64,000 nucleotides of DNA from Paraphysomonas bandaiensis. Its lineage: Eukaryota > Protista > Chrysophyceae. Both the position numbers and the translations under genes were made by a program. The notes under the pieces were generated by a model that was not told the DNA's origin, made no database searches, and saw only the letters and a program-made list of their open reading frames with translations. The DNA lies in assembly GCA_965644295.1 (NCBI GenBank), contig CBFFRP010000074.1, positions 62,001 through 126,000 of the forward strand. Direction: 5' to 3'. Below, one piece after another: positions 1-64,000 of the stretch (position 1 is the first letter of the stretch; each line of letters begins with the position of its first letter).

Positions 1-546
1 AATATATATATATTAAACATGGTAATAATCTGCTCTCTATATATGCTGGCTGCGTAAACAGCTAATGAAGAGGCCATTGCAGTAACCGTGCGGGTATATA
101 TAACTTCGACATAGTAGAAAAAGCACAATACCTATCTGAAAGCTTCTCGTGTGCACTATGAATGGCCTGGAATAGTGGTGTCGTCTGAGGGTTCTTATCT
201 GTAGAAGCTGTTGTCAAAAACACACGCCTACTTCATCTTCGTACACACCTGGGTGGTACTTGAGAGCCATCTTCTTATATGCTTTTCTAACATCAACAGT
301 CTGAGCACCAATAGGCAACCCCAGTGCTTCGTACGGGGAGTTGGCTAGTAGAGCAAGCCCTTTCTTAAGAGTGGCTCCCGCATCCACCACACCAGGTGGT
401 GGAGTACCCTCTGAAACCGCCGACATATCATTCTTCAAGAGTAATTCTACTCCTTCTTTCGCCTCTTGACCGGTTCCTTTGGAGATTAATACCTGAGCTC
501 GCTTGGAAATGTCCACAGGAACATATATTGAGGGAGGAGCATTCAT
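1..546 (-). CDS. DnaJ/Hsp40 J-domain protein (multi-exon; 3' end not defined, probably runs off the window start)
   Basis: ORF 214..546 ends PYEALGL..VRKAYKKMALKYHP. Removing a 50-nt GT-AG intron (248..199) restores HPDKNPQTTPLFQAIHSAHEKLSD, the canonical J-domain HPD motif. Confidence 0.85.
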
Positions 547-1251
547 ATGCTGATTAATTTATGACTCTACTGATAGGGAGTGATTTCGGTTGAATTATGA
601 GAGTTAAATAGATGAAAAGGAGGGGAAATAATGATGATTAAGTTGTTGAAAGGATGGGAAGGGTGGAAATGAATAACATTCTTGGATATGTTAAGTATTA
701 ATATCAAACAAATGAGGAATAGCTTTACAGATGTCTGTATATGATATTAACAGTTAAATACTGTCATATAGTATAGTACATATAATACAGAGATAATACT
801 GTGTTGTAGGAAAATAACTCCTGCTTTTTGGGTGTATATTTCAGTGATTTTGTATCGAAACCACAGAAATATAGAAACATTTGTAGGATATATAAGGAAA
901 AAAAATCATAGGCAATATATATACATCTATACGTTAAATTCCACGTATATCGTGTAGTAAATCGGGGAATACATCGTTCTATATTCTATATACACTGCAC
1001 TGCTACTGTGTAGTATATTCATATACATATACTTCATATAGGAGCATATGGTCTGTTGCATTGCGTATATATGTATATATCATAACTAGCTAATCCACTG
1101 ACTTAACAGCAATAACAGTGTATAGTGTGCTATCTACAAGCAAAGAATATTACTTGATATTTTGATAATCTCAATCCCTCATCTCTTCACAAGTAAAGCA
1201 TAAGTAATTCACTATTGAAGTAATTCCTGTATTTATAAACTGTGAAACAAG

Positions 1252-1932
1252 ATGCTCCGAGATGTTATTGGATTGAAGAACAGCCAAATCGTGGAAGATG
1301 AATTAGGAGATTTAATTGAACAGCTCAAAGTGCTTGGATGGAAAGATATGCGCCCTTGGAATGAATTTTTTGCTGTCTTTAAACCTCCCCAGTGGGATTA
1401 TAGATCACTCGAACAAAGAATTACAGCTAATTTTTTATTCTACCGAACGAATTATGTGGCAATATTTTGTGGAGTTTTTGTGGTGCGCATTATACTCGCT
1501 CCAGTATTATTTCTATGCATTACCTTGTGTGCCGCGGGCTCTTTTGCTACCATTACATTATGGAAGGATACGTTACGTGTTGGAGATATTGAAATCAACG
1601 AGAAGATGAAAATGACAATTTGTGCTGTCATTTCATTTGTGTTCTTGGGACTCTGTGGGGCTCTTGAGTTTCTTTTATGGGGAAGTATTATAGGTTTATT
1701 CCTGGTTTCGTTACATATGGTATTCCGACCGAGAAGTGTTTCTTCCCAGGGAAACAAGTATTATGAGGAGTCGAAACTGTCCAATCACGACTGGAGTGGA
1801 ACTTATGCTACGCCAAGTTCCGCTGCCATTTTGACTAAGGATGACCCCGAGGCCCCAGTTGCAGCGTCACAAGAGCCCAATGATATCTATAGAGGTGGCC
1901 TCACATCAACGTCTATGAGGAAACGGAACTGA
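1252..1932 (+). CDS. PRA1 (prenylated Rab acceptor) family membrane protein
   Basis: MRPWNEFF..F..P, RITANFLFYRTNY, two long hydrophobic hairpins, then LHMVFRPRS: typical PRA1 motifs. Intronless, 226 aa. Confidence 0.9.
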   Translation: MLRDVIGLKNSQIVEDELGDLIEQLKVLGWKDMRPWNEFFAVFKPPQWDYRSLEQRITANFLFYRTNYVAIFCGVFVVRIILAPVLFLCITLCAAGSFATITLWKDTLRVGDIEINEKMKMTICAVISFVFLGLCGALEFLLWGSIIGLFLVSLHMVFRPRSVSSQGNKYYEESKLSNHDWSGTYATPSSAAILTKDDPEAPVAASQEPNDIYRGGLTSTSMRKRN

Positions 1933-2787
1933 TTCCTAGCTAGGTGCATGAGATTGGATATGAATGGATGAGCATAGCGTTGTGCAGTAAAAGTAGTGGT
2001 ATTTAAATAGTGTATTCCGCTCATTGTAGGGTAGTTTTTCCTGGTGTAATAACTTTGTTTTGATACCTTTACTGACAAGATGTGGGCATCAGGTGTTTTA
2101 CTTTTTACTTGTATGGGGGCTTGCCATAACTAGCATTACTTGACTACAGCAGGCTGCACCCTATGATTATTTTAATTTATAATTGTGTGAATGTTCTCAA
2201 AGGTTAAAAAGACAGAAAAGCTGGTGCGATATAAAGCAATGTTCTAAATGCACTGCACGGAGTACCGGAACTCAGGCAGAATAGTGCTTCCGAATCCCGA
2301 ACGAATCCCAATTAGGTTCCCTTCGCATTGACAGTGAAGTGCCTTTTCGACTCTGCTTTTAAGTTACAACTACATATCGTTGACTTTTATGCTGCTATAC
2401 GCTTACTAACATTCTGTAGCTAGGTTGAGCACCCCTAACTACTAACTAGTCGACTTAATAACATTTTTGTGCTTTCTGTATTCACAACATCCATTCGGAG
2501 CATACAACGTAATTCATAAGTGTACTAGTTATTCAACTTATATCATATAGCTCATTCCATGTCCCGGAGCACGCTTCTTTTCTGTTCAGCTATATTTGGA
2601 CCGTTTACTTTTGAAGCTTCATTTACCGTGTAGTGTGGTATGTAGTCCTAGTTTGTTATTTTTAATATACGCATTTCACCCCACAGCTCTTATCATAGTA
2701 ATACATTAAAAAAAGATTCATTAGTCGTATACACAAGCAGGAATATATATTATAGGATTTAAGACATTGAATGCAAAATAACATGCC

Positions 2788-3396
2788 TCAGTCGTCATTC
2801 AGTTTTACATTTTCAAGTCTGTTATTTACTTCGGCCATTAATGCTCTAAAATCCCTTTGGAACACATCACTGTTATTGTCGTTGTGAATAACAAAGTCCC
2901 AGTTATTGTATCGGTCAAGGCCACACTCCGAGTCTACGTCATCCACCCCAGTTGTGAATTCCCAACCCCTTTCCTTGCGAGTTTCGTCACTCGACACAAT
3001 TCGAACAGTTTTCGTAAGAGCTCCCCATAGCGGATGAGAAAGAAAGTACTCAATGTCAGTTGATCTTCTAGCATCTGATATAATTAGTACGGATTTATCG
3101 GCTCCTTGACATGTTAACCGTGCGAAATATCCAGGATCAGCATTTCTCTTCTCCACACCCCATCGAATCATATCCTCTCTATACCTCTCTTTGTATGAAT
3201 CCGCACTTAACAAACGTTCATAATCCAATCCATGTTCATCAGCATAAGCTTTTTTTAAAGGCGCCGATAGACGTCTGATTTCACAGACATCACTAGAGAG
3301 CTCTTGTGCAATTAAATCCGTCACAAAGTCTTTACCGCTTTTTCGTTTGCCACTAAATACCAAAACAATAGATTGAGGACATTGAGGGGTCGTCAT
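2788..3396 (-). CDS. PMVK: Phosphomevalonate kinase, animal (NMP-kinase fold) type
   Basis: P-loop FSGKRKSGKDFV, LSAPLKKAYA, YKERYREDMIRWG, ISDARR, RGWEFTTGVDDVDSECGLD all match animal-type PMVK. Confidence 0.93.
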   Translation of the reverse strand: MTTPQCPQSIVLVFSGKRKSGKDFVTDLIAQELSSDVCEIRRLSAPLKKAYADEHGLDYERLLSADSYKERYREDMIRWGVEKRNADPGYFARLTCQGADKSVLIISDARRSTDIEYFLSHPLWGALTKTVRIVSSDETRKERGWEFTTGVDDVDSECGLDRYNNWDFVIHNDNNSDVFQRDFRALMAEVNNRLENVKLNDD

Positions 3397-4734
3397 GATT
3401 TACCAGGGGTGGCTATGCAGGTCTCTTATTGTATATGCTCATATAGTGAAATTGTTGGGTAGTTTTGTGGACAGTAAGAGCAGTTCTACACTGTATCAAA
3501 ACTGTATATTTTTGTGACAAAATATGCCAATTTCGTGAGTAAAAGTCACAGTTTCCAGTAGATTACTAGAAAAAAGGAAACTTTTTCGCAGCCTGAAAGA
3601 TACGCAGACCTGCTTGACTTAATGTACCCACACTGAGTACATACATACATGGAGATGGTGATTTAAAAGGATAACAGCCAGTTCACTGTTACAATGCATC
3701 TTTGTCCTATTATCTCGCTTGTATAATGTTGATAGGTGCCGTGCTATAGAAGCTATGAGATAAAGATATTAATGTAAATCTTATTGATTCTTATCAACTG
3801 AATTATTGAGATTGTATGATCCACAAACATACATATGAGCTTAGATAGTAGCAGCTCTATGCTTGTATGTGATGATTTAGCCTGGTATAGTTTATGATAC
3901 TCCATCGTCGGATGCAGTGCGTGGGAGTTGTGTGCGTATAGTAGATGGATTACTATTCTATAGTTTGAGACAGATTCTTTGTCAGGTAGTACGCAATCGT
4001 CAACACTTTTTCTCTTCTTTGAGATGAATTCTTCACTTTGTATTAATGTTTCAGCATTTAGCATTTAGCAAAGTTGAATAATATCTATGAACTGTCAAAA
4101 GGCTTTCAATATTTGACATTAGCTTATAACCAATATCTTTTAACATAAAGCGTCTGATTAATCTCGTGTATTGGGTTTACCAAATATATATGTACTACTG
4201 ATATGTACTACTACCAAATATATATGTACTGCGTAATTAATTTACTACCATTAATGGAGTTATATATTATGAAAAGGTTACTTAATAGTCTTAAACTGTT
4301 CGATATAATACTGTTAAAAAAGTGATCGTAGCATTTATTCTTTATTCAATATTCTGTAGGTACATCTATGTGACGATTCACTCTACATCATGCGCTCAAT
4401 AATCAACAATATAATAATTGGAGCAGATATCTGACCCAACTATAATATTATGATCGGGCTATCCATTGCTAAAAATTATTTCTGTGCTGGTCGTGACGAT
4501 GTTGCCATGGTTGTATAAAGCTAAAATATATCGTTTCAGAATAGATATAATGAAACATGCGTGTACTTTTCAACTCGTAACTCAATGAGAGTAGGAATGA
4601 TGGCTGTATTAATGGTCATAAAACAAAGTGCATGCCAAGCATTGAGACTGGTACAAATGACATAATGATATGTACTGCTCAACACTATTGACTACTGGCT
4701 TCTATATCAAATATCATTAAAAAAAGTGAATAAA

Positions 4735-5730
4735 TTACAAAACCGTAGGCTGGGATGACTTCCGCCGCTTCAATCGCTCCCTCAAATTCGTATGTCGATA
4801 TGAGCGGTAGGCGTGTCCATTATGAATGCTATAATTCTTTCGTGATCCGTATACAACTTCCGGTGTAAGATGAGAACAAGGAGATGGCAGAGTATAGTTG
4901 AAACAATAATAGTCATCATATAATAGCCAACAGAGCGCTCTGACGTAGCGCTCATCTGTGAGAGCATTGTTGAAGGCGTGCTTTGCAGAAATCCATCCGG
5001 ATGAGGGGTGATTAATGATGGAGCTATTGAACTTATTCTCAAAACCAGCAGCTGCCGCCACTACACCCCAGTCAGTCGTAAAGTTCTCAAGTTTCCCAAC
5101 ATACGACACATTGTATTCAGCTCTAAGTGCTCCGCTCATCGAATAAACATGAGGCGCATTCGAAAGACTTTTTATATTTAGGTCAAGTAGGTTATTTATT
5201 TCGCGCTTTAGCTCTGAAGCACTAATGTTGGCCGAATTTGTCGTCCTACACAATTCACCACAGCGCACAAGATACTCTCGCATCCCTGCCTCAAAATGAC
5301 TGATTGGTTCACGGACGAATGTAAAAACAAATGGCTTGATGCTATATTCATGAAGGTAAGACAGATAGGCTGTCGTGTTTTCATGAAACGTGGGGTGACC
5401 GTTCAATGCATGATTGCGCCGGTGGAGAGATTGTCGTCGTAAATTGGCACGAATAACTGAACTACCACACTTGTAGATATTTACATACGTAGTAGGTTGA
5501 ATAGTGGTGTTGTATAGACCAACACCGCTTGAAAAGCTGTAAAATATAGATATAAGGCCCTTTTCGTATTCTGAAAGCCGTTTATCAACCATACCAACAG
5601 CTGCACGAGCCATGGTCCACTGATGTAGATGCTGTTCAATGGTATGGTGTGGGCAAGTCACATAGCCAGTAGTAAAAGTTGAAAGAAGTACGAATGCCAT
5701 CGAGATAATCTTGATGGAAACATACACCAT
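4735..5730 (-). CDS. Golgi-type (carbohydrate) sulfotransferase family protein
   Basis: N-terminal hydrophobic anchor, 5'-PSB-like YVNIYKCGSS, 3'-PB-like FTFVREPISHFEAG, YVGKLENF, terminal LYDDYYCFNY. First in-frame ATG at 5730. Confidence 0.8.
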   Translation of the reverse strand: MVYVSIKIISMAFVLLSTFTTGYVTCPHHTIEQHLHQWTMARAAVGMVDKRLSEYEKGLISIFYSFSSGVGLYNTTIQPTTYVNIYKCGSSVIRANLRRQSLHRRNHALNGHPTFHENTTAYLSYLHEYSIKPFVFTFVREPISHFEAGMREYLVRCGELCRTTNSANISASELKREINNLLDLNIKSLSNAPHVYSMSGALRAEYNVSYVGKLENFTTDWGVVAAAAGFENKFNSSIINHPSSGWISAKHAFNNALTDERYVRALCWLLYDDYYCFNYTLPSPCSHLTPEVVYGSRKNYSIHNGHAYRSYRHTNLRERLKRRKSSQPTVL

Positions 5731-6144
5731 GACAGTCCACAAAATGTGGACGGAATTGCAATCCCTCTACTCCTCGTTCCTGTGTGTATACGTGTGATAA
5801 CAATACATTTTAAATCTCACACACAATCCTCTCACACAACAACAACTTTTGTAATGGCTATGTGACTGAAAGGTGAATGGTTACGTTGCTTGTGTACCCC
5901 TGTATAAACCACTTATCCAGCCAAGTACGTAGCCCACTGCTACAAGATACTATACAACAATAATCATAACTACAAAAAACAGGTGCCAAAACAAATGAAA
6001 TCAATATTATAGAGAATATACAAATATGATTGGCTGTTAAGAATCTTTTTCGAACTCGAAACAAGTATAGCAAATAAAATTTATGAAATGCAGTAATAAT
6101 CACAATGATTGGTTGACTTCATATTTACCATATGTATACATAGA

Positions 6145-6289
6145 ATCGGCATCCTTTGTATATTTTTGTTCCAAGATGCCTCAAATATTGAGACAATAAT
6201 TATCTGTATTCCAGCCGTAGTTGTACTGCAGTAATATAAAAAGAATTTTGCTTCAATTTATTCCCGAAAACGATGCTGACTGCCGATAC
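6145..6289. mobile_element. ~145-bp MITE-like dispersed repeat, copy 1
   Basis: Aligns over its length with 16773..16919. Ends ATCGGCA...TGCCGAT are reverse complements; internal GGCATC...GATGCC stem. Confidence 0.6.
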
Positions 6290-6490
6290 GATAGAAAGTG
6301 TAGGATAGAAAGTATCTATAGAACCATATGGTTCTCTCATCGCCCATGTGTCTACTTCATATCTATCACTTCCTTCATATATACCTATAGGCTAACTATG
6401 TATCATATGCTCACTCATGTATCTTGACTTCATAAGATTGACTTGACTATACTCATATATATAGTTACATATACAGATACATCACTAACA

Positions 6491-7857
6491 ATGACCTCTT
6501 CCAGTCTATCTCATCAAACAAGTCACTCATTAACACTCATCTCTCATAATGAAAGTTTAATTTTACAATACGATGAAGCGAATGATCTCAATTCATATGT
6601 ACGTTACTTATATATACATATAGCGAGATGTTTATATATATATTCTATTAGTGTTTCTGTGTATCGTTACACGAGCTTATATCTACATTATGTGGCATAT
6701 GGAAACACACGGATGCTTCAAGGATATCATATGAACGTCTATCTACAGCAATGTCCAATCGAGTCTTTGTAGTAAGGAATGACAACTCGATAGAAAACAC
6801 TGTAGAGCCTATGGTCGTTTTAGTCAGAGTATTGGGTTCTTCAGGACATATACAAACATCACCTGCAGAGGTGAGATTTGATGCTGTTGTTTTACATGAA
6901 AGTATTCATATGTATACTATTCAGAAGGAACGTCAACGTATTCTGTTTGCCGCTGGTTTAGTCCCCAGATGGTTTGGCATTTTCGGTAACGGTAGAGTTG
7001 AGGAATTTATCACGTGTGAACCAATTTCTGCGAGTACTTTCCGTACACCCGAAGTATTCCACTCTCTAGCAAGGAAGTTACATAAAGTTCATTCTCTTTT
7101 ACCGCACATGGTGACATCTCAAGCATGCTCCATTCGTGATGGTTTGTGGGAAAAACTGACTGGACAACAAGACAAAGCTATGAAGGCTATGGAAACCTTG
7201 CGTCATCTTTATTGCAAAGGATCTGCAGAAAAAGGCAATTCTGAACGAAACGATGTACTGCAAGATATATCCCAGTGGGGGCTTTTTGATTACACATCCA
7301 CTCCCCTTCTATCCGCAGCACTAAGTTCTTCCTCACCACTCGTGTATGCCCATTGTGACTTACATCATTGTAATGCACTGCTTATCCCGTCTCAAGATAA
7401 TTCTTCATACCCCTCCTGGAAGAGTGTCTTTCAAGACGGTTACCTTATCATCGACTATGAGTATGCAATGGTCACCACTCGAGGATTTGACATCGCGAAT
7501 TTTATATGTGAAACAACTGCTGACTACGAGAGCTCTTTGCCGCATGTAATGGACTGGGGTATATTCCCCTGTAAGGAGAAAAGAATTCAAATGTATGTCG
7601 AATACTTGAGAGAGGAGGTTCATATCGATTCTTTGTGTAGCAAAGATCTGCTCTCATCGTGTCTTAGCTTAGACAATGAGGTAATGGCATATGTGCCATT
7701 TGTGCACCTCCAGTGGGCCCATTGGGGAATTATCAAGGCATCGGAAACGCCTTTCAAGCCAGGAGATTTTGATTACCTTATGTACGCTTATAGTAGATAC
7801 AAAGAATATATGAAGCACGTTCTTTGTATGAATACTAACAATGATTCTTCAGAGTAG
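6491..7857 (+). CDS. Choline/ethanolamine kinase (2 exons)
   Basis: Brenner motif AHCDLHHCNAL, IIDYEYA..RGFDIANF.CE, GRVEEFI, W..WGII, FDYL.YA..RY. Predicted exon 1 at 6491..6598 and phase-0 intron 6599..6651 give ...W.....ISYERLSTAMSNRVF. Confidence 0.9.
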
Positions 7858-7965
7858 CCAATTCCTTTATACCTGAGTTGATTATGCTTCTAGACAGTGT
7901 ATATAATTGCATTAAACAATATAGCAGTGAACTCCGTGAATGTTTTATTATTAATATAACAAACT

Positions 7966-8427
7966 GGCGTGTAAGAGTCAGAACTAATGTAGCGTTGCAA
8001 TTAACTAACTGGTTCTTAACTCTGATATCCTACTATATCTAACGCTACGAAAGCTCCTTGTGCGTCCCAGCAAGAACCACTTTCGCTCAATCACTCAGAG
8101 CAAACGCAGAGAGAAAGCAGAATGGTGATATACCTGACATCTGCTAACTTCAGGACTTTTTAGTCCTTAAGGTAAACGGCCCAGATACTTGACTTCAGCA
8201 GGTAGCCCAATACCCTCGATGTCCTTGAGGTGGTCCCAGTCCCGGATGCTCTTGAAGTGGGTCCATTCCCAGATGCCTGTTCATTCGTCAGGGCCCAAAG
8301 ACGTCAACACAAGTGACACTTATTGGGCTATGAGTGGAAAATTAGCTGCTTTTTATGTTTGCAGCTCACGTTAGTTACCCCGGAGTAATATATCCGGTAC
8401 TTATCTCCCAGAACACCACGAAAAGGT
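7966..8427 (+). repeat. Dispersed repeat family X, longest copy (A)
   Basis: Collinear similarity to 50584..50934 at both ends (GGCGTRTAAGAGTCAGAA.. and ..CTCACGTTAGTT..CCGG..CCAGAACACCACGAAAAGGT), and to 62573..62810 and 20641..20715. Confidence 0.8.
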
Positions 8428-9175
8428 GCGAGTCCGACATTGTTGAGGGATTAAACAATGATGAGGCTTTATAAAATATATAATCTAATTGCATGAATAT
8501 ATAGTTTTCAGCAACACTATGCTATATGCTATATTATACGTGTTGGAATACGTATGGTTCTCTAAGATAGTCCAGTTTAGTTACTATAAACTTTTCTCAA
8601 CGATCTTAATTCTTAAAATGACCAATAGTCAATAATACGATGTTGTTGCTGATATTGCGCTAATATAAAGGTATTTTCTAGATTACGCATAACGCTTAGA
8701 GCCTCATATATTCGATATCTAATGTACACCACGCTTGGCACTTAGAGTATCAGCTTTTCGAACTATTTCTAACTTCTCTAATTACTCGACAGAAATTGTG
8801 ACTTCTATAGTTCATTTGGGCTGTGGCAACTACAGCGCAATGAAACGAAGGTACATGGGTATCATAATGAAATGAAACAAAAGTACATGGGTATCATACA
8901 CATAACTAATTAATATTCCTCCTATTAGTAGTAAACACAACACACGGCAGTTGTCTTATATTTACAGCAGTTCATGCATATGCTTAACTATATCTCAAAC
9001 CGCCATAAACTCTGCAATGCACGTTTGCTTCAGATAGTTCCAATAACAAGAACCTACTACTAATTCACTACAATATAGCAAAAACGCATTACATGGACTT
9101 CCACACCTAGTCGTGAAACACCACCACATACAGCCCATCTACTGCACAGACTATAGAGAACGAAGCTTTCAATAG

Positions 9176-12100
9176 TTACTTCGCGTTCGAGTATCTGGCA
9201 ATGCTGTTAATATGAGTCACCCAGATGTCAGCACTGGTAGATTCTCCACTGGGTACAGTCAAGCGAAAAGTACGGCTGTCTATAGCTACATTGAATGTCG
9301 TTGAGTTCACCTGCACGAAGACGATTACGATTGAAAGGATACTGCTCACAAGTGCAATGAACATCACACCACAATCAGTATACGTTGCATTCATTCATAG
9401 AATCACTCCTATGCTGATATAACAGTTTATGCGTAACTATAAAATTCTAGACAGACATATGTAGAACACTATATACAGCAAAAAACAGTATTATATATAT
9501 ATTTATATCACTACCCGACTACATCAAAGTAAAAAAAATCTTACCACTTCAGCCATCGGAGGATGAGATTGGGTCCATTCCACCTCTCCCTTGACTTTCA
9601 TTGTCGCTGGGTCTACGTAAAATAGCCTTGGTAGAGCATCGTTGTTCTGCCCTTCCTGGAGCGCCATCCTAGCAGTTAGAACCAGTTGCCGAGTCTGTGC
9701 CATGCCGTATTTATTGCGCTTAACCACTAACCCGGTGCATATCACACTCTCACCCTCATCCAAAAATTCGCTCCACTTGCAATCAGACTTATTGTCACTT
9801 GGAATCGATGCAGTGTTAGAATCAGTCTCCGGTTCAATGGTATGCCCATCGTCAACACTGGATAACTGTCTGAATAGCGGGCTTTCATCAGGTTCCTCCG
9901 AAATGGTTCGCGTTGATTGCTGTGCTTGTACATATCTCTCATGCTCCTCTATACGTAGCGTCAACCCTTCTATCCATCGATCCCTTTCAGCTTCACTATC
10001 AGCATGAAGGTACAAACATCGTCCTGGGCCAGATATAATAAAAGCATGTTCTTTGTGGCCTTGGACTTCTACGGGATCCAACGGGGCCACGACGCATCCC
10101 TTGGTGTTAAACTCTCCCTTGAGTTTTTTTCGACCATCATAGTAGCTCAGTCGACATCCTGTTAGAACAAAGCTACGACGCTTCCAATTTTTCACCTTCG
10201 CTCCTTGCTTTGAAAGTACTCCTGTCATTACAGTTGACAACAGCGAATAGTCTTCATCTTCATCACTGTCTCCTCGCCCCTCTTGCCCATGCCCACCCGA
10301 TATTGATAAACCGTGGGCATCAGACGAAGCGGTGTCTATAGTGTCTATGCTACTGGAACGACGAGCCCTCTTTTGGGCGTCACCATGTACAGGAGGTGGG
10401 TCAACAACTGAGCTATCTTCATGCTTAAAGCTTACTCGCCGGGCCCCGTGACCATTTCCAGCAGCTACATGCTCAGCAGGGTCACTGTTGCGGGTTCCAT
10501 GTCTGTAATCCAGGGGAGAAAATGCACCTGTACCTACACTGGAGGAGGGGTACTCCTCCTCGCCAGCTGCTTCATCTATCTTCCTCTGCAAAAGCAGAGA
10601 GAGTTCGTGAAATTCTCTCATATCTAGCTCATTTAAAAATTTATTTGGGGCAGAAGTACTTCTATTGGACAATTTGAGTTGGAACAAGTCTGATACAGTC
10701 GCTTCTGTTAAAAGGCCAGCATCAATGGCACTTCGGAGCTGCGTCCACTGCAAGAGGGACTTCTCCGATACACCGTCGTTGGCTATTAGAGAACTGTACG
10801 CTATTTGAATATCATCCGGTATGTCGAATTCGCCTGGCGTATCAGGGTGTGTGACTGATGACGAGTTGCCATTCGCTCTCTCCTCAGCAAGCAATTCTAG
10901 TTGCTCCATTAGAGTGCAAAACCCTTCAAAATCAACATACGTGTTGTCCTCACTGCAGGAAACGTTGTCAAATTCACGCAAAACCACATCCATGGGAAGG
11001 ATGTCCTGGCTAGTCACATTCTGGATCTGTTCCCACTCCAGAAATACATCCTTGGAGACACGGTAAGCCTCTTCAACCTCTTCAGGCGACTCTGATGAAG
11101 TGGCAGAGGTAGAGGTCGGGTTATAGGCTATACTCATGAAGGCCTCAAACAAAGCTGAGCGGTGAATATCACGTAAAGAAATAGTGGATGATCTGGTCTC
11201 TGTCTGTGTGAAAGATAAACGCTCTTCATCGCCTTCTTCGACCTCTTGGGATGCAGATTGGGATAAATACGAGACTAGCTCCTCACTTGAAGCCTCGTTA
11301 GGAACGATAGAGTGTCTTGCCAGCTGGAGGAGTGCCTCATCTGCTGTAGACAGCCTACTTACCTTTTCAGTAGGCTTTTCTAGTTTACTTGGCCCCGAAC
11401 GGGTTTCTAATGTCATTAGCATACGCAGCGCTTCCTCGGGTGATATCACAGGCTTGGGCGCAGGTTCATCAGTGGTTGGTACAGGGACATCAGGTGGGGT
11501 CTGGAAAGGCACGTGTGAGGCATTTTGTTGTCCGGACAAAGAGTGACGGGCAAGGTATAGTAGTTCTTCGTCTTCCTTCGAGAGGGCATACTTGAGCTCC
11601 TTTCTGGCAGTGTCAGCTTGCGAGTGTTCCATGGGGAGATCTTTGAGAGTCTGTACATCGTCGTCGTTGACTTGTCTGTACAGAGAACGCCGAGCCAGTC
11701 TCAGTAGAGCAGCATCCTGTGGACTAATGCCGGAACTTCTGCTTCCCGTGCTTCCACGCCTCTTCGCAGATAGCTTCTTAGATAAAGGAGTTTTCTCTGA
11801 CCCCGCAGGGAGAGTCATATCAGCAGACGGGGACGAGGGCAGCGAAGATGCATACATACTACCACTACGCCTGGAGCGCGTTGGATTCAGAGTGCTAGGG
11901 GAGGCCTCCATCATATCAGATACAGTTTGGCGATGACCATCTAAGGGGTCTGATAGTCCTTCGGCTTTTATATCACGAGAGTCTACCCCGACCTCCTTCA
12001 CCTCTTTGTCAATAACTGTCACTTTCTCGGCATCAGCATTGGCTATTTCTGCATCATCAGTGATCACCCCAACACCATGCTGTACTACGTCTTCATCTAC

Positions 12101-13264
12101 AACACTATCATCACTGTCAACATTTTCACCAGCACCAGTGGTTGATTCTTTACTGCTGAGAGAGCTATCTCCTTTGGTCGACTGTTGGTACTGGTACGCT
12201 TTTTGTTCCAAAATTTGTCGACCCTGTCTCGCGAGGTTCATGTTAGAAACATGGGTTTTGTCTACGTATGCCATGAAGCATTGCTTTTCTACAATCGAAT
12301 ACGTGGCTGCGAATTGCCAGAACATGTTTGAAGAAGTAATCTTTGGAGATATATCATCACCGTCACCATCCACCAATACAATGTGCCTGCAACACAGTTG
12401 CAACAATATAAGCAAAATCTTTGGCATACACGTCAAGGAGTACATACTACCCATACAATACAATACAGCAACGAACAGCTTGTCTACAAACTAAATCTAT
12501 CTAATATCAATCACCGTTCCGGCTTCAAGTACGCACTCTACTCACCTGAACATGACCTTTTGTTCTCTTTCTGTCCCTCCTCCAGCCTGTACATCACGCT
12601 CTACCCCTAGATCTTTGCATATACATTCACATAGTGACTTCCAGTCACACCCTTGCTCCAGCACAACTTCGCCCGAGTATTCAAAATACTTAAAAATTTG
12701 CACATGATAGGCGTGGACAGATGCATTGATACAAGCATTGATGCGGGATGCGACCAGAAAGTCGTCATCTTCATTATCATCTTCTTCGTCGCTTTCCCAG
12801 GTCCTCGTGTGCGAGGCATATACAGGGTACTGCAAAGTATATATACCTCGTTACATATCTAGGATACCATGTCATAGCAATTTTATTACCTGTCCCCAGT
12901 AGCACTGCACGCATACCCTCTGTGGGCCTTCTAATCGCATCTCCTCAATCACTACAAAATCAGGACTGCAATTGTAGCACACTATGTTGCCGCATGATCG
13001 ACAGTGATGTTTCCTCAAAAAGAAACCAAATTCATTATTGCACACCATACAGTTATCAATATCCTCATCTATTATCCACCCAACACCAGCAAAACCACTC
13101 TCATATTTAGCATACAGTCTGTGAATAGTTCGCGTAACTCCGCCGATAGTTGCTACCTCAGTCACAAGGTCCTTCGTGGCTGACTCACCAGAGTTACCTT
13201 GATGATGTTTATCATGAGCAGCCACTGAAGTAAATCGATCTGATGCGAATGGGTCGCTAAACAT
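9176..13264 (-). CDS. FYVE + tandem PH domain protein (multi-exon; C-terminal PDK1-type PH domain)
   Basis: Exon 1 FYVE (WIIDE..CMVC...F..FLRKHHCRSCGNIVCYNCS..RVCVQC). PH (GVLSKQGAKVKNWKRRSFVL..AESEAERDRWI-like). Second PH (KWSEFL..E..I..GLVVKR..RQLVLT..PRLFYVDP..MKVKGEVEW) is completed by a last exon ending at 9176. Confidence 0.85.
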
Positions 13265-14113
13265 GTCTGTATAATCAAACTATATTCATGAAATTAATAA
13301 AACTATCTAATCTACCACGACTCTTCTACCTCTCATATAGGAGGGTATGTTGTCGATGTAGTAGAATTTGATCTGTAATTATAATTAAAATAATATGAAT
13401 TTATATATAGTTAATTCACCATATCATGATGAGGATATCTATGATACAGCCATATATTACTATGCTATACTATGCATACTCTACTCTAATAGTATTATCA
13501 TACACTGCAGTGTGGTGTATATACATACTATCATACCCTCTTTGTTGTACGTACTCTATACTGCTGTATACAGGTACATGTGGAGAGTATATAGTGTACA
13601 GAAGGTATGAAGAACTATTTAAAATACAGACTATTGTCATAACGCTGTTTGTCCCATTCGTATCTCAAAACTGAAAATTGGGTTTACATATAGGGTTGAG
13701 TGGCTAGCAGTTGTCGACAATACAATAAACACAAATTTCTATTGAAAAACTCTTTTTTAGTGATTGAAAACACTTAAACCCTATTATTCAGTGAAAACCC
13801 ATAATAGTAGTGATAAATATTAAGGGTTTATAGACAACGAATCCCTTCACGTGAAATTAAGATAAAGTGATTTCATTCGTTAAGTTTGCAGTTGCGATTA
13901 GGGAATAGAACTGTCAAATACGTAGGATGACAATGATGAGGTGGCGCATTTCTTGGGGAAAATGATAGATATGACCATACGTGACATCACCACGACCATG
14001 CAGAAACTAACTCGATGGCGACGAATGGGGGATGGGAATAAGTATGCTTCCTTACATATAGTATCACATACCACAACAACAATCATTATTATACTGACAG
14101 TGTTTGTTTTGAT

Positions 14114-15253
14114 ATGGGTATATGCAATACGAAAAATGCCGCTTGTGTGCTTGACACCATGTCGGCTGATATCTTCCGAGAGTTGGGACTTCAATCCGAA
14201 GAGATCCAACAGCTTTACAAAGCATTCAATGAAATCGATATAACGGGATCTGGATCAGTCCCGTTGCAGGATCTGCACAGCTTTTGTGACATCCCTGAGA
14301 GTTCATTAATCACGGCAATATTCAAAATGGGAGACACAGAGGGTGTTGAGTCGTTAAATTTCTGTCGCTTTGTGTGTTCCTTATGGTGTTTCCTCTCTTT
14401 GGAAACGACTAGGTTGGGATCCTATTCATTCGTCCTCTACGATGTGTTGCAGACAGAGAAACTTACGAAAAATACTGCCCGCCTCATGTTACGGGATATT
14501 CATGGTTGTGACTATCACAAGAATGTTGCTCTCAAAGCGGTTACGCAATTGCTGTTGTATAATTCCGACGGCATCCCTCTAAATGTGTACAGTGAGTGGT
14601 GCGACGGCCATCCCTCCCTCTATGCTCCCATTCTGACTTTACAGACTACCCTTCGTCAAAGAATATGTGGAGAATATTTCTGGGAGACCCTTACTAATCG
14701 ACGCAGTAGCACAGATGATCAGGCAGAAGCAGTATACATGTGGAAGATCAACTCTATATATGCAGAGGCTACTTTCAAGCAGCAGTTGGCTTGTAGACTG
14801 GAAGAAATCAGTAAAGAACTTTCAAGCAACAGGTCCATTACACATGATTCTCGCGGCCTTATGGGAAGTATTAGTAGCAGCATCAGCGGCATGGTTGGTC
14901 GTATCCCCAGTATCTCCTTAAAGAATGCACATGTGCCGAGCCCTCGCCACGAAGAGAATATTTTGGCAGATGCTGTGGGTGACCGCCCTCAATATGATGT
15001 CAAGCGAAAACCAATGAGTAAGCAACTTAGTCCCAGTAAACGGAGCTCTGTGGCTCCAGCAGACCTTATTGTAAGCCAGGTTGCAGCACCATCTTGGTGC
15101 AGGGAATATGGCACCCCCGTCTCATATGTTAAGAGTGCGACTAGTAGTCGCAACAACAGTCATACGAAGTATGTTGAAAATGAGGAAGCTGCCGAGAGTT
15201 CAACTAGAAGTTGTATTGTGTCCATTCCAGGATCGAGCGTATGCGAAGAATGA
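14114..15253 (+). CDS. EF-hand (calcineurin-B/recoverin-like) protein with putative N-terminal myristoylation/palmitoylation
   Basis: Starts MGIC (G2, C4). EF-hand-like LYKAFNEIDITGSGSV, degenerate loops GDTEGVESLNFCRF and FVLYDV. Disordered C-terminal tail. Confidence 0.7.
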   Translation: MGICNTKNAACVLDTMSADIFRELGLQSEEIQQLYKAFNEIDITGSGSVPLQDLHSFCDIPESSLITAIFKMGDTEGVESLNFCRFVCSLWCFLSLETTRLGSYSFVLYDVLQTEKLTKNTARLMLRDIHGCDYHKNVALKAVTQLLLYNSDGIPLNVYSEWCDGHPSLYAPILTLQTTLRQRICGEYFWETLTNRRSSTDDQAEAVYMWKINSIYAEATFKQQLACRLEEISKELSSNRSITHDSRGLMGSISSSISGMVGRIPSISLKNAHVPSPRHEENILADAVGDRPQYDVKRKPMSKQLSPSKRSSVAPADLIVSQVAAPSWCREYGTPVSYVKSATSSRNNSHTKYVENEEAAESSTRSCIVSIPGSSVCEE

Positions 15254-16772
15254 TCAAGCTAGAGTGATGTGTTAAGCTGTTGACCTTTTTTTACACATAC
15301 TGACTTGTGAATCCAGAGAGATCACGGGTGGTATGGATGTTTTTAGATATTATGTGTTTTGTTATTCTTGAATGTATCTTACATGGCACCTCCATGTGAT
15401 ATGCGCAAATAACGTAGAGATTACAACTGTCATGATACTTAAGCCCAAGCAAAATTGTGGCTGTTGTGTACACAGATCAGATCTGGAGTTGTTGTCGTCC
15501 GCGCAATATTTATCTGTTACATCAGATTGATTGTACTCGTGCTTGGGCTATAGCCATTATCCAGTTTTGTTGGCTAGAGTAATTATTCTATAATAAGTTT
15601 TATTGATTTATCGGTGTCGTCACTGGGAATACTCGTAATATCTCATTTGTTTACTAGTTTCCTGCATTCTACGCGTTAGATCAGAAAAGGTTGTACTTCT
15701 ATTCATTCATCACGACATAATGTTTGTCTTGATCTGTAAATCCAGGACCCATCTACAGTTACAACTTCATGAATATTATATATGTATTGTGTATAATTTT
15801 ATACTTGTGTAGAGTATATATTTTAGCTGGTCTCATCCTGATAAGTGCTCTGGAGAAGTTAAAATAGCTTTGAAGTCCACAATATTAGGAGTTCATTGTT
15901 CTGTAATGCGTAGCTGCATGTGAGCACATTTAAGAATTGACTACATCAAACCATTTATAATTATGATGAGGCCAAGCCTATAATTTACCGACGAGCACTT
16001 GGACTAGGTTCAATAATACATTTCGTTACCAATATATAAATAATATATAGCATCTGTGGAATATACATAATCAACATCTTCCAAACCATAAATAGTAATG
16101 CAATAGTAATGGTCTTATACTATTCAAACCTATCGGGTATTGTTTCATCATAAAATATTATAGGATAGTCCAAAATGATGATAGACACTAAATAAAGAAA
16201 TCAATCATTTGGGTCTTCTGTTTCATGCTCCGTTGAGACCTATTGCATACAACGGGTAACAGATATCATTCGTTGTGATCACATTTCGATCAGTAATCTC
16301 GAGATACCTATAAATATATGGCGTTAAGAGATAGTGCCAATACTCCTCGACCAGATATATCTATTCTTGGAGTATATTCATAAAGATTTCTGGTGATATC
16401 AATTACATATCTAGATATTTTGCTTGTTCAAATCTATTGTGCACTATACACATCTGCACTCATAACGTGTAATAGATATCATCATGCATAGATATCGAGA
16501 TATCCTCTAGATATATATATGCATATCTAGATATGGATATCAGTACACCGCAATACACAGCAGTATACTATTCTTAAATTTCCGATTTTTATGTTTTTTT
16601 TAGAAATTTTGTACTATAATTTTCTATTGATATTATTTTTTGCCAGTTTTTAGAGTACGTTTGTTGGCCAATATTTCACACACCGCACCCACAATACATA
16701 CATGTACACCGTACAGCAGTACGTATACATCAACAGTTCATACGATCGATGTCTAGATGTACAGATATGATT

Positions 16773-16919
16773 ATCGGCATCCTTTGTGTATTTTTGTTCC
16801 AAGATGCCTCTAGTATTGAGATAACAATTATCTGTATTCCAGCTGTAGTTATACTGCAATAATATAGAAAATATTTGCTTCAATTTATTTCCGAAAAATA
16901 AGGTGCTGACTGCTGATAC
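16773..16919. mobile_element. ~145-bp MITE-like dispersed repeat, copy 2
   Basis: Same orientation and sequence as 6145..6289. Ends TATCGGCA...TGCTGATA form an inverted repeat with 1 mismatch. Confidence 0.6.
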
Positions 16920-17060
16920 ATTCGACTATAAATATATATATACATAGACACCTCGTTTCACAGCAGTAGACTGAGTATTACTCTAGTGAACCACTCCCTT
17001 ATCACCATATCATGTTATAACAATACAAGGTTATCTAGTAGTATATATAAGAACACTCAT

Positions 17061-19802
17061 ATGTTACGTAAGAGTTTTTCATGGGAATCGAATATACATC
17101 CAGATATTAAAGACACTGCTATTCAATCATCTGATGGTGGGGATATTAAGAGTCCTACATTACCATTCATATATCAATTACATGACTGTTATGATGATAA
17201 ATATCGAGAATTTAAACGTAATGCTATACCGTATGATACTCTATTCATTGGACTTATAGTGTGTAGTGTATTGTATACACTCCTATTCATTGTATCAGTT
17301 CTCTATCCCATATCAGGATATGCATTGATCACATACAGTACATGGATATTTGTATTATTTTCATTGATTCCAGGATGGTTGTGTATGTATAAAAAATATA
17401 TTCCACAATCGATGCTGTGGCTCTGTAAAGACAGTCTGATCACCGTGTATATGAACTTTCATATCGTCGCCCTGTGCTGGAGTCTTTTGGTTCGTCTATA
17501 CGTGGGTAACTGCGTTGGCTGTACTGGAATGCGAGTCTTTGAATGCAACCCATATCATGCAGCTCAGTCTATGCCCCCAGAGCACGTCCTTTTATTGACC
17601 ATCACACTCTTCGCTTTCCATCTGTGTTTAGACCGTTCTTTTTTAGAGCTTCTTATACCATGTAGTTTGGTATACGCTACTCTATTTGTGGGTATGTTGA
17701 TGTTTTCAAATTTATCCTCCTTTCCTATCCTGGCCATATTTCCTCTATGTGTATACGTCATATTCCTCTCTGAGCGATGTACGTTTCGAATGTACACTCT
17801 GAAAGTGCGTTTAGAAGAACTCGTGCAAGGCAAAACTGTTACGAATAGCTACTGCCGTGATGATCAAACTGACCATCACTTAAAAGAAGTGCAGTATATC
17901 ATAGGAAATATAGCACATGATCTGAAGACTCCTATGCAGGCCTTAACTATGGGCGTAGACGAAGTCGCCGCCCTCAATCAGCAGCGGAAGGAAATCATAT
18001 CATCCGCAAAAGCAAGGGCCAAGGCAATTGCCAGTGGTAAAGTAGATTTGGACCGAGTAAATGAACCTCTTTACCACTACGAGCCACCTAATAAAGAATC
18101 ATATAGTGCAAGTACTAGAGGTGCTACTGCCGAACTAAATGAAGCTATACAACATCTTCGAACGGCTCCCACCATTATATTCGACCAACTTCGAGCCAAA
18201 GTAATAGAAGCCAATGCGATGCAAATGAGTGAAGTACTTCAGTCTCTAAGAGATACTTCCAGTTTCATGATGATGAATATTAATCGGGCAATTGACTACA
18301 GTAAGAGTTCTAATGGTGTACATCTCGTGCCTACAATGGATACCGTGAATATTATATCCACTCTCCATTGGGCAGTGAATTGTGTTCGAAGGCTTCAGGA
18401 TAGAATTCCTATCATTATAGACCCAATACCTAATTCCCACGTTCTCAATCCTTATGTAATAACGGACAGAAACTGGTTCATAGATAATATACTCTGTCTG
18501 GTGTCTAATGCTGTAAAATTTACAACGGAAGGGGAGGTCCGAATTTCTGTGTGCGTTGAAGACGCGACTGTTCCCTCTATCGAAGAGGCTGGAGCTAGCG
18601 ATTTGAGTCCGTTTGAGAATTCAAGTTTTTCGAAAAACTCGTCTGCTGAAAACAAAAAAATCAAAATTGTCGTTCAAGACAGTGGAATAGGGGTTCCGTC
18701 GGAGAAAAAAGGTAGCTTGTTCCAACCCTTTATCCAGGCACAGCGAATGGCTGGTGGTACCGGGTTGGGACTATATAGTTTAGCGAAGAGAGTAGCTGCC
18801 CTTCATGGCTCCTACGGGTTATGCGACAGACCTGATGGACACCATGGTTCGTACTTTTGGTTTGATTTTCCGTATCTACCGGATCCTTTAAGACTGCAGG
18901 AAGAAAATGAAATGGAAGACAACAGTGTTTCTGCAAGTCCCCTTGGGATAAAGCCGAAAGATATTCTGATGAGCTCTTCAATAGATAAGCAGAATCATGA
19001 AGTGGAATCCGCCATTACCGGTGGGGAGAAGCCATGGGCTCTACAGGAGCATGATGAATATGAAAATATGGAAAAAGAAGTGGACATCAGGATGAAACTG
19101 TTACTCGTGGATGACTCGATCGTCATTCAAAAGGTGCAAATAGATCTATAGCGTATGGCATGGATCATGTAATTACGATTTGAGAATACGGAGCACAATG
19201 CTGCGCCATACCAATAAATTATAGATTTTTTATTTGTGAAACTGAATATATGGAATACATGTATAGTGATATGAATATTGCGTCGTTTTACTTCTTTTCT
19301 TATGCCTAAGCGATATTTATTGCTAACGTTGTGTGTGGTGTCTAGACACTTAAGAGGAGATTGGAAAAGAAAGGGTTTACAGTGTATCTAGCAGACAATG
19401 GTCTGCAAGGTCTACAGATGGCAAAAGAATTCGACTACGGAGTGATTCTGCTGGATATGAATATGCCTGTGAGTTGCTGCAAAGCCATGTTTGATGATAA
19501 TTTTATTTGTACAATATTAGAACAATTCACAGTATTACTTCTAATAGTGTATGTAGGTAATGGATGGTTACGAGTGCTGCCGTCGTATCCGCGACTATGA
19601 AAAGAGTGTTAATATAAATCAGCCCGATGCTTCCAAACGTGCACGTCAAATTATTATCGGAGTATCAGCCAATAGCGCTTCAGATACTCGTGCCTATGCA
19701 TTGAGTGCTGGCATGGATGACTTCATTTCAAAACCATTCAGTATAGATAAATTCTGTAGTGTTTATGATTCCATGAGATTGGATAAACCTGTGGATATGT
19801 GA
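17061..19802 (+). CDS. Membrane hybrid sensor histidine kinase (multi-TM, HisKA, HATPase_c, receiver; 3 exons)
   Basis: H-box IAHDLKTPMQAL, N-box LVSNAVKFT, G1 VQDSGIG, F-box LFQPF, G2 GTGLGL. The receiver LLVDD..LLDMNMPVMDG..VSAN..GMDDFISKPF is assembled by introns 19134..19345 and 19469..19556. Confidence 0.93.
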
Positions 19803-20640
19803 CACCCTTTGTTTGACATGTCTGAAATTGGTGTATATATATATAACGGTGCTATTTTGTCTGCCATGTAGACACACAGCATTATATTTATTTATCATCT
19901 TTTTTTTCAATTCCTCGATGTTTGTCACTACAATAACATATCGAAATCACTAATTAATTCCTATAAGTTCTTCAATATCAGAAGTATGCGAAACTACAAA
20001 TATTTGAAAACGAAATTTGTGAGAAATATAGTGAGTTGTATATCCTTTTCTCAGTTTCATAATGAACACAACATACTAAAGATCCTGTAGTAGTTAGAAC
20101 CTTGCACTAGCTACATTAATAGTGAGTACCAGGCCCTCTTACATATTACATACATATGTAGTAACTAATATACGCATCCAAGTATACTATGGAGGTATCC
20201 AGTATCATCTTGATGATAATATTCAGAATACTTCAACAATTATTATTATTTTTATAGATAAATGTTGCCAATTAATAGACTGGCTTATTAATTATATGTA
20301 TAGCATCGTTTTCTGCTGTATAGCTACTAATCATAGGTACAAAGGCATTATATATATAGAAGAGAACTTGGGTGTAAGTGGTACTGCGCACAGTCACTAT
20401 TATGATTGTGAGGCAGTATAATAAGAGTTCATATACACTTCATCCACAGCACGCAAGAGTAATTACATGTATAATATCGTTGAAAAGCACCAACTGAGCA
20501 TCCCCCACACGATTGCCGTCATACATAGCGTAAGCTGATTATAGATATTTACGTATTGTAGTTGTACTGTGAATTATGTTGTGTATTGTGTATCCCTTTG
20601 GGGACCACTGTTTGTCCATGGTATTATCAAGACTGCAGTA

Positions 20641-20715
20641 GCAGCTTTCGTAGCGTTAAATAGTAGGATGTCAGAGTTAAGCACTGACTCTTACACGCCT
20701 ATTGCTAATAATAAG
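20641..20715 (-). repeat. Dispersed repeat family X, short terminal fragment (D)
   Basis: Reverse complement reads CTTATTATTAGCAATAGGCGTGTAAGAGTCAGTGCTTAACTCTGACATCCTACTATTTAACGCTACGAAAGCTGC, matching the starts of copies A and B and the right arm of copy C. Confidence 0.8.
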
Positions 20716-21050
20716 GCACTCATTACTAATTACTGTACTATTAAGCAGTATGGTGTGAAACAGGCAATTTATTCTGTTGATATACCACCACAAATTTTCC
20801 ATCACATAGGTTCACATTACCATTACAACAGGAGCCGTAGAGCAACGTTAATGTAGCAAGCACGGATACCGTGACACTTGCAGTGATGACAGATACAACA
20901 CCTGAAATCACAATCACCACGATAAAACTTACATACTCAATGTGCCCTCCTAACAGATAAACAGCTATATAGAGTGCAATTATACGATTATGCCACACCA
21001 CTATATATAGCCGAAATTTGTTTTGCACAACAAACATCCAATATAGTGCA

Positions 21051-24000
21051 TCAGACTATGTCTTCGTCATCTTCATTGAGGTTAACACTGCCACTACTAG
21101 AACCATCAAATTCCATCACTCTGTCATTGGAACTTTTTCGTGGAATGGATAGATCTGGAGGCGTCAAAATAGTTTCCTCCGGAGGACGATCAGACAGAGT
21201 GACATGGGCATCCTCAGAGCACTCTGCAGCTAGTAGGGGAGATCGAGCATGCGTATTCGATGTCATGGACGAATGCATGTGAACTACCCCGTCACTATTC
21301 TGCTGTACTTCGCCTCCATGAGTCCTCAAAAACACGTCAACTGAATTGTCAGATCCGCCGGAAAGTAAACGAGAAAACATCCTTGACGATCGTGATAAAA
21401 AATTCACTGAGGTTGGGGAAGTTTTGACGTCTGGAGTAAAACAATGGTATATTTCAATCACAAAACGCGCTAAGGAAATTATTGTATACCATACCCACCT
21501 TCACTTAAATCCACTGTTGATTCTGGAGGTCTGGTACAGCCATCCTCAAGGGATGTTTCCTCTGGGATCACTGACGAGCTTTTGTGCTCAAAGGAGGTGG
21601 ATAGCCTGGGAATAAACGACCGAAAGGAAGTGCCCCTTGAGGGGGATGCTTGCAGCTGATTTTTTTGATGTTGTGACTGACTTCTGATAAGCTGGACTGC
21701 TTCTGTTCTAGCCTATTGAGTATACATATATCATTTGCTGTTGGAATAAGTCTAGTGCGTACAGTACACAATGCACAATGATACGGTTAATAGAAAAACA
21801 TCAATAAAACAACGTGCCTTTATCTCCTCCACTTCAGCGTCTTCTGGGCATATCAATTTATACAATTCATCACAACTAATGGACCCATCTTTGTTAACAT
21901 CGATAGCTTTGAAAAGTCGTCTGAATTTATCATTGCTGCAAAAACAAGTTGGCCAATTCAAAATTATAGCCAAGCATTACACTTTTCACTCTAAATATAT
22001 TTAAAAAATAATTCATAAATTGTGTATAAAATACGTGGTCTTCTAAACGTCAATATATTATTGGTATCGAATGAAACAACAATACCTATAATGGAGGTGT
22101 AGCGCCCTCAAAAACTCTCTGACCTCGTAGTGATTTAAACTACCAGACCCGTTCACGTCGATAGTGTTAAAAAGGGCAGTTATTATCTGAATAAGATAAT
22201 TTAATCTTATATGAATATAAGGTAACCAATACAATAGCGCGACATATAAACGTATCACGGCATGAATGACATAGCACACGTTGTACCAACACAGTATGTA
22301 TGACATATAATTCATAACATATTGGGTTACCTCTTTTGCGGCAGGGCCAGAGGCGTTGATACGATTCTTTGCGGTAACCTGTAGCTGTTGAAGAAGTTGC
22401 TGCTGATCTTCCATCTGCTCTAACACCGACCCTATACATGTACCACATCATCCGCAGTAACAGCCCACATGCACCAAACCTACCCATTACATCTACTTCT
22501 AATTCCGCAATAGCAGACAACATGGAGGCTGTTTTCACTATCTCGCCCACAACAGGGAGGATAATAATTAAAGGACACATCCTGCAAACACCAAAATTAA
22601 ATGATCTAAAAGATATACAAAATAAAATACACATGGCAAATACTCCACATATGTAGAAGAAATGGCTTACAATGGCATATAATTGATACGGTGCAGACAA
22701 CACAAAAATTACAGGTGCACATATCGCGAATCACTTATAATGCTTACATAAGAATGTGCCACAGGACAGTGTTAGTAGTCTCAGCGCTAACTGTGCTGAT
22801 AAAATTGGTAACCCACAAAGAAAGGTATAAAGAGTTTAGCGTAATGCCGACCTCAACAGCCCTGCAAATAGTAAAGTAATCATGGTACTACAAATGTGGT
22901 CCTACACAAACCTGAAATATATAGTTGGGTCGTTGAGGAAGTATATGTGGCTATAGTCTTCAGATATTTTCATCGAAATATCAGCATGGTCTGGTAGGAC
23001 TCTCTGACCACTATTAATAAGACTCCGTATACCGGACATGAAGCCGGATCCCCTTGAGCTGTCACGTTTCAACTTCTGTAACTTAAACTACAACAATAAA
23101 TCATTGTGCGACACAGTACCATAGTCACTTGTTGGGCAACGTTCTATTCTACATATACAATGTTAAATTCCATACCTGCTCGATAGTATTTAGAGAATTC
23201 TCAGTTGCTAGTCGACCACTAGATGGGGTTCTCCCCAATGGTCCACCACCTAAAGTAATCGTGACACTTTTCCGTCTATCATTACCACTGGTGTCTAAAT
23301 CGTTGGCTGACGTTTCAGACGATTCCATAGCTGACACTACATTAGATCTTCGTTTATGTCTGAGGGCAGGGGCTACATATACATTTGTTAACTCAAATTA
23401 TATTCATACACTCGACTAAATATAGGGTTATACATTTCACACGACACAGAGTGCACTACGATATAAAATGCGATTATATCTAGTAAAATTAGAACAACGA
23501 ACTCATGTACATATATATACTGCAGGAATGCGATACCTTTCATACTATCTTCCTTCTTATTTTGTTTCTCGGATGCAAATAGAGAACCAATAAATGATAT
23601 CGCACTCCCGATACGATCCGTAAAATCATCATTAGTGACATTCGTGGACTGCTTATGAAGTATTGGGGCATCATCAATACTAGACATCTTATCTAAAAAG
23701 ACATTAATATTAGAACGAATGCATATACTATCACAGGGGGTCATTTCACCTATATTGGACCTCAGTGTATTAATGGACATTCTTCTGCTTGCTGTTCGCC
23801 CTCTCATCGAGTTTGATCTCTTCGGGTTGCCATCAGTTCCATCGGCGGAGATATCTATTTCAATTCGACGTCTCAATTCCACCTACAATTTCACATTTTA
23901 ACTATGCGGATGGAGAAGCTCTAGTTCAAAGTATAACAACATTATGAGCACGATATCATCATATGAAGGCACGCATTGAACTCAGAACTTCATATTCCAC

Positions 24001-25233
24001 ATACATTTAGTGAGGTGGACTCTTCAAGGGCCAAAAAGTCTACATAATCGATAATATCAGTGACTCCAGACTGAGCCATAAGTCTGTACATCTCGAATTA
24101 TTTCTCCGCATCACAAACATCAAAATATAAAATACATTAAAGCATTCGACACTATGTGAAGCACAATACCGTGTATTTTTAATTCTACGACAGTGTGCCA
24201 TGTAATAATCAACCGCACATGATGATAAACAATATACATTGATCACGAAATTAAACCCGTACAGTGTGCCACCTATTATGAGACGTATAACATACCTCAT
24301 AACATACACCCTGCCCATAGTGTAGACTATCAGCGCATATCCCGATAACGCCATTCCACATACAAAAAACAACTGCAGGTGCATAAAGGTACACCTATCA
24401 GTTATACCGTACCGCCCGCTATCTTCTGTTCCATCGGTGTGTTTGAATCCTTCACAGTTCCAAAAAGATGCCTGACCAAACTTTACCCGTATATAATTTA
24501 CCAAACAAAGGATAATCAGTACACCCCAGCTAAAGTTACTTATATTAATTATCCGCAGAGAGTACTTCTCGAAACATCCAGACAAGTACAGCCCATAATT
24601 AAAATCACCAGGTAGCCAGTAGGTGTCTCTGAAGAGGGCGTATATGATCTTGAACTCGGCTTTTGTACGTAACGTTGAGAAGGGTAGATAACGAAAATTA
24701 TACAGAAAACTGGAAAATATATTTCGAGGTTTGGCCAGTTCCTTCAGCAAGTCAGAAATGGCGATAGCGTGGTAGCGGTCATACTGATGTGACGAGAGAA
24801 TAGATAAAAGCATTATATACAAGGCGTGCGCGACGAAAAATATAGCAATAAAGAAGATGATATAACCAACAAAGTCGAAAATGTTTATCCATGAGGAAGA
24901 GGAAGCTTTGGGGTGGGTGGCTTGATACATGGCCAGAGTGAAGCTGACGAATCCTATATTGCATATAAATCAGCACTCAACTTAAACAAAACCGACATAC
25001 ATATTCATCTACGCAAATTTTAAACCATAAATCATTTATGAATAGATACCATTATTCATGAGCTCCTTATATATTCTCTGCAACATCTTATTATACGTCA
25101 CAGAGCCGCCAATAAATTTTTCAAAACGGCTTGTTATGTACTCGAACACGACAAGAAATAATACAGTGCCACAGAAAGCTCCAGTTGCAACATCTACATC
25201 AATTTCACTGGCTAATCCAAACCGAAACGTCAT
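21051..25233 (-). CDS. MLO-like multi-pass membrane protein with C-terminal EF-hands (many exons)
   Basis: Splicing 25049..24955 gives LVVFEYIT...MLQRIYKELMNNGFVSFTL (MLO KxELMLLGFISLLL). Also YIIFFIAIFFVAH, DFNYGLYLSGCFEKYSLRIINISNFSW (MLO FDFxKYxxRSLEDDFxxVVGISxxxW), HIYFLNDP (MLO FWFxRP). EF loops DVNGSGSLNHYE and DVNKDGSISCDE. Confidence 0.75.
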
Positions 25234-26065
25234 TGTCCAGATAGATCAATTCCCGGTTAGGTATGTAAACAACAGACTTCAACAGAAAATTGTCTGACTA
25301 CATAGTTATATTGACAATAATATCAGATGAATAGTTGGTTCTAAACTGTTATTATTTCTATATATATTCAGACTTTGTGTGGGTTTACTTTAATGAATAC
25401 GACTGACTCTTCTATCAACTGCTTTATGATGTATGTATGTATATTTCCATCTAGAATACAGTCATATCTATACCAGGACAATACTGGACGAGGAGTCTGA
25501 CATACAAAGTGTCTATAGCTACGACCGTATCTGTTATTTTTTTAACTGTAGAAAATATGAGGAATATTCGACGAAGATCTGAATGTAGTTTGTGAAAATA
25601 CTGTGCAGTAGTTCTACAAAAATCAAAAATTGAACCCACTGTAATGCCTTTTTACTATGTACGTACGTACAGAGTACTATGTATGAAAGTTTGCAAGGTA
25701 AAGTACGTATTTTCCTCTTGTTGGCTGTTTCCATTTTTTTTTCTATTCATAAGATATCCACCAACATAAATCAGTGACGACACTGACGACTGACGTATGA
25801 TGTTAAAACTACCTACACACTGTTATATATATGTGCTTTTGAAGGTGCTCAACTGTGTATCTATCGCTTTGTCTCATCTTCATCTCCATTCGGTTTATAA
25901 CGATACATTACATTCAATTGCATGTTATATACATCCTCATAATAGGGTGTCCCTATACATTACCTTACAATAGTAGTGAATATTATACAGATAAATTTAT
26001 TTGTGTGTAGTTGCTGACGTTTTTAAGTTTATCGTTAGGTTGAAATATAGATAGATATATAAAGC

Positions 26066-27633
26066 ATGTTTGAAGGTCTGCTTCGATCAGGAAAAGACGT
26101 TAAGAAAGAACCCAATAGTGGAGAGAAGGGTGCCGGAAGAAGAAAGTATCAAGATGTAAGGGAGAACAGATCATATCGCCTGCGTATGGCGGCACTAGAT
26201 ACTGCTTATGAAGAGCAAAGTTCCCAGCGAAAGTCACTATCAACACTACCCCCCATAACTACGAGTACACGCCGCGCCATGATTTCGAAAATAGAAAGTA
26301 AAGATGACATAAATATTCGCATTACTCCTACCCATGCCTCGAAAAATTGCAGTAGCCCTTTCGAAAACTCTAGACGTTCATTCTTTTCAAGAAAGGAGAG
26401 TGTGGATGACATTAATCTCCGCTCTACACCCACAAACAAATTGTTGGAATGTAGCCCTTTTAGTAGAAATTTTTTCCCCGCGTATGATATCTCAGATGGC
26501 TCGTCGAAAAGACTGGAACCCCTACCGACGCTTGAAACTGATGCTCGGTTGATATTTAACGGCCCCTGTTTAGTGTGGCGACGGAATATTCGATGTGATA
26601 TTGTCATATTCGAGCATAATGACTTCGGGTGCTACGAGGTAATACTCATTGATTTAGATAGACAGGCGGAGATTAGTAGGATGTACTTAAGTATTCAAGG
26701 TGTGAATGACATTCTGGATGAAACTGTGGACACAGCAGTCTATAGACAGCGTGAAATTAACAGACGAGAATTTATCACAGAGGCGAGAAAATCATGTGCA
26801 ATAGAATTTATTTCTGCATCCCTAAAAATGGAGTCTGAAGCAGTCGATGGACTTACTAGCACACATGTGATATCATGCGGACGATATGATGGTGAGCACG
26901 AGACATAGTGGACTTGTACTATTTGTTATATTGCACGTTATTACCTTCTAGTGTGTGCGTCGTGTATTTTATTATTCTTATTATTGCAGCCGACGCTGGA
27001 GAGTATAAGAGGATCGATATACCAAAGCCCAAGATGCTCATTCCTGCGAAGTACAAACACAAGTTTCACACAATAGGGAGGTAGGCTGTCCCATGTATCT
27101 TTCAGAAATGTACTGAAATATCTTATGCAGACGCCACAGTGATGTTGTCGCTGCTATTGAAAACCTTCTTAACACAACTTCGACACTCACCAAGGATATA
27201 AATGCTGCTTCGGAACATGCACAAATATCACACTCTTCGCTAGGCGAACTGAAAAGGATCGATAACAAGGTTTCACTGAAAGAGACTCCACTCCTCAACC
27301 CTCGCGTAGTCTATTGGAGGCTTAAGTGGAAGTGGGCTATCCGACAGGTTATTATAAAGAACAAGATCGCGAAAGCAATGGGTGGTGCATGGGCGAGGTG
27401 CTGTCAATGCCATTTTTTGTATTTATTAACACTGCTGTGTACATGTGTACAGAGCTGTTTTTGCCCGCAAAACACACGACCTTGCCCTGTTGAAGCACAC
27501 AGAATTGGGTAAACTGAAAAAAGTTGGAAACTTCAGAAAGCTCGCAGTGAAGAGCTCTCCATTTCCTGGAGCTAACTCAGGTAGTGCTTACATAGATCTT
27601 GAATTCATTGTTGACGGAGTAACTGATATCTAA
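26066..27633 (+). CDS. Hypothetical protein (multi-exon, unknown function)
   Basis: 280-aa first exon with a globular-looking segment (CLVWRRNIRCDIVIFEH..YEVILID). Further exons are bounded by GT/AG near 26892-26989, 27081-27130 and 27398-27451. No family recognised. Confidence 0.55.
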
Positions 27634-29341
27634 ACTCCTATAGTTGATGAAATGATGCAAAATGCAAGGGTTGTGCCACTAGCATCTAAGTCTGGGACAG
27701 GTGGAGTACATGGAAGAGCCGGAGAACTTCCGTTTAAATTTGGACATCGCAACCGAGTAAAAGCACCAACAAGCTAAATTGTCATTTGGAACTTGCTCAA
27801 TGACCAGTGCAAAGAAAGACTTATACAATACATTGTGGATAGTATATGTAGTGACATAGGTAATATCCAACATATTTATCTGTGCATTTAGCGTATATTT
27901 GTCGATTTCCTTATGACCATAAATAGCGCGTGACTTTAAGTTCGTAAAGTGTTTACCTCCAAAGTTCACCACTGCCAAAAGCGTTGTAATAACCGCACCG
28001 AGAAATGTATTAGAAGTAAAAGATATATAGGAATCACGCAGTTTATAATAATACTCGTGTAGCTCTATGATGATATTTAAATTTTGAGCTATGTAGGCAA
28101 GGACTTTCAAGTCAAACTTGATATTAGGGAAGGTCATGTTCGTGCCCAACAAAAGTAGCTACATATCAGCTGTGGCAATACTTATGTGTTATGTATGTTT
28201 TATGTATGTCATTCTACGAGAGCAAAGATTAAAATTTAATTAGAACTCTACGGTCTATGATACTTAGTAACACTTACTTCTATTCACACTTAATAACAAC
28301 TTAGTAACACTATATAACACACTTAGTATACATAATATACATACAATTTATAGGACTTGAATATTCCAAACACACACGTCATATTCTATTTTAGTTTTAT
28401 ATGCCACGTACAAATAGAACTACGCTCAAAATTCCACATCAGCGCCTACCGCAACACCGCAACAGCAACGTAGAATGCACACAATATCTACATGCGCATG
28501 ACCACATTAATCACGCAGTGTGTGCAGTGTGAATAATAGAACAGTTTTAAATTCTAAATACTACCAATTAGAGCATATCCAGCGGTCCAAACAGGCCAAG
28601 GGGCTTCACCTATGGTAGAATGAATAGTCTCCTGTCGGAGGGTCATGTACGCAGAGGCTGCAAGATAATATACGACCTTTGGCTCGTGGAAATGATAAAA
28701 ATAGAAACAAACCTCAAAAGTATGTCATCAGATTCCTGTCCAGAGTTGTATGAGTGGTCTACGGACCTCTTTATGAGTCTATCCTCATAAACTCCTCGCT
28801 CTCCTCAATACTGTGCAACTAGAGTATATCTAGACATCTAGACATGCCTATCCCACAGAGTATCCATCATCATGCATCTCTCCGCTCCATTACTCCTCCC
28901 ATAGAACTCCAATGCCCTAACACCATCAAGTAGGAATAATTATTCAGGTATTAGTCCTCGTCACATCATACTTACCCACAGTCAAGATCTTTGGCGAACA
29001 GTATTCTGAAATACTACAGTCCTGTATACTATATCATGCTGTGTCATAAACTATGTGCTTCTCAGGAGCCGTTAAAATGCCGTATACGCAGTATAACACT
29101 GTATTACGACATCACGAGCACCACAGCAATAGGGATGGGTTTGGTACACATAAGTCCATATGATCGTCATGTACGATGATGAAGTCACTGACTGATGATT
29201 CACTAGATACACCGTGTCTGTATGCATATATAGTCATTGAACAGTAAATATGGCATAGTTTAAGGTCACTATAGTGACGAAAACAGATGATGTTTTCTCG
29301 GATACCGTGTTGAAAGTCTTCTTGTTGAAGTGTTAAATACA

Positions 29342-32300
29342 ATGAATTCATGGTGGACATCGTTGTTTGTCCTGCTTGTAATTCATACCTTACAGACAGG
29401 TAGTAAACAATAGTTAGTAAGAGTGAATAGATGTCATATATTTGTTTGTTTATTATGTAATTTCATTTTTTTATATATAGGGAGAGCCACATATAGCAGT
29501 GACGAGGACACTTTCTTATGTGATTTGGTGACTGCATCAAATGTTGAAACTATAAAAGGATCAGATTGGGATTGTTCTAACACGGCTAATAAATGCACTG
29601 ACTGGGATGGTATCATCTGCACAAGCGGCGTCATCACAAAAATTGATCTTGCTAACGATGGCGTCTCTGGTACTTTGCCATCCAGTATAGGCTCTCTTAC
29701 AGAGTTGAGCTTCTTATTCCTAAAATACAATTCATTTAGTGGAACTCTCCCCAGTACCGTTGGTTGCTTAAACCTACTCAAACAACTGCAAGTTCACCAA
29801 AATTCGTTCCATTCGAGTTTGCCAGATATGTTTTCCAGTATGTCTCAGCTCACCAAACTTTATCTGGACGGAAATTCGTTTACTGGAAATTTGCCGGTAT
29901 CATTAAGTGCATTAAATTTGGAAACTTTTTCTGTGAAATGGAATTCATTTGATGGCACATTACCAACATATATAGGCAGCTGGACGGATTTGACGGTTTT
30001 GGCGCTAGAAGATAATATATTCACGGGCTCAATACCAACGACCTTTGCATCGTTGACTAAATTAAGTATGCTTTTTCTGGAGGAAAATTCCTTGCACGGA
30101 AGTGTGCCGGATATATTTGGTTCAATGTCTCAGCTAGCTGAATTAACGCTTAAAATGAACTCATTCACTGGTTCCTTGCCGTCATCAATGGGCAGTTTGT
30201 CGAATCTGCAGCAATTGGATATGTCCGTAAATTCGCTGACCGACATACCGTCTACGTTAAGTCAATTATCCGGATTAACTTTGTTAGATCTTGGTTCGTG
30301 CCCGCTATCGGGTGTTGAACCACTGGAAAAAATAATGAAGCTATCCAATTTGGAATTCTTGCATATAGGGAATGCCAACTTTTCTTCTACTCTGCCATCG
30401 ACGGTAGGTAGCCTTGACAAACTGTCCTACTTGTCGTTGGCGGTGTCCAAAATTAGTGGGAGCATTCCGTCAGATGTGAGTAACATGGGTTATTTAACTG
30501 AACTAAGACTCTATGGAAATGATTTCACTGGGACAATTCCTTCTGTTGTCTGGGGAATGACTGGTCTTAAAAAGCTTCTTCTGAATTGGAATGACCTGCA
30601 GGGATCTATACCCTCTGATATTGGATCGTTATCAATGCTAGTAACGCTTGGACTCGAGGACAACGATTTTTCCGGAATTATTCCTTCTAATATTGCATCT
30701 CTTGATAGCCTAACTAGTCTTGTGCTTGGGCTTAACTCATTCGGTGGGGTCATCCCGTCAAGCATCGGCGACCTCTCGAAACTAGTTATTCTTGAAATGA
30801 ATGGCAATTCTCTTGGCGGGGTGGTACCCTCGCATTTGGGAGATCTTTCAAAGATGGAAGTGCTACTACTGCAGGACAATTCACTCTCTGGGGCACTTCC
30901 AAGTGAATTGGCCGTTTTAACGAAACTTAAGGAATTACGACTGGAAGGCAACAATATGAACGGAGCATTTCCATCAGAACTTTGTAGCATAGCTTCATTG
31001 ACTAAGTTCTGGCTAACCAGCACCATTGATGCTTGTGTGTTTCCTGAGCCTTCGGGACATCCTACGAATGAGCCATCCGGGCAGCCAACGAGTGAACCGA
31101 CTGCTCTATCAACAGGACAACCTACTTCTCAGCCATCTGGTCACCCAACAAGTCAACCATCAGGTAAGCCAACTGGTCAACCATCTAGTCAACCTTCGGG
31201 TGAACCAACAGGCCAACCAACTGGTCAGCCGTCATGTCAACCAACGGGTGAGCCCACAGGTGCCCCCACGGGTTTACCTTCTGGTGAACCAACAGGTCAA
31301 CCAACTGGTCAGCCTTCGGGGCTTCCAACAGGCCAGCCTTCATGTCAACCTACGGGTGAGCCCACTGCGTGTCCAACGGGTTTACCCTCTGGTGAACCAA
31401 CAGGTCAACCAACAAGTCAGCCCTCAGGTCAACCTACTGGTCTACCATCTGGTGCACCAACAAGTGATCCATCTGGTGCCCCCACGGGTTTACCTTCTAG
31501 TGAACCAACAGGTCAACCAACGGGTCAACCTTCGGGTGAACCAACAGGTCAACCATCTGGCGAGCCATCAGGGCAACCTACTGCTAAACCAACAGGTTTA
31601 CCCTCTGGTGAACCAACGACTCAGCCCTCAGGTCAGCCAACTGGTCAACCATCTAGTCAACCTTCGGGGCTTCCAACAGGTGCCCCCACGGGTTTACCTT
31701 CTGGTGAACCAACAGGTCAACCTATTGGTGCACCAACAAGTGATCCATCTGGTGCCCCCACGGGTTTACCTTCTGGTGAACCAACAGGCCAACCAACAGG
31801 TCAACCTACTGGTCTACCATCTGGAGCACCAACAAGTGATCCATCTGGTGCCCCCACGGGTTTACCTTCTGGTGAACCAACAGGTCAACCAACGGGTCAA
31901 CCTTCGGATGAACCAACAGGTCAACCATCTGGCGAGCCATCAGGGAAACCTACTGCTCAACCAACAGGTTTACCCTCTGGTGAACCAACGACTCAGCCCT
32001 CAGGTCAGCCTACTGGTCAACCATCTAGTCAACCTTCGGGGCTTCCAACAGGTGCCCCCACGGGTTTACCTTCTAGTGAACCGACAGGTCTACCATCTGG
32101 CGCACCAACAAGTGATCCATCTGGTGCCCCCACGGGTTTACCTTCTGGTGAACCAACAGGTCAACCAACAGGTCTACCATCTGGCGAGCCATCAGGGCAA
32201 CCTACCGCTCAACCAACAGGTTTACCCTCTGGTGAACCAACAACTCGGCCCTCAGGTCAGCCAACTGGTCAACCATCTAGTCAACCTTCGGGGCTTCCAA

Positions 32301-35300
32301 CAGGTGCCCCCACGGGTTTACCCTCTGGTGAACCAACAGGTCAACCTACTGGTGCACCAACAAGTGATCCATCTGGTGCCCCCACGGGTTTACCTTCTGG
32401 TGAACCAACAGGCCAACCATCTGGCGAGCCATCAGGTCAACCTACCGCTCAACCAACAGGTTTACCCTCTGGTGAACCAACAACTCAGCCCTCAGGTCAG
32501 CCAACTGGTCAACCATCTAGTCAACCTTCGGGGCTTCCAACAGGTGCCCCCACGGGTTTACCCTCTGGTGAACCAACAGGTCAACCTACTGGTGCACCAA
32601 CAAGTGATCCATCTGGTGCCCCCACGGGTTTACCTTCTGGTGAACCAACAGGCCAACCATCTGGCGAGCCATCAGGTCAACCTACCGCTCAACCAACAGG
32701 TTTACCCTCTGGTGAACCAACAACTCAGCCCTCAGGTCAGCCAACTGGTCAACCATCTAGTCAACCTTCGGGGCTTCCAACAGGTGCCCCCACGGGTTTA
32801 CCTTCTGGTGAACCAACAGGTCAACCTACTGGTCTACCATCTGGTGCCCCCACGGGTTTACCTTCTGGTGAACCAACAGGTCAACCATCTGGCGAGCCAT
32901 CAGGTCAACCTACCGCTCAACCAACAGGTTTACCCTCTGGTGAACCAACGACTCAGCCCTCAGGTCAGCCAACTGGTCAACCATCTAGTCAACCTTCGGG
33001 TGATCCAACAGGCCTGCCTTCAGGGCAACCTTCTGGTCTGCCATCTGGTGAACCGACTGGATATCCCACAGGTGAGCCGTCAGGTCAACCTTCAAGTCAT
33101 CCATCTGGCCAGCCTTCATTGCAACCTACGGGCTTACCATCTGGTAAACCAACAGGTCAGCCATCTAGTGCGCCTACGAGCCAACCAAGTTGTCGACCTT
33201 CGGGGCGGCCCTCTTTTCTGCCAACAGGCCAACCGACTGGGTTTCCTTCTGGTAAGCCAACGAGCGACCCTTCTGGAGAGCCTACAAGTCAACCTTCGGG
33301 GCTACCGAGTAGTGGACCTACTGGTCTACCTACTGGTCAACCAACTGGCGAACCTACAGGTCAGCCAACTGGGTATCCCACAGGTCAACCGACTTATAAA
33401 CCTACAGGTGTTCCTACTGGATGTCCAACTGGTCGACCAACAGGTATGCCCTCTGGAGATCCTTCTAGTCAGCCTACTGATCTTCCTACAGGAAGTCCTT
33501 CTGGTGATCCATCTAGCGAGCCTACTGGGAAACCTACCAGTCAACCATCTCTTACACCAAGCAGTCAGCCATCATGTGTTCCATCCGGTGATCCTACTCT
33601 ACAGCCAAGCGGCCAGCCAACTTGTCAACCTTCTTCGGTACCGTCAGAAAACCCATCCAATACACCATCTGTCATTCCGAGCTCAGAGCCGTCTGAGGTG
33701 CCCACAAGCCTTCCAAGTGGCTTCCCCACAGTGCTTCCTTCCTCTGCCCCATCTCAGATTCCGACTGTGTACCCGTCAGGAGTCCCATCTTCTCTTCCCA
33801 GTGCTGAGCCAACTTCCTCACCGACTCGCCGTCCCACAGTTCACCCCACGGTTCTGGGTGAAACGAATCCTCCCACCTCGGCACCCACATTACTTCCTAC
33901 GTTAGTCCCATCCCAAAGTCCATCATCACTCCCAACGACTTCTGTACCAACATCCCAGCCTACCCTCAGTCCGACACACTCTCCTGCCCCTATTATTTTA
34001 AATCTTGATATTGACATCTTGAAGTCTGAAGTAACAATAACAACAAGGCTTTCGAAAGAAGGAAGAGTGTACTGTGGTGTGTACGTGCTCTCCTCGCCAC
34101 CACTCTCCATTACTTCTGTCATTGTTAACAATAATTTTGCCGTCGTTGAATATCCTGAGGTTTTCACTGAACTTAGGATTGGTGCCCTGCAGCCCAGTAC
34201 TAATTATAATGTGTATTGCGTGGCAAGAAGTATTTACGGCGTTACAACTTCATACTCGGATATGATGTTAAACAAAAAGACTATCCGCACCCAGTGCTGC
34301 AAGAAAATAGCGATCTCATTGGCTGGATTGTCGTATTTTGAAGGCACTGATGTATCTTCATTTCTTACTGTTGCTGCTGATGCCGCTCCTTCATCACCTC
34401 TCTCTTTGACCTTCACTGCGAAGAATATTGATTCTAATTTGACCACTGCTATGTTTTTCCCGACTAGCGTTGTAATATATTCTCATTCTTGGGAAAAGAC
34501 ACGGTATGTAGCATTGTCAGGCTCAACTGCAGGCCGATATATGGTCAGCGTTTCCAGCAGTGGTATAGATGCTGCTGACTATGAAATTGCGTTCAGTGGA
34601 CGAAACGAATTTAATCTTATATCATCCAATGTTAAGCCACCTGTTCCTATGTTGTCATCAGCAGTTTTTACATCTGACGGGTCGTCCATCGTTTTGAAGT
34701 TCGATTCTTCTACTGACATGGGTGGTCAGTCATCGACATTTACTTGTTCGCTATTGTTTTCTTTTGTAGGGGATGACAATGCAGTTTGTGAATGGACTAC
34801 TCCTTCTACTGTCTTAATGTCTCTGGGAGGAAATGTGCGTGCTAATGTTGGGGACAACATTACTGTTGTGACGAACACTTTAAGAGCTGCTTGTCTTTTG
34901 TCATTCGCTGAGTGTATGCAGTGGGAATCCGTTCTTTCAACGCTGTCAGTTTCCATTTCAGCTCCAGATGCACCCATCGTTCCAATAGTTGTTGTTTCTG
35001 GACCTGAGGTTTCTGGACAGTGCGACGAAGTTATTTTGGACTTTTTATCCTCTACTGGATCTGGAGGGAGGCGTTGGAAGAACATAACAGTTGTTGTACA
35101 CAGTCAAAGCACCTCTGTTGAGCGTCTAAATGATTTTTTTATGTCAACTTACGAGTTAAGCCCTCCAACACCTATACCATTTGACTTCCTTGAGTCTGGA
35201 AACTTCTATGATTTCCATGTCTCTTTGTGTAACTTTTTAGGGAAATGTTCACTCTCAATACATCAACTATATATAACAAATAACGCCGTTCCAAATGTTC

Positions 35301-38300
35301 GTCTTCTGGGACCAAAGTCAAGATCGATGGCTGTAGGAACCTCCCTCCTCCTTCAAGCGCAGGCCTACATGTCAGAGTGTGACGGGTCCAAATCTTACGC
35401 TGGCCTTGTGTACTCGTGGAGCGTTACAAGAGATGGTGTACTTGATAGCTCAGTATCCTCATCAGCAAGAGACCTGACAAAATATAGAATTCTACCTTAC
35501 ACCCTTGAACCTGGTTCTGTATACGAGTTTTCTGTGCAAGTGACTAGTGATTCTGGGCAGAAGTCAACCTCATCATCGTTTGTGACAACTACCAAGTCAC
35601 CTCTCGTTGCTGTCATTTCTGGCGGGACACATCAAACAGTAAGACGGGGGGATAGTATCGTTATAGATGCATCGAAAAGCTATGATGCTGATACTGCTGA
35701 CGACGCGCATCTGTCGTACATTTGGAGCTGTTATCAGCGTAAACCCAGATTGTCGACTGAGTGTGGTTTGTATATGTCCGTCAATCGTTCTGTTGTTGTA
35801 GCACACCCGTTGCTGACGACGGGTGTTGCATCTGAGTTTGTCGTCACTGTATCTGTCTCAGACTCTTCTCGAGAAAGCGAGCGATCTGTTTATATCACCA
35901 TTGGAGAAGCATCTGACCCAGTGGTGACGGTGTCGATGAAAAATACCGCACAGAAGGTAAATCCTACAGATGCTCTCACTCTCTTAGGCTCCGTTGAATT
36001 ATCGGTTCCTGCTATGGTCAAGTGGGTTGTGGAAGATGGTTCCATTGACCTGGCTCAATTATCACGCACGACGGTGTCGAAAGTAATTGGACCTGGTCAA
36101 CATGTGTTTAACTTAGTTATTATGGAGAACTCGCTTGTCGGAAGGGCTTCGCCATACATATTTTCACTTTCTGTGGACGATCACGTAATGGCATCTTTGT
36201 CAGTGATCGTCAACTCCGCTCCATCCCCTGGAACGTTTGCTGTGTCTCCCCCAAATGGCACTGCCATTGTCACAAAGTTTACTTTCGCAGCCACACTGTG
36301 GACAGACGATGACTCACCTGTCAGTTTTCAATTCGGTTATTTATCGAAACGAGGCAATGTCAATGTCGTAAGAGGTAGATCTGAATCTGGATACGGATCT
36401 ACTACATTACCGGCTGGCCAGAAGAACAGGAATAACGAATTAACGTGCCATGTGGTGGTGTTCGACGTGTTAAATGCCTATTCCTCGGCAACCAATGATG
36501 TTGTTGTAGGTGAAACGCAACTGAACTCGGCGGATCTACAAACTAAAATTGCAAGAGACATCAGCACCAATTCTGGTAGTTTGGATGGAACCAAGGAGAC
36601 TCTGTCGGTTGCAAGTTCGATTTTGAACACCAAGGATTGTTCGTATGCACCCCATTGCGCAGCGTTGCATCGAGAAGAGTGTGATATCACGGATAACACT
36701 TGTGGGCAGTGCTTGTCAGGCTATGTAGGCATTGAGGGTGACGACAATTCGGAGTGCCTCAGTGCCGAGACTATTGAAGTAAATCCTGGTATCAATGCGA
36801 CCGCATCCTGCAGTGCCGATAATGACTGCGGCTTGTGGGAGTTTTGTGATATGGAGAGCTTTGTGTGCAATAAATTGCTGAAACCGTGTCGTCAGAATTG
36901 TACAGGAAGTGGAAAGTGTATGCATGAGAATGTGGACAGTGGTGCACCTGTTGAAGAATGTTTCATGGACGACACGACATGTGTCGCAGTCTGTGAGTGC
37001 ATCGAGGGATTCAGCGGCGAATTGTGCCAAATGAGTGCTGCTGAGTTAGAGCTAAAGAAATCGATTCGGCAGCAGCTTTTGGTGGGGCTAGAATCGGTGT
37101 GCGAAACAGATGAACCCAGCGCCGATAGTATTTATACATGGCAATCGTCTCTCAGTGCTATCACCCAGTCATCGGAAGAGCTCTCACCAGAAGCATCTGA
37201 AGTCGCCCTCAATATTGCTAGTTCTATACTTTCTGGTGCATCTGAGTATGTGGTATCGCATGATAGTCTGTTGGGAGTTTTGAATTCGATTGACTCGGCA
37301 GTTATTGCCTCTCAGTCATCTTCCAAAGATTCTGTTCGTCGACGATTATCCAGTTTAATAGATTCTATCGACTTGCTAGATAGGTATGGATATACCATTG
37401 CAGGCGACATAGTTGAGGGGCAGAATGCGATAGAAAGCATCAACAAAATGTTTAGATTAACAACGCAAGTGATATCGAGTATCGAAGACATTGTATTTCC
37501 CCAAACAACTGCGGAACAATTGTCTGGTATTGACCCAGCAATGTTAGTTTTCAATGGGGATTCTGATTCTACCCTGCGAGTGTCAGCTATGTCTGTCAAG
37601 GCAAGGCTGTATAACGAAACTGAAGACTTAAACTCTAATGCATTGCGGGTGCAATTTGTTGACAGCACTCTTGGAACGAACTCAACAGTTACTTTTGTAA
37701 TTCAAAATATTGTGGAGACAGCGTATGAATCTATCAACGGTTCTCTTACTGTGAACACGACATGTGTTGATGGAGATTCTGCTGAGTACGAGTATATATG
37801 TCCTGGTGGACTTGGGAATGATATGACGATTAGGCATAAGTGTAATGGAAGTGCTGCTATAATGAAAACGATATGCCCCACAGTCACCAAAGTGCCTGCC
37901 TGTCGAGTGCTGAGTGGGGAATCCTTCAACTGTTCGGTTAAGTCTTTTACTGCGGCGTCTATCATGTGTTCGTGTTCGTTGAAGAGTGGTGGTTCCGAGC
38001 GACGGTCACTCTCATGGAAGGATTCAGGAGCTTTGGAGGTGATATATTCTAGTTGGCAAAAGAAGTCATTGACTTATATATATGTATACATAGGTAGCCG
38101 CTGTTACTGAACTGGTGGTTGAGGACTTCAGTACTACTATATTAACGACCAGTGATTTCGATTCCACTGAAGATCTTAAGAATACCATGATTGTAGTTTT
38201 GCTGTATGGCGTCATGTGGTACGTGTTGTGTCTCCGTTACTACTCTCTATTATATATTTATTGCTATATGCCTTTTGTGTACAGGGTCGGCGGCTTAATT

Positions 38301-41247
38301 GGAATCTCAATGTGTTCTCTCCGACAGCGCTACACACACAGAAAGATAAATGAAGACCAAAGCATTTTGGAGTTGAAGAAAAAGCTAGCTAGCACCACCA
38401 AGTTAGCTGCAGATGTGAGAAGTTACTTGACGGCATATGTGAATGAAGTATTTCCCGCTGTGTTTCTGCATAAACCCGGTATGCGGAGACTCTGGGATGA
38501 GATATGCAAGCATCATAGGTATACACGTTGGATGTGAATGCTTTAGGATGAATATCCAATTATTTTATATAGATATTTTGTACTGTTCACTGCCAGTGGG
38601 GCCAATGGTGACCATGAGCGCATGCTCACAGGTAACATTTCACAATGATAATATATATTAAGTGACACTTTTTAGGAATTCACCTTCTAACTATACAGAG
38701 TATGCTGATGTTTGTTTTAGCTGTCTGCTACGATTTGGTAATTATGCATCATCATTTGTATAGAAAGTTGTTTTTACTGTATGAATATTCAGCAATATCC
38801 CCAGGATGATGGGTCGTGTGGAACACACACTACCGAGTCATCATGTCTGAGGCAAAAATCAGCTTTTGATGCTGACAAGTCCATGTGTTCATGGAATGAA
38901 GATCATGCGTCACCGTCGGGGTATACGTGTACATATATTCCACCAACCATGACTCTTTGGGTAGGTGTTTCACATATTTCGTATTGGTGTTCATTGTTAG
39001 TGCGAATAGGTGGTGGTTTTGATATCTGTGGTCGTAGCAATGGTGACAGCTCCTGTCAATTTACTGGTGGATTTTCTATTCATCGAAATTTTGTCCGCGC
39101 CGACAACGGATGCCCTTAAGATCAAAGAGCGAGAGTCAGTTGTGAAGAGGGCTGCTCGCCGAGCATCTGCTGTTGGTCGTAGAATGTCAGCTGTGTCTAC
39201 AGCAGCGGTGAAAAGGCTGCATAAAAAAGTGTTTAAAAAATCGAATTCATCTATGGAATTGACTAATATTCGAAAAACTCGAGTGGTACCTGATTCTATG
39301 GAAACGGCTCATAGTTTAGCTTCAGCATCTGTCCGAGACATTCTTTTTAATGTGAAGGAGAAAATTGACTCTGATGTGAGCACTCAAGATATTCGACGCA
39401 GAGAATCTAGCACATTCAAAACGACATACTCTTTAATGCAGCACCGGCAATCTCTCCAACTCAGAAATAGTGATATTAATAATATCCAGTTTGACCACAG
39501 TGATCCTGCTGTGAACGACCTGTTTCTTGAGCTTACTGTAGATATTGCTGATCAGCGACGAAGCCTGAAGCGTAGTCTGAAAGAAGCATTCGACAGTTCG
39601 TGGGGAATTGATCCCACTGGCGAATTCTCCAAACAGATTGAGAAGACCATCGCTTTCACTCCCAGAACAAGGAGCGCGGAAAGGACGATCAAGGAAGAGT
39701 TGAGTTTTGTACAGAATGAGACAGAGGCGAAGTTCGAAAAGCTTCGCTTTGCCACTGACGTTCAAATCGGAATGGAAATATTGCACCTTTTTATCATTGA
39801 TTTGCTTGGGCGGGATACTCCTGCTGCAAAGGTATACTGTTGCAAAGTATCTTGTTCGTGTTAATTTCTTACGTCCAGATATTTTTGACGAAGAGCGAAG
39901 AAGAGTAAGTACCTGCTAGTTTGAGGTCAGTATATATTAACCGTGAATGTAGTTTCAGGCATTCATTTGTTGTGACCCCGACCGTGAAGGTCATCGCCTG
40001 GATTGTTGTTGCATTGCTGAACCTCTTTTTTGTCTATTTCTCTGTATTGCGAGGTCTTGAGCGAGGGATTGAATGGCAGGTTTGTGAAAATTTAAGTTTG
40101 TGGTGTGTTTTCATGACAGTATGGGCAGAGACTGTTCCTGATAGCTTGCATCATGCAGTTTCTTATCGAGATTGTTTTCTATGAGGTTAGAAAAGTGCCA
40201 TATATTTTTATTTATGCGGTGTAACTATGATCGTAGACTTCAGAGTGTGCCATCGTGCACTTTTTCATTCCAGATCTAGCTCGGAATGAGGTGCGAAGTG
40301 CTGGTCTTGCTATCCATCAGGCAGTCCAGAAGGTGTGCGCGTCTACCATTGAGACAAGGACGAATATTATTCTGGATGCTCCTAGATATTTATTCGTGTC
40401 TACTAATTTAGCTAAACGGTTTCCCGATCTACTGGAGAGTATTATTGTTATGAGCTATCACACATACTCCCCTGGAGATTTGTCAAGAAAATGGCGCTTC
40501 TCTCATTATACCGGCCCATATGCTACTATGTTGAACCCTTGGTCCCGATCTTGGTCTCGTGTTGGGCGCTTTACATTCAGTGCTATGTTCGTGGGGATGT
40601 TGCAACGAATGGGAGCAATGTCACCTACTATACAACGTGTTGTAATTCATACGTTACAACCACTCGCTGTCAGTGTGCTATTTCTTGTGGGTGTATTGTT
40701 AAAGAACAACCCAATTTTTATTTGTGTGTTAGCCCCTCTGATACTGTATAAAATATACACTTTTATTCAAGACTACAACCATAGCAGCGACAACTCTTAC
40801 AGTAATAACGTTTATCCAACAGAAACGTTGCCAGACAAAGGTGGTTCCGTCTCCCCCAACAACGACAATGTGGTGTCCACTCTCCGTGATAGGCGTGCTG
40901 TCCCGGTTGACTCAGACGATGACGTTGTCAAGAAGTCTCATGAGAAAATAACACACCCTGATAAGATAGCAGAGTGCCCGCAGAGTGATAATATTACGGA
41001 GAAAAGCTTTAATGTCGCGTTTTCTGAGGCAAGTTTTTGGTCTAATAGTTCCAAATCGCTGAATGATTCCGAGGAATCACTCGACTGGCCGGATTTTACA
41101 GATGAAAATCCAGAGAAAGGTGCGCAGGCATCATCGTTCTGGAGCGCCAGCAATGGAAGTAGCTGCGCTGAAAGCGACGAGTCTTGTTCTGAGTTTACGT
41201 GTAGTCCACATTCATTTCGAGATGTCGAGTTGTTCGGCCCTGATTGA
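29342..41247 (+). CDS. Giant polycystin-1/REJ-like membrane receptor: signal peptide, plant-type LRRs, P/T/S/G repeat stalk, REJ-like region, Cys-rich/EGF, GPS-like, multi-TM
   Basis: Signal-peptide exon MNSWWTSLFVLLVIHTLQT (29342..29399), intron 29400..29480, then an ~8.6-kb exon with LxxLxLxxNxFxGxIP repeats, PTGQPSG repeats, IDASKSYDAD..YIWSC, VNSAPSPGTFAVSP..G....T.F.F....WTD (REJ-like), CECIEGFSGELC. About 10 short downstream exons carry hydrophobic helices. Confidence 0.85.
31045..33990 (+). repeat. Coding minisatellite: 12-bp (P-T/S-G/S-x) units arranged in higher-order blocks
   Basis: The blocks starting 32221, 32461 and 32701 are near-identical (240-bp period). Units diverge progressively towards both ends of the array. 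Confidence 0.95.
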
Positions 41248-41588
41248 GATATGTGTTCAGTTTCAAATATGTCGTGAATGGTATGTGTACAAGTATTATA
41301 TATAGTCCTGCAACTTAGCGGTACATATACTAATTTGTCGCGCGCTTCATCTGACTAATTGTGTGGTGTAGATAGAAAGGATATGTTTTTGATGTGTTGT
41401 ATGCTCATATTAATGTACTGGATGATAAAGTGTGCCATTGAAAAAATCGACTTGAATATCAAACTCTATAATAATATATAATCTCAGTCCATTGATTCCG
41501 AAGGTAACAAAGTAAAAAACTGTTATGATGACCCTGGTACAGTATAATAGGTCAGAATTATGTCAGTACAAGTGATAGGTCTTATTAT

Positions 41589-41625
41589 TATTGAAAGTCT
41601 TATTATTTAGCAGTAGGCGTTAATA
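41589..41625 (+). repeat. Dispersed repeat family X, 3'-terminal fragment (E)
   Basis: TATTGAAAGTCTTATTATTTAGCAGTAGGCGTTAATA matches the end of copy B (TATTGAAAGTCTTATTTTACTAGCAATAGGCGTTAATA, ~50938..50975). Confidence 0.65.
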
Positions 41626-43417
41626 ATCTGCACCAATGTAGTGGCTAGTTGAATGCTAGACAGACTGTTTATACCTCTACCCATAACTAATCAGTACAAA
41701 CTCTATTATCCTACTACGCGACCACTTCTGTTCAGGTCTTCTTAACCAGGACTTCGAAATATTACTTAAGAGTTCATATGCCACACCTGATGATGTATTG
41801 ATGAGTTGGAGCAGTGATACCCAGTACTTTCAAAGTTAGTGCCAAGTCGCGCTTGTCAGAATGATGTGCCTGATATCATACACACAGCTTTCGAGTTAGT
41901 TGCACAAGCAGGGATTAAGTGTGTTGTGAAGAAATGAAATGATGCCAATGACATCAAGAAGACTCATGCGACTACAATTTCACATTTATAATCACATTTA
42001 TGCAACCCTTGATACAACATATGTATATATTCTGTACTAGGGTCACAACCTATACATATATGTGTGAGTGAAGGAGAGAAACTCGGTTTTAGTATGTACG
42101 CATATATACATGTATACATCCAAACTGTAATAATAATAACTCTTCAATAGAATTGTATATCACAGCCCAGAGCATATAGAATAGAAGATATTGCTAATGA
42201 TTATAAACCTGCTTTAAACCTGCACAGGTTTACACCTACTGCTAGTAGTGCTTCCTTGGTAGTAAACCTTCTACCTCTACTAAAACTATCTACTGGAAAA
42301 AATAGTATAGTAGTCGTTGCAATTTAGAGTTAGATTTATTTCATAATATGTATTATCAAGTACAAGCGAGAATGTAGTATATATCAACTACTATACAACT
42401 GGTATATAAACACTAAACGCAATGATAAATAGTAGTAAGACAATATCAATTATTTGTACTTCATGTTCACATTATTTACTTCTAGTTTTCAATGTCAAAT
42501 TCTATGATATTGTAGTGGGTGATAATCAGACATCTGGGAGTCACTGCCTAAGTTTGGTCAGTATGAAGTAGTTAACTAGATTGAGAAAATAAAAGTGTGG
42601 TTGATGAGGAAAAATAGGAATCATCTAGGACAGATGAGAGACCACTACATCTAGAATCAGCTGCTGTTTTAAATAAAACACAATGAGGATCTCAAAAAGT
42701 TACTGAAGAGAATGATACGCCAATCAGTTAAACTTTCCAAGCCATTCAACATGTGACAGAGGCACTTGAGAAAGTGGTTCAATATCAGCCAGTACTTGGT
42801 GGACAAGGTAAGCATTAGCGGTAAAACAGAGTGCATAATGGTAGAGAGTATACAGTACAAAGATCAGCAAACAATTTACAATATTTTAAATTTTACTTGG
42901 AGAGTTGGTGTGTGGAGCTATTATTCTAAATGTCCGAATAGGGGGCCCACTACAATGTGACAACAAATCGAAATAACAAAAGGCAGTAGAAGGGTGGGTG
43001 ACTTGGAGCAGTTATATACTAGTTTGTATGTATACGAAGGTGATGTATTTTTCACTGTAATGATCACAACATGCCGTAGATTCGATCAAACTAAACGTCA
43101 ACGGAAGGAGATATAACACGAAGCTCATATGAGTTCAACAGGTCTGTTATAAAAACTACCGGAAATACAAGTATAATGTGGCCTTGCTGTCTCCAACTAC
43201 ATTTGCTAACAAGTGTGCGTTTGTTCTTTTCTACCCTTAGTCTGATATATACGACAGAGAAACGTATATGATGCATTCAGTGCATTACGAACAGATATGC
43301 GTAATGTGTTAGGTACCCCTAACTTTATTCACCACACTAAGAGATACGCTGATCGAACGGTCACAGAAACAAAAACAATTGCAACTATAATATATTGAAA
43401 ATTTAGTTAGCTTCTCT

Positions 43418-45709
43418 CTAATAGGAACGCTTATTGAAGCAATTTGACAGTGTTCCTTTCCTATATACCACTACGTACACGATACCTATAAGCATCACGA
43501 TGACACCAACAGAAACAATAGGGTAGAGACTTGTACTATCTGGATCACTAGATTGCGAGGTCGGAAGAAACTTTGGGCGCAAATAAACCTTGGAGGGAGG
43601 ATTCAAGTGCGCAGATACCGTGATATTCAATTGACTAGCCAGAAGTGGTCTATAACTCGGTGATATCTTCCAAGTAGGGTGCCAGTAGTTGGAGTTCAGA
43701 AACTTGAGAATGTCAGATGAATCACCTTCAGTCATGTCATAGCATCCAGGACACATCCCATCGTTTGGCCATCTAGTATTTTTCACCAATGAGTAACGAG
43801 AAAATGTCAAGTATATAACAGAGAACTATACTGAAACTAAGGGTACCTAACAGCTGTCCACCCTTCTGGCTCATCTCGTAGGCTGTCTTGGGTCTTCTCC
43901 ACATGAAAGCTCATGATGCGCTTTGTAACGTCATTATGCACTTTCCAAAGCCATAACTAAAATAAACATTATAACGGCTGCACTCATGAGTAGCCACAAC
44001 GTGCGTGCTTACTTGAAGGCCAGAGTAGTCGCTATCTTTCACATCACACCGATTGAATTTGCACTTGTCATATATATCAACAAAATGAGAACTGCGAGAT
44101 ACATATTAGCTAAACACTTTTCATACGACAAAAAGAAATTTGCCCTACCGACAGTATCTGCAGTTAAAAAGCTGGTCAACACAAAATCTGATGCCCAACA
44201 TCACCATATGTGTATTGATCCACGAACCACCAACCGCGTTTGGTGGTGGGATAGGTACTCGGGCGGATGAAACAGTCATATAGTGGAATAAAAGCCACAG
44301 TCCACAGGTATAACCTTTCTGTGACCCAGAAAATAACATATTCTCTCCCTCGTTCAAAATATACTTCTCTCTTTCATTCACAAGCACTCCACATACTCTC
44401 CAATCAGTCTGCACTATAGATGTCAGGTGGGACAACATACGCACAGTCACAATCAGAAATACTGTATAGCCCCACCAGGGTAAACCCAAATGTGGATTGG
44501 AGCTTAGTGTCGATGTCGACAGCTGATAGTAGGAGTGTGTCATTTTCAGTGCCATGATTGTGGGCAAGGGGAAGCCAATCAGCAATGGAACGAAAAGCAT
44601 TGACGGAATCGTGTCCCTTTGTAACGCATTACAGTTACACATTAGGTGGTGTGAATATACAGCGACATATACCTCCGGAAGTAGCGCAGTAACCAGTTCT
44701 AAAAATGACTGTACACCACGAAGCTTTTCCTGGAAACCAAAAACTTCATAATTTCATGGGCAATTAGTACATAAGGTGTACAACCGTTGAGAGTGAGGAT
44801 GGCAACACTTCCGTTTGCAGTAAAAAGCGCAAAGAAACAAGTGCATCATGAAGTCTATCTTCACTTGAGCTGACCCGCGCTGCCGCATTAATGGTCCTGT
44901 AAGTAGTACTTTAGTAAGGATGTATCACATATGCTCTGGGCTCAGACCGAACTATCCACTCTGCTGAGCGATGCATGTCAGTTGTATTCAATGGTGGGAG
45001 ACTGTCTAGATCGTGCGCAAGATCTTTAACTTTTCCCCGAAGGGTATTCTTACTAGAAGCTGCCTGTGTATATGATAAGCACCAATCTAACCATAGCAAC
45101 GTATCACAACTAACCGAAAAATCCTCTAAAACTACACGTACTTGACCAATTGAGTGAATATCCTTTGCTTTTACTTCCTTATCAATTGCTATAATTAATA
45201 AACCAGTCAGAGACTATCATACATATACGAAATAAGTAACATACTCTTGCCAAATCCAAACGTACGGATAGTTGGGTAGCCGTTAATTCCATATGTTTGA
45301 CATAAATCTCTATATACTCTACTATTCATATCATATGATCACTATTGATATAGTTTACCTCTGTGTGACACAGTTAATTGCTCCAAATAGAACTGTACCT
45401 TTAGTTTCAGATATATATGTATCTGCTAGTTGCATATATGCTGGTGCAAATCTCTGACAGTGTCCACACCACTATACAGTCGTTAGAATACATATGATCA
45501 ATATCCATACATACAGGGGCATAAAATACAGCTAATATGGGAGTATTCTCTGCTGTATACTTTGATAATAATTGTTCATTAAGCTCATATACGTGACTTC
45601 CCTTCTCATCATATAGATTGTTACGTGAGATACTATATACAACACAATGCGTATTTATTAGTATAAAAAAAATAGATAGGAGATGAAGTATAGCAATAGA
45701 ATACTTCAT
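43418..45709 (-). CDS. QSOX: Quiescin sulfhydryl oxidase (thioredoxin + Erv/ALR domains, C-terminal TM; many exons)
   Basis: Signal peptide. FYAP|WCGHCQRFAP after splicing, FGAINC, GYPTI, GYTCGLWLLFH, FNCRYCR, LWLWKVHNDV, WP...MCPGC, C-terminal TM. Confidence 0.9.
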
Positions 45710-46144
45710 ATGGATCCTCTCTACTGGTACTTATATACACATACGATATTTCAATGAGAAGATGAAGTGGTAAGAAGTGCAGGTTATGGTCGCTCTTATC
45801 TTCATGTCATTTTTATACACGTTCATTTGATAGAAATTGCTCTGTATATTCCACTTATACAATGCAGTATTTCTCTGTATAATCTCTCAGTTCCCCTTCA
45901 CAATACAGCAGTATTTCTCAGACTACAACATACATGCATAGAGTGAGTACATGTACACAGAGAGCAGTGCTGCCTCATATGAAGGAAGCTAGATGGGATT
46001 GTATCGATTCGACTCATTTGCATGTTCTGACACTCATTTTATGTAACAGTTACTCAGTAGTGACATGTATATATGTATTGGCATATTGGATAATGAGTTA
46101 ATAGAGGTACGTGAACACAGCGAAGCTGGATTGTCTCTATCTGG

Positions 46145-47351
46145 ATGAGCTTAGAGAATATACGCATCGCTTTCCATTTGGTTTTCCTTTACGTCTATGT
46201 TGCAACATCAGATGCGACAAGTTCGCATTCAATTATGCCTAATATACCCCTGAAGTTGCCTGCATCTCACTCGATAGACCCCACTCCGTGGGAAGTTTCC
46301 AACCTAAAGATATGTGACGAAACTATACAAATCGTAAGGTATTTGGGACAAGGGCGTTTCAGCAATGTATTCGAAGCAGTCAACACAACAGATAATACAT
46401 CTATTGCAGTTAAAGTGTTAAAACCTATATCTTTGGATAAAATAAAACGTGAGGTGTCTATTCTAAACGCTTTAAGAGGAACACCGGGTGTAGTGAACCT
46501 GCTGGGTGTGAGTCAAAATTCTCAGAGTCAAACAATCAATTTATATTTTGAATATTTGGGCAAGGATTCCCATTCGTTTTCTCATAGTGCTGCTCAACAG
46601 CATAGTGGCACATACATTTCAGGTATTTTTTGTATTACATACAAAATTACTGTTTAGGTTTCTTTGATGTCTTAGAGAATGAAGTCCGATGGTACATGTA
46701 TTTACTACTGACAGCATTGAAGGGATGTCACGAAAAAGGAATTATTCACCGGTCAGTTTATTAACTAGGAAGATTTCCGTTAGGTTGTCTAATTTACACT
46801 GTGACAGTGATGTCAAGCCACGAAACATTTTAATCAACAGGAAGTCTGCCTCGCTCCGACTTATTGATTTCGGTCTGAGTGAGTTCTACAAGCCACAAAT
46901 GCGTCTCAACAGATTTGTGGGGTCACCACGGTACAAGGCACCCGAGCTGTTGTTGGGAAGTGACATGTACTCTCCTGCGGTGGATGTATGGGCGGCAGGC
47001 TGCATCCTTGCTGGTCTGATTTTTATGCAAGAACCTTTCTTTAGTGGACAGGGTCAAAACGAAGAAATGTCGAGTATAGCAGCAGTGGTGGGGTCTAATG
47101 AAATTCACACTCTCGCGAAGAAAATGAATATAAAGCTGGATAAAGTATTGCGCAAGAGTATTGGATCCAATAAAATGAACACGCCTATATCTGAATTCAT
47201 GAATAGCGACAATAGACATATGTGCAGTTCCAATGAGGCTATCGATCTGGTGGAGCGCATGTTGTGTGTAGATATTGAGAATAGACCTAGTGCGAAGCAA
47301 TGCTTAGAGCACCCGTATTTTGATTCGATTAGAAGACAATTAAAATATTAA
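46145..47351 (+). CDS. Divergent casein kinase II alpha-like Ser/Thr kinase (3 exons)
   Basis: LGQGRFSNVFEA, VKVLKPI..KIKREV.IL, spliced GIIHRDVKPRNILI, LRLIDFGLSEFY, RYKAPELL, EPFF.G, HPYF. Confidence 0.85.
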
Positions 47352-47740
47352 ATATATTACATTTACCAAAATACCAGTTTTTTTTACTCCAGGATGTGAT
47401 GAAAACATATTGGTTCGGCACAGTCAGGTTTCTTGTATTCCAATCTAACTAATATCTGAATCCATGGAGTATTAAACCGCTAACTCACTTACGCCCTGGA
47501 GATTTTATACATTATACTACATTGCTACACTGGAACACGTAATGTGTTGAGTGTTGAGTCATTTGATCATCTTTTGTTCATGAGCTATGATATGAAACCA
47601 TGACTGCCTTTACAGTATAAAGTATAAACAACAAAGAATCAGCTAGATATATTATTAACCGTTCGTAATAGATTAAAAGTATGCGTTTGTGAAATTACAA
47701 AACCAATATTTTCTACAGTTTATATGCTACATTCAATTGG

Positions 47741-48248
47741 CTAATCCAACTTTTTCCCTTTACCCAGGATATCTTCACGAGTTAATTCTAAAACATCACC
47801 CTCTACCACTTTCTTAACATTTTCGCCATGTTGGGAGAGGTACTTCTCTATATCCCAACCTTTGTCCTCGAATACGCCCAAATGATCAGCGATTAAATGG
47901 AGATTACGGCAACTTGGACAGCGAACTACAACGCAACCTGCTGCCTATTAACACATAACAAAACGCTCTACTTAACCAACCTTTGTGGTATCCCTGTTTG
48001 CTGATCGTTTTCGCCGACCTCGTGTCACATACTGCGCACGTGTAAACCATTGTGTATTTTTCCCCTTCTGACTTTGCCCCAGGGACATCTGCAAATGCTT
48101 GTGCCACTTGATTCTTTGAGTCATGTGACGATGAGCAGAGAAGCCTTGAATACGTGGGTATCAGGGCCCGAGACTCGGCACATGCACATGCACGAACATG
48201 ATTTCCTAAACTGCGACGAAGCAACTGACTGCTACGAGTAATAAACAT
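47741..48248 (-). CDS. DNLZ: Mitochondrial DNL-type zinc-finger Hsp70 escort protein (Hep1/Zim17)
   Basis: Arg/Ser-rich presequence MFITRSSQLLRRSL, then YTCAVCDTRSAKTISKQGYHKG|CVVVRCPSCRNLHLIADHLGVF after one short intron. Stop TAG at 47743..47741. Confidence 0.9.
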
Positions 48249-48771
48249 AATCAATGATATATCTTGACAATATATTTTAGTGGTACGAGTGAACAATAGA
48301 GAGATACTGACTGGGTTATGATAGAATGGCGTAGAGGTCAGTATAATATTACGAGAATAATATGAGCTGCTTCCATGTCGTACCCACCACCACAACCCAC
48401 CAGTGCGTATTACCGCTATACCACTACCGGTATACCGTATATGAGCACCACCAGAACTACAGTGCGTATAACAACAGTATGAATATATATTGGGTATATA
48501 CTGTAATGTATTCTAGCAGTAATACACTGAGGCTAGTGGTCCAAACATGGCAGTGACAACAAAAAAATGCCCATTTTTTATCCACTAAACCCCCCCTTTT
48601 TTTGCAGTCCACCTTGAGGACAATTCCGGACCATGGTCTCATGCTCGTAAGATACAGCTGGATGTGTACCAACCATGCATAGATACATACATAGATACAT
48701 CGCCCAACATAATCATCACATCTCACATATCAAACAATTAAATCCTGCTTGATAAAAAGTAAGAAAAACAA

Positions 48772-49901
48772 ATGAATCCTTTCAAATTTAATGTCGAGGA
48801 AACACAAGGGAAACAACAGACATACAAGAAGAAATTTTCATATGAGTTTAACAAGTTAAAGTTTCCATCCAGTAACAATGAGCTGTTCAGAGGACGTCTC
48901 TACTCGAAAAATGATTCGGAATATGCGACTCTATGGCTGGAAGAAAGACGAAGTAAGAATCAATGGAGGTGTGAGATTAAATGCAGCTGTGGGCCAGAAG
49001 GTAATATATGTATGTATGTATGTAGGTATGTAGGTATGTATGTATGTAGGTAGGTATGTATGCATGCATGTATGGATTTAGCTTGATATTATCTTATTAT
49101 ATGTTTTGTTGGAAAGGTTTACCTGAAGAGGCACTGATAGCTGTACTGCGGGTAAGACTCCAAATACATATATATATAATAGCTGTATTGATTGCTGTTA
49201 AATAGAAAGCCTTGGAAAACATCGATTATAGAAGTCTCGATCACAAACGTTCATCGGATGACCCCGTCCTAGATATGACCGAAGAGGTTCTGATATTAAC
49301 TCTCAGCATGTGTGGAGGGGTGTGGAGGCCTGAATATAAGTTCCCGTTGATCCCAATTGGTGTAGAACGTTTAGATGTCCTAGAAGCTAAGATACGAGAC
49401 TTACAGGATGAGATTAAGGAGCTGCGCTCGTCGACTACAGTGTATCTTAGTTTGGCGTCCAACGGGAGCAATGAACAACAAGCAATAAAGTGGACGGGAT
49501 TTTTCCCAGGACGCCACTTGCCTGAGGAGTTATCATTGTCGACGAATGGTGATCAGATAAGAGTACATATGCCTGGTCTATATCAAGTGGATGCCCGCGT
49601 GTGTTTTAGTGTCGTCGGTAAATATGTTTCCCCTTGTCTATCCTTGAAGCGAAATGAGGTTGCCATTTCCCAGACGACTTGCACGATGATTGGCGACAAC
49701 CCAAATCCCACGCTTTCCGGTTTTGGCAATGCTACTACCGCTGCCGGCGCAGCTACTACCACTCTTGGCAACACAGTTAACATACATGAGATCTTGCGGC
49801 TTACCAAGGGAGATATTATACAGTTTCAGCATAGTAGCAATGCATCTGTACATGGTGGCGTCCTCACCAACCGATTGACAATCCTATACCTTAGTGCATA
49901 A
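48772..49901 (+). CDS. Uncharacterised protein: N-terminal globular domain, coiled coil, C1q/TNF-like beta-sandwich (3 exons)
   Basis: LWLEERRSKNQW, coiled coil LDVLEAKIRDLQDEIKELR, C-terminal IRVHMPGLYQV...ILRLTKGDII...LTILYL resembling C1q/TNF-like strands. Confidence 0.6.
49007..49075. repeat. Intronic (TATG/TAGG)n microsatellite
   Basis: atgtatgtatgtatgtaggtatgtaggtatgtatgtatgtaggtaggtatg lies inside the first intron. Confidence 0.85.
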
Positions 49902-50583
49902 ATAGCTCAATGTGGAATGTGCTTCCTTTTAGTGACTTCGGCTGTGATGATAAAGCAAACGTTCTCTATTTTCCACTGCAAGAGCCCACGATTAAAACGA
50001 TATCTCTATAATGATGGGGCGAAATATGATTATTACATGTCATACCATTTTTTATAAGAATTAATGTGAATTATAGCATTTAACTGTGATATCTTTCGTT
50101 TTACTATGGATTTGTAGGCATATGATGTATATCTCAACCTTACATATCAAATTTATCAATTTCGTAGTACAACACTAAGACAACCACCCGAGTTATATAC
50201 TATCCTTCGCTTGTTGTGAAAGAATGATATGCTGGACTTTGCAACGACTTCAAGAATGTTACTTGAGAGTTGAAATGTCAAATCTGACGGTGTATAACAT
50301 CTTGAGTATGTAGGTTAGTATCATTTAGTAATTGCAATTCCATAAACTGGGACACCAAATCAATTGATATGCAACCCTGCCAAGTACCCAAGTACCAATA
50401 AATTATTATTAGTATATGTTGATTTTTGCTTGTTCGTAGGGTTAAAAGCTGTATTCTGTTAAGGGGCAGGTAGTTGAAGAATATATACATGAACTAATAA
50501 TATGATATGAATTATGTTTGTGAAACTGATATACATGGACTGTAAAAAATCGTGACTAGTAGTGAATATCTGACTATTGGCAT

Positions 50584-50975
50584 TAGGCGTATAAGAGTCA
50601 GAATTAAAAAATATCAAAACAATTTAACAAACTAGTGCCTAAAACCCTGATAAAATATATATATCCTACTCATTAACGCTACGAGAGCTGTTTGTGAGTC
50701 ACCAGAAGCACCAAGGTGTAACCACGTTTGCTCTATCACTCAAGGCAAACAGAGTGAGCAAGCATTATGTTACTGGACATCTGATAACTTCAGGATAATA
50801 TTATAAGTGGGCAGAATATTATCTGGTGACTATATATATATATGATATGATATATGATATACATATGCGGCTCACGTTAGTTTTCCGGAGAAATATAACT
50901 CCGGTACTTATCCCCCAGAACACCACGAAAAGGTATATATTGAAAGTCTTATTTTACTAGCAATAGGCGTTAATA
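50584..50975 (+). repeat. Dispersed repeat family X, copy B
   Basis: Homologous to copy A at both ends but with a different AT-rich middle. Ends with a direct copy of the family start motif (..AGCAATAGGCGT). Confidence 0.8.
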
Positions 50976-51236
50976 TGAACGACTATATACAATGTCCATG
51001 AAAGGCGAATATAGAACACTTGATTTGAAAATGTGCTGTTAGGACTTTACAATGTACAACTACCCCTCTAAGAATCTTGTGATCTCAAGCCTGTGCGCAG
51101 AATACAATTTCAATCACGTATATAAAACTTGTAGAATGCTGTGATACTATACGTAGAATTGTATTGTACGAACCAATTTACAACATATTGATTATTTTTG
51201 ATGTCTTCAACGACAAAGATCTAATATCATACATTG

Positions 51237-52035
51237 CAGGGATAGGGAACAATATATTGCAATACTATTGTTAGATAGCGTTCCATCAATAGTATTGATG
51301 GAATTTTTAAACCGGTCCTACAATACAATTACAATATATTGCAATATATTGTCAATGTATTGCAATATATTAGTATGACTAATCAGTAGGTAAACACATC
51401 CATAGATTTCATTTTTAGTATTAGTCATTAAGATCACATGACAACCAAACCAACTGCTGCTTATAGCTACTAAAAATCCACCTCGTCCTCATCCTCTGAG
51501 CCATCATCGGTGAGGTCAACATCACCATATTCATCCACAGAATTAATTGAAATATGCTAGTATCCGGCCATAACTGTCGAATAGCTTTCTAAAACAACAG
51601 CATATTAAGTAGGATGGATACTTTTGCGCAACACTGATATAATATGTTTAGCTGTGCTGAACAGACGTTCCCATGTATTGGAAGTACATACCAGGGTCAG
51701 GCAACCGTTAATGACTCGTGGATCTGTACGTTTCTTAATTTTTTGAACTGACTGAAGATTTTTAGTCGCATTGTCAACATCAGCTTCATTATCCTTTGTA
51801 ATGTTGTAATCAATTTCTCGTTTATTTATATCCATTTTGCACCCTACAGTTGAGAATCTTTTTTTATATGACTATCATAATATTGATTGCAATGTATTGC
51901 AATAGTATTGTGAGCTCCTTTAACAGAAACACTATTGATGGAATATTTGACCAGTCCACCAATCAATATATTTTACAATATATTGCAATATATTGTACAA
52001 TGTATTGCAATACAATATATTGTTCCCTATCCCTG
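51237..52035 (-). mobile_element. Non-autonomous hAT DNA transposon with degenerate transposase C-terminus
   Basis: Perfect 23-bp TIRs CAGGGATAGGGAACAATATATTG. Perfect 8-bp TSD ATACATTG (51229..51236 and 52036..52043). Subterminal CAATATATTG arrays. Internal TSNTWERLFSTAKHIISVLRKSIHP is the hAT dimerisation motif. Confidence 0.95.
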
Positions 52036-52316
52036 ATACATTGTGAATCAAAAAAGAAAAGCAAACATGAATACTTTCGACGTAAAGTAGCGAATTTATA
52101 AGGAGCCGTAGGCGTTTCGGCACGATTAGCTTCCACGGAAACGTCCTGTGACGTTGTAATGTTGTAATACTTATTTACTTCATATGAATTTGGTGAAATG
52201 TGATATAAATTCAATCACGACTAATATATCGTCACCGGGTCACATAGCTATGTCAATTCGAGAACTTTACTTAAGCGAAAAACACAGCTCCATCACAGGT
52301 TCGCATTTCTAATAAT

Positions 52317-54236
52317 TTAATTATCACTATCAGATTCTTCGTCATCTTCTGCAGATTCGCCACTCTCACTCTCTTCATCAGAGCTGTCTCTAACTTCACG
52401 GTCCTTGAACTCGGCATCCGTAACAAGGTCACCCAGGTTAAAAACCTCTACTCTATTTTTGGCCCCCCTTTCTCTCCACCACCTACCCATCCTATGCTCA
52501 TTTCCGGTTCCGATCACAACCAGCCGAGGAGAAATAGCGATGGAGTTGACAAATCCCTTTCCTACTTCCCACTTTGTCATCTCACTTAATTCACGATCAT
52601 CCGCATCAGCGTGCCAAAATCGCAAAAAGCCATCGTTGGAGCCCGTAGCAACTAGATCGGATGCCTTCATAGAAGCCATAGCAGACACCCACCGCGCACC
52701 TGATGCCTCAACACCGTGCGCTGCTGGGATAGTAGCGATTGGCTTTTTCTGTGTTTCCTTCCACATACAGAGCGCTCCATCCTGACCAGAGGACATGTAG
52801 CTCTCCGGTGTCAAAAATTGTACGTTATCAATGCTCGCCTTGTGTCCTCGAAACACGAGATGCGTCTCGTCGGATACTTTCCACAGACGAACAGTACGGT
52901 CAATGGAGCTGGTGATTGGCCGATCTCGACTCCAATCCATAGCATTGATACCATCCTATACGGAAAACTTTTTTAAAACAGCAGACCGAACACTATACAT
53001 AACATACCTGGTGACCAAAAAGTGTCTCCAAATATCCCATTTCGTTTAAATCCCAGTGTTTAATACATCTTCAAATATAAAATTGAATTCCATGTACAGG
53101 AAGTCACAGCGGATAACCTACCTATCGAGCGACCCTGAAAAGAGTGAGTATGAGTCGCGCTTGAAGGAAAGAGATGTAACTGCATCTCGGTGCCCCGCCA
53201 TCGCCTTCACTTCAGTGTTGGTACGGTTATCGAACACTCGCACAAAATTATCCCTTCCTCCGGATGCCACATACTTTCCGTCTGTACTAACGGCTACGCT
53301 AAGAATTTCCCCACTATGGGACTGCTGGCTACCATGTGTGCTTCGGCGCCACTGAGGTAATAGCGTCGTTTTTGCCCCACTCTCAATATCCCATCTAAAA
53401 TTCAACAAATACAAGGTATAAGGTCAGTATGGGCTTGTGATACATACACAGTGCACACGCCACAGCAACGACTCAAACGTAACATACAGACAACACGACG
53501 CGTACAAACACTTCAGCAGACTCTCCAAATGTATGCAGTACTATTGCATCACTCAAACATAGGCTAATCTATTAAACTTATTTGCACACAGGTACAAGTA
53601 CATACTTTAGCAGGGAGTTGTCTTTAGACCCAGAGAAAACGGTGGTATCATCACTTGAAAGCGCAAGGCATGTCACTGCCAGCTGCATCATTTGATTAAT
53701 ATTATTATCAATTAAAAATATGAATTCATTACCTTATGACCAGTGAATACTGATCTACTAATTGTGTTGATATCGAGATCGCGGAAAGACTCTGCCACAC
53801 GCCTGTACACACACACGTCACTGCCAACTATACGACAATGGAGAAATCAATCACCTGACATATTTTCCTTGTTGCATAAGACGATTCCTACGAAGTCGAG
53901 CAGCCAGTCCGTCATCACCATCATCATTACTACTACTCTCACTGTCACTACTATCGTCTTCTTGGATACTCGCCAAGTACTCCTGTGCAAGTCTACGAGT
54001 ACACTCTTATCATACTCATAACAATACTATCAATCTTCTAACCGTTTTCTCTTCTGTTCAGCTGTTATTTCTTCCTCACTATTAGAATCATTACTCTCCA
54101 TATCATCACTCTGTGACCTCTCCTCATCATCTGAATCAATCTCTTCATCTTTCCATTTCAACTCTACTTCAGTTCTTCCACTCTTATTGGTACTCTTACC
54201 ACCTGATTTTAGATTATATAGACTACGTTTTGGCAT
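52317..54236 (-). CDS. RRP9: U3 snoRNP-associated WD40 protein Rrp9 (U3-55K), multi-exon
   Basis: Acidic N-terminus with EEIDSD..TAEQKRKR. WD40 repeats (DRTVRLWKV..ETHLVFRGH, GFVNSIA) and G.EHRMGRWW. Confidence 0.92.
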
Positions 54237-55617
54237 TGTAACCAATTATTCCAATGTGATATATACTATTTGCAATGGTATTTAGTTACTGGCAGGTTCG
54301 TCTATTGCATTGTTGCAACTATGGATGGATTATATGAAGAGTGTGGTATAGTCATCCGTATATACAGCATTATACTAGAGTATTTTATTTCATGGTTGTG
54401 GAGGGGGTACACTGCATGAATGATATCTGAACTCTAAAACTGAAAATATATAGAAAGTATCAGCAGCACACTCTCTGGTGTGTTCAATGCATAGCAGCAA
54501 GCAATGCATGCACACATGCATCAATGAATGTTTAGGATAGTTATAAATGTATAAGCTATGCATATGATGCACTGTCTCTAGATCTCCATGATAGAAGTTC
54601 TGTTATGGTGATCTCTTCCCCACAATCACCCGATTTCCAACGATCTAAACCTTAGATCGTAATGCTTGCAATACAGCGACAGCTGTCTCTACATATACTC
54701 GGACTGCTAATAAGGTAATACGTGCATATATATGAGAAAAGTATATGAAATGTATGAAATTGAAAGCATAAGAAGGGTCACCTGTAAAGATTCTGTTGAC
54801 TTGCTACAAGCTTTCTATATTAAATTCGTTTCTATATGTTACGGATGCATTCAGTCTTATGTAATTCGTGTGTATAAAATAACGAAATAACTCTTCATAG
54901 CACGTCGCCATTCCCTTGATTACCATGGCTCTATTTAATAGTTTTGATAGGTATTGATGAATGTCACTGATATGAGTCCGTGTGGCTTTATGAGGAATTT
55001 ACAGAGCGAAGTGCCTCATTAATTCAAGTCCGTGGAGGACATTCTGCACTACGGCATAATTGAAATCCTGTGTTGTAGATGGGCTATAGTATGTACAAGC
55101 TTGATATTGAGCGCCATACTTAGTTGTTCGTTACTCTTTTTGCATTTTGTAACTTAAAACGCTGCGGAGTGACAACCGATAAACTCCGTGCATTTCGCAT
55201 TACATTTTATGTTGTATGGCACGTGCCCTGTAGAATAAGTACTTCAGTTGTAGCCACCGTAATTGGTACTAAAAAAAGTTTTGCATTTGTAATCGACCAG
55301 CTCAAACTGTGCACCACTAGGAAAACTAACGTTGCATTCGATCTGAAGTCTGTGTGAGGAAACTATGTGCTCTTGTGAGGAAACCACGATAGAACATCTC
55401 TAAAATATATACATGCCGTGCTATCATAACGAGATCGTAGAATGTATACAGAATTGGTGAATCCAATGAATATACGGAATATAATATGAACTTCTGAATA
55501 TGTTTCATTGTCTCGTAAAGCAAAGCATAGAGGTGTACATATCATTAAGCTTTTATGTTTACTACCAACTGGCTATAAATCAGTCGTTTATTGCCACACT
55601 CACTTTTGTCCTAATAT

Positions 55618-57397
55618 CTATCGCGAGTACGAACGAGACGGCGATATACTGCGAGTTGACCGCGAAGAGGAGGTTGAAAATGAACGACTTCGCGAATGAT
55701 ATCGCCTCACTCTATTTGTTGATCTCGATCGTCTAGTATCTGCATCTCTGGATCGAGAGTGCCCTCTACGAATTCGACCACCTACTGCAGACACCGAGCG
55801 CTCTCTAACGTAAGACCTTCTGCCTTCGCTAACTTTTGATCTCGAGCGAGTTCTAGATTCTCGGCCTTTCGACAATAACCTGCGGGACGTAGAATCACTG
55901 GGTCGTCTTCTATCTCTTGACCTCGAACGGGTGACACTTGTGCGTTCCCTTGACCGGTCGTCCCGTCGTGAGTAAGAGCGCTCTCTTCTTTCCCTGGATC
56001 TTTTAGGTTCTCTCGGTTTTCGTCGATCTGGTACGGACGTAGAGTCACTGGGTCGTCTTCTATCTCTTGACCTCGAACGGGTGACACTTGTGCGTTCCCT
56101 TGACCGGTCGTCCCGTCGTGAGTAAGAGCGCTCTCTTCTTTCCCTGGATCTTTTAGGTTCTCTCGGTTTTCGTCGATCTGGCGACATTGATCTTTCCTTT
56201 TCTCTTTCATCTTTAGACTTCTTGTGCTTTTCATCTACCGACAATATCAACATAAAGTTACGACTTATCATATGCCATCAACCTTTCTTGTGGTGCTTGT
56301 GTTTGTGTTTCTTGTGGTGTTTCTTCCTCTTCCGATTGTGATCGTCGTCGCTGTCGTCGTCATGCTTCCGTTTTTTCGATTTTTTGTGCCCCCGACCATC
56401 TCTGCTATCGTCTCTATCTCTACTGGATCGGGCTTTGTGTAGCTTTTCGTGGTTTTCAATTTCACCACCAAGTGATAAATCCGACTCTCCGCTTGTCATC
56501 CATGCAGGCAGTGTGGCTCCCCGTCCTCTTCCCTTCCCACCACTAGAAACACCAGGCAGCCCACCTCTCATGGACTGTAATGAACCACCACTAAAGTCTT
56601 CCCTATGGGAATGTTTCGGTTGGTACTCTCTCTCTACATCTCCGAATCGACTGTTCCTCCCCTTTTCTCTGTGATCATGCCTTCCATCTTTCTCACCTGC
56701 GACACTCTCATACCCATTGGACTCTCCCGTAGTCATCCAAGCAGGAAGCGTAGCCGTGCGCCCCCTACCCATACCACGACTGGTGGCTCTGCCTGCATTA
56801 CCGTCACGGTGGGTACCGGTGGGAGCAGAACGAGTACTCTCAATATCATCCTCAGGAATGAGGTCATACTTAGACCCACCAGTGTTAAAACACTCCATTG
56901 CAACATGTCCATGTCCACCACATCGAGTGCACTTCGTATTATATATTGCCCCCAGCTGTAATGGCTCTGGGTCTGATACACACATTATGTCATAGTAGTA
57001 GATCGCTATAATCACCTGAAGGACGGGGTTGCCTACGCCTGACATCCATTTCCGCATCTACTCCATTTTTATCACGATCTTCTCCTGTAGACTAACAAGC
57101 AACATGAACTACTACGACTATATATTCACTGTATATATCCACCTGATCACAGTATTTCATACTAAGAGATATTCGAGGTTTCCCATGATTATCATCAACA
57201 GATAAAACCTTCACATAGACCTCATCACCCATAGATACTACATCTGATGCAGATTCCACTCTACTTGATGCAAGTTGGCTGATATGAACTAGTCCATGAC
57301 TACGAATACCCTCAATTTCTATAAATACTCCAAAACTTTCAATTTTTATAACTTTTCCATGATAAATTTTGCCTTCATGTGGTAAAGACGGAGACAT
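55618..57397 (-). CDS. ZCCHC17: S1 RNA-binding + CCHC zinc-knuckle protein (pNO40/ZCCHC17-like) with extended RS domain
   Basis: S1 domain (FGVFIEI..GLVHISQL..RISLSMKYCDQ), LGAIYNTKCTRCGGHGHVAMECF...KYDLIPE, Lys/His-rich tail, RS-rich last exon. Confidence 0.8.
55885..56181. repeat. 150-bp-period tandem duplication inside the RS-rich exon
   Basis: 55885..56031 equals 56035..56181 except for one synonymous mismatch (55894 vs 56044). Confidence 0.95.
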
Positions 57398-58140
57398 ATG
57401 TACTACAGTTCTCTACAGCAGTATACAGGAATCTTTAAATAATGGAGATAGAGTCCAGTGAAGTTCGGAAGTGTAGTATGAAGTGAGATTGCTTGGTGAA
57501 GTTGGATTATGTGACATGCGGGCAGTGTGTGTTGCCTGTACAGCAGTTGAAATTTCAGATATGTCCACTTTTGTATGACAAAAAATGACCCTTTTTGTAC
57601 AAAAAATTATAAAAATACACAGAGAGCTGCTGGATATCAGACATAGCTAAGAACTACCACCATATCGTAAATCCTCTGTAGCAGTATACCCGTATAATAC
57701 TGCTGTATTATTATGCGGAAGATGCCGTTGCGAAAAAAGTGACTATTCGTACAACGTAGTGGCATGAAAGCCCATTTTTATAAAGAAATCATAACTTTTA
57801 GGCGTTCCTCCTACTATTGGCCATATTTATGTAAATTCGGTCACCATAACGAGAGCGGTCACCATATATTGCTGTAGTCCCATATGTCGTCAGGTGCGTA
57901 TCATGATACTGTATGTAATGTGTCGTTATCAGGACATGTACACGTATGTGTATGTATGGACAGCACCCATTGCTTCAATACAAGTACACATACCTCACCT
58001 CGAGAGTGAAGGAGGAGTTGCAACAGATCATAGTCATACTCATACATGTCTGTAGTGTATAGAGGTACATGTATGTCACTTTCATCATCATAAACACTAT
58101 CCGGATACTTGACTGTAGTTGAGTGTATTCAGGTCCACGT

Positions 58141-59194
58141 ATGTCCACTTATCTCGGATTATTTTCATCAACAACACCTAACTGTGTGGGAGATCCTTAT
58201 CAAGATCCTGTTGACTCTTCTCGTCATACTGCTAAAGGACAACCTGGATTTGTAACTGGTAAAGGGATACCTGATAAGTACCATCGGCTATACGAGGGAG
58301 AGAAGTATAAGAATCCAAGTGATATGTATGCAGCCCGTAGAATGGAAGGAAAGCGCCGTTTTCTTACGCCTAATGGGTTTCGACCATCATCAGGACGGAT
58401 TCATCCACAGCCTGTGAAACATATTCCGGAGAGACTGGAAGAATCACAGCGAAAGCGGAAACCGGTTCACGAGACTATGCCAAGGCAAATATATACATCT
58501 CCTTCAAGAAAAGGATGTGGAGGTGCTGTCTACACTCCCACGCCGAAACTATGTTTTACGGATATTGAGTATGTTCCTAGTGAGTATGATGCCTTTAAAA
58601 AGAAGGAAGCGGTATGATAATTGAGCAACCACAAATTAAGATTTATTCTGTCATACCCTAGGCTATGCATAAAGAGAGGCAAAGCAAGATTCCAGTCCCT
58701 TTTACTGTTAGTCGAGTCAACTCGGTATGTGCGCGATAATCCCTGTCATATTTCGAATCATACTTTCGTTCACTTTAGACAAGGGGCTTGTTACCTGATT
58801 CTTTTTCAATATCTCCGGTTTCTCGCCCACAGTCCGCATCTCTGTCAAGACCTCAGTCTAAGACGAGTGTGCATACTGTGCCTGTGTTTCGACCGTCCAG
58901 TGCCACACCAGCATCACATCATCCCATATACGTACCCGACCCCTATGACGAGAGAAGGATTAGAGCAGCAGTTAACCCAAATAGAACTCTTCCACACTCT
59001 CTCCAACAAAACAAGTATGTCCTTTAGTGAGCACTCATACTATGCTTACTCAATAACTACGGCTTTGATATAGGATGTGCGATGATTTGATAAATAGAAG
59101 ACCGTGGTCACCTACTGGAGGGCAGAAGACAATGGTAACAACGTCAATCGCACTCTCGCGGAAAAGTCTACTATCACGGAAATTATGGTCTTAG
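58141..59194 (+). CDS. Cilia/flagella-associated protein, CFAP96 (C4orf47/UPF0602)-like, multi-exon
   Basis: GLFS.....VGDPY.DP, LYEGEKY..P, FRPSS, IYTSPSRKG.GG, YVPSEYD, IYVPDPYD, C-terminal PWSPTGGQKT...SI. Confidence 0.7.
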
Positions 59195-60280
59195 TATTGT
59201 GTCTGATGAACTATGTAACAGAGAGCTATATAGCTGAATTTTTGATATTCCTGTTGTAAATTTCTCCGTGTTACAACTTATTTATATTTCATTTTTGAAT
59301 ATGCAATATACGAAAAGATATTACACGAACTCAACCATAAGAGTGTATGCTGTTGGTACACATCCTGCGTTGTCGGTTGCACTCCAATGAAATTACTTAG
59401 CTAATGACTTTTCAATTTTTGAAGGATGTTGGTTTTGCAGTTAGCTCTTAGTATGACTACAATTGAAAAATGCCTAAATTTAGTGACAGGAATTGCGAAA
59501 TAACTAAACAGTTATATCACTCTTTTCGAATTTTACCTCTAGTATTTTTCCGCTCTACACATAATTAGGACGTCAGGTTGATGAAAATAGATGTTGGGAC
59601 ACTTCCACGTAACCTGATCTAAAGACAAAACATAACCAAGTTTTTGACTGAATTGAATACACACCACCACAGTATTGTATTAAGAAATGTCTTTATAATT
59701 TAGACTTACGTAATTCACTTACAACTGGCTATATATGTTCACCAGTAACCCTCCCTCACATCATTATATCCTTACATCTTATATCCCAAGTACTTGTCGT
59801 TACATACGACACTTTGTAATATTATACTCTACAATAAGTACTGCTCTTTCAAATTCAGCACTTATACTCTTCACTTATATACTATATAGTAGTATAGTAG
59901 TGAGGTAATAATCAGATAAGCAATAAGCACTAAAGTAAACGGTAGCTGGGTAGCGAGTTCACTCTATCTTCTATCATAATCCTCGAGTATATTATATGTG
60001 ATAGATGTGCTGTACCGAATGGTTGAGATTACTGTGCTATTCCAAGCACCAATATATTGCAGTAATTTTACAACAGTATATTATGATAATATAGAATAAA
60101 GGCAATTAATAACTAATACGTGCGAATTCAATCCAACACATTACAACTTCAAGTAAGCTCGACACTCGCTCGTTCAGCTACTTCTACGGCGTAGCTATCT
60201 CTTACACTTATGCTACAGAGATTACTTGTATATGCGAATATACCAGCAAACAAATAAAAAAGAAACACAATCATGAAGTT

Positions 60281-61450
60281 TTACTTAGCCCAGCATACTT
60301 TCTTTCGGGCACAAAAAAAAAGTAATTTGATAGTAAGTAATAAAAGTAAGAACAAAATACAGTACTGCACATTCAAATAAGGAAGCGTGGACTCATAATG
60401 CATTATTGTAGTGTGAGGCCTAATGGAAATTCCAACATCAGGTAACTGGGGTAATTCACCCCCAGTGAAAGTACTAATATCTACAGAGAGTAGTCCTCTC
60501 CGGGAAGAAGACTGGAATACGTCTTTTCGCTTTACATACCTCGTACGTGCCATACCCTTCAAACTTGAGCGTTTATACCCTTCCATTTCATGGGGAATTT
60601 CTCCTCCCCCATTTCTGCTGGCAATTGCGGCGGTGATGCTGTGCATCTTCCAAAACATACGTATATTCGACGTCAGCTCGTCTGCCTCTGTTGTGACACT
60701 GTCCCAGAGACATAGTGGTAATGAAGGCACATTCGCAGCTTTAGTAAGAGACATGATCACAGTATTGTACACTCTATAGCTCCAATGCAGCTTGCTTATA
60801 GCTTTGGACATCCGATTCATTTTAATAAGCTTCTCCACTGGAATTAGTGCATCACTCACAAATTTTTCTTTGTGGAGACAGCTGATAATGTCGAAAGGGT
60901 GGAGAACATCAGGACTATCCCATAAATTAGGGTGACATATGGGAGAATTAGAGTGTGCGGCAGCACGACGTGTTGACCATATCTTAGGATCGCGAAGTGT
61001 AAGAAGAACTGCCAAATCCGGAGCAAAATGTAGAATATCGGGAAGTATTTCACCGACAGGAAAATCACTCGCAAATTCGCGAGTCAAAAGTAATTCTGTA
61101 AGAGCTACAGGATAACTATTCAGAATATCAGCACTGAGACATTTCTCTGCTGTTGCACTGGTACATACAACCACAGCTACTGTCCATTGCACCATAGCAG
61201 TATGAGTCTCATCAGCATTGCATACTAAAGCATAATGTAATGAACTAGTATTAAAATGAGTACATATAATAGAATTTATTGTACGTGTCCCTGTAGTGCC
61301 TTGACCTGCATTAACAGACTTTAGCTTAACGGATGCTTGGCTTAATCCAGGAAGAGTCAGACCATATCGAGGTAAGCGAAGAGCATTCAATGATGATACC
61401 AAATACTTGTCTATATCTTGTTTAATTGCACTAGAACAGTTGCTTTGCAT
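60281..61450 (-). CDS. P-loop sulfotransferase-family protein with C-terminal TM helix
   Basis: VNAGQGTTGTRTI (5'-PSB-like), ASDFP, VLLTLRDPKIWSTRR (3'-PB-like), hydrophobic tail followed by basic residues. Confidence 0.65.
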   Translation of the reverse strand: MQSNCSSAIKQDIDKYLVSSLNALRLPRYGLTLPGLSQASVKLKSVNAGQGTTGTRTINSIICTHFNTSSLHYALVCNADETHTAMVQWTVAVVVCTSATAEKCLSADILNSYPVALTELLLTREFASDFPVGEILPDILHFAPDLAVLLTLRDPKIWSTRRAAAHSNSPICHPNLWDSPDVLHPFDIISCLHKEKFVSDALIPVEKLIKMNRMSKAISKLHWSYRVYNTVIMSLTKAANVPSLPLCLWDSVTTEADELTSNIRMFWKMHSITAAIASRNGGGEIPHEMEGYKRSSLKGMARTRYVKRKDVFQSSSRRGLLSVDISTFTGGELPQLPDVGISIRPHTTIMHYESTLPYLNVQYCILFLLLLLTIKLLFFCARKKVCWAK

Positions 61451-61540
61451 ATTTCAATATGGTTTCATTGTACGGACATGCAACTCAGTCATTAACTGAC
61501 CTTCCAAACCGTGAATATCATGCATAACAATACAGCAGAG

Positions 61541-61722
61541 GTACAGCAGTACATGTATAGAGATGTACTGCTGTACTCGTTATGCACCAAGATGCTGTAT
61601 AGATCTGTACATGTCAGATGTACTGATAGACTGGTACAGCAGTACATATAGGCTGCTCAAGACACACATGCAATGTACCACTGTACCACTGTTCCTGTAT
61701 ATACCGTGCGTATACAGCAGTA
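61541..61722. promoter_or_regulatory. Cluster of four TACAGCAGTA motifs, two forming a perfect 14-bp inverted repeat
   Basis: Motifs at 61542, 61566 (reverse), 61635 and 61713. GTACAGCAGTACAT-8nt-ATGTACTGCTGTAC at 61541..61576. Lies 90-270 bp upstream of the ATG at 61450. Confidence 0.45.
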
Positions 61723-62572
61723 CTGTGGATGTCGCCCTTATCTATGCATCTAAACTCTGTACATAAACTGTCCACAGATATACACTATATATATATAGCA
61801 GTGTTGAATCAATATAGAGACAACGAAACAAGATATTGACTGGAAATGTAATTGATAACAATATTTTAAGCTAAGGTTACTGCTCGTGTTGCATTTGGTG
61901 CTACTATAACAGTTGTAGAAGGTGGACTAATTTGACGAGATCAGCAATTTGAATCCCCTCATTTGACACCATGCATTCGTGTGGAAGATAGTCCTTATCT
62001 AAAAGATATTATCCGCATATCCGGTTGACTTCATGCAGCCCAGACGGCAGTAGTAAACTCGGTGTTTTTTGTTTGATGTGAATTCCAATATGCGACTTTA
62101 GCACCTCTGTTTACTACTAAGTACATTTCATTGAAGCAAGGTATTCAAGCGTTACAAGTAACATTTTTTCTAATGAAGAGTCGTCTAACCTCCTGTAAAT
62201 ATACTCGCGGGAGAATACTACTAGCCATTGTGCTGGTACACAAATTTTGTAAATTTTGTACCCACCATGCAGGGTTGAATCGAGTTGCAACCATCTTTAA
62301 TCCTTCCTAATATGAGCAGTACGAAAGTGTTGAGGGTTACGGCCACATTGCAAGTATGTGATTATAAGTTAAGCTTCCATGAAGTTGTAACTATATAATA
62401 GCTTCTGTATTGCAATCATAGAAAAATACCAAACACAATTCAGAGTCCAATGTAGAATCACTCCAATATGAATATGTAATGGTTGAATTGCTACTACGAC
62501 TCTATTCTGCCTGGGACAATGTACAGTAGTAGCTGGTAGCCCACGACTTCCCATCATCATGTTAATTAGCTA

Positions 62573-62810
62573 TAGGCGTGTAAGGGTCAGAACTCATGTA
62601 GCAAAACAATATTACTAACTATTGCTTAACTCTGATATCCTACTATTTGGCAGATGTCAGGTATATTTGGCAGATGTTTTCTTTGAGTGATTGAGCGAAA
62701 GTAGTTGCACCTTCGTGTTTGCGGTGACGCACAAGCAGCTTTCGTGGAGTAATATAGTAGGATATCAGAGTTAAGCACTGATTCTTAAGGCCTATTGCTA
62801 ATAATAAGAC
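62573..62810. repeat. Dispersed repeat family X, fold-back copy (C)
   Basis: Two family ends face each other. Perfect 24-bp inverted repeat 62623..62646 / 62754..62777. Confidence 0.8.
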
Positions 62811-63221
62811 ATTGACTACTACATCGATTAAGAAGCCTCTGGCCCTCGGAACGATATGGGTATATCAAGCAAAAATCTTGTACCACATTGTGTGGACGGT
62901 TTCTACAAAACTAGTTTCTTGTATCGAACGTACAATAGTACAGCGACTCGAGGATCTATCTTTCGAGGCTATTAAAAATAAATCCATAGAAACTGGTGTG
63001 TAGTGTGTAATATTCGAGCGAGAAAGCTATAATGGTTTATAAAATACGGTAGGTTTATAAAAACATAGGATTCTAACTACGTTATTTTATTGTTTCGTGA
63101 TAGATAACTGCTTGCCACTTCAAAGCTTATTATTTTTCGCCTTTGTTACATTATGTAGCCAGCAAGGACAATAAAACTCTATATACATGTATTACAATAA
63201 TAAATCACATGGGTTGTCCCG

Positions 63222-64000
63222 CTATATTGTTGTGGAACACATTTGTGCCTGCAACAGCTCCTTCGTCACTCCGACTTCTTCAAGTTGTAATTTCACATCA
63301 TAACTACACCTCATCATGTTGTTCAGGCAACATGCAGCTGCCATCCTGCAAACGGGCAGGTCACGTTTAAGTACCCCCACAATAGAGCACAAACCGCCAG
63401 CCGTAACTACCAGCAGTGCAATATCCCGTTCTGTTTTCACCATATGCCCGAGGGTACAGAGTGCTGCTTCACAGCAGCAGTCACTATTACTTTCAACTAA
63501 TTTTATGAGTGGATCTATAGCATCTCTCAAAGCAATGTTCGAACCACAGTAACTAACCAAACTATTTAATACCCACGCCGCCTCGGCCTTGCACTTTTCA
63601 GATCCACGCTTCAGCAGTTCGATAAGTACTTCAATTCCACCACAATCAACAATATGCATAATACTCAGACTGTGATACCAAGTCAGGCATCGCAGTGCAC
63701 TCACTGCTCTTTCTGCCGTGCTCTGACCAGCGGACAGCATATCAACCAGGGGGGCTGTGGCATCAGACTTCACAATCGCACTACGACTGAAATCATCGTA
63801 TGCCAAGATCCTAACCAGATCTGCGGCATCCTCACGTATATTTAATGCACAGCAGTGATTGCGTAAAATATCTACCACAACCTCAAGCACCCCTTCATCC
63901 TCTACCACGGATCGCTTAAGAGCAGTTGTACAGCCAACGCAGAGAAGGTAAAGTGGGCGGAGAGCGGACGGCCTGTTCCTATCTCCTACACGAAGGAGGT
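63222..64000 (-). CDS. Armadillo-repeat protein (5' part extends beyond the window)
   Basis: Repeating ARM units: IVDCGGIEVLIELLKRGSEKCKAEAAWVLNSL, AIDPLIKLV, GGLCSIVGVL. Confidence 0.8.
   Translation of the reverse strand, partial: LLRVGDRNRPSALRPLYLLCVGCTTALKRSVVEDEGVLEVVVDILRNHCCALNIREDAADLVRILAYDDFSRSAIVKSDATAPLVDMLSAGQSTAERAVSALRCLTWYHSLSIMHIVDCGGIEVLIELLKRGSEKCKAEAAWVLNSLVSYCGSNIALRDAIDPLIKLVESNSDCCCEAALCTLGHMVKTERDIALLVVTAGGLCSIVGVLKRDLPVCRMAAACCLNNMMRCSYDVKLQLEEVGVTKELLQAQMCSTTI

Follow-up and report, generated by a model that had tools for sequence, protein, structure and literature searches.

We propose that a gene in the 64,000-nucleotide window of DNA analysed here from Paraphysomonas bandaiensis, a marine stramenopile, encodes a very divergent MLO-like protein with seven membrane helices and an EF-hand lobe in the same chain, and that this protein mediates or controls Ca2+ entry with feedback in cis, a reading to which we assign a probability of roughly 60%. 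A single expressed gene contains both the membrane exons and those of the EF-hands, as shown by RNA contigs of four public runs that join all of its exons. In plants the MLO proteins are important in powdery-mildew resistance, fertilisation and root growth, and their role as calmodulin-gated Ca2+ channels is still debated. A natural fusion of an MLO-like membrane domain with a calmodulin lobe constitutes 'Rosetta stone' evidence for the two parts working together, and it provides a single-polypeptide system in which Ca2+ feedback is addressable through two EF loops.

Gene structure and transcript

The mRNA is encoded on the minus strand and covers 25383 to below 20800 (Table 1); it is represented as one transcript by contigs that come from four different studies. 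Two of the contigs (3195 nt in run X1 and 3125 nt in run X2) each span all of the exons with their 13 joints, and contig pieces from two marine metatranscriptomes (X5 and X9) aligned to the same minus-strand gene. After small shifts permitted by ambiguous bases at the joints, 12 of the 13 introns have GT-AG splice sites and one has GC-AG. When spliced from the window sequence, the reading frame is intact from the ATG at 25233, upstream of which there is an in-frame stop, and it includes one intron (23693-23749) that is additional to those of an ORF-based reading. A preliminary description of this DNA had proposed a fused gene and called for a spliced model based on RNA; that model is now available as a single gene of 14 exons, and the fusion is confirmed by the presence of the membrane and EF-hand exons, in frame, on single RNA contigs.

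Table 1. Positions in the window of the transcript, the exons and the protein features that they encode.
Feature	Position	Strand	Basis
Transcribed region, mRNA ~3.2 kb	20800-25383, 3' end ~85 nt below 20800	-	RNA contigs
Coding region, 14 exons, 902 aa	21051-25233, including stop 21051-21053	-	Spliced from the window
Exon 1 (coding): TM1 after a short N-terminus, then basic loop IC1 and start of TM2 (IYKELMNNG)	25050-25233	-	
Exon 2: remainder of TM2, TM3, IC2 (DFNYGLYL), TM4, Cys-containing EC2, TM5	24296-24953	-	
Exons 3-7: Ser/Arg-rich insert of the TM5-TM6 loop, with IYFLNDP at its end	22912-24083	-	
Exon 3	24005-24083	-	
Exon 4	23750-23882	-	
Exon 5	23537-23692	-	
Exon 6	23176-23372	-	
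Exon 7	22912-23087	-	
Exon 8: TM6, motif NSLYLSLWVTNF	22748-22861	-	Paralog L012 matches Mlo profile 345-399 here
Exon 9: TM7	22484-22581	-	Hydropathy, paralog conservation, alignment of relatives, P0007 model
Exon 10: helix following TM7, acidic and rich in Gln, in the position of the plant-MLO calmodulin-binding helix	22331-22431	-	P0007 model, helix 623-651
Exon 11: EF-hand 1, loop 22124-22159	22086-22186	-	EF-hand_6, 25.7 bits
Exon 12: EF-hand 2, loop 21866-21901	21818-21935	-	EF-hand_6, 29.3 bits; EF-hand_5, 28.2 bits
GC-AG intron, 105 nt, separating EF-hand 2 from the tail	21713-21817	-	RNA contigs
Exons 13-14 (coding): C-terminal tail rich in Ser, ~197 aa, without domain match	21054-21712	-	

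A reading that assigns the membrane domain and the EF-hands to exons of two adjacent genes draws on the fragmented picture given by the ORFs and on nothing else. It is refuted by the contigs of the four runs from four studies, which join all exons in frame. Five paralogs, as well as full-length relatives in other organisms, have the same exon order, which also stands against this reading, and we give it practically no chance of being correct.

Topology of the membrane domain

The hydropathy profile of the protein contains five strong and two weaker helices, and the number of Lys and Arg residues in each loop (IC1 5, EC1 1, IC2 11, EC2 4, IC3 36, EC3 0) fits an arrangement with the N-terminus out and the C-terminus in. 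The AF2 models of P0007, the closest full-length relative, have seven long helices with a core pLDDT above 90. The predicted topology is accordingly one of seven membrane helices with an external N-terminus and a cytosolic C-terminus. All four motif blocks that the preliminary description had matched to plant MLO proteins are found in the spliced reading, with KELMNNG/FVSF straddling the joint of exons 1 and 2, YIIFFIAIFF and DFNYGLYLSGCFEKY...IINISNFSW in exon 2, and IYFLNDP in exon 7. The EC1 cysteines that are a hallmark of MLO proteins are missing from the EC1 of this protein, which has ~13 residues, and the nearly invariant cysteines of the family are located between TM4 and TM5 (C228 and C257 in P0007 numbering). 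The basic, Trp-containing calmodulin-binding helix is also absent, as residues 583-640 include three Lys or Arg versus seven Asp or Glu and no Trp.

Kinship with MLO proteins

Searches were carried out with single exons or with the proteins of relatives, and the joined 902-aa model was used only for length, hydropathy and motif counts. The Pfam Mlo profile (PF03094, curated cut-off of 24 bits) gave no match to the raw ORF pieces or the exact exons of the gene, scanned singly, even at E ≤ 10. Weak matches of pieces of the gene to Peptidase_A22B (E 0.016) and ATG27 (E 0.03) were far below the respective cut-offs and were dismissed.

Partial Mlo matches are present in five relatives, where they cover different parts of the profile in collinear order. 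P0125 and P0139 match profile positions 16-71 by means of the region equivalent to exon 1, P0128 matches 139-200 at the cut-off (24.0 bits), P0150 matches 241-302 above it (25.7 bits, and PF03094 also appears in the database's own annotation of this protein), and L012, a paralog in this genome, matches 345-399 with 23.9 bits in hmmscan, 0.1 bit under the cut-off. Exon 2 aligned to P0128 (E 1e-21) and P0150 (E 2e-17) exactly over their Mlo-matching stretches. Read by way of these relatives, the conserved blocks appear to follow the order of MLO proteins, namely TM1-TM2, TM3, ahead of TM4 and ahead of TM6. A protein-language-model search of a protein atlas with exon 2 found Mlo-labelled clusters in 28 of the 30 named matches, with a top score of 0.91.

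Homologue searches returned members of the same family only and never a canonical plant MLO, and a whole-genome search with Pfam Mlo, which gave no candidates in this genome or in the control genomes, was uninformative and missed even L012. Sequence searches of the PDB with L012 and the family profiles A1 and A3 recovered EF-hand proteins only and nothing for the membrane part. The comparison of the whole model with the PDB by Foldseek and VIA-align recovered EF-hand lobes only, that of TM1-TM5 alone recovered hairpins of two helices and nothing else (Z ≤ 9.6, inside the quoted noise range of helical models), and a fold search of the atlas with a 996-residue model was dominated by EF-hand clusters. 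Because no MLO-like chain surfaced in any of the PDB searches, these negative fold results do not count against kinship with MLO proteins; the membrane core is without a solved lookalike in the PDB and its fold therefore gives no mechanistic clue.

The membrane domain might instead be unrelated to MLO and represent a separate seven-helix family, in which case the weak Mlo matches would be compositional in nature. The lack of a match to the exons themselves, the small share of the long relatives (4/45) that match Pfam Mlo at E ≤ 0.01, and the missing hallmark EC1 cysteines and calmodulin-binding helix are all in line with such an origin. However, the partial matches on the five relatives cover four parts of the profile in the correct order and two of them reach the cut-off, the independent language-model search points to Mlo, and no other membrane family has a match in two or more of the 45 long relatives at the same E value. 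We consider a separate origin to be quite improbable. The assignment of the protein to the MLO-like proteins, as part of a highly divergent branch that is mostly chrysophyte/ochrophyte, is partly supported, the kinship being read through its relatives and the language-model search.

The EF-hand pair

The pair was assessed with the Pfam profiles PF13405, PF00036 and PF13499 and with the canonical 12-residue loop. The two loops, D642-E653 (DVNGSGSLNHYE) and D678-E689 (DVNKDGSISCDE), are spaced by 36 residues, and both have D at position 1, D, N or S at positions 3 and 5, G at position 6, a hydrophobic residue at position 8 and E at position 12. In the exon-wise scan EF-hand_6 exceeded its cut-off of 25 bits on exon 11 as well as on exon 12 (Table 1); of the two Pfam domains that the preliminary description had expected, EF-hand is recovered on both exons while Mlo has no match on any exon of the gene. 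Residues ~631-726 of the AF2 model of P0007 superpose on calmodulin-type lobes with Z values of 10-12 and an rmsd of 1.3-2.9 Å, and the family profile matches calmodulin residues 77-148. As judged from this relative rather than from the protein itself, the two EF-hands are predicted to pack as a calmodulin-like lobe.

The EF-hands start ~45 residues past TM7, after the acidic helix. The loops are canonical and C-terminal to the last membrane helix, as had been described, but they do not directly adjoin it, and the earlier view that the sensor is built in at the calmodulin-binding site is not fully supported, since the EF-hands lie just beyond the helix that holds this position and do not replace it.

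The Ser/Arg-rich loop and the C-terminal tail

The insert between TM5 and TM6 comprises residues ~282-527 (24083-22912), of which 15% are Ser and 10% are Arg. An insertion of this kind in a cytosolic loop had been recognized previously and is indeed present, although it begins at ~24083 and not at 23880. The ~250-residue insert is predicted to be disordered, with a pLDDT below 50 for the corresponding loop of P0007 in its AF2 model, and it is weakly conserved among the paralogs. The loop contains nine R..S/T motifs versus 4.4 expected (P 0.014). Such a long loop, rich in motifs for basophilic kinases, is probably a regulatory or docking region under phosphorylation control. The counterpart of the C-terminal tail is likewise disordered in the P0007 model.

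Proposed function

By analogy with plant MLOs, the protein would mediate or control Ca2+ entry, while the EF-hand lobe would sense the resulting local rise in cytosolic Ca2+ and exert feedback on its own membrane domain. The lobe may do in cis the job that has been proposed for free calmodulin acting in trans on plant MLOs, and a putative self-gating Ca2+ channel is plausible.

Alternatively, the protein could be MLO-like by descent and yet not a channel, functioning as a Ca2+-sensing membrane scaffold for vesicle traffic or channel recruitment in which the loop and the tail are docking sites. Two sources (10.64898/2026.04.10.716904; PMC10980356) place plant MLOs in polarised secretion and EXO70 binding and still consider an indirect role of MLO in Ca2+ influx, and more than half of the protein is predicted to be disordered and rich in phosphorylation motifs, which is typical of docking regions. 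Conservation within the family, however, is best in the membrane helices and not in the loops, which argues against this alternative, and a scaffold of this kind seems to us rather unlikely. An extension of the channel proposal, in which MLO-type proteins with an in-chain calmodulin lobe would be a large and overlooked class of self-gating ochrophyte Ca2+ channels, with the lobe binding to a site within the protein upon a rise in Ca2+, the TM5-TM6 loop acting as a kinase-controlled switch and some copies working with neighbouring hybrid histidine kinases, is speculative and we hold it to be doubtful as a whole.

Comparison with known systems

Relative to plant MLOs (barley Mlo, Arabidopsis MLO2 and NORTIA/MLO7), the protein shares the seven membrane helices and the cytosolic tail, the collinear motifs of TM2, of TM3 and of the stretches that precede TM4 and TM6, and a Ca2+-sensor module at the proximal C-tail. 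It differs in that its similarity to PF03094 is under the Pfam threshold, in that two conserved cysteines are found in EC2 instead of in the short EC1, in the acidic, Trp-free helix of the proximal tail, and in having an in-chain Ca2+ sensor in place of free calmodulin. The TM5-TM6 loop is another difference, as it has ~250 residues in this protein and is far shorter in plant MLOs, where it has tens of residues. The channel role of plant MLOs is still termed 'proposed' (PMC12369466).

The fusion architecture itself is not new. MLO-like proteins with calmodulin-like EF-hand domains fused to their C-terminus were described in green algae, oomycetes and Apusozoa by Kusch et al. (2016; PMC4824068), and because this type of fusion was noted at that time, the protein described here adds a genuine, though just moderately novel, member to a group that is uncharacterised. 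Both have an MLO-like membrane part followed by EF-hands, and both have the same status of proteins known by prediction. The present protein differs in coming from an ochrophyte (chrysophyte-like) lineage, absent from the fusion list of PMC4824068, and in its single pair of EF-hands, amounting to one calmodulin lobe, its very long loop insert and its paralogs, of which there are at least 13. The gain is limited because the architecture was published in 2016 and the functional role put forward here is inferred.

A further point of comparison is the plant two-pore channel TPC1, where gating depends on the second EF-hand (PMC11085791). TPC1 also combines an in-chain Ca2+ sensor with a cation-conducting membrane domain, conduction being putative in the case of our protein, but its membrane fold is unrelated and the likeness is one of logic only.

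Family and distribution

Five close paralogs in the P. bandaiensis genome retain exons 1, 2, 3, 8, 9, 11 and 12 in order. Among the 45 long relatives, 24 carry EF-hands and keep the order of membrane part and EF-hands, and exon 2 has 293 related clusters in public data. RNA contigs show expression of the gene in ocean metatranscriptomes, and for marine protists the family would be an additional candidate in Ca2+ signalling that is unmentioned in a 2024 survey of diatom Ca2+ channels (PMC11085791). As to genomic surroundings, no MLO-like gene is present within 10 kb of two other histidine-kinase paralogs; hybrid histidine kinases adjoin some of the MLO-like copies.

Transcript and Gene Structure

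The target gene encodes, in a single protein, an MLO-like seven-helix domain together with a cytosolic EF-hand lobe of canonical type. The window consists of eukaryotic DNA (∼38–44% G+C), and RNA contigs from four public runs (two labelled as cultures and two marine poly(A)/cDNA metatranscriptomes) were placed on 20800–25500. In runs X1 and X2 one contig each (3195 and 3125 nt, respectively) covers the minus strand from 25383/25387 to below 20800. The 13 stretches that these contigs leave out are introns, 12 with GT-AG and one with GC-AG borders when the cuts are shifted within ambiguous bases, and runs X5 and X9 have identical splice joints in separate pieces. The spliced model that the preliminary description had proposed to build from RNA data thus comprises 14 exons on the minus strand and 902 residues, from an ATG at 25233, preceded by an in-frame stop, to a stop at 21051–21053. 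Since the membrane and EF-hand exons lie on one continuous RNA contig in both X1 and X2, they form one gene as had been proposed, and the reading that they belong to separate genes is excluded. The joined protein was used for length, hydropathy and motif counts, while database searches ran on single exons or on the relatives that they returned.

Low-depth contigs of X1 and X5 at 24104–24287 and 24216–24522 lie within the 212-nt second intron or extend past its edge, and may reflect intron retention, pre-mRNA or DNA traces. The assembly and the RNA differ by single bases at 23239 (T>C, in all four runs) and at 21661, 25150 and 25191 (two runs each), which is probably strain or allele variation.

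Features of the gene, its relatives and its neighbors (window coordinates unless another unit is named)
Feature	Position	Strand	Remarks
Exon 11, EF-hand 1	22086–22186	−	Pfam EF-hand_6, 25.7 bits (curated cut-off 25)
Exon 12, EF-hand 2	21818–21935	−	Pfam EF-hand_6, 29.3 bits (curated cut-off 25)
GC-AG intron	21713–21817	−	After second EF-hand exon; sole non-GT-AG of 13 introns
Intron absent from ORF-list inference	23693–23749	−	From RNA contigs
Ser/Arg-rich insert	Residues ∼282–527, exons 3–7	−	15% Ser, 10% Arg
Relatives P0125 and P0139	Mlo profile 16–71		Pfam scan
Relative P0128	Mlo profile 139–200		24.0 bits (cut-off 24)
Relative P0150	Mlo profile 241–302		25.7 bits (cut-off 24)
L012, same-genome paralog (C185)	Mlo profile 345–399		23.9 bits (cut-off 24)
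Distant paralogs L009–L015	Contigs C64, C20, C338, C185, C124, C297, C191		Near-intronless single ORFs through second EF-hand
Multi-pass hybrid histidine kinase	16986–19151	+	HATPase_c; tail to tail with target gene
Multi-pass hybrid histidine kinase	L009:4066–6000 (C64)	+	HATPase_c, HisKA, receiver domain; head to head with distant MLO-like paralog
Intronless 379-aa ORF	14114–15253	+	EF-hand-like loop DITGSGSVPLQD near N-terminus; Ser-rich tail

Membrane Domain and Probable Kinship With MLO

Hydropathy gives seven helices, five strong (∼15–33, 86–111, 198–218, 253–275, and 556–578) and two weaker (∼57–72 and 528–550). The Lys plus Arg counts per loop (cytosolic IC1 5, IC2 11, and IC3 36; extracellular EC1 1, EC2 4, and EC3 0) fit a predicted topology with the N-terminus outside and the C-terminus in the cytosol. 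An AlphaFold2 model of P0007 (996 aa), the closest full-length relative, built with 150 relatives, reached a pTM of 0.69 with pLDDT >90 throughout the helices, and shows seven long helices, a post-TM7 helix and then the EF pair, with disorder in the middle of the TM5–TM6 loop and in the last 220 residues. TM1–TM5 modelled separately gave a pLDDT of 83. The EF-hands are C-terminal of the last membrane helix as first described, but in this model they do not follow it directly, as an extra helix intervenes. PDB sequence and fold searches returned no solved structure resembling the membrane core, and an atlas fold search was dominated by EF-hand clusters.

The assignment to MLO comes from the relatives. 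The target exons have no Pfam Mlo match even at E ≤ 10, word-indexed protein searches matched solely the target's own MLO-like family, and a PF03094 search of the whole genome, too coarse to weigh, gave no candidates. In a full HMMER scan, exon 2 matched 293 related clusters out of 1.84 billion cluster representatives. Among 45 long relatives scanned against Pfam, 24 have EF-hands and four match Mlo, while no other membrane family matched more than one of them at E ≤ 0.01. The relatives' Mlo matches fall on separate profile segments in the correct order, and the database's own annotation of P0150 includes PF03094. Exon 2 aligns with P0128 (E 1e-21) and P0150 (E 2e-17) across their Mlo-matching stretches, which links two of the blocks originally read as MLO to that family, 'YIIFFIAIFF' to MLO TM3 and 'DFNYGLYL...W' to the conserved segment before TM4. 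In an independent feature search by language model, also started from exon 2, 28 of the 30 named clusters matched carried an Mlo label (top score 0.91). Kinship with MLO is supported by the collinear matches of relatives and by this search, while the target itself has no profile match, and we put the probability that the membrane domain is homologous to MLO at about 0.9. The family is a remote MLO branch in which two hallmarks are missing. In comparison with plant MLO, EC1 is short and without cysteines, the family's conserved cysteines lying between TM4 and TM5, and the post-TM7 helix is acidic and without Trp where plant MLO has a basic calmodulin-binding helix.

The long Ser/Arg-rich insertion noted at the outset is indeed in the cytosolic TM5–TM6 loop. 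Its sequence is weakly conserved among paralogs and the matching region of the P0007 model is disordered; a comparable insert of 220 to 830 residues is present in all long relatives. Against same-composition shuffles, the loop has nine R..S/T motifs (4.4 expected, P ∼0.013) and four [RK][RK].[ST] motifs (0.95 expected, P ∼0.013), a modest enrichment of basophilic kinase motifs that hints at phospho-regulation.

EF-Hand Lobe and Possible Mechanism

Both EF loops, DVNGSGSLNHYE (residues 642–653) and DVNKDGSISCDE (residues 678–689), have canonical ligand positions, and both exons exceed the curated Pfam threshold, which bears out the two canonical loops initially reported. They are 36 residues apart, as in one calmodulin lobe; the EF region of the P0007 model overlays calmodulin-type lobes at Z 10–12 and the family profile matches calmodulin residues 77–148. 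Both loops are canonical in the closest paralog, while in some paralogs loop position 12 is Asp or the second loop is degenerate.

For plant MLOs a role as Ca2+ channels is proposed (PMC12369466), and calmodulin is reported to be bound by the proximal tail of MLO (10.64898/2026.04.10.716904). In the target, the built-in EF lobe may stand in for free calmodulin and would supply Ca2+ feedback in cis, although the acidic post-TM7 helix is not a classical target for such a lobe. The main alternative is that the protein is a non-conducting scaffold or trafficking factor, a role that is still under discussion for plant MLOs too.

Family and Distribution

According to Kusch et al. (2016, PMC4824068), MLO-like proteins occur in oomycetes, Ectocarpus, alveolates and others, and green algae, oomycetes and Apusozoa have versions fused C-terminally to calmodulin-like EF-hands, termed Rosetta-stone hybrids, in agreement with the earlier statement that such proteins occur outside plants. 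The target is therefore a further example of a known, uncharacterised architecture. What is added here is proof of the fusion on a single transcript, its chrysophyte/ochrophyte range, the family size, and the combination of a constant giant TM5–TM6 loop with two lost MLO hallmarks. MLO goes unmentioned in a 2024 survey of diatom Ca2+ channels (PMC11085791).

At least 13 paralogs are encoded in the genome (62.6 Mb, 669 contigs). Five are close (exon 2 identity 44–57%; exons 1, 2, 3, 8, 9, 11, and 12 kept in order), and at least seven are distant (28–32%), with ORFs of 767–893 residues laid out as in the target and a degenerate first EF-hand. Intron density contrasts sharply, as the target (13 introns) and the five close paralogs are intron-rich and the distant ones near-intronless. 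Named relatives are exclusively chrysophyte (Paraphysomonas imperforata, Dinobryon, and Epipyxis).

Neighboring Genes

The 379-aa ORF has no Pfam match at E ≤ 0.001. The histidine kinases adjoining the target and its paralog on contig C64 are 39% identical and of a type with only ∼12 matches genome-wide; no MLO-like gene lies within 10 kb of two further kinase paralogs. Two such kinase/MLO-like pairs look unlikely to have arisen by chance, and the adjacency possibly goes back to an ancient duplication of the gene pair or reflects a functional connection.
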